Source: an uncultured archaeon
GTDB lineage: Archaea > Thermoplasmatota > Penumbrarchaeia > JASLWR01
Length of the DNA: 50,114 nt
Direction: 5' to 3'
Assembly: GCA_964430885.1 (NCBI GenBank)
Contig: CAYSHM010000008.1
Span: 73,254 to 123,367 of the forward strand
Below, piece after piece: positions 1 through 50,114 of the stretch. The notes beneath the pieces were generated by a model. That model had not been told where the DNA came from, ran no database searches, and saw only the letters and a program-made list of their open reading frames with translations. Position numbers and translations under genes: made by a program. Every line of letters begins with the position of its first letter. The stretch's first letter is position 1.

Positions 1-1125
1 CAGCTGGCAGATACTTCTTGCAGGCATCGCAGTAGTATCTCTTGTACTGCTCGATGAACCTTATCTTACCACTGCAATCGGGGCAGGCAGGTTCAGCGGC
101 AGGCTGAGGGGCAGCTGGTGCCGGTTCGAGCTCTGCTTTCTTGGCATTAGGATCAAAATCCGCGGGCAGATACTTCTTGCAGGCATCGCAGTAGTATCTC
201 TTGTACTGCTCGATAAACCGGATCTTGCCGCTGCAGTCGGGGCACGCGGGTTCTGCCGATTTCTCCTCTACAGCAGGAGCTGCTGCAGGCTCGGGTTCAG
301 GTTGAGGTTCGGGTTCGGGCTTCTTTGCATTGGGATCGAAATCCGCTGACAAATACTTCTTGCAGGCATCGCAGTAGTATCTCTTGTACTGCTCGATGAA
401 CCGGATCTTGCCGCTGCAGTCGGGGCACGCAGGCTCCGCTGGTTTCTCCTCGGCTGCGGGAGCAGGCTCGGGTTCGGGCTTGGCCTCTTCCTTCTTCTCC
501 TCGGGTTTGAAATCCGCTGGCAGGTATTTCTTGCAGGCGTCGCAGTAGTATCTCTTGTACTGCTCGATGAACCGGATCTTGCCGCTGCAGTCGGGGCACG
601 CAGGCTCCGCTGGTTTCTCCTCGGCTGCGGGAGCAGGCTCGGGTTCGGGCTTGGCCTCTTCCTTCTTCTCCTCGGGTTTGAAATCCGCTGGCAGGTATTT
701 CTTGCAGGCGTCGCAGTAGTATCTCTTGTACTGCTCGATGAACCGGATCTTGCCGCTGCAGTCGGGGCACGCAGGCTCCGCTGGTTTCTCCTCGGCTGCG
801 GGAGCAGGCTCGGGTTCGGGCTTGGCCTCTTCCTTCTTTCCCTCGGGTTTTAAATCTGCGGGCAGATACTTCTTACAAGCGTCGCAGTAGTATCTTTTGT
901 ACTGCTCGATGAACCGGATCTTGCCACTACAGTCGGGGCAGGCCGGTTCTGCCGATTTTTCCTCGGCTGCGGGGTCCGGCTCGGGTTCGGGCTTGGCCTC
1001 TTCTTTCTTCTCCTCGGGTTTGAAATCCGCTGGCAGGTATTTCTTGCAGGCGTCGCAGTAGTATCTCTTATACTGCTCGATGAACCGGATCTTACCGCTG
1101 CAGTCGGGACAGGCCGGTTCCGCGG
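1..1125 (-). repeat. Coding tandem repeat, 7 visible units of 159-183 bp (mostly 171 bp = 57 aa)
   Basis: Anchor GCAGTAGTA at 29, 188, 371, 542, 713, 884 and 1055 (spacings 159, 183, 171, 171, 171, 171, all multiples of 3). Units 371-541 and 542-712 read as identical. Confidence 0.95.
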
Positions 1126-1516
1126 CTTTTTCCTCGGGTGTATCTGCGGTTTTTTCAGCGGCCATACATTTCTCCAGACCATCCTTGGCCTTCTCATAAT
1201 CCCCGTTTAAGATCAGTAAGCACGTATAAAGAGCGCAATGTTCCTCATTTGAGGGATCCTTCTGTATGAGTTGATCTATGAAATTCAGTGAATCTTTCAT
1301 CCTACGATTATCTACTGCTTCTCTTCCCAACTCCAGCAGGACCTCAATTTCAAGACGGATATGCTCCACATCGGAGATACCGTGTTTTTTCTTCTTGAGC
1401 TCAATAAAATCCTGCTCTTCGTTCAGGATCACCCCGTCTTCATACGCAATCTTCAGGGCATTCTTGAATTTCTTCTGGTTGTCCGTTATATTTTCATCTT
1501 TTTTCTCTGGAACCAC
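1..1516 (-). CDS. Partial (runs off left edge) protein: TerB-like helical hairpin + TPR-like segment + at least 7 tandem C4 zinc-ribbon repeats with P/E/K/A linkers
   Basis: Not in the ORF track. Manual translation from GTG 1516 (preceded by SD-like GGAGCTGA) gives MVPEKKDENITDNQKKFKNALKIAYEDGVILNEEQDFIELKKKKHGISDVEH...DPSNEEHCALYTCLLILNGDYEKAKDGLEKC, then repeated EPACPDCSGKIRFIEQYKRYYCDACKKYL. No stop before position 1 (about 505 codons). Confidence 0.9.
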   Translation of the reverse strand, partial: MVPEKKDENITDNQKKFKNALKIAYEDGVILNEEQDFIELKKKKHGISDVEHIRLEIEVLLELGREAVDNRRMKDSLNFIDQLIQKDPSNEEHCALYTCLLILNGDYEKAKDGLEKCMAAEKTADTPEEKAAEPACPDCSGKIRFIEQYKRYYCDACKKYLPADFKPEEKKEEAKPEPEPDPAAEEKSAEPACPDCSGKIRFIEQYKRYYCDACKKYLPADLKPEGKKEEAKPEPEPAPAAEEKPAEPACPDCSGKIRFIEQYKRYYCDACKKYLPADFKPEEKKEEAKPEPEPAPAAEEKPAEPACPDCSGKIRFIEQYKRYYCDACKKYLPADFKPEEKKEEAKPEPEPAPAAEEKPAEPACPDCSGKIRFIEQYKRYYCDACKKYLSADFDPNAKKPEPEPQPEPEPAAAPAVEEKSAEPACPDCSGKIRFIEQYKRYYCDACKKYLPADFDPNAKKAELEPAPAAPQPAAEPACPDCSGKIRFIEQYKRYYCDACKKYLPA

Positions 1517-1551
1517 GCATATCAGCTCCCTAAGTATCTCCTCAAATAATA

Positions 1552-2289
1552 TTAACTCTCAATTCTCGGTGCTAGCAAGTAAAGGGCCAAACCATTCTGC
1601 TCGGCCATTGTGAACTTCATTTTAATGGGATGGTCATTTGCCATTTCCAATGTGATAAAATCACTCTTAGCAACAGACCTGATCATCTTTGAAAAATAAT
1701 CCAATGCAAAGGAGCTCTTGATGTGCTCCTTGCAGACCAGTTCCTCAACATTATCCTTGGGAAGTTCGAGTTTTGCTGATCCAGTATCCCCGGTGTTCTC
1801 CACAATGAACTTATCGGGTTCTAATACTAGTCTTATGTGATCGGATATATCCTGAGAAATATCTATTACCTGTTTGAGCTCCTTAGCTTCAATGGTAACG
1901 ATCCCAGGCAGGTTAAGGTCAGGCATCTTCGGTTCTGTAAGGTTGTCAATATCTATAAGAAGCATCTTTCTCTCAATATGGCCAAAGGATATAATCAGCT
2001 CATGAGTAGATTCGGATATTTTCAGCTGAATATCCGTCCCCGATGCAGCCAATTTAAGGAAGCTCCTGAGTTTTTCAATATTCACCCCAAGCTCCACATG
2101 ATCTTCGACTTCATAGGTCTCAAACGCTCCGCTTGTTACTGTCAGATCTATCATGGATATATGACCGGGGTCCACCGCCCTTATGGTCAGTTCCTCAGGC
2201 TGAAAGGTTATCTTTACTTCGTCTATGATGGTTCTTACCACTTCTACTATTTCCTTTAATATCTCTACCTTAGCAACAACGTGAAACAT
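1552..2289 (-). CDS. pcn: DNA polymerase sliding clamp (PCNA)
   Basis: AVDPGHISMIDL near the N-terminus, and SSFALDYF, DHPIKMKF and LYLLAPRIE at the C-terminus; about 245 aa. ATG 2289 follows GAGGAG (ORF track uses upstream TTG 2307). Confidence 0.96.
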   Translation of the reverse strand: MFHVVAKVEILKEIVEVVRTIIDEVKITFQPEELTIRAVDPGHISMIDLTVTSGAFETYEVEDHVELGVNIEKLRSFLKLAASGTDIQLKISESTHELIISFGHIERKMLLIDIDNLTEPKMPDLNLPGIVTIEAKELKQVIDISQDISDHIRLVLEPDKFIVENTGDTGSAKLELPKDNVEELVCKEHIKSSFALDYFSKMIRSVAKSDFITLEMANDHPIKMKFTMAEQNGLALYLLAPRIES

Positions 2290-2375
2290 GGTATCTCCTC
2301 TACCCAATGAATTAATTGTTGAAATCTAACATTTCAGTATGCAATAAACCTAGCTTAGGATTTTGATTTTTCAAC

Positions 2376-2406
2376 TATAACCTATGAGGGTTATAAAACT
2401 TTTCCC
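2376..2406 (-). promoter_or_regulatory. Putative BRE/TATA promoter of pcn with an overlapping palindrome
   Basis: Minus strand reads GGGAAAAG-TTTTATAA. The palindrome TATAACC-N6-GGTTATA (2376-2395) overlaps the TATA box. Confidence 0.45.
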
Positions 2407-2612
2407 TTAAATAATTTATCTTTAGGAAGGAACCTTATTTTCATGTAAAGGATTACTCCCATTACAGAACTACCTGGCATTAAAAATAATCAAAGGAGTT
2501 AAAAGGAGAAAAATTCAATTGTTTTCAATTACGCATCAACCATAAAATTTGATGAATATGAGATTCTTTTATGAAAAAATGACCAAAAGAAATGGTCCTT
2601 GAAGAAAAAACA

Positions 2613-3041
2613 TTAGTTGCCAATAATCTGAACAATGACGGTTCTTGACCGATGCTTTACATCAAGCTCTCCGAAGATTATCTGCTGCCATTTCCCCAGA
2701 ATCATTTTCTTATTGTTGAACGGTACTGTGAGAGAAGGTCCGATCATGGTAGCTCTCACGTGGGAATGGCCGTTACCGTCATCCCAAACATCATGGTGCT
2801 TGTAATGAATGTTTTTAGGAAAAAGCCTTTCAAGAGCTTCTGGGAAATCTGAAACAAGGCCCGGTTCATATTCGATTGTAGTGATTATTCCTGTAGCACC
2901 CGGGACGTGTATATTGACAATTCCGCTATTTATACTGCTCTTGGATAATTCATCAGCTACTTTATCTGTGATGTTTATCAGATCAACTTCTCCCTTAGTT
3001 TCGAATTCAATCTTTCTGCTATCTACTGACACCAATATCAC
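2613..3041 (-). CDS. yjbQ: YjbQ/UPF0047 family protein (secondary thiamine-phosphate synthase-like)
   Basis: Motifs DLINIT, YKHH...DGNGHSHVRA, GPSLTVPF, LGKWQQI.FGELD; 142 aa. Confidence 0.92.
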   Translation of the reverse strand: MILVSVDSRKIEFETKGEVDLINITDKVADELSKSSINSGIVNIHVPGATGIITTIEYEPGLVSDFPEALERLFPKNIHYKHHDVWDDGNGHSHVRATMIGPSLTVPFNNKKMILGKWQQIIFGELDVKHRSRTVIVQIIGN

Positions 3042-3180
3042 TCACCTTCGGATAAACCTTTACAGAAGTCCCGCTTTTTATCAAGGTAAAATCAATCATA
3101 CTATTTAATAATTTGATAGTTTGAAAACTCTTTCGTTAATATGACCAGAATTGCAGTATATCAAGGTTGTTTCGCGTTTT

Positions 3181-3978
3181 CTACTCCTGGGTATTCCTGT
3201 TGCAGAAGGGACAGATCAGATTTGTCTCCTTTATGAAATTGCTGCAATGGGGACAAACCTTCAATTCAGATAATTCCACCTCTTCAAATATCTCTGATCC
3301 CTCATCAATGTCATTATCATTCTCCCCATTATCCGGCTCAATTCCAAGGTTACCAATATCACCACCCTCACCGCCCTTGAGATCTATTTGGATCCCCAAT
3401 TTCAGAACATTGGAGAGCTGTTCTCCGTCAATACCTTCGAGAATTTTCGAAAACTGATCGAAATCTTCAGTGTCTCCAGGAATATCCCCTTCAACTTGTA
3501 TCCCTTTGAAGATATCTTCCAAATCCTTACCTGGTACCTGTCCAAGCATAGGCCCCAACTGTCCCAATAACATCCCTGCCATCTGACCTATGCTGTCAAG
3601 GAAATCATCACCATCTCCATCGCCTTCATTTGAGGAGGACATGTTACCCAGGAACTGCATTATCTCAGATTGATGTCTGGCCATTATATGGTTCATCATT
3701 TGATCCATACCTTTAAAGGACTCTCCGCAGAAAAAGCATCTCTGATTTTCAGTCATTTCGTTTCCCATGAAACGGCGGGCCGATTCTGAGTTTGGATCGG
3801 AGATATCTTGTATTTGTTCAGGAGGACCTTTTTTTTCCGGAGAATCAACTATGACATCCGGTCTTTCATCCTCACCCAAATTGACCGTTCTCCCATGGAA
3901 TTCCTGCATGTGATTCCTGAGGTCCTCTTTGACCCTTGTGCTGTAACCGCAAAGAGTGCAAGTATATTCTTCTACCAA
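3181..3978 (-). CDS. Acidic protein with two C2H2 zinc fingers and a C-terminal C4 zinc ribbon
   Basis: YTCTLCGYSTRVKEDLRNHMQEFH, QRCFFCGESFKGMDQMMNHIMARH and CPHC..CPFC. AAGGTGA SD precedes TTG 3978. Confidence 0.8.
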   Translation of the reverse strand: MVEEYTCTLCGYSTRVKEDLRNHMQEFHGRTVNLGEDERPDVIVDSPEKKGPPEQIQDISDPNSESARRFMGNEMTENQRCFFCGESFKGMDQMMNHIMARHQSEIMQFLGNMSSSNEGDGDGDDFLDSIGQMAGMLLGQLGPMLGQVPGKDLEDIFKGIQVEGDIPGDTEDFDQFSKILEGIDGEQLSNVLKLGIQIDLKGGEGGDIGNLGIEPDNGENDNDIDEGSEIFEEVELSELKVCPHCSNFIKETNLICPFCNRNTQE

Positions 3979-4194
3979 ATCCGTTCACCTTCAAATTCAT
4001 TCAGAGTTTGAATTTTCCGCTTCATTATATTCTAATGGGAAATTTTCTGGAGTTATTGATTTCACGGTATAATATGATTCCTCTCAGGTTTATCAAGCTG
4101 CAAAATATTCAAATAAATACAGAAGCCAGCTTATGCAAGAACGATAACACCACGGTGATAAGATGAAAAGATATTATTGAAATATGTAAGAAGA

Positions 4195-4245
4195 AGAAAA
4201 GAGGCAATGCCGCAATTTGCACATGAGATTCGCGATTCCGGCATT
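4195..4245 (-). terminator. Hairpin + U-rich tract after the 1133-aa gene
   Basis: Inverted repeat AATGCCG...CGGCATT (4206-4245), followed on the minus strand by GCCTCTTTTCTTCTT. Confidence 0.45.
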
Positions 4246-4262
4246 TGTGATGAATTCTATTT

Positions 4263-7200
4263 TCACTTTCCAGGTTCACTGCCGGATCTCTTCTTGAATA
4301 TGTATATACCCGCTCCTATGGAACCGGCAATTACGATTATAAGAATAATTATCCAAGCTGTTGAAATACCGCCCATCTCGTAGGGATGGCTTCCCGCACC
4401 GTAAACGTTATGACCGTTCACCGATGTCCCTGCTTCTAGTGCCACGGGTTTCTCCCAGGCATTGTTGGGTGTGAACATAACTATATCCGGATCTCCGTAA
4501 TAAACCAGATTCTCGAAAATATCCCACCAGCCTCCGTCCTCAACGAGATACTGAATACCCACATGGGTTATTCCTCTGACATAGGATTCGCCAACCGTAT
4601 ATCCCCCGGTGGCCTGATCTTTAGCGAACATCTCCATTGCGAAGGATGAATACCATGAGGTGAGCCAGGGATCTATGATTTGAAATACACTTCCATGCCT
4701 CATCATAGTAAGATGCAGATATGTATTGGCTATCAGACAGGAGCCTGCAGAAAAACCCACAGAATAGATGTTGTCAAGAGCATCATCGAACATATAGCCG
4801 TCCTGAAGGCCGGTCTGGCCCTGCTGCAGAATAGCGATTATAACACCGTCGTGGGTTTCGGGTATCACCCCAAGTCCTGATTTCGGACTCGTGGAAGGCT
4901 GTATGTCAAGACCGTAATATTTGCTCATGGTCACTACATCAGGGTTCTCTGTGCAGCCCCTCATCCTTGTTAGGTCCTGGAGCGGGTTGGCGCCTATGAT
5001 GCCATCACTCCCAATACTGACCAGGGGAATTCCGTTCTCCTCATAACCCCTCCAGGGATTGGGTTCGGTCTGGTCGGTATTCCAGAATCCCACGATACCT
5101 CCGTCTCTTGATCCGCCGTGCATGACCTCATACCACATTATCACACCGCGGTTCAGATTTTCCATTGTTGTGTCGAAATTGGTAGTAAGCGCCTCGCCGA
5201 AATTCCCTTCTTTGGAATACTCGCTGACTATCTCGGATGTGGTTATATCCGGGTAATTCCCTCCGCTGACCTTTGCATCAATGGGATCTGGCGAATCAGT
5301 GTAATAAGGAGTTATCCCGGTCCTGGTGGTATATGGACATCCCCAATAATCCGCCGCCAATTCGTTGAACCTGTGCTGATAGGAAACCCAGGATTCCAAT
5401 ATTGGATTGTCAAGAACCTCCTCTCTCTCGGGCTCGGTAATAGTTAGCTTTCCTGCGATCCTGGTGGAAGAAGAACCTACAATCCGTTTTCCGTCATGCT
5501 GATCCAGTTCGGGAGAAACTGCCGGGTTTGCATAGATTACATAGGGATAAAAGGCTGATCGTGATATCCAATAGGCAGTGTCAACAGGAGTGCCCATTAT
5601 TCTACCAGGATAGGCAACGGTGGTGAACATCCTGTCCCAGGCAGTTCCAATATCGAATTGACCCGCAACTGTCAGAATGGATTCAGCGACACCAGGCACA
5701 TCAAGGTCGTGAGTGTTCATGTATTCATAGACCCTCTCACCAGTGAGTATCATGCAGGCTACAGAAGGGGCTCCTCTTCCTGCAAATGCCTTTTTCCAGA
5801 ATATATTGTGCCATGTCTGGGAGCACGATATTTCAGGTATAATATCGGGAATTATAAGGGGTGTACCGTGGAAGGCCGCAGCATATGCACCTGGACCCAA
5901 ATAAAGGGCCTTAGGGTGCTCGGCCTCGGGTCCGCTGGATCCTCCAATCCATGAATCCCACGGATTGATGGTTGAGAAAACCACATCGTTGCCCCAGGTA
6001 TTGTTCACCGCCGACATATGTTTAACCTTTGTGTAAATACTTCCCAGATCCTTGTATTCCCTTATATCCAAGCCAGTCTGGTAGAATGACCGGACATCCT
6101 CTATCCTCTCCTTGATATTGGGAGCATATCTATCAAGGTTTACAAGTGAGACCTGGCGGACCCCGAGTTTGTTCAAAGCCTCCTTTGTGGCTGCAGGAAC
6201 CGATCCAGTTCTTGTATACAGAAGAGGAGCGTTCATCATTGATCCCAGAACTGCACCCTGCCCTGCGGAGGTTAGGGCCAATCCTTCCTTGTCGGAACGG
6301 GTTTGCTCCCACTTGTAGCTAACAGTAAAATCGGTAGAACTGGACCCTGAGCCTAGATTTACGACACTGATCTTGTGCTCCCCGATACCCAGTTCTGAAA
6401 GCTCTATCTTCTTAGTAGCCTCGCTTGAAACATCCGACGCGATCTCAGCTCCGGAAGGGCCCAAAATGATGAGCCCAAGATCCCGGGTATTTTTCGATTC
6501 TAGGGTGAACTCGATATTTCGTGCGGAAAAGGGAACCCTGTCGGGTATGGGTATGTCCACTCCAGGGTACATTGTGAGATCTATTGTATAGGGTGTTTCC
6601 TCCTCCAGGGGTGCATCAGGTTCCAGCGATGATATCAGATCTTCCACACCTTTTTCCTCTTCCTGCTCCAAGGCTAGTTTGAGTTCCTCCCTGACCTTGT
6701 CCACATCGACATCCAAAGAGAACACCTCTTCAGTGGGCATGTATGTAACAGCCACCTTCCATTCACCGGCATTGTATGCATAGGAATTGATCTCCTCCTT
6801 GGGACCTGTAAGGGGGTTCCAGTTCTCCGATGCAGCCACCTGGCCTATCTTCTTGTCATACAGCTGCATATCCGGGTCCTTGCCTCTCTCAATGAGGTTT
6901 CTGATCATCTCCGGTTCCCAGTCCTCACCCCAGATCATCAGGGCATTAATGTATTTGTAACCCTCCTCAACCTCGAAATCGTGGTCATTCGGGGCTACGG
7001 GGTTGGGCTGTTTACTGCCCTTTATGGTCATTGTCGATATTGATTTGTTGGGTGTGGAACCGTTCACCTTTCCGATGGTTACCTGCGGTTCATATTTATA
7101 CTCCTCTTCAATTGGTACCAGCACCGCCGTATCACTGTACTCCCAGTTGGTCAAGGCGATTTTCGAGGCCATATTGTAAGGATCGGTCTCGTCGTTGATC

Positions 7201-7664
7201 ATGGAATCATTCCCGCCCCAGTGGTTTTGTGCATTGGTAATCTGTGATTGGTCCATATTGATGTATTCAACCACGTCCAGATTGCCCGCTACGGTTGTAA
7301 AATCCTGCATAAAATAGTCCAGACCCTGAAAATCGTTATAGGTGCGCTCCTCCTTAGTGTCTGCATCGAAGGGATCATTGTAGTATAGAAGGGGATTGGA
7401 GAAGATAGTATCGCTGGATCGATCATAGAACACTGACGCCGGGACGGATGCCAGATAACCATAGTCATCCAGATATGAATTCTCATCAAAACCCACAAAA
7501 GTAGCTTTGTTGGCAACAGACATCCGATTCCAGCTGATGGAATCAAAAGTGGGGGACCTAACCTTTCTTTGCGAGGGCATACCGCTTTCAAAACAGCCGG
7601 CTGTGAGGACTGTGCCTATGAAGAGCCAGACACAGATCAATACTAGGATCTTTTTCATCTTCAT
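4263..7664 (-). CDS. Membrane-anchored putative lipoprotein with CW_binding_2-like segments and a C-terminal peptidase C25 (gingipain)-like domain
   Basis: N-terminal signal ending LTAGC; GAVLGSMMNAPLLYT..VPAATKEALNKLG; LNRG..W...MHGG; FSAGSCL; YTVGESY; LVYYGDPD; C-terminal TM followed by KKR. Confidence 0.7.
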   Translation of the reverse strand: MKMKKILVLICVWLFIGTVLTAGCFESGMPSQRKVRSPTFDSISWNRMSVANKATFVGFDENSYLDDYGYLASVPASVFYDRSSDTIFSNPLLYYNDPFDADTKEERTYNDFQGLDYFMQDFTTVAGNLDVVEYINMDQSQITNAQNHWGGNDSMINDETDPYNMASKIALTNWEYSDTAVLVPIEEEYKYEPQVTIGKVNGSTPNKSISTMTIKGSKQPNPVAPNDHDFEVEEGYKYINALMIWGEDWEPEMIRNLIERGKDPDMQLYDKKIGQVAASENWNPLTGPKEEINSYAYNAGEWKVAVTYMPTEEVFSLDVDVDKVREELKLALEQEEEKGVEDLISSLEPDAPLEEETPYTIDLTMYPGVDIPIPDRVPFSARNIEFTLESKNTRDLGLIILGPSGAEIASDVSSEATKKIELSELGIGEHKISVVNLGSGSSSTDFTVSYKWEQTRSDKEGLALTSAGQGAVLGSMMNAPLLYTRTGSVPAATKEALNKLGVRQVSLVNLDRYAPNIKERIEDVRSFYQTGLDIREYKDLGSIYTKVKHMSAVNNTWGNDVVFSTINPWDSWIGGSSGPEAEHPKALYLGPGAYAAAFHGTPLIIPDIIPEISCSQTWHNIFWKKAFAGRGAPSVACMILTGERVYEYMNTHDLDVPGVAESILTVAGQFDIGTAWDRMFTTVAYPGRIMGTPVDTAYWISRSAFYPYVIYANPAVSPELDQHDGKRIVGSSSTRIAGKLTITEPEREEVLDNPILESWVSYQHRFNELAADYWGCPYTTRTGITPYYTDSPDPIDAKVSGGNYPDITTSEIVSEYSKEGNFGEALTTNFDTTMENLNRGVIMWYEVMHGGSRDGGIVGFWNTDQTEPNPWRGYEENGIPLVSIGSDGIIGANPLQDLTRMRGCTENPDVVTMSKYYGLDIQPSTSPKSGLGVIPETHDGVIIAILQQGQTGLQDGYMFDDALDNIYSVGFSAGSCLIANTYLHLTMMRHGSVFQIIDPWLTSWYSSFAMEMFAKDQATGGYTVGESYVRGITHVGIQYLVEDGGWWDIFENLVYYGDPDIVMFTPNNAWEKPVALEAGTSVNGHNVYGAGSHPYEMGGISTAWIIILIIVIAGSIGAGIYIFKKRSGSEPGK

Positions 7665-7953
7665 ATCTCCTATTGGTAGGATTTATCAGTTTATGATTTG
7701 AAAAATTTGATAGACGTCTATTAATTGAAACGAATTGAACTATCATTAATCTAGCAAGCATTTATTTAATTTTCTATCCCATATGATATAATGACCACAA
7801 TATTCCGTTCGTTGCAGACGTATTAAATAAATATTACATTGTTATATTATAGATTTGCCGCATCTTTTTGCCGCTGGAATATTATTGCCTTTTCTCAGTG
7901 ATTGTTCTGCGGCTGAATTCTCCGTTTTGAGAATTAATGATCTATGGGTTGTA

Positions 7954-8412
7954 TCAGCGTGATCTCATTCTCAGGTGCATTTCCTGAACCATTTTCATTT
8001 CCCTTTTCTCGGACCCAGTTTTGGGTTCTATCTGAGGCATTTCTACAAGGTTCCCTTCATCATCTAATGCCACCATGAAAAAAAATGCGGTACAGCAATG
8101 CTTGGAAACCCAGGTCTTCCGCTCCCTGGAAATAGCCTCTACCCTAATACCCAGGGTGTGGATGGAGGTATAGACAACCCTAGCTTCAACCTCTATCACA
8201 TAGCCCACCTTGATGGGGGTTAAAAAGCGGATATTATCTATGCTGGCTGTAACAAACTCCTCATGAGCGTACTTGGAAGCGCATATTCCCGCGGCCTTGT
8301 CCATGATGGATATCAATCGGCCCCCGAACATAGTACCGTAACTGTTGGTATCTCCGGGGAATACCTCTGTCACCATTTTCAGAGGAGATTCATCGAAGGG
8401 TTTCTTGTTCAT
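7954..8412 (-). CDS. Acyl-CoA thioesterase (HotDog fold, YciA-like)
   Basis: VFPGDTNSYGTMFGGRLISIMDKAA, VTASIDNIRFLTPIKVG and FFMVALDDEG. Confidence 0.93.
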   Translation of the reverse strand: MNKKPFDESPLKMVTEVFPGDTNSYGTMFGGRLISIMDKAAGICASKYAHEEFVTASIDNIRFLTPIKVGYVIEVEARVVYTSIHTLGIRVEAISRERKTWVSKHCCTAFFFMVALDDEGNLVEMPQIEPKTGSEKREMKMVQEMHLRMRSR

Positions 8413-8608
8413 GCGTTCATCGTAATAATCCTCTCAATTATTAACATTTATCTAATAATGTATGATTCATACAACCGCAGATCTGATTACTACTTACTTG
8501 CCGGCTGTTTTTTATTTAAATTAAAAATATCTTCAAAGGTTTATATAATCCCTTCATATGACTTGATATAACAATATATCAATTTGATAACATAAGAAGG
8601 TGAACTGG

Positions 8609-11600
8609 ATGAGTAATATGATCAAGACCGGTTTAAAACCGAGGAAATCCATCTGTATAGGTCTGATACTGCTGCTATTGATACCTGTATTAAATACAAT
8701 TTCAGGAAGCCCTGCCGAAGAGAAGCATACCGCCTATCCCGAGAGAAGCACAGGAGACACCTGGAACACAACTAAAATAATTCAAAGAGAGTTCGAACTG
8801 CCGCCTGGCGAAAGATATTATGTTTATTTCGATAATGTCACCGGTGATCTGGTTGAGGAGAGCTTCGATTATCTGGAAGAGGCCCTTCCCCAGTCTGCCC
8901 GGGATGCAGTAGCAAGAATGCCTGCTTGGCTTCAAAAGAATCTTACAAGAAAGTTCCTAGAGCTGGATTTCAACACGGCACACAAATACGGTCAGCTTAT
9001 CGTGGGGGTTAATGATGAGCGGTATCTCGATGAAGTTGGTTTTTCCATAGCCCATACAAGCACAAGAATGCTGCAGTCCAATCGTGTGATTCCTGAAGTT
9101 TTTGTCACCAATGCCCAGTATATATATGAAAATGACCCTCATCTTGATTATGTGGATATAGTGGAAATCGATGACCGCTATGTAGGCTCCTATACCACAC
9201 TCAATTATATTAATCAGACTGGTGTGCAGATACAGCTGCCTATGGAACTTTACTATTGGTTTGTTGTCCATCCCAAATTGAGTGATGAATATCCATCATT
9301 TGTAAACCCTGATGGCATCCAGGGTTCTCCGAATGAGTTTGAACAGCCTCCTGTGGGCAAGTTCTGGAGAGATTGGCTGTTCTATCACAATGATACCGGA
9401 TACCCTCTTTTAAAGGAGAGCGTCCAGAACTGTTCAAATGTATGGGAAGCCGTTGCAGCTGTGAGCGGTTGGGTCGTTGGAAGTATGGCTTTCACAAGCG
9501 ATAATGAGAGAGCTGTGGAACCTGTAAGGATATATCGGAAGCATATCGGAAGATGCGGGGAACATCAGGATATGGCCTGTGCGGCAGCAAGAGCTGCATT
9601 GATCCCCACCGTATGCACCTCCAATATGGCAGAGGATCACGTATGGAATGAATTCTGGGACGGTAGATGGGTCCATTGGGATGCGAACAGCTATAATAAT
9701 GTAGATCATCCGCTGGGACAGGATAAGGATTATCATGGCGGAAAGGACATATCTACTATATGGTCCTGGAGAGGGGATGGAAAGACCTGGTCTGTTACAG
9801 AGAAATATACACCGGTCTGTACCTACACTGCCAATGCGGTTGACAGCAATGGAAATCCTGTTGACGGTGCCGAGATCATGGTCTGCACCGAGTTTTATTA
9901 TGATCATAATCAGCTGACAATGACAACATACGGATGCACCGACGCACAGGGTCAAGTGGAGATCCCCCTGGGCAATGTCAGGAACTACTGGTCATCCGCA
10001 GACAGCGCCCTGGGAGAAGACCCCGCCGATCAAGGAGGCGGAGAAAGGGTGACCCAGGTTATAACCGGTGCCCAGACCGATCAATCCTACAGCCATACAT
10101 TCCACCTCCCTAGTGCCCTGCCAACGCCGGATTATACTATTGAACGAACCAACCCGGCAATATCTGACGATATTCAAATGGATATCAGCTACAGGGTTAC
10201 GGAAAGTGTTCATATAGGGACCAGCATGCTCACAAGGGAGAAATATTTTGATCGCGAGCTGAATGACAATACCGTAGATGCATTCATTGTGAATGCAACC
10301 CAATTCGAGAACTATACCCTGGGAAACCCATTTAAAGCGATGAAAGCAAATGAGAACGGCAATTACGAGAACATGACCCATATGACCTCCATGAAAGACC
10401 GCTGTTTTCTGGTTCTATCTAATGAGGACAAGGTGTCTACCATAAAACGGGTCAATATTACCATTGAATTGAAAAAACGGCACAACACCTGCATACTTTC
10501 GCCCTCTGAGGGTGATGATTTCCTATTGAACACACCAATTGTAATAAGGGGCAGTTCCATTAGTTCAAGGGACATAGAAGGAGTAGAGATCAGCTTCATT
10601 GATGACATCTGGCACCCGGCTCAGGATATTACCCCGGCCGGTACTCCTGATTGGCTGAACTGGGAATATGTCTGGCAAGCAGCGGATTATGCTCCGGGAT
10701 CATATAATATCAAGGTAAGATCTTATGATGACCACACCGAATCCATTAGTTCTATCAATATCACTCTAATCGATGATATTCCTCCGATCCTGCAGATATC
10801 AACTCCAGATAACCTCAGCGTATTTAGAATAGGTGAGGTAATATTGTTCAGCGGTTTATTGGCTGAGAATGATATTATTGAATCCATGACTATTGAGATC
10901 GGCAATTCGGACCCTGTTGAAATACCCTTTGATGTAAATAACACCAACTGGTCCTATGTATGGAACACGCTGAATGAAAATCCCGGCACCTATACTGTCT
11001 CGGTGGAAGCTTCGGATAGGGGTGGGAACCTGGTCAAATTGGGATTGGAAATTGAATTGGTTGAGGGAAATCCACCAGTTATCACCTTCACCGATCCTGA
11101 AAACGGCAGTTTCTTCAAGGGAAGTGAGGAGTTGGAACTGGAAGGGGATTATTCTGATATCAGCGGTGTTGTGAAAATTGAGGTGGCCATAGACGGGGAT
11201 CTCGCGGGACCCTTCAGCGTGACCCGATTCTCACCTGATAAAGGTTGGTTCCTGGATCTGGAATTGGATGAGCTTGATCTCCCCGAGGGTGTCCAAAACA
11301 TCACTGTAACCGCCTGGGACCTCCATGGAAATGTCGGAACCGCTAACCTGACCATTCTCATAGACATGACAGAACCTCAGGTTATGATCACTGATCCCAT
11401 CAACAACAGCAGGATGGATGCAGGCACAGGTTTTATCGATTTCAATTTCACTCTTTCGGAAGAATATTCCCTGGAGCAGATCATAATGATTGTGGATAAT
11501 TATCATTCCCTGGACCTAACCGGTAGTATAGACGAATTATCCGAGCTTCAGCATTATAAATTAGCCATTGAGAACATCACTGTGCTGGACCTATCCTCCG

Positions 11601-12649
11601 GATGGCACTCTTTCATGATATCCGCCAGGGATATGGCCGGTCATTGGGGACATTCCCAAAGATTCGATATCCTATTGGACTCGAACTATCCAGCACTGGA
11701 AATTGAGGAAGAAACAAAGAAAATCTTTATGGTCGGAGATATCATATGGATAAATGGTACTTCTGAAGATGATAATCTAGGCAGTTCACTCTATTATTAT
11801 ATTGCAGGCGGCAATCCCAAGGATCTCATCGATATAAGTTCATACATTGAGGGTACGGATTGGTCCATCAGTATTGATACTTCCGATCTTGAAGCAGGAG
11901 ATCTGGAACTGGTTTTCAGGACCGTTGATATACTGGATAAATGGACTGAGTCCAATATCAGCTTCGAACTAATTGATGGGAACACCGACAGCGATTTGGA
12001 CGGAATGCCCGATTGGTGGGAGATCAAATTCGGCCTCCAGAGGGATGTGGATGATGCAGAGGACGATAAGGATAATGACGGTACAAGCAACCTTTATGAG
12101 TACCTTGGTGCTGACGGGACTCCAGGAAATAATGACTGGACCGATCCTTCTGACCGAAGATCATATCCTCTCCCGGAATCAAAGGAGAGCGAAACTTCCG
12201 ACAGCAATTTCCTAATTTGGATAATCTTGGGTGTGATTATCCTAGTTTTCCTGTTGTTGATCGCCTTTATCCTTGTTATGAAAAGAAGGAGTAAAGAAGG
12301 AGAAGAGGATCTTGATGGGGAATTCGATGATGATTATCAATTCGCTCCCGAACAGCAGTACCCTCCGGCCGAATCGGACCTTCCATCAATCATGGACCAT
12401 GGACCAGTGATAAAAGAATCAAACTTAGAAGGAACACAGACAATACCTCCCGCTGAGGCCCAAGCAGATAACCTAGGACAGAATGAGAAAAGGGATGTGG
12501 CGGGCTCGAATATGGAAGAAGATACGCTTTCTAGTCCCGATCCCAGCGGAAATAAAACGGCACCGCCCATAGCACCAAAACCTCCTACAACACCAGCACT
12601 GCCTAAAGCACCCTCTGCTAAAAGGACTCCGCCGCCGCCTCCAAATTGA
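8609..12649 (+). CDS. Membrane-anchored transglutaminase-like (PNGase-type core) protein with Ig-like domains, Ca-binding DxDxDG repeats, TM and Pro-rich tail
   Basis: Signal peptide; C-H-D triad in GRCGE / EDHVWNE / RWVHWD; repeated Ig-like P-I-I-xP-x(n)-V-A-D-x-GN units; DSDLDGMPDWWE; TM followed by KRR. ATG 8609 follows AAGGTGA (track start GTG 8600 lies within the SD). Confidence 0.85.
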   Translation: MSNMIKTGLKPRKSICIGLILLLLIPVLNTISGSPAEEKHTAYPERSTGDTWNTTKIIQREFELPPGERYYVYFDNVTGDLVEESFDYLEEALPQSARDAVARMPAWLQKNLTRKFLELDFNTAHKYGQLIVGVNDERYLDEVGFSIAHTSTRMLQSNRVIPEVFVTNAQYIYENDPHLDYVDIVEIDDRYVGSYTTLNYINQTGVQIQLPMELYYWFVVHPKLSDEYPSFVNPDGIQGSPNEFEQPPVGKFWRDWLFYHNDTGYPLLKESVQNCSNVWEAVAAVSGWVVGSMAFTSDNERAVEPVRIYRKHIGRCGEHQDMACAAARAALIPTVCTSNMAEDHVWNEFWDGRWVHWDANSYNNVDHPLGQDKDYHGGKDISTIWSWRGDGKTWSVTEKYTPVCTYTANAVDSNGNPVDGAEIMVCTEFYYDHNQLTMTTYGCTDAQGQVEIPLGNVRNYWSSADSALGEDPADQGGGERVTQVITGAQTDQSYSHTFHLPSALPTPDYTIERTNPAISDDIQMDISYRVTESVHIGTSMLTREKYFDRELNDNTVDAFIVNATQFENYTLGNPFKAMKANENGNYENMTHMTSMKDRCFLVLSNEDKVSTIKRVNITIELKKRHNTCILSPSEGDDFLLNTPIVIRGSSISSRDIEGVEISFIDDIWHPAQDITPAGTPDWLNWEYVWQAADYAPGSYNIKVRSYDDHTESISSINITLIDDIPPILQISTPDNLSVFRIGEVILFSGLLAENDIIESMTIEIGNSDPVEIPFDVNNTNWSYVWNTLNENPGTYTVSVEASDRGGNLVKLGLEIELVEGNPPVITFTDPENGSFFKGSEELELEGDYSDISGVVKIEVAIDGDLAGPFSVTRFSPDKGWFLDLELDELDLPEGVQNITVTAWDLHGNVGTANLTILIDMTEPQVMITDPINNSRMDAGTGFIDFNFTLSEEYSLEQIIMIVDNYHSLDLTGSIDELSELQHYKLAIENITVLDLSSGWHSFMISARDMAGHWGHSQRFDILLDSNYPALEIEEETKKIFMVGDIIWINGTSEDDNLGSSLYYYIAGGNPKDLIDISSYIEGTDWSISIDTSDLEAGDLELVFRTVDILDKWTESNISFELIDGNTDSDLDGMPDWWEIKFGLQRDVDDAEDDKDNDGTSNLYEYLGADGTPGNNDWTDPSDRRSYPLPESKESETSDSNFLIWIILGVIILVFLLLIAFILVMKRRSKEGEEDLDGEFDDDYQFAPEQQYPPAESDLPSIMDHGPVIKESNLEGTQTIPPAEAQADNLGQNEKRDVAGSNMEEDTLSSPDPSGNKTAPPIAPKPPTTPALPKAPSAKRTPPPPPN

Positions 12650-12824
12650 CTTCAAAACTGAACTTATATAATCATAATTGCACATTTCGGGAAAAAACGT
12701 TAAAAACATCCTTTTATATTTAGGTTGAAAAATCCCTCTGCAAATTTGGGTTTTAGATAATATAATAGTGGATAACTGCTTTATAATTGCATATTAATAA
12801 TAATAATAAAAGGAGACGCAGGGA

Positions 12825-13118
12825 ATGGAGATCGAAAAAGTAGATAAATCAAATAAAGAGATTGTGATCAAGCTCAAAGATATGGACGAAGGTCTGTTGA
12901 TAGCTTTTAGGGAGAGGCTTTTGGAGGATGAGAAGGTATCATTTACAAATTATTACAGACGGCATCCTATTCTGGATGAACCGGAGCTTGTGGTGAGGAT
13001 AGCATCCGGAAAACCCCAGGCAGCATTAAAACGCGCATCAAAATCACTGGCAAATGACTATGGCAATCTTAAGAAACTTCTCAGCAAGGCCTGTGCCAAA
13101 TATGAAGCCGGAGATTGA
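12825..13118 (+). CDS. rpoL: DNA-directed RNA polymerase subunit L (Rpo11)
   Basis: 97 aa; LLEDEKVSFTNYYRRHPILDEPELVVR..GKPQAALKRA. The usual DHT motif is degenerate (DEG). Confidence 0.85.
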   Translation: MEIEKVDKSNKEIVIKLKDMDEGLLIAFRERLLEDEKVSFTNYYRRHPILDEPELVVRIASGKPQAALKRASKSLANDYGNLKKLLSKACAKYEAGD

Positions 13119-14400
13119 AGCATCCACAGGAATCGAGAAATATCTAAGCTCTTGTAAAGGTATAGGAGGGCGTCTGAAGAAGAGCCCTGATGATTTTATT
13201 GTGTCTGAAATACCATTGGACCTGTACAGTGATCCCGAAGGTGAATATTCCCTTGCTCTGGTCAGGACCAGAAACTGGGAAAACAACCGATTGATCGACC
13301 ACCTATCAAATGTCCTTGGGATACCCCGAAGAGAGATCAATTTTGCGGGTACCAAGGATAAAAGAGCTGTGAGTTCACAGGTAATTTCTTTCCGGGTCAA
13401 ACCTGAAGCCCTTCAGGATTTGGAACTGAAGGACATTGAAATAGAATACATTCATTCTACAAACAAGAAATTGACCCTCGGAGACCTCTCAGGCAATTCA
13501 TTTGACATCACTATAAGAGACATTACAGTAAGCCAGTCTGAAAGTGAAAAAATAATCCAAGAGGTCTTGGAGACAATCCGGAATCGAGGCGGTTTTCTAA
13601 ATTATTTCGGCATACAGCGTTTTGGTGCCGTACGGCCTATAACGCATGCAGTCGGTAAGAACATCATTATGTCCGATTTTGAAAAAGCGGTGATGACTTA
13701 TGTGGCCAATCCCATAGAAGGTGAGAATCCAGAATCCTACGGTATCAGAAAAGAGCTTGAGGAAACTCGGAATTGGACTAAGGCCATATTCGAATATTCA
13801 TCTTATTTTTCCTTCGAAAGAAGAATGCTTGAAAGACTTGTAAAGAAGAACGATGACTTCATCGGTGCAATAAAAAGCATACCTCTGAACCTCCAAATGA
13901 TGTTCATTCATTCTTACCAGTCATTCCTTTTCAACTCAATCATCACAAAACGCCTGGATATGGGAATGGACCCCCATAAGGCAGTGGTAGGCGACATCAT
14001 ATTCCCTTCCGATTCCAAAGGTCACCCCGACCGAAGAAGGCCCATCCCAGTTACTGAATACAACCTTGCCAAGGTTCAAGACAAAATCGATCTAGGAAAG
14101 GCATTTATTTCCGCACCCTTGATAGGATGTGAAACCGAGTACTCATTGGGAGTTCCCGGGGAGATAGAGAGATCCATAATGGAAGGAGAAGGGGTTAAAA
14201 GGAAAGATTTCTTTATACCTGATATCCCCCGATTGAGCTCAAAGGGAACAAGAAGAGAGATCATAGCTCCATTAAAGAATTTCAGCCACGAAATATACGA
14301 TACATATGTCAATATGAAATTCGACCTCTATAAGGGATGTTATGCCACCTCGCTATTGAGAGAGTTCATGAAATCCGAAGATGTTAAGAATTACGGATAG
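13102..14400 (+). CDS. truD: tRNA pseudouridine(13) synthase TruD
   Basis: GGRLKKSPDDFIVSEI, catalytic FAGTKDKRAV, GNSFDITIR, NYFGIQRFG, HSYQSFLFN, KGCYATSLLREFMK. Likely ATG 13102, overlapping the end of rpoL by 17 bp. Confidence 0.96.
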   Translation: MKPEIEASTGIEKYLSSCKGIGGRLKKSPDDFIVSEIPLDLYSDPEGEYSLALVRTRNWENNRLIDHLSNVLGIPRREINFAGTKDKRAVSSQVISFRVKPEALQDLELKDIEIEYIHSTNKKLTLGDLSGNSFDITIRDITVSQSESEKIIQEVLETIRNRGGFLNYFGIQRFGAVRPITHAVGKNIIMSDFEKAVMTYVANPIEGENPESYGIRKELEETRNWTKAIFEYSSYFSFERRMLERLVKKNDDFIGAIKSIPLNLQMMFIHSYQSFLFNSIITKRLDMGMDPHKAVVGDIIFPSDSKGHPDRRRPIPVTEYNLAKVQDKIDLGKAFISAPLIGCETEYSLGVPGEIERSIMEGEGVKRKDFFIPDIPRLSSKGTRREIIAPLKNFSHEIYDTYVNMKFDLYKGCYATSLLREFMKSEDVKNYG

Positions 14401-14504
14401 AATTCACCAATATTGAACCGGGTTTTCTAGAGCAAGGGGAGAATATTTCTTATAGGCCATGACAATAAAAAATATAACCTTGAATGTAAAATCTAAAAAC
14501 CAAG

Positions 14505-14581
14505 AAAAAAAATTATAATGGACCAGTCGTAAACTGATCCATTTTTATATGCCCCGCCAGATTTCAACAGAATACTGACGG
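14505..14581 (-). terminator. Tandem hairpins + U-tract downstream of satP
   Basis: Minus strand: CCGUCAG..CUGGCGG (14554-14581), then AAUGGAUCAGU-UUACG-ACUGGUCCAUU (14517-14543), then AUAAUUUUUUUU. The stem mismatches are G-U pairs only on the minus strand. Confidence 0.65.
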
Positions 14582-14621
14582 ACCCATCTATATTCAATAC
14601 TCATATCACCTTTGTATAAAT

Positions 14622-15218
14622 TTACTCGATTGGTTCCTCTTTTTTAACAGGACCGAGGGGCATAATGGTCTTCCCGTACATTTCGTTCAGGACCATGGCC
14701 AATGCAGTATATATTGCTGCAAAGCCGCAGAAGATGCCCTCATATCCTGCGATCTCATGGACAACATCAATGTGGTTGCCCACGGCCAAGAGGAAGAATA
14801 ATAGCGCCAATGAAGCAAATACTATCTGTAAAGCCCTATTGATTCTAAGAGTTCCTACGAACATAACTCCCGTAAACAGCCCCCACATAATCAGATAAGC
14901 TGTTAATGCACCCTTTTCCGGTGTCCAAGCGGTCCACTGTTCAAGAAGAAGCAGACCCACAAGGGTAAGCCAGAACAAACCGTAGGAAGTGAAAGCGGTA
15001 AGACCGAAGGTATTACCCTTTTTCCATTCCATGAGCCCTGCAATTATCTGCGCTATACCACCATAGAAAACACCCATGGCCAGAATCATACTGCCCAATT
15101 CATAGAAACCTGCATTATGAATGTTAAGCAGTACGGTCGTCATACCGAATCCCATCAATCCAAGAGGAGCGGGATTTGCTGTCAGGTCCATCACATTAGC
15201 TGTAACCTTTTCTTCCAT
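14622..15218 (-). CDS. satP: Acetate uptake transporter SatP (GPR1/FUN34/YaaH family)
   Basis: Signature [49 protein letters not shown] 15218 follows AAAGGTGA. Confidence 0.95.
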
Positions 15219-15490
15219 ATCATCACCTTTGTAAGGACAATACATGATATCCCATTCCATACTGAAAGATATCTGAACTGCCCTCTTTAATATCTCCAAT
15301 AATCTCACACATCAATTATTTTCATGGAATATAACAAACGTAAACCGCCCTAATATGATATAACAGTTGCGCTTCATTTGATACATTGTTTTTCAAAACT
15401 AAATTCACATGTTGACTGCACAAATTGGCATAACTTTAATATAATTACGGACCAATGGTGCGGAAGTGCATATTTCCCGGAGGTGAAATA

Positions 15491-17854
15491 TTGAACCCCA
15501 AATTGAAAATGGGAATTTCTTCTATGATTAATAGAAAAATCAATTACCGCAGATCCATATCATCAATAATCATACTATCGCTTTACCTGATAAGCATCCT
15601 TTCCATTGGTTTCTTTTACATTAACAGTAATTCCAATGAAGTAGATCCCATTAACTCATCGATCTTACCTGTTCTTGAGACTGGAAATCGGGAAATGGAG
15701 CATAATAACCGAGGTGATATCGCTATCCAGAGCATAACCCTGGAGCCCGATACCATATACCGGAACCAGACTGTTCTCATCAAGGTAGCCTGCGAGGACA
15801 GCGGAGGATTCCCAATTGAAGATTCGTTCTCGTGCAACATTTCCCATTCCCTTACCCAGGCTGAGAAGGACTGGACACTTCTTAATACACAGTACAATAC
15901 TGAGGATTCCACATTCCGGGCTGTTTTCAATACCGATCATAATTCGGTCAAAGGGGAGCATTATTTCCAGGCAAAGGTCACCAACAGAACTTCAGGAGCA
16001 AGCCAGACTAGCTCCATCTCCACGCTGCAGGTCCTGAACAATCCTCCGAGGGTTTTTGTCAACGCCAGCGGAAAGAGGGTAGTGGGAGAGGAACTGAAAC
16101 TCACCGGAGAGGGCAGTTTCGATCTTGACGGGAATATCAGTTCATACAGATGGAAGATAAACGGTCAAAGCGTTAATGAATCGGGTTCAAAGTGGCCTTA
16201 TAAGGTAAAAGCCGAGGACGAAGGCGACTTCAGCATCACCCTGACAGTGACCGATGACGAAGGTGCATCCAGAAGCGACACTATCACCATGGTTATTGAA
16301 AAGAATACCGCAATAGCTGGAGAGGTTACAAAGATCGAAGAAGGGGAGACTCAGCAATCATCAATCGCAGATAAAGAGGTATTCAAGGGAGGCGTTAACT
16401 TCCAGGGTCATTTCATAGACAAACTTGGATTCAACAAGATCACCGCAGTGATAAAAAAGGCCTCCCTGGCTGATGATCCCGGTGCCGAGAAGAAAATGGA
16501 TATAAATGTAACTCTAACGGCATCTGAAAGAAAGGGGCTGAGGATCTGGAGGGAAATCAACCATTCCTTTGATGGTATGAACACCTACTGGTCGTTTGAA
16601 CTCGACTCTGAAGATATTTCCGATGGAGAATATGTACTTTTTATAACTGCTGAAAGCCCTGGAATGTCCAAATCCCAAAGCGTGACCTTTAAAGTAGACA
16701 ATGTCCCGCCTCCAAAGGAGACCCATGCCCTGGCATTCATGTTCATCGCCCTGGGGATTTTCCTAATCATAGGACTTATAACCTTCCTGATCGTAAGGAA
16801 GAAAAAGAACAATATCAGACAGAAACTGCTTGATATAGGATATGAATCCAAGGAGGTTTACAAGTATGTACCTCTTCCGTCCTACATATGTTTGTTCATT
16901 TCCCTGGCAGGCATCATTTTCGCCTCCATCGCGCTGATTTTGATGATGAGCAGTTGGCTCTGGGGTATATTGGTCCTTCTCATACTGGGATTGAGCGGTA
17001 TGTTCGCCTTTATGGTCTTCACCGGAAGGTCATTTCCCTTACTGATAATAGGCTGTTTAATTTCAATCGGAACCGGTTTCGGCTATTTCTTCTCAATGCT
17101 TGATGAGTATCCGTGGGCCCTAACCTCACTTATCATACTCATATTCATTGCTGTTCTGGAAATGCTCTGCTTCTTACTTTTCAACAGAAATTATGTGCTG
17201 ATGTTCCAGAACCGGGTGGAGAACACCACATCCGTGGGAACCAACTATACCCTGAACGTTTTCGACCTCTACAGGGATCATGAAGCGGAAAGGAAGAGGA
17301 ATGAAAGAATGTTCGGCAGTTCAGCCTCCTTCATCGCTTCCACCATGTCCGCCCAGGTATCATTAGTATCCAACATGGGATTGGGTGGAGGCCGGGCACC
17401 TAAAGGTCAGAAATCACCCAAGGGACCCGCGCAGCCAAAAGGACCCAGCAAACCCGGAGCAAAGAAAGGTCCAAAAGGCCCTTCCCAGCCAAAGGGTCCT
17501 GCAGCACCCAAGGGTAAACAGGTACCCGAATGGAAGAAAAAGATCTATCGGGCCTATGTATTCGGAAAGATATCCTATACAAAATACACCAATGATGAAG
17601 TGAAGATCGGTGTTTTCGATGTGGATGACTGGAAGGCTGATAAAAAAGTTGCCCATATACTTCTGGGTGAATTCATAAAACTGATGAACAAGAAAGAATT
17701 CGATAAGAAGTTTGCATCATTGGTCAGGATAAAATTGCTTACCACTGATTCCAATTACCGTTACAAGGAGGGTGCTCTAAAGAAAAGAAAATTCCGACCC
17801 GATGAGGAAAAAAGCACCTCTAACCAGAAACTCTTCAAATTGGAAATAAAATGA
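15491..17854 (+). CDS. PKD/Ig-like ectodomain membrane protein with 5 further TM helices, PKG-rich linker and a basic cytoplasmic domain
   Basis: NNPP..GEGSFDLDGNISSYRW..ITLTVTDDEGA (PKD); N-terminal anchor plus 5 hydrophobic segments; repeated PKG motifs. TTG 15491 follows GGAGGTGA. Confidence 0.8.
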   Translation: MNPKLKMGISSMINRKINYRRSISSIIILSLYLISILSIGFFYINSNSNEVDPINSSILPVLETGNREMEHNNRGDIAIQSITLEPDTIYRNQTVLIKVACEDSGGFPIEDSFSCNISHSLTQAEKDWTLLNTQYNTEDSTFRAVFNTDHNSVKGEHYFQAKVTNRTSGASQTSSISTLQVLNNPPRVFVNASGKRVVGEELKLTGEGSFDLDGNISSYRWKINGQSVNESGSKWPYKVKAEDEGDFSITLTVTDDEGASRSDTITMVIEKNTAIAGEVTKIEEGETQQSSIADKEVFKGGVNFQGHFIDKLGFNKITAVIKKASLADDPGAEKKMDINVTLTASERKGLRIWREINHSFDGMNTYWSFELDSEDISDGEYVLFITAESPGMSKSQSVTFKVDNVPPPKETHALAFMFIALGIFLIIGLITFLIVRKKKNNIRQKLLDIGYESKEVYKYVPLPSYICLFISLAGIIFASIALILMMSSWLWGILVLLILGLSGMFAFMVFTGRSFPLLIIGCLISIGTGFGYFFSMLDEYPWALTSLIILIFIAVLEMLCFLLFNRNYVLMFQNRVENTTSVGTNYTLNVFDLYRDHEAERKRNERMFGSSASFIASTMSAQVSLVSNMGLGGGRAPKGQKSPKGPAQPKGPSKPGAKKGPKGPSQPKGPAAPKGKQVPEWKKKIYRAYVFGKISYTKYTNDEVKIGVFDVDDWKADKKVAHILLGEFIKLMNKKEFDKKFASLVRIKLLTTDSNYRYKEGALKKRKFRPDEEKSTSNQKLFKLEIK

Positions 17855-17921
17855 TATAAATATCGATAATTACAAGTTCCGCCAGTAATATTTCGGCCAA
17901 CTTCTGATAAGGAGGATTTAG

Positions 17922-18566
17922 ATGTCCAAAGTCAGTCCTGATAAGAAATGGGAAAAAGAATTGAAAAGCTTGATAGATACCCAGGTCAAGGACCTGACCT
18001 CCCTCATCGATAAGAAGGAGAAGAAGATCAAAGAGGAAATGGACATCATAAACAGTATCCAGGATGTTGTTATTGCTAGATTGGAAACTGTAAAAAAAAT
18101 GATCACGCCCGATAAGAAACTAGGTCCCAAATCGGATCCTACCATAGATATCCGTCCCCATAAACCCCCTGAAGAAAAATCCGAACAAGGAACTGGATTT
18201 ATCAATAAACCTATCATCAAACCTGATGGTTATCCGCGTGAGTACGAGATAGAAATGGTAATGCCGGCCTTGAACGATGTTACAGAGGTAAATCTGCTGT
18301 TCAGAACAATTATCCGATCGCAGAAGATCCGGAACCAGGATGATCCTAAATTAACCCTTTTTCTCAGAGCATATCATAAATATCCCGAGTCCCAGCTTGA
18401 TCAGAAAGGATTTCTGGAAATGCCCTACAAGAAAGCCGATACCAAGACAGTTGATGATTTTGTGAAGGTGAGGGTATTGAACTTTGTCAAAAGTTGGTAC
18501 ACCAGAAGAATCGCCTTTGAGGTGGACAAGGAAAGAGAATACAAGATGATTATACATGTGAAATAG
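17922..18566 (+). CDS. Hypothetical protein with N-terminal coiled coil
   Basis: 214-aa ORF with AGGAGG SD; heptad-like ELKSLIDTQVKDLTSLIDKKEKKIKEE. Confidence 0.75.
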   Translation: MSKVSPDKKWEKELKSLIDTQVKDLTSLIDKKEKKIKEEMDIINSIQDVVIARLETVKKMITPDKKLGPKSDPTIDIRPHKPPEEKSEQGTGFINKPIIKPDGYPREYEIEMVMPALNDVTEVNLLFRTIIRSQKIRNQDDPKLTLFLRAYHKYPESQLDQKGFLEMPYKKADTKTVDDFVKVRVLNFVKSWYTRRIAFEVDKEREYKMIIHVK

Positions 18567-18742
18567 AACTCAAAAGAACCGAGGCTGCTATCAATAATAA
18601 TTCCCATGTAAATCCTCAATTTCGAATAGGCATTCTGGGTGATACTCGGAGTTAATTAATCTGAACATTCAGCAGTGTATAAACTCCTCCAGAGGATATT
18701 AATCCATAATCCTTATAATTCATTCAATCACTTACCGGAGTA

Positions 18743-19453
18743 ATGGCATCGGTGATTCGGTTATCAAAGGTGGTAAAGGATTTCAACGGTTTTAAGGCCC
18801 TCAAAGGAGTATCATTCACTGTGGACAAAGGTGAGCTCTTCGGCTGTTTCGGTCCCAACGGAGCTGGTAAGACAACACTGATAAGGATAATAACCGGGCA
18901 GCTGCCAATGACATCCGGGCAGGTAAGTGTTCTTGGTATTGACCCATCCAGAAGACCTGTCGGAGTAAAGAAAAGAGTAGGGATAATGCCTGAAAGCGAA
19001 TCCCCTCCATCCTTCCTTACCGGTTGGGAGTATCTCTATTTTGTTGGGAAGATACGTAAATTGATCATTATCGAGGAATCCATAAAAAAGTGGCTGGTTT
19101 TCTTTGACCTGGAGGAAAAGAAGGATTCCCTGTGCAAGGATATGTCCAAGGGAATGAGGCAGAAGATAATGCTGTCGGCAGCCTTCATGTCGGAACCCGA
19201 ACTTCTGATATTGGATGAACCTTTGATCAACTTGGATCCGATTTATCAAAGAAGGGTTAAGGATTTTTTAAAGGAATATGCCAAGGACCATACCATATTT
19301 CTCTGCACTCACATCCTGGAAGCAGCGGAAGAATTGTGCACCAACACTGTAATACTAAACAAGGGAAACATTGTCGGCAGGGGTAAAATATCCCAGCTCA
19401 GGTCGAAGAAGAATGAAAAACTTGAAGATATATTTTTAAGATTGGTGGAATAG
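18743..19453 (+). CDS. ABC transporter ATP-binding protein (ABC-2/CcmA-like)
   Basis: Walker A GPNGAGKTT, signature MSKGMRQK, Walker B LLILDEP, H-loop CTH. Confidence 0.95.
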   Translation: MASVIRLSKVVKDFNGFKALKGVSFTVDKGELFGCFGPNGAGKTTLIRIITGQLPMTSGQVSVLGIDPSRRPVGVKKRVGIMPESESPPSFLTGWEYLYFVGKIRKLIIIEESIKKWLVFFDLEEKKDSLCKDMSKGMRQKIMLSAAFMSEPELLILDEPLINLDPIYQRRVKDFLKEYAKDHTIFLCTHILEAAEELCTNTVILNKGNIVGRGKISQLRSKKNEKLEDIFLRLVE

Positions 19454-19621
19454 ACATTGACCTATCCGCCCATTTCATTCTATGATAAATACTAATATCC
19501 ATCTGGATAAAAACCTATATATAAAGAAATTATTGTTAGGAAGATAATTATACTGCCGATTATTATCCTTGTTATTCAATAATTGGCTCAGATACGAACT
19601 CAACTCAAGAGAGGTTGCTAT

Positions 19622-22426
19622 TTGGTCGAGGAAAATCCTGACAGACTAGGATCGCAGGGACGGGGGTCTGAGAAGGGGCAGGATAGTGATTCCCAGGATG
19701 AAAATGCTCCGAGAATTGGAAACAAAATGGATAGCATTCTGGATTCGATCCTGAACCGTTTCATGGGAAAGGCTAGGAAGACCCAGGAAAAATATCAGCA
19801 TACACTTCCTAAATTGAAAGATAGAGTTGACAAAGTTACCAAGGAAAGCGCAGACCGGTTGAAGAATCTGGATCAGAAAGGAGACAAGTTTGTAGGCAAG
19901 ATCCGCATTTCAAAATTTACTGATGCCCTAATAACTCCTATAGTAAAAAGGCCCTTTATTCCTCTGCTGCTGGTAATCACTCTTGTGATCATTGCCATAC
20001 CCGGTCTATTCAATGTCAGGGATAATATTAGGGGCGATATGGAGGTTTACCTCCCCCTTGAGGCCAGGGAAACCGAAATCATTGAAGAGGTAAGACAGAA
20101 CTGGACAATAGATATTCTAATGATCTATATCGAGACAGGAAATGTCAACGACCGTACAAACGAGACAAACATAACCAGCCTTGATGTCCTGAATGACATA
20201 TCCCTGATCGAGAGGACACTAGACCCCCAAAAATACGATAGAGGCGAAAACGATTCGGTCATTTTCACTTTATCCATTGCTTCATTAATAAAAGAAATAA
20301 ATTCCACAGCTCCCAGGTTTGCCCAGGCAGTGATAGATGAGTTCGGGATAGGTGAGCTTGGACAGTACCCATTACCGCCCGGTGAATACTCCATACCCCA
20401 GGACCAGACGCGGATCGATACCATCATGGACCAGATCCCCCTATCCGCTATCGCCCCTCTTCTGGCCGATACCAACGATGACGGGATATACGATTCCACA
20501 ATAGCGGTTATCGGTATAACCGCTGAAACCGACCAGGACGATTTCATGAGACGGGCCGAAGGCGCCTTCTCCAATGTCAAATTCTGCTCAATGACCTCCA
20601 CGGGTCCCATACCAATGACCCAGGATCTTACCGATAGGATATATGAAGAAATGATCAAAGTGGTCCCCATTGCCGTTATCATGATTGGCATCTCCCTTTT
20701 CCTTTTCCACAGGAATTGGAAGATTCTGGTGATCGAGGGGATCCCACTGATATCCGAACTGATAATAACCTTCGGTATTGTGGGTTATCTCGGAATGGTG
20801 CTCACACCCCAAATAGTACTGGTAGCACCCATAATTGCCTCCCTGGGTGTAGCCAATGGTCTATATATCACAAACAAATATTCTGAAACCGATCATATCA
20901 AGGACCGGTCTCTGAGAATGAGGCTTTCAATCCAGAGCACAGCAAAACCTATCATTTTTGCAGCCCTGACAACATCACTGGGGTTTCTTTCCCTTACAAC
21001 CATTAATATGATCCCAATGAAAATGCTGGGAGTTGCTTTGGCCATCGGCATATTAACTGATTTCGTTGTGACATTCCTGACCGTTCCGGCACTGGTCCTT
21101 CTACTGAGATACAAGAAGAAAACAAAGGTTGGCAAGAAAAGCAAATTCTCCAAGTTACCTGTGAATCATACAAAGAAGGTACTTTTCGCTGTAATTATAC
21201 TCGTTGTCATGTCCCTTGTATCCATAGTTTATCCCGGGATAGAGGCGAACATGGATTATATGGCAATGTCACCCCAGGATGAACCCTCCATCATCAAACT
21301 GGATCAATATACTAGAAACTTTGAAGGGGGACAGATCAACATGTTCCTTGTCAGAGGGCGTCCAGCTAAAGAGAACAGCATACGCCAAAGCATGAAGGAC
21401 TTGGAACTTCTGGATGATCTTGACTATCTATCTTCCAAGATTAACGGGGATCCGGATAATCCTAACGATCACGGTGTCGACAACAGCATGGCATTGGGAA
21501 TAACGGATATAATGCGTACAATTCGTGTTCCGAATATGACCGATATCCCGCCATTGGAGGAACTCTTTGACATATTCCCGGCCCTTGAAGATATCTATCT
21601 GAACTCGGCGGTGGAGGATTTTACATTCTGGGACCTTATCCACTCCGACAATCTGAACCAGGAACGTAAGGAGCAGATGGTGAACATTTTCTATAATTCC
21701 CTCACCTATGAAATGAGAGGAATGCTTATCAACGATGACTACTCCAGAACCCTTGTATATGTTACCATGCCCAATATGGATACTGTTCATACGGAGAAGG
21801 CGGTTGATGGGGTCAATGATAATTTAGATAAGTTCTCGGTGGGTGATTCCACATCCCTGTTGACGGGGTTCGGGCCCATTGTTGTGAAGGTGAACAGTCT
21901 GCTGGTGGAGAGCAGTCTTATCAGTACTGCCATGGCCATCTTACTTGTTGGGATACTCCTGGTTATAGGTTTCAAATCGATCAAATTTGCAGTGCTGACT
22001 ATTATTCCCATCATTTTTGTGGTGGGCTTCCAGCCCCTGGCATTTCTGCTGACCAAGGGGATCGGAGGTATCGTTGGACAGAGTTTCAGCGGACAGCTTA
22101 ACCTGTTTTCAGCCATGATCGGCTCGGTAATTATCGGACTGGGTATAGATTTCGCGATCCATATGACCGATACTATTAGAGAAAAAGGCGGTCGGCTGAA
22201 GAACGTCACAGAGAGTGTGGCAACAACGGGAAGAAGCTTTGTGGAAACAACCATCACCATGTGCATGGGTCTTTTCGCTATACTCTTTATTAATATTGTA
22301 TCGGTCCGTGAGTTCATTGTTCTTATAATACTGCTTCTTGTCTATTCAATGGTAGGAGGGCTTCTCATATTACCTACTTTATACACATACTACCTCAAGA
22401 GTAAAAAGAAGAAAGAAGAGTATTGA
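19622..22426 (+). CDS. RND superfamily / MMPL-type exporter
   Basis: Two (1 TM + ectodomain + 5 TM) halves; AALTTSLGFLSL, TGFGPI, GLGIDFAIH. Start uncertain (TTG 19622 after AGAGGT; track uses 19583). Confidence 0.9.
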   Translation: MVEENPDRLGSQGRGSEKGQDSDSQDENAPRIGNKMDSILDSILNRFMGKARKTQEKYQHTLPKLKDRVDKVTKESADRLKNLDQKGDKFVGKIRISKFTDALITPIVKRPFIPLLLVITLVIIAIPGLFNVRDNIRGDMEVYLPLEARETEIIEEVRQNWTIDILMIYIETGNVNDRTNETNITSLDVLNDISLIERTLDPQKYDRGENDSVIFTLSIASLIKEINSTAPRFAQAVIDEFGIGELGQYPLPPGEYSIPQDQTRIDTIMDQIPLSAIAPLLADTNDDGIYDSTIAVIGITAETDQDDFMRRAEGAFSNVKFCSMTSTGPIPMTQDLTDRIYEEMIKVVPIAVIMIGISLFLFHRNWKILVIEGIPLISELIITFGIVGYLGMVLTPQIVLVAPIIASLGVANGLYITNKYSETDHIKDRSLRMRLSIQSTAKPIIFAALTTSLGFLSLTTINMIPMKMLGVALAIGILTDFVVTFLTVPALVLLLRYKKKTKVGKKSKFSKLPVNHTKKVLFAVIILVVMSLVSIVYPGIEANMDYMAMSPQDEPSIIKLDQYTRNFEGGQINMFLVRGRPAKENSIRQSMKDLELLDDLDYLSSKINGDPDNPNDHGVDNSMALGITDIMRTIRVPNMTDIPPLEELFDIFPALEDIYLNSAVEDFTFWDLIHSDNLNQERKEQMVNIFYNSLTYEMRGMLINDDYSRTLVYVTMPNMDTVHTEKAVDGVNDNLDKFSVGDSTSLLTGFGPIVVKVNSLLVESSLISTAMAILLVGILLVIGFKSIKFAVLTIIPIIFVVGFQPLAFLLTKGIGGIVGQSFSGQLNLFSAMIGSVIIGLGIDFAIHMTDTIREKGGRLKNVTESVATTGRSFVETTITMCMGLFAILFINIVSVREFIVLIILLLVYSMVGGLLILPTLYTYYLKSKKKKEEY

Positions 22427-22568
22427 GAGTATTTATTATTCATGTTTAAGACACTCTACCCATATTAGACTGCATCACATTGAACCTGCAGAATAACCTC
22501 ACCAATACCTTTATTTAGAAATATATTCTATTAACCAGTCGCTTTTTATTTCAATTTGTAAAAACCTT

Positions 22569-22642
22569 GGGTCCATAGCTCAGCTAGGTGGAGCGTTCGG
22601 CTCTTAACCGAATGGTCAAGGGTTCGAATCCCTTTGGACCCG
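22569..22642 (+). tRNA. tRNA-Lys (CTT)
   Basis: Acceptor stem GGGTCCA/TGGACCC + G discriminator; D arm GCTC..GAGC; anticodon arm TTCGG-CT-CTT-AA-CCGAA; T arm AAGGG-TTCGAAT-CCCTT. No intron; CCA not fully encoded. Confidence 0.97.
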
Positions 22643-22754
22643 CCTGTTCTTTCATTCTAATATTGGCCGTTTCTGGATGATTTTTCGATTTTACGATCAT
22701 TGCAGAAATTTTCTTGACGCTAATTTTTTATATAATCTGGATATAATCTGCATC

Positions 22755-24053
22755 ATGGAGAGGCAGGAAAAGGAATCGTCACCTATAAAAAAAGAGGAGC
22801 TCATGAACATTTTCTGGGCACTCTTGGTGGGGGTGGCAGTTCTACCCCTGATATATTCCCTGGCCTTCTTTGTTAGAATCGGTTCCGAATTTATTTTAAC
22901 CTTTGGAGAAATAGTCGGAATCGGAGGATATTGGTGGCTTCTTCCCATTATAGGTGTCTTCGGTCTAATAGCAGGAATTATAGCTCTGAACATTTCCCCC
23001 GAATCCGAGGGGCCTGGGCTCCATGTTGTTATCAGTGCCTTTCATAAAAGAAAGGGAATACTCAGATTGAGGACGATTCCATCAAAGTACATTGCTACTT
23101 TTTTTACTATCGGATGGGGCGGGCCCAGCGGCCTTGTTGGCCCTTCGGCCCTTTTGGGAAATGCGACTGGCGGATTGATTGGAAAGTACATCAAAGTCCA
23201 CGGAGAGCAGATCCGAACCCTTTCCCTGTGCGGTATTGCCGCAGCGGTCTCGACACTTCTGGGTACTCCCTTAGGAGCTGCAATTTTTGCAGTTGAGGTG
23301 GTTTACAGCGATAAACTACTTTACCGGCGTTTATTCTACTGTCTGATATCCAGTATTACTGCCACACTTATGACATTCTGGCTTGACATTAGACTTTTAA
23401 AGTTCACAATAATTACCGAACTGCCTTCACCTACACCTCTTGAGGTAGCACTAATGGTTGGTACTGCCTTCATGGTTATGGTGCTGAACCTTCTCTACAT
23501 CAAACTTTATCAAACAATACATGATTTTTTTCGAAAATGGTCATGGAGAGGAAATGACTGGATCGAACCAATGTTCGGGATGCTCATGGGTGCAGTTCTC
23601 GTAATTCCGCTATATTCCACACTGCTGGATCTGCATATTGTCGGGGGGGGACAGATAGAAATAGAAAAGATGATGGATCTGGAAATTATTAAAATTTTAC
23701 TATTGGCCGGAGCGCTTTTCCTATCCACTGCTCTAATTTCCGGCAGCCAAGGCAGCGGTGGGCTGTTCATGCCAGTAACGATAATAGGTATGCTTATCGG
23801 ATTGGCAGTAGCTTCGGCTGCTAATGCAGATCTGCCCATCATCCTCATGGCTGCAGGAATAAGTGCAGCTCTATGCACAACACTCAATGTCCCTATAGCT
23901 TCGGCAATAATACCAATAGAGCTCTTCGGACCCGTAGCTCTATTCCCTTCATGCATAGGTGCTCTGGTGGGTTACATTTTCGCCAAACGGTTCATAATAT
24001 ATCATGAGATCAGCTGGGATGCTCTGAAAAAGAATGATTCCGGTGATGAATGA
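22755..24053 (+). CDS. ClC family anion channel/transporter with atypical selectivity and gating motifs, no CBS domains
   Basis: Multi-TM; EGPGLH, SGLVGP, GTPLGAAIFAVEV, GSGGLFMP, PIASAIIPIELFG, C-terminal IIY. ATG 22755 lies about 25 bp after TTTTTATATA (likely leaderless). Confidence 0.9.
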   Translation: MERQEKESSPIKKEELMNIFWALLVGVAVLPLIYSLAFFVRIGSEFILTFGEIVGIGGYWWLLPIIGVFGLIAGIIALNISPESEGPGLHVVISAFHKRKGILRLRTIPSKYIATFFTIGWGGPSGLVGPSALLGNATGGLIGKYIKVHGEQIRTLSLCGIAAAVSTLLGTPLGAAIFAVEVVYSDKLLYRRLFYCLISSITATLMTFWLDIRLLKFTIITELPSPTPLEVALMVGTAFMVMVLNLLYIKLYQTIHDFFRKWSWRGNDWIEPMFGMLMGAVLVIPLYSTLLDLHIVGGGQIEIEKMMDLEIIKILLLAGALFLSTALISGSQGSGGLFMPVTIIGMLIGLAVASAANADLPIILMAAGISAALCTTLNVPIASAIIPIELFGPVALFPSCIGALVGYIFAKRFIIYHEISWDALKKNDSGDE

Positions 24054-24081
24054 ACAAATATATTTCCTCAATGAGAGTATT

Positions 24082-24774
24082 TCATAATTTTGAACCGCAG
24101 GCCTCGCAAACAAGCCTCTCACCAATAAGACTTATCTTTTTGACCGGCGCACCGCAGTGAGGGCATTCAGTTATATCCCTCTGATGGATCAATCCCTTCT
24201 CTGTGAAGAATTCTCCGGTTTCCCGATCAAAATATCCGACAATATAATTCTCCTCAATTGCACCCAATATCATTTTCAGTGCTTCCTGTTCGTTAACGTT
24301 CATCTTCTTTGCCATCTTTACGATTCCCACCCTTCTGTAAGCACCTAGAAGTTTTGCCATCTCCTTGAGTTTCAAAGCATTTCGGGCCATGAACTCTCCG
24401 GTTTTCCTATTAAATTCTCCATCAATGATATTGCGCCTAATGCATACTGTTATGGTCTGTTCGGCCTGAAACTCAGAGACATTCATCTTTTGGGCCAAAT
24501 TGGACACCTTAATCCTCTGGTATCCCTTGATCATCTCACCTATCTGTTTTAAACGTCTAGCCCTTAGAAAAAGAGCTCCGCCTATCAATAGAAGAACCAT
24601 ACCTCCACCTAGACCGACAATGGAACAGACCCCAAACATATTGAAGAACCCACCCTCATCCATGGTTAGGAGAGCCATAAGCAGACTCACGCCACCAAAA
24701 AAGAAGCCGGCTAAAGAGAAGAACAGAACCGCCCATCCGTCTCTCCAGAAATCCACAGGATCTATTTTGGGCAT
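24082..24774 (-). CDS. Membrane protein with two tandem PCI-like winged-helix repeats and a C-terminal zinc ribbon
   Basis: 2 N-terminal TMs; repeats YQRIKVSNLAQKMNV..IDGEFNRKTGEF and YRRVGIVKMAKKMNV..IVGYFDRETGEF; CPHCG..CEACG. Confidence 0.8.
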   Translation of the reverse strand: MPKIDPVDFWRDGWAVLFFSLAGFFFGGVSLLMALLTMDEGGFFNMFGVCSIVGLGGGMVLLLIGGALFLRARRLKQIGEMIKGYQRIKVSNLAQKMNVSEFQAEQTITVCIRRNIIDGEFNRKTGEFMARNALKLKEMAKLLGAYRRVGIVKMAKKMNVNEQEALKMILGAIEENYIVGYFDRETGEFFTEKGLIHQRDITECPHCGAPVKKISLIGERLVCEACGSKL

Positions 24775-24831
24775 TTATCCTCACAACCATCCAATATTCA
24801 ATGAGAAATACCTAGCCGCAGATCATTGATT

Positions 24832-25338
24832 CTATTTATTCCAATTGTTGTATCGGACCCGGTCCAGCTTAAAGATATTCTTGGGCAGTTTATCCTCATC
24901 GGGATAGCCAATTGGAATCATCGAAAACGGGATAATATTTTCCGGAATATCCAGAAGTCCTCTGATACCAGCTACCCGATCAGGTCTCGGATATACTCCC
25001 AGCCACACGCCTCCCAAACCCTTGTCAGCTATTGACAGAAGTATATTCTGGGTTGCTGCGGCGCAATCCTGTATCCAGTAGCCTTGGCTTTTAACAAGGT
25101 CCATATCGGCGCATACCAGTATTGCAGCCTGAGCGGTTCGGCACATTTTTGATGAGGGATGAACATTGGGAATATTATCCAGCACTTTGCGGTCATCGAT
25201 CAGAATGAAATGCCAGGGCTGCTGGTCCATGGCTGATGGTGCATTCATACCTGCCTTGATAAAATTCAATACCATTTCTTTCGGCACATGTACATCCTTG
25301 AATTTCCTGATGCTTCTGCGTTTGAATATTGTTTCCAT
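24832..25338 (-). CDS. Nitroreductase family protein
   Basis: RRSIRKF, APSAMDQQPWHF, QDCAAATQNILL, GLGGVWLG, IPIGYP. Confidence 0.95.
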   Translation of the reverse strand: METIFKRRSIRKFKDVHVPKEMVLNFIKAGMNAPSAMDQQPWHFILIDDRKVLDNIPNVHPSSKMCRTAQAAILVCADMDLVKSQGYWIQDCAAATQNILLSIADKGLGGVWLGVYPRPDRVAGIRGLLDIPENIIPFSMIPIGYPDEDKLPKNIFKLDRVRYNNWNK

Positions 25339-25379
25339 GTGATTTCACCCAATTTATGATTCATGATTCGTCAATTCAA

Positions 25380-26786
25380 TTACCGAATGAAACCCTCTAG
25401 GGCTTTTTTGAAGGGTTCCTTTGCGGCCATTAATACGCCTGCACCAACCTGTCCGACACCCGGTTCCCTATGGGCAACACCGGTATCAATGAAAGGTGTG
25501 ATATCTTTCTCCACCACCTTTATGATATCTATACCTGTAGGCGTACCCCTGAAATTGAGATACGGTATCTGGTATATGTTGTTCTCTCCAACGGATATCT
25601 CATACATCTTAAGGGTATATTCATTGGCGTCACTTGAGCTGCCCCCCACGAACTGAACAATGGCCGGTGAAGCTGCAATGGCAAATCCCCCCAATCCGTT
25701 GGTCTCGGTGATGGAGCTGTCGCCGATATCCGGGTTGGCATCCTCCTTTCGATATCCTGGAAAGAAAAGGGCATCGGGTACCGGTGCCTTTCCCGTGAAC
25801 CATTTATCTCCGGTCCCGGATACCTGGATTCCGAAATCAGTTCCATTCCTGGTCATGGCTGTAACCATGGAGCTGTTCCTTATATTCCTTGCCGCATCCA
25901 GGGTCACCTTGCATGCAGGCATGGATAGGTTCAGGAAAAAATGATCATTGCCGTCTATGAAATTCAGCACGGCCTCGGCATTTTCCCTACTGTCCGCTGT
26001 CCTTAGTATGTGCGGAGCTATCTTCCTGTAGAAAAGAGAGGTGGCCGCCCTGTTCCTGTTGTGAACCTCGTCACCCATGTGCAGGGATTGAGCTATGATA
26101 TTCTTGATATCAATTGGGCCGCAACTCTCCAATGCTTTTCTAAGATTGGGATATAGGACATTTTCCATCCACTTAAGCTTCGTTATCACTTCAGGCCCGT
26201 AAGCTCCATATCTTAGAACCTTTCCCAGGCCCTCGTTCATTGTACAGTAAGCTTGGTTTCCGAATTCTGCGTTCTTCAAAACAAATACCGGCATGGAGGG
26301 GGATACTATACCGGCCATAGGGCCCACGGTATTGTGCTCGTGACAGGGTGAATATTCAATGATACCTGAAGATCCCAGGGCCTCGGCGTCCTCCTTATTA
26401 TAAGCCCTTCCCTCATACATCAGGGCGCCTATAATGGCTCCCCTCATTGGTCCGCACATTCGGCCCCAACCGATGGGTGGACCTGCGTGAAGAATGGTGT
26501 CTTCCGACAATCCGGGAATGACCTCCCTGGCCGTGGATAAACCCACCAGTTCCGGTTTGCCCTTCAATATCCTCCCTAAAGCTTCTCCATTCGCCTGTTC
26601 TATCATGGCCTTTTTATCCTCAGATATGCTATCCAGTAAATCAACCATCCTACTGTCCCCTCCTGCCCGGGGTTTCCAATCTACCTGTAAGGATTCACCG
26701 CCACTTTCTCTTATACCCTGATTGAATCCCTCCAATCCCATATTAACAACCTTTAATCCATCCTTGAACAAATTGCTTTTTGTCAT
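25380..26786 (-). CDS. DUF1116 protein (YahG/YlbE, oxamate carbamoyltransferase subunit AllG-like)
   Basis: LHAGPP, PCHEHNTVGPMAG, NEGLGKVLRYGAY, MGDEVHNRN, NDHFFLN, RNGTDFGI, DIGDSSITE, GVAH..PGVGQVGAG. Confidence 0.93.
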   Translation of the reverse strand: MTKSNLFKDGLKVVNMGLEGFNQGIRESGGESLQVDWKPRAGGDSRMVDLLDSISEDKKAMIEQANGEALGRILKGKPELVGLSTAREVIPGLSEDTILHAGPPIGWGRMCGPMRGAIIGALMYEGRAYNKEDAEALGSSGIIEYSPCHEHNTVGPMAGIVSPSMPVFVLKNAEFGNQAYCTMNEGLGKVLRYGAYGPEVITKLKWMENVLYPNLRKALESCGPIDIKNIIAQSLHMGDEVHNRNRAATSLFYRKIAPHILRTADSRENAEAVLNFIDGNDHFFLNLSMPACKVTLDAARNIRNSSMVTAMTRNGTDFGIQVSGTGDKWFTGKAPVPDALFFPGYRKEDANPDIGDSSITETNGLGGFAIAASPAIVQFVGGSSSDANEYTLKMYEISVGENNIYQIPYLNFRGTPTGIDIIKVVEKDITPFIDTGVAHREPGVGQVGAGVLMAAKEPFKKALEGFIR

Positions 26787-26790
26787 GTTA

Positions 26791-28374
26791 TTACACCCCC
26801 TTCTCCAATTTTCCTTCCATCAACTCATATATGACCAACGCAGACAGCCTGCAGGCTTCATAGTTTGAATTCATAACAACTGCCCCTGCCCTCTCCAGCT
26901 CCCGAGCGACCTTGGACCTGTTCTGCGGATCCATATCAGTCCCGGTAACCGAACATATTACTGATATTTTGGTGTTTCGGGTTCCTGCTATCTCCTTTAC
27001 CTCTTCAAGGACCGGGACCAGTTCTTTCCCGGGATCCATATTGGAACCGTAACCCAGAACAACATCCAGAAGAATAACCGCTACCTCAGGATCCATTGCT
27101 TCTGCCAATATACGTTTATTCCTGAGTGTGTAATCTATCATTGGGTGTGGTCTCCCCCTTGTAAATTCATCCTCACCCAGATCCACAACGGTATTCCCCA
27201 TGCTTTTCCAGGGATCACTTAGTTCATGTTCCTTATTAGCGGATATATTGCAGAAAACAGAGGAAACTACACCTTTGAATGTAATCAGTGCTTCGTGGCA
27301 GAAGGTCCCGCCGCTGAAGAGGCCTCTCAGATACTTCTGGCCGAGTGATGAACTGCCGGCAATTTCCTTAGCCTTGATTTCGAGCTTTTCTTGTCCCTCC
27401 GGGTAACGATCGGCTGAAACCTTACCATATTTAGACAGTTCCAGCGCTTTGATCGCTGCTCCTTCAAGAGTATCAGAAAAATAATAATTCAATTTGGGTC
27501 TATCCTCAATTGTTTCACCCAGGTACACAGCCACAACTGGCTTATCCAGCTTGGATATCAGATCATCTATCTTGATCACAACATCCCTGTGAGGAGGTTT
27601 GGATACAATTGCTATTACCTGGGTTGCCGGATCCGATGCCAGGAGTTTGATCCCTTCAATGGTCATCAATCCTCCAACCTCTTTCTTGACATCCCGTCCT
27701 CCTGTCCCTATGGCCTGAGAGATCCCTCCGCCCATGTTCGAGATCAAGGTGCTGACCTCCTGCAGACCTGTTCCTGAAGCTGCCACCAGTCCAATATTTC
27801 CTCTATTGACCACATTAGCAAATGCAAGAGGTATTCCGTTTATTATGGCGGTCCCGCAGTCTGGACCCATGACGAGCAAACCCTTGTCCCTGCCTAACTT
27901 CTTCAGTTCCACTTCATCATCCAAACCGACATTGTCAGAGAACAGCATGACATGAAGACCAGCTTTTAATGCCCTTCTTGCTTCTCCGGCGGCATATTTA
28001 CCGGGTAATGATATCAGGACCATATCTGAATCAGGATTTTCCTCAAGGGAATGGTCCAATGAATAATACTTTTCCTCATTCACAGTGCTCTTCTTCTTCC
28101 GCACCTCATCCAAAAGATCAGGAACGCTCTTCAAGGCCATACCCAGAGAATCCATATCATGGGCCTTTACCGCTACCAGAAGATCGGTATCATCGGTTTT
28201 CTTGAAATCATTCAATAGAAGTCCCGCTGATGAGAGGATTGACATGTTCTCCCTGGTACCCATTACAACAGCGGCATCCTCAATCCCGGCCATTTCCGAG
28301 ATCATTCTAGCTACATTCATCAAGGTCACTGAATCGAAATATTCTCCTTTCATTATCTTACTGCCGTATTCCAT
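26791..28374 (-). CDS. fdrA: FdrA/YahF acyl-CoA synthetase-like protein (oxamate carbamoyltransferase subunit AllF-like)
   Basis: YFDSVTLM, HVMLFSDNV, VMGPDCGTA, ASGTGLQE, AIGTGGRD, GLFSGGTFCHE, DLGEDEFTRGRPHPMID, LLDVVLGYG. ATG 28374 follows GAGGTGG. Confidence 0.95.
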   Translation of the reverse strand: MEYGSKIMKGEYFDSVTLMNVARMISEMAGIEDAAVVMGTRENMSILSSAGLLLNDFKKTDDTDLLVAVKAHDMDSLGMALKSVPDLLDEVRKKKSTVNEEKYYSLDHSLEENPDSDMVLISLPGKYAAGEARRALKAGLHVMLFSDNVGLDDEVELKKLGRDKGLLVMGPDCGTAIINGIPLAFANVVNRGNIGLVAASGTGLQEVSTLISNMGGGISQAIGTGGRDVKKEVGGLMTIEGIKLLASDPATQVIAIVSKPPHRDVVIKIDDLISKLDKPVVAVYLGETIEDRPKLNYYFSDTLEGAAIKALELSKYGKVSADRYPEGQEKLEIKAKEIAGSSSLGQKYLRGLFSGGTFCHEALITFKGVVSSVFCNISANKEHELSDPWKSMGNTVVDLGEDEFTRGRPHPMIDYTLRNKRILAEAMDPEVAVILLDVVLGYGSNMDPGKELVPVLEEVKEIAGTRNTKISVICSVTGTDMDPQNRSKVARELERAGAVVMNSNYEACRLSALVIYELMEGKLEKGV

Positions 28375-29267
28375 TTCTCCACCTCGCACCTCATCATCAA
28401 TATAAATCCAACAGCCACATCCACACCTGAACTGCTGCCATGTGAGGTAATTGCGCGGGTCGTATTATATATTTCCCCCCTATCAATACCTAGTATGAAA
28501 TTCATTAGTTCTTTGAAGGGCTGATTGAATCTTCCTTTGTATGCATGATATAGGAACTCATTGCTTATTGGATTATTACCCCTGGACCCTCGGAATATCC
28601 GACACCTGAGATCTCCCAGGTCCGACCCGTTGATAATCCCCCGAATATAAAGGGCCATAAGCATACCCGCCAGAACATCATCGCCCGAAGGGGTCAGACC
28701 AACTCCTAACCCCTTGATCCCTTCAATATGTTCCCCTATTTCACGGCCTCTGCTATTTAGAAGACCCGATACATTTTTTCCCAATATTCCGATGAGTTGC
28801 TCATGAAATGTCCCTCCTTCATGCAGACCACCGGGTGATAAAAGGGATAATGTAGGGATCTCCCCCGCTATATCTTCCAGATAGCTTTGGAATATTGTAA
28901 GCCGTTCATAAAGACGTTTCCAATAATCTTCAGACCCCCCAAAATCGGACCTATCGGTACGGCCAGGGGAATTGTATTCCAAACGGGAATTGTATATAAA
29001 TCCAGGATTTATCTGATATTGTTCATCTCCCAGAATTAGGTAATCCTTTGTGACCGTAATATCACCCCTAAATACTTTACCCAGAGATGTCACGACCACA
29101 TTCACAGGACCGGCCCTGGCCCTTGGGACGACAAAGGATAATAAACGATCACCATTGTGGAAATTCACCGCTTTTTCAAACCGGGAGAGGAGAGAATAAT
29201 CCCCATTTTCTATCAAATCACCCCAGGATAATATGAATTCATCTCCCCTTTCACCAGATTGGTTCAC
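28353..29267 (-). CDS. DUF2877 protein (YahE/YlbF, AllH-like)
   Basis: SRFEKAVNF, GLGVGLTPSGDDVLAG, HGSSSGVD. GTG follows GAGGTGA; overlaps fdrA. Confidence 0.9.
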   Translation of the reverse strand: MNQSGERGDEFILSWGDLIENGDYSLLSRFEKAVNFHNGDRLLSFVVPRARAGPVNVVVTSLGKVFRGDITVTKDYLILGDEQYQINPGFIYNSRLEYNSPGRTDRSDFGGSEDYWKRLYERLTIFQSYLEDIAGEIPTLSLLSPGGLHEGGTFHEQLIGILGKNVSGLLNSRGREIGEHIEGIKGLGVGLTPSGDDVLAGMLMALYIRGIINGSDLGDLRCRIFRGSRGNNPISNEFLYHAYKGRFNQPFKELMNFILGIDRGEIYNTTRAITSHGSSSGVDVAVGFILMMRCEVEKWNTAVR

Positions 29268-29430
29268 TGGATCACCTCATTAATGAATATACGAATAAAT
29301 TTCTCCACTAACAGCAATATTAACTATTGAATTTTATAAATCAGATACGGAATAATTCATTAAGAACCATATTTATAGGTTGTAATCCTTAGCTGAAGAA
29401 ATTAATTTACGAATAATGGAGGAACATTTT

Positions 29431-30126
29431 ATGGATATGGAATTGGAAAATATGCTCAGACCGCCTGAGATCAAGATGCCGGATTATCCCCCGAAAGTGA
29501 TAACACTGGCCAACGGTAAGAAACTGGTTGTTAGACCTGTTCAGAGAAGGGATGTCCCAAAACTGCTACCCTCTGTCAGACCAACACTAAAAATTGCACG
29601 GGACTTTTACAATGTAGTGGGCTCCAGAGTTTACTCTGAATTACTTGCCTGGCAGTACCATAGGCTCCGTAACGGATATACTTTGGTGGGCCAAATAGAT
29701 AACGTTTTGGTAGGGATTGTAAACGGCAGAATGTACGATGAGAAGATCGGTATCAGCCTCCACACCCTGGCCATTTCCAGGGGTCTTAGGATAGGTGCCC
29801 ATCTGTTCGCAGCCAAGATGGAACATCATATCGAATACCTGAACCAGGAAGAGGTATGGATAACTGCTGAATCACCCATCGGTTTCCGTAGATGGATGAT
29901 CGAGTACGAGCTTATTGAACAGGAAGGAGTTCAGCACGAACTGGGCGGGGCTCAATCCTTTAAATTGACCCGTGAACTGTATTTCAAACATAAACCTCGG
30001 CTGGTTGCAGGTACCAGACCCTGTCCGGAAGATCTTCTGGAAAAGGCCAGATCCGAGTTCAAATTTGCTGATGAAAAGACCATCAGCGAACAGATATGCG
30101 GAGCCAAGGGGGCAAGGAAAAAATGA
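29431..30126 (+). CDS. GNAT-fold putative acyltransferase
   Basis: TLANGKKLVVRP..D, LVGQIDNVLVGIV, acyl-CoA-binding-like HTLAISRGLRIGAHLF. ATG 29431 follows GGAGG (track start 29416). Confidence 0.7.
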   Translation: MDMELENMLRPPEIKMPDYPPKVITLANGKKLVVRPVQRRDVPKLLPSVRPTLKIARDFYNVVGSRVYSELLAWQYHRLRNGYTLVGQIDNVLVGIVNGRMYDEKIGISLHTLAISRGLRIGAHLFAAKMEHHIEYLNQEEVWITAESPIGFRRWMIEYELIEQEGVQHELGGAQSFKLTRELYFKHKPRLVAGTRPCPEDLLEKARSEFKFADEKTISEQICGAKGARKK

Positions 30127-31313
30127 GAAATGTAGCCATCATCGGAGCGGGAATGACCGATTTCGGCCGGCTTTTCAACGACACCCTTATGGATATATTA
30201 TCATCAGCTGCATTGCGGGCCATGGACGATTCTGGTATTGATCCAAAGAAGATACAGGCAGTCTATGTAGCAAATATGGGCGGAGGAATCCTGAACCACC
30301 AGACTGGTGTTGCAAGTGCCCTGGTTGATAACCTGGGACTTATTCCGGCTGCAGCAGAGACTGTTGAGAACGGGCCAGCTTCCGGTGCATCTGCCATAAA
30401 GAACGGTCTTCTTGCAATTGCTTCAGGACATTATGATTACGTGCTTGTTGTTGGTGGGGAGAAAATGAGAGGGGTATCAGGCTGGAGAGCCACCGATTTC
30501 GTGGCCACACTTACTCATCCAGAAGGTGAATACAAATATGGAATAACCCTGCCGGGCATGGCTGGAATGTTCGCGGATCTGTATATGGAGAAATACGGGT
30601 ACACAAGGGAACATCTCGCCAGGATGGCAGTCAAGAATCACAAGAACGGTCTTCTAAACCCCTATGCACATGTGCATATGCCTCCCAGCATGGAGGGTAT
30701 CCTTGAATCACCTGATGCCCCCTACAATAATACGCCTGTTGCTGAACCGCTTCACCTATGGGACTGCTGTCCGGTAAGCGACGGAGGAGCTGCTGTTCTG
30801 CTGTGTGCTGAAGAAATGATCAAGAACAAGGAAAAGAAACACTATGTAGTGATATCAGGATTTGGTCAGGCAACAGACACCCACACCCTGGCTGAAAGAG
30901 AGGACCCTACAGATCTGAAAGCCGTCACAATGGCAACAAAACAGGCCTATGAAATGGCAGGAGTAGGGCCGAAAGACATAGATGTTGCTGAGCTTCACGA
31001 CGCTTTCTCCATACTCGAGATAGCTGAATCCGAACATGCTGGACTTTTTGAAAAAGGCGGTTACAAGAAGGCCTTGGAGAAAGGAGATGTTGAAATAGAC
31101 GGAAAGATGCCTATAAATCCTTCAGGGGGTTTAAAGTCCAGAGGACATCCTGTTGGTGCTACTGGTGTTGCCCAGGCGGTAGAGATGACCTGGCAGCTCA
31201 GGGGTGATGCCGGGGACCGGCAGGTAAAAGGGGCAAACATAGGTCTTACCGTTAACTTCGGAGGCTTCGGCAACAATGTAGTTTCCTTTGTCATGAAGGG
31301 GGTGAAAAAGTGA
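30123..31313 (+). CDS. Thiolase-fold (SCP2-type) protein lacking the canonical catalytic cysteines
   Basis: VAIIGAGMTDFG, VENGPASG (vs ENACAS), GGEKM, KNHKNG..NPYAH, DCCPVSDGGAA, ELHDAF, INPSGGLKSRGHPVGATG, NFGG. ATGA overlap with the upstream gene. Confidence 0.93.
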   Translation: MRNVAIIGAGMTDFGRLFNDTLMDILSSAALRAMDDSGIDPKKIQAVYVANMGGGILNHQTGVASALVDNLGLIPAAAETVENGPASGASAIKNGLLAIASGHYDYVLVVGGEKMRGVSGWRATDFVATLTHPEGEYKYGITLPGMAGMFADLYMEKYGYTREHLARMAVKNHKNGLLNPYAHVHMPPSMEGILESPDAPYNNTPVAEPLHLWDCCPVSDGGAAVLLCAEEMIKNKEKKHYVVISGFGQATDTHTLAEREDPTDLKAVTMATKQAYEMAGVGPKDIDVAELHDAFSILEIAESEHAGLFEKGGYKKALEKGDVEIDGKMPINPSGGLKSRGHPVGATGVAQAVEMTWQLRGDAGDRQVKGANIGLTVNFGGFGNNVVSFVMKGVKK

Positions 31314-31648
31314 ATCGAGCTGTGGGATATAAATGTACCAAATGCGGAAAACCTACCTATCCCAAGAGGGATGTATGTCTTAAGTGCGGTGGAAGAGAAT
31401 TCGCTGAACTTCAATTTCCTAAAACCGCTACCATTATCGCCTTCACGAATGTACACCAGCTTCCCTGGGGTATAAACGAACGATTCCTTACATTGGGCGT
31501 ATGTGAATTCGAGAACGGCCTAAAAGCTATGGGTAGGATAACTGCCCCTACAGTTAAGAAAGGCCAGAAGGTTAAGGCCCATTGGAAGCTTTTCAGGGAG
31601 ATGGCTGGTGAGGATGTCTGGGGATGGATATTCGAACCCACCCGCTGA
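31310..31648 (+). CDS. DUF35 / ChsH2-like Zn-ribbon OB-fold protein
   Basis: GYKCTKCGKPTYPKRDVCLKCG followed by OB-fold strands. GTGA overlap with the thiolase stop. Confidence 0.92.
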   Translation: MNRAVGYKCTKCGKPTYPKRDVCLKCGGREFAELQFPKTATIIAFTNVHQLPWGINERFLTLGVCEFENGLKAMGRITAPTVKKGQKVKAHWKLFREMAGEDVWGWIFEPTR

Positions 31649-31742
31649 TACCTGTGTAATAATTCCAACATATCAGGTCAGCTTGAGATAGATCGACTAC
31701 CATTGAACCCCTCTGAAATGACAGGGGTTCGATATTTATTTT
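31644..31742 (+). terminator. Two hairpins + T-tract after DUF35
   Basis: GCTG(AT)ACCTG..CAGGTCAGC (31644-31682) and TTGAACCCCT..AGGGGTTCGA (about 31703-31732), followed by TATTTATTTT. Confidence 0.55.
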
Positions 31743-31762
31743 CTGAATTCAGGTGAACCAAA

Positions 31763-32632
31763 ATGACTCAGAACAGGGGCAGTCTTACATTTATGGGGCT
31801 GGGATTAGGGGGTTTAGACGACATAAGTCTGAAAGCAAAGAGCCACATCCAAGAGGCCGATCTGATTTTTGCTGAATGCTATACCTCAATTTTCAATTCT
31901 CCTTCTCTGGAAGATCTTGAGAAATCCCTTAGCGCCAATATTACAATACTTGACAGACCCGAGGTTGAGGATGGAACTGAAATCGTTGAAAGTGCTGTTG
32001 ATGGTAAGGTTGTATTCATCACTGCAGGAGATTCCATGAGTGCCACTACCCATGTGGAGCTCAGATTGACCGCCAAACGGAAAGGAATTCCCGTAAAGAT
32101 AGTTCATTCTCCATCTGTACTTACAGCGGTACCTTCAGAGCTGGGTCTTTCTCATTACAAGTTCGGGAGAACAACAACTTTAGTATTCCCTCAGAAAAAC
32201 TATTTTCCACTCTCTCCTTATGACACCATCAGCAGCAACCTCTCCATGGGCCTTCACACCCTTGTACTGCTTGATATAATGAGAACGGAAAGTACTGGTA
32301 GAATTGACCCGGATCTTCTGGGTGATCCAATAGAATTCGGCAATAGGTCAATGAGCTGTATGTCCTCCCATATCGGTTGCAGGGTCCTTTCAATGATGGA
32401 AGAAAAGAGAAAAGAAAGTATTCTGAAAGATGAAACTCTGGTCTGCTCGGTCGCCCGTGCCGGAGCGATGGATTCAATGGTCAGGAGCCATAGGATATCA
32501 GTTATGAGGGAAGTCGATATGGGTCGACCCCTTCACTCTCTGGTAATACCCGGAAAGCTTCATTTTATGGAAGCAAAGGCCCTTGTGGAACTCACGGGTG
32601 CTCCTGCTGAAATATTGGATGATTATGAATGA
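31763..32632 (+). CDS. dph5: Diphthine synthase
   Basis: GLGL, FAECYTS, LDRPEVE, AGDSMSATTH, GLSHYKFGRTTT, GLHTLVLLDI, PLHSLVIPGKLHFME. AGGTGA SD. Confidence 0.96.
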   Translation: MTQNRGSLTFMGLGLGGLDDISLKAKSHIQEADLIFAECYTSIFNSPSLEDLEKSLSANITILDRPEVEDGTEIVESAVDGKVVFITAGDSMSATTHVELRLTAKRKGIPVKIVHSPSVLTAVPSELGLSHYKFGRTTTLVFPQKNYFPLSPYDTISSNLSMGLHTLVLLDIMRTESTGRIDPDLLGDPIEFGNRSMSCMSSHIGCRVLSMMEEKRKESILKDETLVCSVARAGAMDSMVRSHRISVMREVDMGRPLHSLVIPGKLHFMEAKALVELTGAPAEILDDYE

Positions 32633-32751
32633 TCAAATCCTTTGGAACTCTCATTGCAAGATTTCAGTCCTATTGAATTTTTTCGATAGTATAATATCGT
32701 TTCACTGCTTAATGAAAATTATCTTACTATCCAAGGTCCAGGTGCTGTTCG

Positions 32752-35700
32752 ATGTTCTTCAGAAAAAGCCTCGGTTTATCCCTCTTATTGCCCACGTTGA
32801 TAATCACAGGATTGATATTGTTCTCATATTCTCCATTGATTGACTCATTTGATCATATGAAAGGTTCCTATAATGACTCTAGGGATTCCCGATTATTTAT
32901 TGAAAATTCTGCATTATATGAACAAGAGGAGATGACAGGAACCAGGGACAAGGTTGTTATTCTGAATGATCCAACAATGATCCATGATAATTCAGGTGAT
33001 ACCGTAGAGGCAATGTGTTCTGGGGATTTCAACAATGACGGTTTCAATGATATTGCCTACGGTACCCATTCCTACTCCGATTCCCCAAAGGTGCTGGTGT
33101 CAATGGGATCAGCCGGAGGTCTAACCACTCCATCCCTTCTCATTGATGTATATGATGAGGGCGACATTCCTTCAATCTGCTCTGGAGATTTCGACAATGA
33201 TGGATTTGATGACCTGGCAATCGGTACATACCCACATGCCAATGTCCTGATAAGCATGGGGTCCAACAGCGGATTGGACAACCCCCAGGTGATAGCCAAT
33301 TACAGTGCCTCACTGTTCGGAATATACGGGATGTGTTCTGGGGATTTCAACAATGATAACTTTGATGATCTTTTCTATGGACCCTTTTCCAGATCCCTGC
33401 AAGCTCCGGTCTACAAAGCCATGGGAGGTGCAGGGGGACTTGGAAATCCTTCGGTCCTTGCTACAATAAACGATATGATGCTTTTCGGATTCAGTTCAGG
33501 GGATTTCGATAATGACGGCTTTGAGGACGTTACCTTCGCAGGTGCCACCTACGATAACATCTTTACAGCTTACGGAGCCGCTGGAGGTCTTGAGGTCCCG
33601 ACCAAACTGGGTGACTCACAGGATCATGTATATACTTCCACATGCTCCGACTTCAACCTTGATGGGTTTGATGACATATGTTACGGAATTGCAGGAGGCG
33701 GGATCTATCATTCAATGGGATCGGGAAATGGATTGGATGCGCCGGCTCTGACACAGAACACCGGCCAGAGCGGGGTTTGGGGCTCAGCTTCAGGGTTTTT
33801 TGATTCAGACAGCTATCCTGATGCAATTATGGGTTCTACATCAAATGGAAGGATATATCTGGTATCCGGTGGACCAGGGGGGGTTTCCGGGACTTCCTTA
33901 TTCCACACATACGCTTCACAGGAGAATATAAAATCTCTCAGCGGAGGCGATTTTAACAATGACGGGGGAGATGACCTCTGTTTCGGGACCTCTCCGGACT
34001 GTTTCCTTTGCCAGTGTCTGGGGGAATCAAACTATATTCCCACCGCTCCAGAGAACATTCAGCCCGATTCTGCTCATGAATGGCCAGTTACCATATCTTG
34101 GAATGCCTCCTTTGACAAAGATCAGGAGGAAATAACATACCATTTGGACATAGGAACTTCACCAGGTGGAAACGACATTCTGTCCGACGGACAAACTGTC
34201 AATACTCATTTACAGATATATCTGGAACCAGATGACTATCATATCACCATTTCCGCCCATGACGAAACCGACGGAGCTTCAGATGAAACAGAACATGCAA
34301 TAAGCATAGTAAATACACCGCCAACATCTCCAACTCTTGATATTCATCCCGACCAGCCCAGAACCGGAAATGAGCTGATATGCGCTATTGCTGAAGACTG
34401 CGAAGACAGCGATGGGGACGATATATCTTATTATTACAGATGGTATTCTGACGATGTTGTTGTTGGTTCGCTTTCTATGGATGATACTCCTCTTAAACAA
34501 TCAGCAGTACCTGATGAACACACCTCAAAAGGTGAAACTTGGAAATGTGAGGTATGGGCATATGACGGATTCCAGAATGGCAGTTCTTCAGAAATTGAGG
34601 TAACCATATTGAATACACCACCAAATCCAATAATTTATTCTATAGAAGAAGAGGATGTTTTTCATTCACGCTCGGTCAATCTATCAGCTTGGGGTTCCTG
34701 GGACCTGGATAATGATGATCTACAGTACCAGTGGACGTCGGATGTGGACGGAAATCTTGGAAGGGATATGAATATATCCGCCGAACTATCCAGAGGTCAG
34801 CATCTGATAACTTTAGACCTAACTGACGGGGATGCTATCAGACAGCTAAGCGTTAATATTTCTGTTTCAACCCCTCTGCTGGATATTCAGGAACCGGAGC
34901 TTGTAGAGATCGAGCAAATTGACGAGCTGATTCAGGGGAACAAATATCATATAAGTGTTGTAGTTTCAAATTCTGGTAATTATATTGCCCAGGGAGTGAT
35001 GCTGACCCTGATAGATAACGAAAAGGTTCTTGATAACAAAATGATAAATGTTCAATCTCAGGAAGAAGAAAGTGCAATCTTTGATTGGACCCCTTCGGAT
35101 GCCGGCCCCCACGATATCCTGATAGAGATGTCATATGATAATGAAGACATTGTCTCGGATTCCATTTTCCTATCAGCAGCTCTCAGAGATGACGGTCCTC
35201 CGGATCCTCAGGCTGGAATGGATATCAGTGTAGAAGTTGGTGAGGAATTCATCCTTGACGCTTCCGGAACCACAGACCCTGATACCGACATCAAGGATCT
35301 GGATTTCTTCTGGGATTTCAATGATAAGGATGGAATAGATATTGATTATAAAGGGATCTCAACCACGGTGAAATATGAAGAAACCGGAATTTATATAATA
35401 ACATTATCCGTTTCTGACGGCTATAACAATATCACTGACACCCTGACAGTTACAGTGAAGATCAAAGATCAAGGGACTGGGGACGATGATTCTACCGAAG
35501 ATGATAATGATGATATTAGTGGGGATGATGACACATCTGGAGACGACGATACTTCAGAAGATGATGATGTATCTGGGCCTGGCAGCACGGGAAAGAAAGA
35601 TAATAATTCGGGAGAGGAAAGCAGTGCCATTTCCGGATTCTGGTGGATGATTATCATCATAATTATTGTCATGTTCACAATATTGATGATCCTGGTTACC

Positions 35701-35874
35701 ATTTTTATTCGGATGAATAGCAAAAAGGGAAAGAGGGATGATGATGGGGAGGATATAAGTTTTGTTGATGCTGAGGTAAATTCACGGGAATATGTGAACA
35801 AGTCACCCAGAAGAGGTATTGTCATATACGAAGCTGAGAACCCTGAAGGAAATGATATTAAAAAATCACGCTGA
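32752..35874 (+). CDS. Membrane-anchored FG-GAP (7-blade) surface protein with Fn3/Ig, PKD and CARDB-like domains
   Basis: Seven GDFxxDGxDD-type motifs; ISWNASFDKD..YHLDIG; SWDLDND..YQW; VSNSG..FDWTP; DASGTTDPD..WDF; GDDD-rich spacer; C-terminal TM. Confidence 0.88.
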   Translation: MFFRKSLGLSLLLPTLIITGLILFSYSPLIDSFDHMKGSYNDSRDSRLFIENSALYEQEEMTGTRDKVVILNDPTMIHDNSGDTVEAMCSGDFNNDGFNDIAYGTHSYSDSPKVLVSMGSAGGLTTPSLLIDVYDEGDIPSICSGDFDNDGFDDLAIGTYPHANVLISMGSNSGLDNPQVIANYSASLFGIYGMCSGDFNNDNFDDLFYGPFSRSLQAPVYKAMGGAGGLGNPSVLATINDMMLFGFSSGDFDNDGFEDVTFAGATYDNIFTAYGAAGGLEVPTKLGDSQDHVYTSTCSDFNLDGFDDICYGIAGGGIYHSMGSGNGLDAPALTQNTGQSGVWGSASGFFDSDSYPDAIMGSTSNGRIYLVSGGPGGVSGTSLFHTYASQENIKSLSGGDFNNDGGDDLCFGTSPDCFLCQCLGESNYIPTAPENIQPDSAHEWPVTISWNASFDKDQEEITYHLDIGTSPGGNDILSDGQTVNTHLQIYLEPDDYHITISAHDETDGASDETEHAISIVNTPPTSPTLDIHPDQPRTGNELICAIAEDCEDSDGDDISYYYRWYSDDVVVGSLSMDDTPLKQSAVPDEHTSKGETWKCEVWAYDGFQNGSSSEIEVTILNTPPNPIIYSIEEEDVFHSRSVNLSAWGSWDLDNDDLQYQWTSDVDGNLGRDMNISAELSRGQHLITLDLTDGDAIRQLSVNISVSTPLLDIQEPELVEIEQIDELIQGNKYHISVVVSNSGNYIAQGVMLTLIDNEKVLDNKMINVQSQEEESAIFDWTPSDAGPHDILIEMSYDNEDIVSDSIFLSAALRDDGPPDPQAGMDISVEVGEEFILDASGTTDPDTDIKDLDFFWDFNDKDGIDIDYKGISTTVKYEETGIYIITLSVSDGYNNITDTLTVTVKIKDQGTGDDDSTEDDNDDISGDDDTSGDDDTSEDDDVSGPGSTGKKDNNSGEESSAISGFWWMIIIIIIVMFTILMILVTIFIRMNSKKGKRDDDGEDISFVDAEVNSREYVNKSPRRGIVIYEAENPEGNDIKKSR

Positions 35875-35941
35875 CATCAGAGTGCAGCACCTTTAAACCA
35901 GCAGTATTTGAAAAACAAACCCCATTGAGTATTCGGGAAAT

Positions 35942-36805
35942 TCAATAATGTAAATTTTCAAGCCGCCGGATCCTTTCTTCCATAGGTGGATGGGTGGAGA
36001 AAAGTGAAGAGAAAACCCGCTTTTTCAATGGATTAGATATAAAAAGCGGAGAATAAGATGGGTTGCCCTGTTTCATAGGATTTCTTTTACCTATGGTAGA
36101 TATTTTTTTCAATGCCTTGGCAAGATTTTTTGGGTCTCCCGTTATCCTGGCGCCTTCAGCATCGGCAGAATATTCCCTGCTTCTGGATATAGCCAACTGT
36201 ATCAGCATGGCAGCTATAGGCGCGGTTACCGCAATAAAGATCAATGCAATCGCGTTTCCGCCATCGTCCCTCCCTCCGAATATAGCTCTAAAAAATGCCA
36301 AATGAGCTATGAAAGAAATCGCGCTTGCAAGAGTCGCAGCCAGGGACATTACCAGCATATCCCTGTTCTTGATATGTGCCATTTCATGAGCCAACACTCC
36401 CTTGAGCTCATCTGAATCCAGAGTTCTTAATAAACCATCCGTAACGGCTACTACTGAATTATCAGGATTACGTCCTGTGGCGAAAGCGTTGGGATTTATT
36501 TCAGGTATAATAGCTATTTGGGGCATAGGAAGAGAGGCTCTTAGGGATAAATCGCGGACAATCCCGTGCAGTTGGGGGGCTTCATTTTCATTCACAATTC
36601 TAGCCCTATAGGCCCGAAGTACGATTTTATGGCAGAAGAAATATGAGATCAGATTTATCGCTCCGGCAATGAACAGAAAAATAACCAATGTCGGAATAAT
36701 CGCTCCATTGAAGATCAACTGACCTACCAGGGCCCCAATCCCTGCAAAAATCATTATGAACAAACTGAAGAGAAGAAAGACCTTGATTGATCTGGATGTA
36801 TTCAT
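35942..36805 (-). CDS. htpX: Zinc metalloprotease HtpX (M48)
   Basis: PNAFATGRNP, GVLAHEMAHIKNRD, AISRSREYSAD, FSTHPP. ATG 36805 follows AAGTGA. Confidence 0.96.
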   Translation of the reverse strand: MNTSRSIKVFLLFSLFIMIFAGIGALVGQLIFNGAIIPTLVIFLFIAGAINLISYFFCHKIVLRAYRARIVNENEAPQLHGIVRDLSLRASLPMPQIAIIPEINPNAFATGRNPDNSVVAVTDGLLRTLDSDELKGVLAHEMAHIKNRDMLVMSLAATLASAISFIAHLAFFRAIFGGRDDGGNAIALIFIAVTAPIAAMLIQLAISRSREYSADAEGARITGDPKNLAKALKKISTIGKRNPMKQGNPSYSPLFISNPLKKRVFSSLFSTHPPMEERIRRLENLHY

Positions 36806-36952
36806 GATTTTATCACTTTTTATATGTTTTAGTCGAACAGGAAATGAACCGATAGTAGATGTGTTGGAAATCACATTTATTATTTGCAGCGGTATTCTTG
36901 TACAAAATAAATAGTCCAATCAATTCAAAAATGGATTCTATATTGAGGCTGA

Positions 36953-38020
36953 TTATTCTATACCTACCGCCTTGCCTTCCTTAACTAGGATCCGGGTTAT
37001 GTAATAGGGAAAAGATACAACCTCATCCTTTTTAAGTTTGTAAGTGTTGCCGTCCTCAGATACAAATGATGTAGTATCCTTCAGCACCCTGACCAGCATG
37101 GAGCGGGGTTTATCACCGCTGTTGTCATCTTGATCATCAAGATCATTGAGGGAAGTAGAAACATCACTGCCCGCTACCTGGTCATTGTTACCCTCCTGCT
37201 CCTCTTTTGACAGATTATCCTCATCACTGATAGTCTCCGGTTCCTTTGCGGAAATAACAGTGCGGTCATTATCATCTGGAAAATCATCCAGATATTCACC
37301 CTCACCAATGTCCTTTTCCTTGCGGTACCTATCAGTCCCGGTATACTCCTCATAGGGCACCACTATGCTGTCGGAGGTTTCTATAGATGAAGATGCACTA
37401 GGTTTTTCTAGAGCTTCAGATTTGATTTTGTCGGCGGCGTCCAATGGCAGGTCCGATGATCCAGGCGTATCTAAAGAATGTCCTTCTTTTATGACATTAT
37501 CAAGATCAAAAATATCCATCATGGAAGCGAAGAGGTCGGATATCTCATTTTTATTCAATTTATCCTTTAGCATGCTGCCGATGAATTTTCCCTCAATGGG
37601 GCTAATACTGTCTTTACCCAGGAGCAACTTTCTGGTATCACTGACCAGAAGACGTATAAGACTGAAGAGGAGAACTTCTTCTGGCACCATAACATCAAGC
37701 TTGTTTCCGACATCCATGTTGCCTATGAAATCCCGGTCTATCTGCTGGTTGGCCCTTATTATCACTTTACGGACCCTTCTGATGAAGAGGTCGTTAAGAT
37801 TCTTTTTGGTAGTCTTCCACTGCTGGAAACGGCGCTCAACCTCAGGCAATCCCCTTTGTTCCCCGTACCATTTGTCCTTCTCTATCTTCAGGAAACGGAT
37901 AGCATCGGAATAGAATCCGAATTCAAGGGAGCTGAGAGAGGTTTGACTTCTCTCCCTTTTAAGCGCATCCCTGATCTTATTTCCAAATCCCTGAATATCG
38001 CTCATCCCTCTCATTGACAT
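36953..38020 (-). CDS. GINS complex subunit Gins15/Gins51 with a long acidic linker
   Basis: A domain ALKRERSQTSLSSLEFGFY..RRVRKVI..PEE; B domain LVRVLKDTTSFVSEDGNTYKLKKDEVVSFP..LVKEGKA. Start at ATG 38020, 38014 or 38005. Confidence 0.85.
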   Translation of the reverse strand: MSMRGMSDIQGFGNKIRDALKRERSQTSLSSLEFGFYSDAIRFLKIEKDKWYGEQRGLPEVERRFQQWKTTKKNLNDLFIRRVRKVIIRANQQIDRDFIGNMDVGNKLDVMVPEEVLLFSLIRLLVSDTRKLLLGKDSISPIEGKFIGSMLKDKLNKNEISDLFASMMDIFDLDNVIKEGHSLDTPGSSDLPLDAADKIKSEALEKPSASSSIETSDSIVVPYEEYTGTDRYRKEKDIGEGEYLDDFPDDNDRTVISAKEPETISDEDNLSKEEQEGNNDQVAGSDVSTSLNDLDDQDDNSGDKPRSMLVRVLKDTTSFVSEDGNTYKLKKDEVVSFPYYITRILVKEGKAVGIE

Positions 38021-38140
38021 CAACTTGCTTAAATTAACTTTGCGATGTGATTGAAAAGACGGAATAAAATACAAAGAAAGATTATTACTTCCTAGCGTTT
38101 TCCGGATATAATACGGAATAAAAAACAGCAGGTGACATAA

Positions 38141-38494
38141 CTGACCGATCTAAATCATGCAATAGGAGATTTCTACGGCTGTCCAAAAGATGTCTTAAGC
38201 AGGGTGGGAACCATTAAGAAGATTATTGCAGAGACCATATCAAGGACCAATCTGCACCCCGTCAATGAACTGTATCATCAGTATAAACCCTTTGGAGTTA
38301 CAGGCATTGTTTTATTGAGTGAATCTCACCTGAGCATCCATACATGGCCCGAATTTGAATATGCCGCAGTTGATGTTTTCACCTGCAGTGACGAGCACGA
38401 CCCTGAAAATGCACTGAAAATCCTTTCAGATCTGATAGGTGCCAGCAAAACAAATATTCAAACCCTCAAGAGGGGAGTAAATATTGAACAATGA
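38141..38494 (+). CDS. speD: S-adenosylmethionine decarboxylase proenzyme (SpeD/SpeH family), apparent CTG start
   Basis: GVTGIVLLSESHLSIHTWPE..AAVDVFTC. The conserved N-terminal strand HAIGDFYGC lies upstream of track start 38204, in frame with CTG 38141, which follows AGGTGA and an in-frame TAA. An arginine decarboxylase paralog cannot be excluded. Confidence 0.88.
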   Translation: MTDLNHAIGDFYGCPKDVLSRVGTIKKIIAETISRTNLHPVNELYHQYKPFGVTGIVLLSESHLSIHTWPEFEYAAVDVFTCSDEHDPENALKILSDLIGASKTNIQTLKRGVNIEQ

Positions 38495-38557
38495 ATGCGG
38501 GATCAATCCATAAAAGCCGCTGAGCTTATGTCAGGTAATGATTCGTGAGGAAAACCA

Positions 38558-39013
38558 ATGATAGAAGGCGTTCAAAAAAAGAAACTGTCCCCTATACTGG
38601 ATGACAGAGGATATCTTATGGAAATACTCAGGGCAGACGACCCCCAATTCACCCTTTTCGGACAGTGCTATATTACAACATGTTTTCCAGGGGTAATAAA
38701 AGCCTGGCATATGCACAGATATCAGGAAGACAACATCACTGCGATATCTGGAAACATCAAACTTGTCCTGGCGGACCTTAGAGAGCATTCTGGAAGCTGT
38801 GGGGAGCTGGAGGAATTCTTCTTGGGTGTTCACAATCCTATGCTGGTCAGGATACCCAAAGGAGTATACCATGGTTTCACAACCCTAGGGAACGAAATGG
38901 CCGTGATCCTCAATATTACCGACCGGGCATATGACCATGACAACCCTGACGAGGTGAGAATGGAATTCAATTCCGATAAGATCCCTTATAAATGGACCGT
39001 CAAGAACAGATAA
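38558..39013 (+). CDS. dTDP-4-dehydrorhamnose 3,5-epimerase family (RmlC-like cupin)
   Basis: MIEGV, DDRGYLMEILR, PGVIKAWHMHRYQ, DLR..S, IPKGVYHGF. Confidence 0.9.
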   Translation: MIEGVQKKKLSPILDDRGYLMEILRADDPQFTLFGQCYITTCFPGVIKAWHMHRYQEDNITAISGNIKLVLADLREHSGSCGELEEFFLGVHNPMLVRIPKGVYHGFTTLGNEMAVILNITDRAYDHDNPDEVRMEFNSDKIPYKWTVKNR

Positions 39014-39104
39014 TAACAAACGTAAAAATTTTTAATGAAAACGACTTCAATGCTATGGATAAATAATAATCACAAACAATAATTTTAATTCTGAGGAAGG
39101 CCGG

Positions 39105-40034
39105 ATGAGCAGAAAAAAGAAGGATTATTACCGGATTCTGGGCGTCGCCCCCGATTCGTCTATGAAAAATCTGAAAAAGGCCTACCGGAGATTGGTGGAC
39201 AAATACCACCCTGATAGAGCTCGGGATAAACCTGAACATATCAGGGAGAAATATGAAAAAAGGATTCGTTTACTCAATGAGGCAAAGGAGGTTCTTCTCG
39301 ATACCACCGCAAGATCGATGTACGATTATCAGCATGGTTACAGACAGGATGTGGAGGTCACCGAGGAGGAGATAGAAGAAGTGGAACCCATAAGGGAAGG
39401 GGAGGGAAAGAAAAAAGGGGAGGGAAAATTGGAGATCATAGAGTATTGGGATGGGGAAGTTGGTGATAAGGATATCCGACCTGAAAGCGGGGAAAGTAAT
39501 GGGGCGGATTCCATTTCATGGTACGAAATGAACAGCCCCGATGATCCTGAAAGCCTTGATACTTCAGCTCTTGATACAAAGGGTGAGAAAGAAATCATGA
39601 AGGGAAAGAACAATGACCCAATTGACGAACTGAGTTCGGTTTCCGCTGGTTATGAGGACGGCTTAGTAAATGAAGAAAATTGGAAGGGCGATGAAAGTAT
39701 AAGGGATCATAAAAATGAGGGTATCGGTGGAGATAGTTCCGACGGTGAAATGGAGGTTGAACAAATGGAATATCCCGCGTCTCATGAAGTAGACCCTGAA
39801 GTGAATGTTCCTGGAAGGACCATTCCCCACGAAGAAGGGATGTTTCTCCCCATTGAAGAGGTCATAAAAGATGAAGAAGAGCGGGAGAAATTGCTCTCAA
39901 GTATCAGTTCTGGAAAGGCAGAGGTAAATGATGGGGTACCATACACTCTTTATGACGATCTGGACATCAGTATTAGGATCACTGCATCAGGCAAGAAGGC
40001 AACAAGAAAAGGACTAGAAGATAATGAGAGATAA
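39105..40034 (+). CDS. J-domain protein with long acidic C-terminal region
   Basis: DYYRILGV, KKAYRRLVDKYHPD, LNEAKEVLLD..R..YD. No G/F-rich or Cys-rich domains. Confidence 0.9.
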   Translation: MSRKKKDYYRILGVAPDSSMKNLKKAYRRLVDKYHPDRARDKPEHIREKYEKRIRLLNEAKEVLLDTTARSMYDYQHGYRQDVEVTEEEIEEVEPIREGEGKKKGEGKLEIIEYWDGEVGDKDIRPESGESNGADSISWYEMNSPDDPESLDTSALDTKGEKEIMKGKNNDPIDELSSVSAGYEDGLVNEENWKGDESIRDHKNEGIGGDSSDGEMEVEQMEYPASHEVDPEVNVPGRTIPHEEGMFLPIEEVIKDEEEREKLLSSISSGKAEVNDGVPYTLYDDLDISIRITASGKKATRKGLEDNER

Positions 40035-40298
40035 CCACTTTTTACCGGAATATCCAAATCCTTTTTTTCAATATTTTTAACAATATAAATTGCCTGCAAT
40101 TCAGGTATGACATATAGCAATTTACCAGTCTAAGACACATCGGGTTTTAGATGTGCAAAAGACTTATATAGAAATCTTGATAATAGGTTATCTGAATGGG
40201 TATCCAGTTTGCCGTGGGAGAAGGTTGGGGACTATAGATAATTATCCATGTAGACAATAATTTGATCAGGATCCGAATGGGGAAATGGAGATAAAGAA

Positions 40299-40922
40299 AT
40301 GGGAATTTTTAAATCATTCTGGAAAAGGATATTCAGGCTCTTCAGCAAGAAGAACTGGAAATTAGGCATCTATGGTGCACCTAATGCCGGCAAGACCACC
40401 CTGGCAAACCGCATATCCCAGGATTGGTCCCAGATGGCCATGGGCATGACATCTGAGGTTCCCCACGAAACTAAAACTGTAAAATCTAAAGAGGTCACCA
40501 TACAATCCGGAAAGAAAAAGATTTCCCTGAATATCTACGACACTCCGGGCATAGCTACCGAAATCGATTTTTACAATTTTGTAGAAAAATACGGCTTTGA
40601 CGAGGAAGAGGGTAAAAGAAGAGCAAAGGAAGGAACAAAAGGGGTTATAGAAGCAATCAAATGGCTGGATAACATGGATGGTATCCTTTTGGTGATGGAT
40701 GCTACTGAAGATCCCTTCAATCAAGTGAACATTACCCTTTTGGGAAACTGCCGAGCCCGAAATCTGCCAGTTCTTATTGTTGCCAATAAGATGGACCTGA
40801 AAAATGCATCCTACAAGAAGATAGTAAATGGTTTCGATGAAGATACAGTAATACCCATATCTGCTCTGGAAGGAACCAATATTGATAAGCTCTACAAGGG
40901 TATTATCAAGGTATTCAGATAA
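40299..40922 (+). CDS. oapA: Era-like small GTPase OapA/ArvA
   Basis: GIYGAPNAGKTTLANRI, SEVPHET, DTPG, RAKEGTKGVIEAIKWL, DPFNQVN, ANKMD, ISAL; first gene of the conserved triad. Confidence 0.9.
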   Translation: MGIFKSFWKRIFRLFSKKNWKLGIYGAPNAGKTTLANRISQDWSQMAMGMTSEVPHETKTVKSKEVTIQSGKKKISLNIYDTPGIATEIDFYNFVEKYGFDEEEGKRRAKEGTKGVIEAIKWLDNMDGILLVMDATEDPFNQVNITLLGNCRARNLPVLIVANKMDLKNASYKKIVNGFDEDTVIPISALEGTNIDKLYKGIIKVFR

Positions 40923-40934
40923 AACTTAAGAAAA

Positions 40935-41663
40935 ATGAATGATATAAAAGGAGTTGAAATTCAGATGTCCGATGAGATGGTCGGCATAATGATCAACTTG
41001 ATCTCCAAGGAAAAACTGAATGAGATGAGCCCCAAAGAGAGGATCAGCTTCATTGTTGAAGAGGTCAAAAAAGGGAATGTCCTTGTTCTCGAAAGGGGGC
41101 TTACGGCCATTGAGGAAATGGAACTTATCAAAGTAACCATGGCTAATATTGATCATCAATCATTCGTAGGGGTCGAGACCCCTGGTTTTTCATTATCTGC
41201 AAAAAAGAGGAGCTTCTGGGACCGCATAACCAGAAGAAAACCACCTCCCAGAATGATGGTCGTGGGACCTGCCAATCTTCTGAAAACAATCAGAAAAGAT
41301 GGTGAGGTTGTCAAAGCAATGCTTCTTGCAAAGGGAGGGTTGAGACCCATGAGGAAAGAGGAGGTGGAAGGCAAGGAGGATATCAAGGCACCAGATGGAA
41401 AGGAAGATGTAGAAATGGAGAGCCCGGAATTACCTGATAGTAACGAATTACTGGATGAATCCACAGAAGATGAGGAAGAACCTGCTACCGAAGAGGAGAT
41501 GTACGATGATGAGGCAGAAGTAGGGGGAAATGAACCAGAAGAAAACGAGGGCGATACCGAGGTGCAGGAAAAAGTAGAAGAGAAAGGATTAATTGATGAA
41601 GAAGATAATCTGGATGATCGAAGATCAAAGGATAAAGAAGATGGTGTAGATTCAGATGTATAA
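40935..41663 (+). CDS. oapB: OapB/ArvB (DUF2073) protein with acidic C-terminal extension
   Basis: ERISFIVEEVKKGNVLVLERGLTAIEEMELIKVTMANID..FVGVE, MMVVGPAN. Confidence 0.87.
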   Translation: MNDIKGVEIQMSDEMVGIMINLISKEKLNEMSPKERISFIVEEVKKGNVLVLERGLTAIEEMELIKVTMANIDHQSFVGVETPGFSLSAKKRSFWDRITRRKPPPRMMVVGPANLLKTIRKDGEVVKAMLLAKGGLRPMRKEEVEGKEDIKAPDGKEDVEMESPELPDSNELLDESTEDEEEPATEEEMYDDEAEVGGNEPEENEGDTEVQEKVEEKGLIDEEDNLDDRRSKDKEDGVDSDV

Positions 41664-42186
41664 TCAATGCCTTACCTGCGGGTCCACCTATGGTTTGGAA
41701 TCCACGGTGATAATAGACGGTTGCTACGAGTGCGGCGGGAAACGGTTTTCCTATACGGCAAATCCCTTACCCAAAATGGAACTTCAGGAACTCAGAAGGG
41801 AATCCAATAACGATCTGGGCCTGTTGATGGAGAAGATGTACCTGAGAAAAGCTAGTATAAAGAAGGTATCTGAGAAAGATCAAAAGAAAATGGGCCTACG
41901 CGATAAAGATAAATGGTTTAAAATTGAGATTCTACCTGAAAAAGAAGAAAATACACCCCTGAAGGACCAAAAATCTGAAACAATGCCTGATAGCAAGAAA
42001 ACCACCATATCAGGTTCGAAGAGGTCTTATCCTCGGGATGGTACTATGGAATCAATACGGGAAACTAGTGAAGGGGTCTATGAGATAGACCTTGAATTGA
42101 TGCTGAAAACCGTCCAGAGCAATCTTCCAATTGTATTAATGGAAAAGGGAGTATATCTAATCAATTTCAAGGATGTTAAGGAATAA
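41656..42186 (+). CDS. oapC: OapC/ArvC (DUF2072) zinc-ribbon protein
   Basis: QCLTCG..IIDGCYECGGKRFSY; C-terminal ESIRETSEGVYEIDL..EKGVYLI; overlaps oapB. Confidence 0.87.
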   Translation: MYNQCLTCGSTYGLESTVIIDGCYECGGKRFSYTANPLPKMELQELRRESNNDLGLLMEKMYLRKASIKKVSEKDQKKMGLRDKDKWFKIEILPEKEENTPLKDQKSETMPDSKKTTISGSKRSYPRDGTMESIRETSEGVYEIDLELMLKTVQSNLPIVLMEKGVYLINFKDVKE

Positions 42187-42276
42187 AAACACGCCTTTAA
42201 TAATCATCACAACCATTATTAAATAAGGAAACTAACTGTATTGTAATGGTATAAGTTATTTGCAGAGCTGAGAAAA

Positions 42277-43752
42277 ATGGGTTATGAAGCATTGGGAAAG
42301 GTTTTCAGGAATAAAAAGGTCCTGGCTATCACCTTGGTATCTATTTTTATACTATCCCTTATTCTTTCCGGATGGCGGTACTCAGTTGCTCTCAAGAATC
42401 GAGAATCCTATACCATTATTGATTTCGATGAGGCTCAGTGTTATGTAGATGCAAAAACGCTTCTTGATATGGGTGAGACATTCAGCGGGATTAAAGCTGG
42501 AAGATTAACTGGCACAGAGGCAGAACATAATTGTGCTCAATACATTTTGCATCAGTTCCAGAATGCTGGGTTATCCAACGCTCATATAGAAGAATATCCC
42601 GTTCTAATGTTCTATCCAAAGAAAGCGGATATATCTCTTGTACCATATGTGTTCAACGGCCCTTTAGATATTGGCGTACCTTCACCCCTAGGCTCCGAGA
42701 TACGTTTCAATCACATCACCGATTTTGTCATTCAGGGCTACTCAGGTTCTTTACACTGGAACAATTTCAGGGATGATCTTGAGATAGTGAACATCGGCGA
42801 CGGGCAGGATGAAAGCGATTATAATGACATTGGCGGAAAAGCAGTTCTTGTCAGAGGTACAGGAGATCAAAGCGGAGCGCCGGCAAATTCTGAATTGTTT
42901 TTTAAGGCCTGGGAACACGGTGCAAAAGCCATCATTCTTCAGAATCTTCAATATGGTTCCGAACACGGGTGCCTTCCCATATTCAAATCATCCCCACTTC
43001 CAGAATCATGGCCCACTAATAATTATCCTGACATTCCCTTTTTCATGGTTTCAAAAGATGTGGGGGACCAGATTGCAAAGGAGATGGCAGATCACAAAAT
43101 AAAGATTGATTTTGATATTCCAATAACTGAAGTGTATCTGAATGTGGTGGTTGGGGACATTAAGGGAAAAACGGATGAACTTATCATCATGGGAGCGCAT
43201 CACGATACAACATACAATGCACCTGGTGCCCAGGACAATACAGTAGGAACGGCAACTATATCAGGTTTAGCAAAGTCCTTGAGGGGATATAAGCCAAAAA
43301 GGACCATCAGATTATGCACTTTCGGAGGAGAGGAAGAAGGGTTGTTCGGTTCGATTTTTTATTTCAATGCACACCAGGACGAATTTAAAGAAAAATGTAA
43401 ATACATGTTCAATTTTGACATGGATAATGTTTATCTGAACCGAAGCAATGTTCTTCCCATTCAATTCTCATGCAACAGCACAAAAAGAATAGCTGAAGAG
43501 GTTTCCAGCATTGTTCTGGAAGAAAACAGATATGATAAATACAATGTTCAGTTCAGCTACAGTTCTCTATTGACTGCTGGAAGCGACCAGCAGATATTCG
43601 CCAAGAACAATATACCCGTATCATGCACCTGGGGATCAGGGTGCGCTGAATACCATACGTACCTTGATGGACTGGAGTACTTGAATCCAGAATCCCAGGG
43701 TTTGGCAGCCCGGATCGTCGGCTCTACAGCGCTTTATCTGGCCAATATGTGA
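42277..43752 (+). CDS. Membrane-anchored/secreted M28 family aminopeptidase with PA domain
   Basis: N-terminal TM; GRLTGTEAE; GAKAIIL; GAHHDT, GAQDNTVG, GGEEEGLFGS, FNFDMD, SDQ, YHT. Confidence 0.92.
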   Translation: MGYEALGKVFRNKKVLAITLVSIFILSLILSGWRYSVALKNRESYTIIDFDEAQCYVDAKTLLDMGETFSGIKAGRLTGTEAEHNCAQYILHQFQNAGLSNAHIEEYPVLMFYPKKADISLVPYVFNGPLDIGVPSPLGSEIRFNHITDFVIQGYSGSLHWNNFRDDLEIVNIGDGQDESDYNDIGGKAVLVRGTGDQSGAPANSELFFKAWEHGAKAIILQNLQYGSEHGCLPIFKSSPLPESWPTNNYPDIPFFMVSKDVGDQIAKEMADHKIKIDFDIPITEVYLNVVVGDIKGKTDELIIMGAHHDTTYNAPGAQDNTVGTATISGLAKSLRGYKPKRTIRLCTFGGEEEGLFGSIFYFNAHQDEFKEKCKYMFNFDMDNVYLNRSNVLPIQFSCNSTKRIAEEVSSIVLEENRYDKYNVQFSYSSLLTAGSDQQIFAKNNIPVSCTWGSGCAEYHTYLDGLEYLNPESQGLAARIVGSTALYLANM

Positions 43753-43883
43753 GCAGATCCAGAAATGGTAATACAGCAGATTTTATTAAAATAGTAGTTA
43801 CGAAGACATGATTAGAGCTCCATAAAAGCACCAATGAATTTAAAGTAATAATCAATTGAAATATAATTTGAGAGTGAAAACAG

Positions 43884-45020
43884 ATGATAATCACAACCCA
43901 ATGGTTCGGAACCTTTCTTGTAGAAAGAGAATCCCTCGATAATGATACATACAGAATAATTGAAAAAATATTATTCCAAAAGAATCCCGATCATATTGCT
44001 GAAATATTGATGAAACTGAATTCAAATGAAATATTGGATGAAGAAAGGGACCTTTTAGTTCTAATTGATGATTCCAGAGGTTCGGAAATTGAAGCTGATG
44101 ATGCAAGATTAAGAGAGATAAGCCAGAATGTCACTGATAGGATCGAATTAGACCCCGATACATATGGATATGATATAGCACTTCTTCAAGAAGCAAGTAT
44201 AATTGTCAGCAAAGCCAGTCTGAAAGGCCAGGTGAAAAAAGATAAACATATAATTCAGGGAATCAATCTAATAGATGAACTCACAAAGCAAAAGAACATT
44301 CTCTCTGAAAGATTGGTTGAATGGTACAATATCTATTTTCCGGAAGCGGTATTAGAAGCAGACCAGGAGAGACTTGTTGAGGGGCTTATGATGAATGTTC
44401 AGAGAGAAAAAATCTCCATCTTTCTCGATATGGAACATCTTTTTCAACAGCACACCGGTTCTGAGATTGGAAAAAGTGAATTTGACCGATACCAGCAATT
44501 AATTGATACCATAAAGAATTTGGATAATAATATATCTGATACTAAAAAATATATTGAGCTAACCGTATTGGAAATTGCCCCCAATTTAACTAGGTTATGC
44601 GGTCCGATGATAAGCGCCAGACTGATATCATCCGCGGGGTCCTTAAAACGTATGTCCCAAATGCCTGCAAGCACGATCCAAATGCTTGGAGCAGAAAAGG
44701 CTCTTTTCCGCTTTCTAAAGAAAAAGGGTACTCCTCCAAAGCATGGAATTATATTTATGCACCCCTCAATTAGAAATGCTCCATATTGGCAGAGGGGAAA
44801 GATTGCAAGATGCTTCGCTGCGAAATTGTCTATTGCTGTGAGAGTGGACAATTATTCAGATAAAAATATTGGAGAAGAGATTCAACTCGATCTTGAGAAG
44901 AAGTTAGAAGATATTCGAAAAAACTTCCCAAATCCACCTGCTAAGAAAAAAACTATAAAGAAAACCTCAAAGAAAATGAGAAATAAAAATCGAAGAGGAA
45001 AAAGAAGTTCCAGAAAATAA
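43884..45020 (+). CDS. nop5: C/D box RNP protein Nop5 (NOP56/58 family)
   Basis: ERLVEWYNIYFPE, IAPNL, MPASTIQMLGAEKALF, PPKHGIIF, QRGKIAR, AVRVD; K/R-rich tail. Confidence 0.95.
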   Translation: MIITTQWFGTFLVERESLDNDTYRIIEKILFQKNPDHIAEILMKLNSNEILDEERDLLVLIDDSRGSEIEADDARLREISQNVTDRIELDPDTYGYDIALLQEASIIVSKASLKGQVKKDKHIIQGINLIDELTKQKNILSERLVEWYNIYFPEAVLEADQERLVEGLMMNVQREKISIFLDMEHLFQQHTGSEIGKSEFDRYQQLIDTIKNLDNNISDTKKYIELTVLEIAPNLTRLCGPMISARLISSAGSLKRMSQMPASTIQMLGAEKALFRFLKKKGTPPKHGIIFMHPSIRNAPYWQRGKIARCFAAKLSIAVRVDNYSDKNIGEEIQLDLEKKLEDIRKNFPNPPAKKKTIKKTSKKMRNKNRRGKRSSRK

Positions 45021-45032
45021 AATACTTTTTGA

Positions 45033-45072
45033 AAATATAAAAAATGGGACGACATTTTTCAACGCCGTCCCA
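45033..45072 (-). terminator. GNRA-capped hairpin + U-tract terminator of the giant surface-protein gene
   Basis: Minus strand UGGGACGGCGUU-GAAA-AAUGUCGUCCCA (45045-45072; 12 bp including 2 G-U), followed by UUUUUUAUAUUU. Confidence 0.75.
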
Positions 45073-45115
45073 AAGCTTGCCCATTATTAAGATCCCTTTC
45101 TGAGGGAAGATTTGT

Positions 45116-48100
45116 TCACAACTCATCTTCCAGTTCATTTAATAGATCGTCGAAATCGTCGTCCTCGAAGAAATCATCTCCGGCTTTTTCCTCCTCAGCA
45201 TCCTCAGCATCCTCGGCTACTTCGGCTTCTTCGGCTTCATCTTCCACCTTAGCTTCTTCGGCTTCCTCTTCCACCTCAGCTTCTTCGGCTTCCTCTTCCA
45301 CCTCAACTTCTTCTGCCTCAGTTTCTTCGGCTTCCTCTTCCACCTCAGCCTCTTCTGCTTCCTCATCCTCACCTAAAAGGCCCTCAAGTTCATCAACTTC
45401 GAAATCGCTGATATCTTCTAATTCTTCCTCTTCCTCTCCGCCACCTTCAAGGTCCTCAAGGTCTTCAACCTCTCCTTCCTCTTCAGCGTCTTCTACGACT
45501 TCTTCGATCTCTTCCTCCCCTTCGAACTCCACACCACAGCCTGAACAGGCTAATGCGGTTTCATCGACCATTGATCCACACTCTGGACACTCGTACTGAA
45601 TAACCTCAATTTCCTCCTCTATCTCCTCCTCGAATTCAGCACCGCAACCTAGACATACCTCATCTGTCTCAGCAACCAAAGCATCGCATTCCGGACATCT
45701 GAACTCAACTATCTCTTCAACTTCCTCATCCGCGAGTTCGCCTATCTCCATTTCCTCATCTATTTCGGAAATGCCTTCTTCCTCAAGAAGTCCGTCCTCA
45801 TCTTCAAGTTCCTCTTCGAGTTCGTCCATTTCCTCCTCTTCCTCCTCCTTTCCTCTCCTGAGGAAAATGATGACAACGATAATGATGAGAATGATCAAAA
45901 CTATGACGATTATAATCCATATGGGGAATCCATCATCATCGTCAGGATCGGCTCCTGCTTTCTCAACATCGACTTTGAAGTTGTGAGTGGCTGAGTTGTT
46001 TGCATCATCGGTCACGGTCAGGGTGACGGTATATCTGCCAGCCTTCTCGAACTTGTAGTTCTTGGCACTGCCAACAAGGTTGACCGAGTTGCCGTCTGGA
46101 TCCACAATTGTCCACACAACATCAAGATCATTATCAAGGTTGTCAGTGATATTTCCTGCATCCAGAGCTATGGTCTCACCCTCATCGATCTTCAATGTAC
46201 CACCCGAGGGTATATCCTTGTCGCCAAATTGAGGTTTGGTTATGACCGGTTCTTCGTTATCCACAATGGTGACAGCTTCAACGGTTATCGTTACTTCAGA
46301 TGTTGCAGTATTTCCTGCTGCATCCTCTACAGTGACCTTAACCGTGAACACACCAGCTGTGTCGAAGGTATAATCAAGGGTAGCACCATAGAATGTGCTG
46401 CTATCAACGAGCCAGGTATAGTTCACTATGCCAACATTGTCATCAGCGGTCACTGCGAAGGCCACAGGTTCGTCCTCGTCCACAGTTTGATTCCCACCTG
46501 TAATCGTGACGATAGGATCAGTAATATCTTTGATGGTTACAAGCACGTAGGTCTCAGCAGTATTTCCCGCTGCATCAGAAATATTCAATGTCACATTGAA
46601 TTCTCCGGGGGTTTCAAAGGTATAGTTCACCACTTCTCCGTAGAAATACATACCGTTGATGGTCCATGTATAATTGATTATACCCAAGTTATCCATACTG
46701 CCTGAAGCATTGAATATTACCATTGTATCTTCATTTGCATATATCGCCAATCCGGCATCAGCTGTTGGTTCTGTAATATCCTGAACCGTTACCGTCAAAT
46801 TATCGGTATGCCAGTTGAAGGCACCGTCACTGACGTTCAGCCAAACCAGATATGTTCCGGCAATATCGAACTTGAAGGTTGCTTCCATTCCATAAAGGGT
46901 TACCAGTGATCCATTATACGTAAAGGACCAGGTATAGGTAAGTATGCCAACATTGTCACCGCTCTGACTTCCGTTGAATGTGACATTCTCATGCTGATCA
47001 ACAACCCGGTCACCTCCCGCATCGGCTACTGGATTTGTAGTATCGGGAACCTCCATGGGGTCCTCATTGGGATTATAAGTATCAAGTACATTTCCCTCAT
47101 CGTCAACTGCATATATATGGTAAGTAAAGAAGGTCGCACTATCCAATATTGTAATATTCGCGATCCAGAAATCAGTTCCCATTAATTTAGCCAAGGCCAT
47201 TGTAGCATTAACCATACCATCCATGGTATAGTTCACCTGAACAGTATCCAAACCTCGGGTATTGGTATTATCGCTAATGGTTATATTGATAATTACCCAT
47301 CCACCAGCTTTGAAAGTGGAAAGGTTTGTATTATCACTGACAAACACAGGTTCGTCATTATCCAAAATAGCAATATTGAATTCAGTTGAATTGAACCAAT
47401 TTCCAGCCGCATCCAATATATGGAACTTGTAATAAACTATGGTTGCATCGGCTTCGATATTCAGTGTCAAGGTGAAATTCATTTCGATATCAAGGGTCAT
47501 CTGCCTATGGGGATTGTCCCAATCGTTGTCAAAAGTGTAGTTGAACCAAACCTCGGCTATAGCAATATTATCGCCAACCTCAACATCGAAAACGAAAGAA
47601 TCGCCTGTGGTCGGGATGCCAGCGGTATTATCAGCTACTAAGGATGGATCATCGTTATCAATCACCAAAACATTGGTGGGCCCAACGGAGATCCATAGAT
47701 TTGCGGAATCGTTTATTGATATTGTATATACAAGGTCACCTACACTGTCCCCTAATGATATAGTGAAGGACCAGTTTTCATCGATTGGATTGTAGATCAA
47801 TGATTCATTGTGATTGATTCCACCATGGGTCCAATTAACATATACTGAATGGATACCTCCATCAATATTATCAATGGCAGAAATAACAATTTCGAAATTA
47901 TCACCAGTTGTTCCCTCCAATTCGCTCCAATCGGCTATGAAAGTGGGGGCGTCATTATCTGTGACATTCCTATAGAATTCACCAGCCATAGTGTAGATGT
48001 TTGAAGTATCATTGATATATATTGTATAAGCCAACTGCTGAATGCTGTGGTTCAATGTTATCATTCCAATCCAAGAATCTCCCACCAAAGTAAGTGACAG

Positions 48101-50114
48101 ATTACCTGAGGAACCTGCATGGGTCCAGTTGACATATACTGTATCAACACCAATATTGTCTGAAGCATTGATAGTGAACCAGAAATCATCTCCTGTGGTC
48201 CCAGTCTCATTGGTATCGTCGGCATCGAAGGTGGGTGCATCGTTATCTGTAACTGCAACCATCTGTTCAGCCTGGCGGATGAAATTACCTGAGGTATCAT
48301 TTACCTGAAGTGAATAAGTCAGATATCCAAGGTTATGATCCAGAGCAATTGTCAAACTCCAGGTGCCGTCACCATCGTCGTTGAGTGCTGCATTGCCACC
48401 CAGTCCTCCGTGGGCCCAGGTCACATTCACACTATCAACAGCTACATTGTCAGATACACTCACGTTGAAAACGAAGTTATCTCCAGTTGTTCCTGCATCA
48501 GGAGAATCATCTGAATCCAGCATGGGATTGTCATCATCAACTATTCCAATGGTTTGGAGGGCACCCTTTACTATGTTGTTAGAAGTATCATTGAACCAGA
48601 TATAGTAGGTCAGATCACCAATAGAGTCATCCAATACTATGGTCAAACTCCAAGTACCGTCACCATCATCGGTCATGGTATCGTTGTCAAACAGTCCTCC
48701 ATGGGTCCAGTTGATATAAACCATATCAATACCTATGTTATCCGAAAGGCTCACATTGAAGACAAAGTTGTCTCCAGTGGTTCCGGCGTTTGGTGAATCA
48801 TCGGAATCAAGGGTCGGGGCATCATTATCTGTAACACCTACAGTCTGCAGACCTCCTTTAACAATATTATTTGATGTATCGTTGAACCAGAGGTAATATG
48901 TGAGATCACCTAGGGAGTCATCCAATACTATGGTCAAACTCCAGGTGCCGTCGCCGTCATCGTTCATAGAATCATTGCCCAGAAGCCCACCGTGGGTCCA
49001 GTTTACATAGACCATATCAACATCGATGTTATCTGATACTGAAACATTGAAGACAAAGTTATCTCCGGTGGTTCCTGCATTTGGTGAATCATCAGAATCA
49101 AGGGTCGGGGGATCATTGTCGCCCATTGTGGCCGTCTGCATGGCGCCCTTGACAATATTATCGGAGGTATCATTGAACCAGATATAGTAAGTGAGATCAA
49201 CCAGGGAATTATCCAGTACAATGGTCAAACTCCAGGTGCCGTCGCCGTCATCAGTCATTGAGTCGTTGCCGGAAAGAGCACCATGGGACCAGTTGGCGTA
49301 GACCATGTCAATACCGATATTATCTGATAGGCTTATATCAAATACAAAATTGTCACCGCTTGTTCCTGAATTGGGTGAGTCATCGGAATCTAACACAGGA
49401 TTGTCGTCATCAGAAATCCCGATTGTTTGAACTGCCTGCTGGATGAAGTTGCCAGAAGTGTCATTGACCCTGATGGAGTAGGTTAGATCACCAAGGTTGT
49501 CATCCAAAACTATGGTCAGACTCCAGGTGCCGTCGCCATCATCGTTCATTGCATCGTTACCGCCCAGACCGCCGTGAGCCCAGGTTACATTTACGCTGTC
49601 TACCGCAATATTATCGGACACGGTCACATCAAAGACAAAATTGTCGCCAGTAGTACCGGAATTGAGTGAATCGTCGGAATCAATAGCAGGGTTATCGTTA
49701 TCAGTTACACCGATGGTCTGAACGGCCTGCTGGAAGAAATTGCCGGAAGTGTCGTTTACCCTGATGGAATAAGTGAGATCGCCAAGATTGTCATCCAATA
49801 CTATGGTCAGGCTCCAGGTGCCGTCACCATCATCATTAAGGGCAACATTTCCGCCCAATCCTCCGTGGGCCCAAGTTACATTGACACTATCAACTGCAAC
49901 ATTATCAGATACAGTGATGTCAAAGACAAAATTGTCTCCGGTGGTTCCAGAATTGGCTGAATCATCGGAATCTAATCCGGGGTTATCGTCATCAGTGACT
50001 CCTATAGTCTGAATCCCTTGCTGGATGAAATTGCCTGAAGTATCGTTTACCCTGATGGTGTAAGTGAGATCGCCAAGATTGTCATCCAATACTATGGTCA
50101 GACTCCAGGTGCCG
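45116..50114 (-). CDS. Partial (5' end off right edge) giant surface protein: 97-aa Ig-like tandem repeats, PKD domains, TM, two cytoplasmic zinc ribbons and Glu-rich tail
   Basis: Frame is open to position 50113. PVADAGGD..FNGSQSGDNVG..YTW (PKD); TM FPIWIIIVIVLIILIIIVVIIFLRRGK; CPEC..CLGC and CPEC..CSGC; EAEEAEVEE repeats. Confidence 0.93.
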   Translation of the reverse strand, partial: GTWSLTIVLDDNLGDLTYTIRVNDTSGNFIQQGIQTIGVTDDDNPGLDSDDSANSGTTGDNFVFDITVSDNVAVDSVNVTWAHGGLGGNVALNDDGDGTWSLTIVLDDNLGDLTYSIRVNDTSGNFFQQAVQTIGVTDNDNPAIDSDDSLNSGTTGDNFVFDVTVSDNIAVDSVNVTWAHGGLGGNDAMNDDGDGTWSLTIVLDDNLGDLTYSIRVNDTSGNFIQQAVQTIGISDDDNPVLDSDDSPNSGTSGDNFVFDISLSDNIGIDMVYANWSHGALSGNDSMTDDGDGTWSLTIVLDNSLVDLTYYIWFNDTSDNIVKGAMQTATMGDNDPPTLDSDDSPNAGTTGDNFVFNVSVSDNIDVDMVYVNWTHGGLLGNDSMNDDGDGTWSLTIVLDDSLGDLTYYLWFNDTSNNIVKGGLQTVGVTDNDAPTLDSDDSPNAGTTGDNFVFNVSLSDNIGIDMVYINWTHGGLFDNDTMTDDGDGTWSLTIVLDDSIGDLTYYIWFNDTSNNIVKGALQTIGIVDDDNPMLDSDDSPDAGTTGDNFVFNVSVSDNVAVDSVNVTWAHGGLGGNAALNDDGDGTWSLTIALDHNLGYLTYSLQVNDTSGNFIRQAEQMVAVTDNDAPTFDADDTNETGTTGDDFWFTINASDNIGVDTVYVNWTHAGSSGNLSLTLVGDSWIGMITLNHSIQQLAYTIYINDTSNIYTMAGEFYRNVTDNDAPTFIADWSELEGTTGDNFEIVISAIDNIDGGIHSVYVNWTHGGINHNESLIYNPIDENWSFTISLGDSVGDLVYTISINDSANLWISVGPTNVLVIDNDDPSLVADNTAGIPTTGDSFVFDVEVGDNIAIAEVWFNYTFDNDWDNPHRQMTLDIEMNFTLTLNIEADATIVYYKFHILDAAGNWFNSTEFNIAILDNDEPVFVSDNTNLSTFKAGGWVIINITISDNTNTRGLDTVQVNYTMDGMVNATMALAKLMGTDFWIANITILDSATFFTYHIYAVDDEGNVLDTYNPNEDPMEVPDTTNPVADAGGDRVVDQHENVTFNGSQSGDNVGILTYTWSFTYNGSLVTLYGMEATFKFDIAGTYLVWLNVSDGAFNWHTDNLTVTVQDITEPTADAGLAIYANEDTMVIFNASGSMDNLGIINYTWTINGMYFYGEVVNYTFETPGEFNVTLNISDAAGNTAETYVLVTIKDITDPIVTITGGNQTVDEDEPVAFAVTADDNVGIVNYTWLVDSSTFYGATLDYTFDTAGVFTVKVTVEDAAGNTATSEVTITVEAVTIVDNEEPVITKPQFGDKDIPSGGTLKIDEGETIALDAGNITDNLDNDLDVVWTIVDPDGNSVNLVGSAKNYKFEKAGRYTVTLTVTDDANNSATHNFKVDVEKAGADPDDDDGFPIWIIIVIVLIILIIIVVIIFLRRGKEEEEEEMDELEEELEDEDGLLEEEGISEIDEEMEIGELADEEVEEIVEFRCPECDALVAETDEVCLGCGAEFEEEIEEEIEVIQYECPECGSMVDETALACSGCGVEFEGEEEIEEVVEDAEEEGEVEDLEDLEGGGEEEEELEDISDFEVDELEGLLGEDEEAEEAEVEEEAEETEAEEVEVEEEAEEAEVEEEAEEAKVEDEAEEAEVAEDAEDAEEEKAGDDFFEDDDFDDLLNELEDEL
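45190..45365 (-). repeat. Imperfect 27-bp coding repeats (EEEAEEAEV) in the acidic tail
   Basis: Recurrent GCTTCTTCGGCTTCCTCTTCCACCTCA units. Confidence 0.75.
48270..50114 (-). repeat. Coding tandem repeat with 291-bp (97-aa) units, at least 6.3 conserved copies, followed by about 4 degenerate copies down to about 47030
   Basis: GTWSL anchor (TCCARG) at 50104, 49813, 49522, 49231, 48940, 48649 and 48358, each exactly 291 bp apart. Confidence 0.95.

Follow-up and report, generated by a model that had tools for sequence, protein, structure and literature searches.

Three overlapping genes in the genome of an uncultured archaeon encode a GNAT-fold protein (ORF1), a thiolase-like protein with proline at the position of the nucleophilic cysteine, and a DUF35 protein. 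The genes are a fixed, conserved unit of near-obligate neighbors, and the trio belongs to a conserved module together with AllFGH-like genes, an XDH-family molybdenum hydroxylase and a PF04199 amidohydrolase. We propose, with a probability of about 0.4, that the trio is one heteromeric CoA-dependent enzyme and the end-piece of an anaerobic nucleobase-catabolic module; we infer its substrate and every chemical step, and the substrate names come from the neighboring genes, while the analysis shows how the genes are arranged and conserved, that ORF1 has the predicted GNAT fold, that the trio is inherited together with the module, and that modeling supports the complex. The probable setting of the trio is an as yet unstudied route for the anaerobic degradation of uracil and other pyrimidine bases.

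Layout, conservation and the GNAT-fold subunit

The features of the window (the whole 50,114-nt stretch of DNA analyzed) that are used below are as follows.

25380-26786, reverse strand: AllG/DUF1116 homolog of the divergent neighboring operon (PF06545, 339.7 bits)
26791-28389, reverse strand: FdrA/AllF homolog (NF004760, 497.1 bits; cut-off 433)
28353-29267, reverse strand: AllH/DUF2877 homolog (PF11392, 78.6 bits)
29418-29422, forward strand: Shine-Dalgarno-like GGAGG, read from the sequence; it precedes the ATG of ORF1 (29431) by 8 nt
29431-30126, forward strand: ORF1, 231-aa protein with a predicted GNAT fold, of an unnamed, tight family lacking a Pfam or NCBIfam model
30123-31313, forward strand: thiolase-like protein, 396 aa, SCP2/archaeal type, lacking the catalytic cysteines (PF00108 and PF22691)
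30375-30377, forward strand: Pro85 codon CCA at the nucleophilic-Cys position, within VENGPASG (from alignments to 7yvy and 6esq)
30669-30734, forward strand: residues 183-204 of the thiolase, where ORF1 is predicted to dock; they include an insertion specific to the clade
30996-31007, forward strand: HDAF motif, with His292 present and Ala at the acid/base Cys position of SCP2 thiolases
31310-31648, forward strand: DUF35 protein, 112 aa, C4 zinc ribbon and OB fold (PF12172, PF01796)
31702-31746, forward strand: terminator-like hairpin with an 11-bp stem and a U-rich tail, from RNA folding

As the original prediction described, the three genes are joined by short overlaps and closed by a terminator; the coordinates and the folded hairpin agree. 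An ATGA at 30123-30126 is common to the end of ORF1 and the start of the thiolase-like gene, and a GTGA at 31310-31313 is common to the end of the latter and the start of the DUF35 gene. The terminator consists of a GC-rich 11-bp hairpin (31702-31733) with a U-rich tail reaching 31746; the region has z = -2.69, and of 200 shuffled sequences one folded equally well. It was found by folding, a simple scan having missed it since its loop is longer than 8 nt. An alternative ORF1 start at the ATG at 29416 has no support from the N-termini of homologs, which begin MDMELE. An RNA run contained a single 169-nt contig inside ORF1 (29932-30100), which is at most a hint of transcription.

The trio was complete in 73 of 80 genome loci, and the remaining seven are cut by contig ends. 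A scan of the species-representative collection with ORF1 alignment A1 confirmed 336 genome loci, and at least 532 metagenome stretches were confirmed as well. Identity ranges from 60 to 80% across Chloroflexota, Cloacimonadota and one archaeon. Viewed from the thiolase-like gene, the GNAT gene lay upstream in 64/64 loci and the DUF35 gene downstream in 70/70, counting loci with room for them. The constant adjacency on which the original prediction relied thus proved near-obligate, but not without exception. Genome G194 (locus L186) encodes the Pro-thiolase and DUF35 proteins without ORF1, and genome G060 (L196) encodes a divergent ORF1 homolog (39% identical) in the same module without the other two, so the subunits can exist apart. 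Since none of 40 relatives has the trio, the window's archaeon probably acquired it by transfer.

ORF1 matched no family in Pfam or NCBIfam (E ≤ 0.01) and no curated GNAT sequence model, and the precomputed Pfam field is empty for the best 120 of its 2840 homologs; the GNAT label therefore rests on the predicted fold. The closest non-self match is 80% identical, and the aligned homolog subset spans 66-80% identity. The AF2 model (pLDDT 88.8, pTM 0.86) had 186 PDB matches at E ≤ 1e-3 in Foldseek, and those listed were nearly all GNAT-superfamily acyltransferases with probability 1.00. VIA-align gave a best Z of 12.8 (rmsd 2.9 over 160 residues), its best 50 rows being GNAT-fold acetyltransferases or GNAT-type toxins. 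On this model, ORF1 is a protein of the GNAT α/β fold. The pyrophosphate loop of GNAT motif A reads Q/R-x-x-G-x-G/A. In ORF1 the loop is R117-G-L-R-I-G122-A, with arginine at the expected position of the middle glycine. Residues R117, G118, L119, and G122 are invariant in alignment A1. With respect to the catalytic His/Ser-Thr pair of GNAT-type malonyl-CoA decarboxylases, the diverse alignment A2 has S109 and H111 as invariant residues, and T112 and H169 as almost invariant ones.

The thiolase-like active site

Both the N- and C-terminal thiolase domains are present in the second protein (PF00108, 6.4e-31; PF22691, 8.8e-44), which scores 420.3 bits against NF004720 (cut-off 420) and matches the PDB entries 7yvy (3e-83) and 6esq (3e-79). 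The original prediction placed proline at the nucleophile position, and this was borne out: VENGPASG, containing Pro85, aligns to VEAACASG of 6esq and IEAACASG of 7yvy, and the nucleophilic Cys of C-x-S is absent. The motifs [VI]ENGPASG and HDAF occur in 120/120 thiolase homologs among the matches listed. In addition, positions 30271-30612, with the Pro85 codon among them, are matched without any difference by a contig from another, third sample of the study. An assembly error at this codon, which the original prediction had kept in view, is ruled out by these two observations.

The acid/base Cys (of HDCF or C-x-G) is likewise absent, HDAF and NFGG standing in its place as originally described. 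Neither feature is peculiar to the protein: HDAF also occurs in 7yvy, which retains its Cys, so that the missing acid/base Cys alone would not disqualify a thiolase, and the C-terminus reads N[IV]GG in 7yvy as well as in 6esq. Judged from the alignments, the sole real catalytic anomaly is the replacement of Cys by Pro with an adjacent Asn-Gly. The GHP motif (H342) and NFGG (378-381) are present, and the oxyanion-hole histidines H292 (HDxF) and H342 are kept, in line with the original reading. Residues E82, N83, G84, P85, A86, S87, H292, H342, and N378-G381 are invariant in the 20 sequences of alignment A3, whose mean column identity is 79%. Classical acyl-enzyme thiolysis is implausible on sequence grounds, as the original prediction held, given a Pro85 that never varies within the clade and the missing HDCF cysteine. 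A genuine thiolase using a relocated Cys215 or Cys216 of DCCPVSDG is very improbable. While C216 is invariant in the 20 sequences, 6esq has a Cys at the C215 position yet uses the canonical nucleophile, the acid/base Cys is missing too, and the genome encodes a classical type-II thiolase elsewhere (contig C6, 346.7 bits).

The original prediction drew an analogy with Ltp2, and a retro-aldolase of the Ltp2/Sal type, or another lyase acting on a β-hydroxyacyl-CoA, was weighed accordingly. According to PMC12329534, the steroid side-chain aldolases ChsH2(DUF35)-Ltp2 and Shy-Sal likewise combine a thiolase fold and non-thiolase catalytic residues in a complex with DUF35, and Ltp2 lacks both cysteines while Sal keeps one; the structure 6ok1 matches the thiolase-like protein at 3.4e-30. 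The same source distinguishes the motif classes HDCF (SCP2 thiolases) and YDHF/YDCY (aldolases), and the catalytic Tyr of the latter is His in the HDAF of the trio; membership among the Ltp2/Sal aldolases was rejected on this motif, and the analogy falls with it. Moreover, the DUF35 protein here is a free 112-aa polypeptide instead of a fusion to a MaoC hydratase, the aldolase complexes contain no GNAT, and no MaoC, hydratase or steroid genes were found among the conserved neighbors. Lyase activity of this kind is therefore improbable.

A further alternative is that the thiolase-like and DUF35 proteins form a non-catalytic scaffold (a pseudoenzyme) and that the GNAT is the sole catalyst, either as an acyl-CoA-dependent N-acyltransferase or as a GNAT-type decarboxylase acting on a pathway intermediate. 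The absence of both catalytic cysteines and the occurrence of an ORF1 homolog alone in the module of G060 would fit this arrangement. So would the orthologs of the genome's HMGCS-linked thiolase in the window's archaeal class, in which the Cys is replaced as well, by Ser, Asp or Gly at all 12 loci inspected, so that Cys-less thiolase partners are not rare. GNAT-fold malonyl-CoA decarboxylases also exist (MCD and the CurA GNAT); such proteins were not among the top fold matches listed for ORF1, which is no evidence against a decarboxylase role. On the other hand, ORF1 is missing in G194 although the Pro-thiolase and DUF35 are retained there; H292, H342, N378-G381 and the entire VENGPAS loop do not vary; and a mean column identity of 79% exceeds what a purely structural role should require. 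We regard a mere scaffold as unlikely, and favor a thiolase-like subunit that takes part in catalysis within a three-subunit enzyme.

Predicted complex and known relatives

The DUF35 protein scores 33.6 bits against PF12172 and 21.6 bits, below the cut-off of 27.1, against PF01796; its zinc-ribbon cysteines C9, C12, C23, and C26 are shared by all 19 sequences aligned. In a three-chain model, the GNAT was docked on the thiolase with ipSAE values of 0.79, 0.80, and 0.80, compared with 0.00 for the best of three controls; the ipSAE mark is reached by 58/80 solved complexes and 2/110 mismatched pairs, under calibration conditions that differ from those of this model, which used its own alignments and three chains. 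Partner pLDDT was at least 84 and the runs agreed in at least 95% of contacts. The predicted interface on the thiolase includes residues 183, 186-189, 191-193, and 196-204, in the stretch 183-204 with the clade-specific insertion, as well as 213 and 221-222, which adjoin the SDG CoA region; 7yvy and 6esq have an alignment gap opposite residues ~197-205. The predicted ORF1 interface includes residues 118-120, 123-124, and 127, which we take to be the β4-α3 loop that binds the CoA pyrophosphate in GNATs. The model supports docking of the GNAT on the thiolase/DUF35 pair, that is, the ternary complex envisaged in the original prediction, and it is in line with the idea that the GNAT occupies the position of HMG-CoA synthase.

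A close parallel is the tripartite HMGCS/ACAT/DUF35 complex, which also combines an SCP2/archaeal-type thiolase (the 6esq match above), a small zinc-ribbon/OB DUF35 protein and a third enzyme encoded by translationally coupled genes; in our model, the third subunit is likewise predicted to sit at the CoA-side loops of the thiolase. The trio differs in that its third subunit has a GNAT fold and not an HMGCS/KAS III fold, in its Pro for Cys, and in a context of nucleobase catabolism instead of mevalonate synthesis. A mevalonate role was rejected, the genome having a separate HMGCS-thiolase-DUF35 operon (L002) and the context of the trio being unrelated. PhlC keeps its catalytic Cys, and its structure (5m3k) matches the thiolase-like protein at 1.1e-31. 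Like the trio, the Friedel-Crafts acylases PhlABC and streptococcal SmaATase are repurposed thiolase/DUF35 tripartite complexes with rewired catalytic residues, but their third subunit is HMGS/KAS III-like and their context biosynthetic (PMC12960953). The benzoylsuccinyl-CoA thiolase BbsAB (7pxp; NF053628, NF053627) shares thiolase-like and DUF35 subunits and an anaerobic catabolic setting, BbsB matching at 2.1e-52 and BbsA at 1.5e-7. In contrast to the trio, BbsAB has no third subunit, and BbsB, which keeps its Cys, carries the name of a true thiolase subunit in both NCBIfam and the PDB. In the archaeal fatty-acid synthase assembly (bioRxiv 10.1101/2024.07.05.601840), DUF35 also joins a ketothiolase to other CoA-ester enzymes, but that thiolase is active and is brought together with a reductase and a dehydratase. 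Consistent with the statement in the original prediction that no such complex was known, we found no characterized complex of a GNAT, a Cys-less thiolase and DUF35 in a search of a literature collection with few subscription journals.

A putative nucleobase-catabolic module and a proposed pathway

The original prediction missed the nucleobase-catabolic context of the trio, which is the best functional lead. The FdrA, DUF1116 and DUF2877 genes lie together at 25380-29267 on the reverse strand, as in AllFGH, and the AllG of the window is 67-77% identical to copies in Cloacimonadota clusters. Contig C10 of the same genome encodes a cyclase and an XDH large subunit that are 79-80% and 66-69% identical, respectively, to Cloacimonadota copies. 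Of the 34 loci flanked by 5 kb or more on each side, 32 have the cyclase, 26 have AllG, 26 have the XDH large subunit and 25 have FdrA. Carbamate kinase is not adjacent, unlike in the known AllFGH system, but one is encoded on contig C19 (366.4 bits; cut-off 358.25).

Nine modules without the trio carry a CN_hydrolase (amidase) in six cases, a family III CoA-transferase in five and a PF01039 carboxyltransferase in three, in a comparison of trio and trio-less loci that are mutually related and have flanks of unequal length; acetate kinase is adjacent in one of the nine. Together, these genes point to a malonyl-type unit. Two loci (L022 and L024) carry the trio plus the amidase, the CoA-transferase and the carboxyltransferase, and a CN_hydrolase occurs in 7/80 trio loci; simple replacement of this set by the trio is therefore not proven. 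In the window's genome, no family III CoA-transferase was found, and the CN_hydrolases are just 33-34% identical.

The neighbors could also point to a module that degrades a purine or another N-heterocycle, with the trio handling a different acyl unit. The XDH large subunit is closest to XdhA (501 bits) and 4-hydroxybenzoyl-CoA reductase (496 bits), below every equivalog cut-off in NCBIfam, and the NCS2 permeases found in 13 loci fall below the uracil-permease cut-off. These permeases nevertheless match uracil permease (355 and 232-234 bits) and RutG permeases better than xanthine permease (203 and 143-147). A uridine phosphorylase above its cut-off (TIGR01718, 291.3 bits; cut-off 280.3) lies directly upstream of ORF1 in locus L003, and its gene cluster is also directly upstream of ORF1 in L007 (2/80 loci in all); a cytosine-deaminase-like gene occurs in 3/80. 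No allantoinase, allantoate amidohydrolase or ureidoglycolate dehydrogenase was found among the conserved neighbor gene clusters. Finally, oxalyl and oxamyl units have no α-carbon, so a thiolase-type enolate site cannot act on them. According to PMC11326118, AllFGH is an oxamic transcarbamylase that converts oxalurate to oxamate, and oxalurate, which derives from allantoin, is its sole characterized substrate; this would suit a purine. On balance, a non-pyrimidine substrate is doubtful, and we prefer a pyrimidine base.

In the aerobic oxidative pyrimidine pathway, uracil dehydrogenase, barbiturase and ureidomalonase act in turn, and ureidomalonate is the malonyl homolog of oxalurate. The XDH-type hydroxylase and ring-opening amidohydrolase of the module fit a putative conversion of uracil via barbiturate to ureidomalonate, but the ring-opening enzyme belongs to PF04199 instead of the barbiturase/AtzD fold. 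Uridine or cytosine would first yield uracil, which the molybdenum hydroxylase would oxidize to barbiturate, and the PF04199 amidohydrolase would open the ring to give ureidomalonate. The AllFGH-like enzyme could then phosphorolyze ureidomalonate to carbamoyl phosphate and malonamate, in parallel with the conversion of oxalurate to oxamate. The trio would turn the remaining malonyl-type C3 remnant into acetyl-CoA: the GNAT-fold subunit would move the malonyl group from nitrogen (an amide or acylurea) to CoA, and the thiolase-like subunit, in which Pro85 in place of the Cys precludes an acyl-enzyme, may decarboxylate the bound malonyl thioester or cleave it via an enolate at its retained, putatively enolate-stabilizing His292/His342 site. 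This step would pull the GNAT reaction forward, with DUF35 clamping the two enzymes around adjacent CoA sites. To our knowledge, there is no precedent for a GNAT running from amide to thioester. The aerobic oxidative pyrimidine pathway is mentioned in PMC12507026; in searches of a literature collection with few subscription journals, no anaerobic oxidative uracil pathway was found.

More speculatively, and with odds well below even, the trio may be the signature of an undescribed anaerobic, energy-conserving oxidative pyrimidine pathway, in which carbamoyl phosphate would yield ATP and an uphill exchange of amide for CoA thioester would be driven by decarboxylation at the adjoining site via a shared CoA site. 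If true, this exchange would introduce a type of reaction new to the GNAT and thiolase superfamilies alike.

A general role in channeling CoA esters is emerging for thiolase complexes organized by DUF35, with known examples in mevalonate and archaeal fatty-acid synthesis, Friedel-Crafts acylases and steroid aldolases. The trio would add to them a partner from a different superfamily, the GNATs, and a thiolase with proline at the nucleophile position. The module context suggests that bacteria of sediments and digesters process pyrimidine bases by an anaerobic route that has yet to be studied, and the AllFGH family would gain a possible second substrate.

Anatomy and conservation of the three-gene unit

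ORF1, the thiolase-like gene and the DUF35 gene overlap and are followed by a hairpin, as the original prediction of a coupled, terminated unit had stated.

29431-30126, +: ORF1, 231 aa; GGAGG at 29418-29422; homolog N-termini begin MDMELE
30123-30126, +: ORF1/thiolase overlap, ATGA
30123-31313, +: thiolase-like gene, 396 aa; PF00108 and PF22691
31310-31313, +: thiolase/DUF35 overlap, GTGA
31310-31648, +: DUF35 gene, 112 aa; GTG start
31702-31733, +: terminator-like hairpin ending the unit; 11-bp stem, then a U-rich run

The hairpin escaped a simple terminator scan because its loop is 10 nt, and was seen by folding. An ORF1-seeded scan with one genome per species yielded 336 confirmed loci. 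Among the best 80, the complete trio was found in the same order in 73, and the remaining 7 stop 30-1544 bases past ORF1. A thiolase-seeded scan of metagenome contigs confirmed at least 532 stretches, and the 80 best were retained; motif counts in this set are circular because the motif served as the search pattern. The expected adjacency to ENGPAS thiolases was borne out here, with ORF1 directly upstream in 64/64 loci having at least 700 bases of room and DUF35 directly downstream in 70/70 having at least 345. Exceptions came from 201 sampled genomes of the class of an Anaerolineaceae-labelled MAG (G041), where ORF1 occurred in 7, the Pro-thiolase in 7 and both together in 6. Genome G194 encodes the thiolase (59% identical; IENGPASG, HDAF), DUF35, AllH and the cyclase and lacks ORF1; G060 has an ORF1 homolog (39% identical) between cyclase and permease and lacks the thiolase and DUF35. 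A 7042-nt contig from another organism in the same samples matched the window only in two short thiolase segments that are conserved, 30489-30517 and 31257-31279; it is probably the thiolase gene of a relative and no variant of the window locus.

The subunits and their predicted complex

The thiolase-like protein, at 420.3 bits, only just passed the 420-bit cut-off of the model NF004720 ("thiolase domain-containing protein"), and its nearest solved relatives were 7yvy (3e-83) and 6esq (3e-79). Its VENGPASG aligned opposite IEAACASG (7yvy) and VEAACASG (6esq), which places Pro85 (CCA, 30375-30377) at the nucleophile position. HDAF (30996-31007), GHP (H342) and NFGG were present as originally described; HDAF also occurs in 7yvy, and N[IV]GG ends both structures. 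Judged by sequence, the Cys-to-Pro change is therefore the sole truly aberrant feature, the HDAF and NFGG ending being unexceptional. Assembly error does not explain the Pro codon: [VI]ENGPASG and HDAF were found in 120/120 listed homologs (66-78% identity, the window's own protein aside); E82-N83-G84-P85-A86-S87, H292-D293-A294-F295, G341-H342-P343 and N378-G381 were invariant among 20 aligned thiolases; and a contig from a third sample of the same study covered 30271-30612 with no difference. Two more runs contain the whole stretch, yet may be its source. With the nucleophile gone, classical thiolysis does not fit, as had been argued; the intact His/His enolate site fits malonyl-thioester decarboxylation or other enolate-based cleavage. 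The suggested analogy to Ltp2 did not hold, and identity as an Ltp2/Sal aldolase was rejected: PMC12329534 places the catalytic Tyr of these enzymes in YDHF or YDCY, where this protein has HDAF.

ORF1 had no Pfam or NCBIfam match, and the precomputed Pfam field was empty in 120/120 listed homologs; for one of these the source gives the name "GNAT family". Exhaustive searching of representatives clustered at 50% identity gave only 168 matches, many of them fragments, indicating a tight family. The AlphaFold2 model (pLDDT 88.8, pTM 0.86) retrieved 186 Foldseek matches at E<=1e-3, nearly every listed one a GNAT-superfamily acyltransferase; the top 50 VIA-align rows were all GNAT-fold (best Z 12.8), and language-model neighbours agreed. 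ORF1 is thus predicted to have a GNAT fold, and its family is so far unnamed. Among 24 diverse members, S109, H111, G122, K129 and G151 were invariant, and R66, R78, R100, T112, E131, E147, S148 and H169 nearly so.

The proposed ternary complex was modelled in silico from alignments of all three proteins, with ORF1 as the scored partner: it docked on thiolase/DUF35 with ipSAE of 0.79, 0.80 and 0.80, while the best of three controls scored 0.00. The mark was attained by 58/80 solved complexes and 2/110 mismatched pairs in a calibration only roughly valid here. For the partner, pLDDT did not fall below 84, and contacts agreed at 95% or more between runs. Predicted ORF1 contacts comprise thiolase residues 12-20, 24-29, 32, 119-121, 183-204 (a loop containing an insertion missing in 7yvy and 6esq), 213 and 221-222, and DUF35 residues 56-58. 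On ORF1 the modelled interface takes in strand 24-29, the beta4-alpha3 loop and helix (118-127) and the C-terminal tail. Given the usual CoA-binding regions of the two superfamilies, the CoA sites of ORF1 and the thiolase would face each other. The thiolase-DUF35 portion resembles solved complexes; we are aware of no solved GNAT-thiolase complex, which makes it unlikely that the predictor had memorised the ORF1 interface. In known assemblies, DUF35 organises thiolase-fold proteins with an HMGCS-type enzyme (PMC12960953), with a hydratase in aldolases (PMC12329534), or with a reductase and dehydratase (bioRxiv 10.1101/2024.07.05.601840). The benzoylsuccinyl-CoA thiolase BbsAB has no further enzyme partner. 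Literature searches returned nothing on a GNAT partner of such assemblies and nothing on the module.

Conserved genomic context and origin

The conserved genomic context of the trio is our main new result. Neighbour genes were clustered across the best 80 of the 336 genome loci.

Neighbours of the trio (loci of 80)
PF04199 "cyclase" amidohydrolase: 64; mostly directly upstream of ORF1
AllG/DUF1116: 40
XDH-family Mo large subunit: 40
FdrA/AllF: 38
XDH FAD subunit: 28
XDH 2Fe-2S subunit: 24
NCS2 permease: 13; best match uracil permease
AllH: 12
CN_hydrolase: 7
Family III CoA-transferase: 5
Cytosine-deaminase-like amidohydrolase: 3
Uridine phosphorylase: 2; above equivalog cut-off, directly upstream of ORF1

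Where 5 kb or more was available on each side (34 loci), the cyclase was present in 32, AllG in 26, the XDH large subunit in 26 and FdrA in 25. In the window, one neighbour operon adjoins the trio:

25380-29267, -: AllG, FdrA and AllH, divergent from the trio

This is a complete oxamic-transcarbamylase-like operon in an archaeon, with a nitroreductase-family gene downstream (24832-25338). A carbamate kinase gene lies on contig C19 of this genome, and none adjoins the operon. The cyclase and three XDH genes are on another contig (C10:100-4757). Orthologs in Cloacimonadota clusters are 79-80% (cyclase), 66-69% (XDH large subunit) and 67-77% (AllG) identical.

The window is archaeal: 114 bases after DUF35 comes diphthine synthase (TIGR00522, 263.6 bits), and the C10 cluster has a Trm1-family tRNA methyltransferase gene nearby. 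ORF1 was found in 0/40 relatives (3 of the same family, 33 of the class, 4 of the phylum; completeness 62-99%), and its closest homologs in the one-genome-per-species scan were in bacterial MAGs, so the module was probably acquired laterally as a whole. GC content showed nothing distinctive. The window also encodes a 230-aa PCI-domain protein (PF01399, 3.3e-12; 24082-24774, -) and a 1040-aa predicted surface protein (32752-35874, +) with repeated "SGDFDNDGFDD"-type motifs, acidic D/S/T-rich repeats and a C-terminal transmembrane segment. The genome has its own HMGCS-thiolase-DUF35 operon (L002; G000:C24:43840-47994), whose thiolase also lacks the nucleophilic Cys (VEGGSAAGG, HDAY). In 11 same-class relatives the orthologous thiolase has Ser, Asp or Gly there (Cys missing in 12/12 loci, from L002 and L174-L185); HMGCS adjacency was seen in the window's genome, the only one checked. 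The genome also encodes a classical type-II thiolase at another site (C6:58605-59381).

In one Anaerolineales subgroup, an aldehyde:ferredoxin oxidoreductase gene was found upstream of the trio at 9 loci (L037, L039-L041, L044, L050, L052, L054, L070); a SatD-family gene and a 243-aa unknown likewise stood there at 8 loci each, 7 common to that set. Many G041-class genomes also carry a fusion of two PF04199-like cyclase domains, ~560-600 aa long and 43-49% identical to the cyclase of the module. In L186 (16585-18243) it lies a few kb off the module beside a second, distant XDH set (~30% identity); in L195 (1351-3024) it directly adjoins the module's AllG. This fused set may represent a paralogous pathway for another substrate.

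Modules without the trio and a proposed pathway

Full-length cyclase orthologs (>=71% identity) were found in 51 of the 201 sampled genomes, 7 of them with ORF1. Ten of the 44 ORF1-less genomes were examined, including G194; the other 9 carried CN_hydrolase (6), family III CoA-transferase (5), AllG (6), FdrA (5), the XDH large subunit (3) and PF01039 carboxyltransferase (3, two directly upstream of FdrA). Acetate kinase stood beside XDH genes in one, and two had a Bmp/PnrA-type ABC-transporter substrate-binding-protein gene. Conversion of malonamate via malonate and malonyl-CoA to acetyl-CoA would require just such a set: an amidase, a CoA-transferase and a (methyl)malonyl-CoA-type carboxyltransferase. 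The window's genome (91.6% complete) had no family III CoA-transferase match, and its CN_hydrolases were only 33-34% identical. At two loci, L022 and L024, the trio co-occurs with the CN_hydrolase, CoA-transferase and carboxyltransferase genes; the two sets are thus not mutually exclusive.

Three pathway steps can be tentatively read from these neighbours. In the oxidative pyrimidine pathway, opening of the barbiturate ring yields ureidomalonate, the malonyl homolog of the AllFGH substrate oxalurate. The XDH-type enzyme would oxidise uracil, and the PF04199 enzyme would open the ring, since members of that family hydrolyse aryl-formamides and lactams. A single linear route would cover all ten genes, in which malonamate or a related malonyl unit would remain as the putative substrate of the trio.
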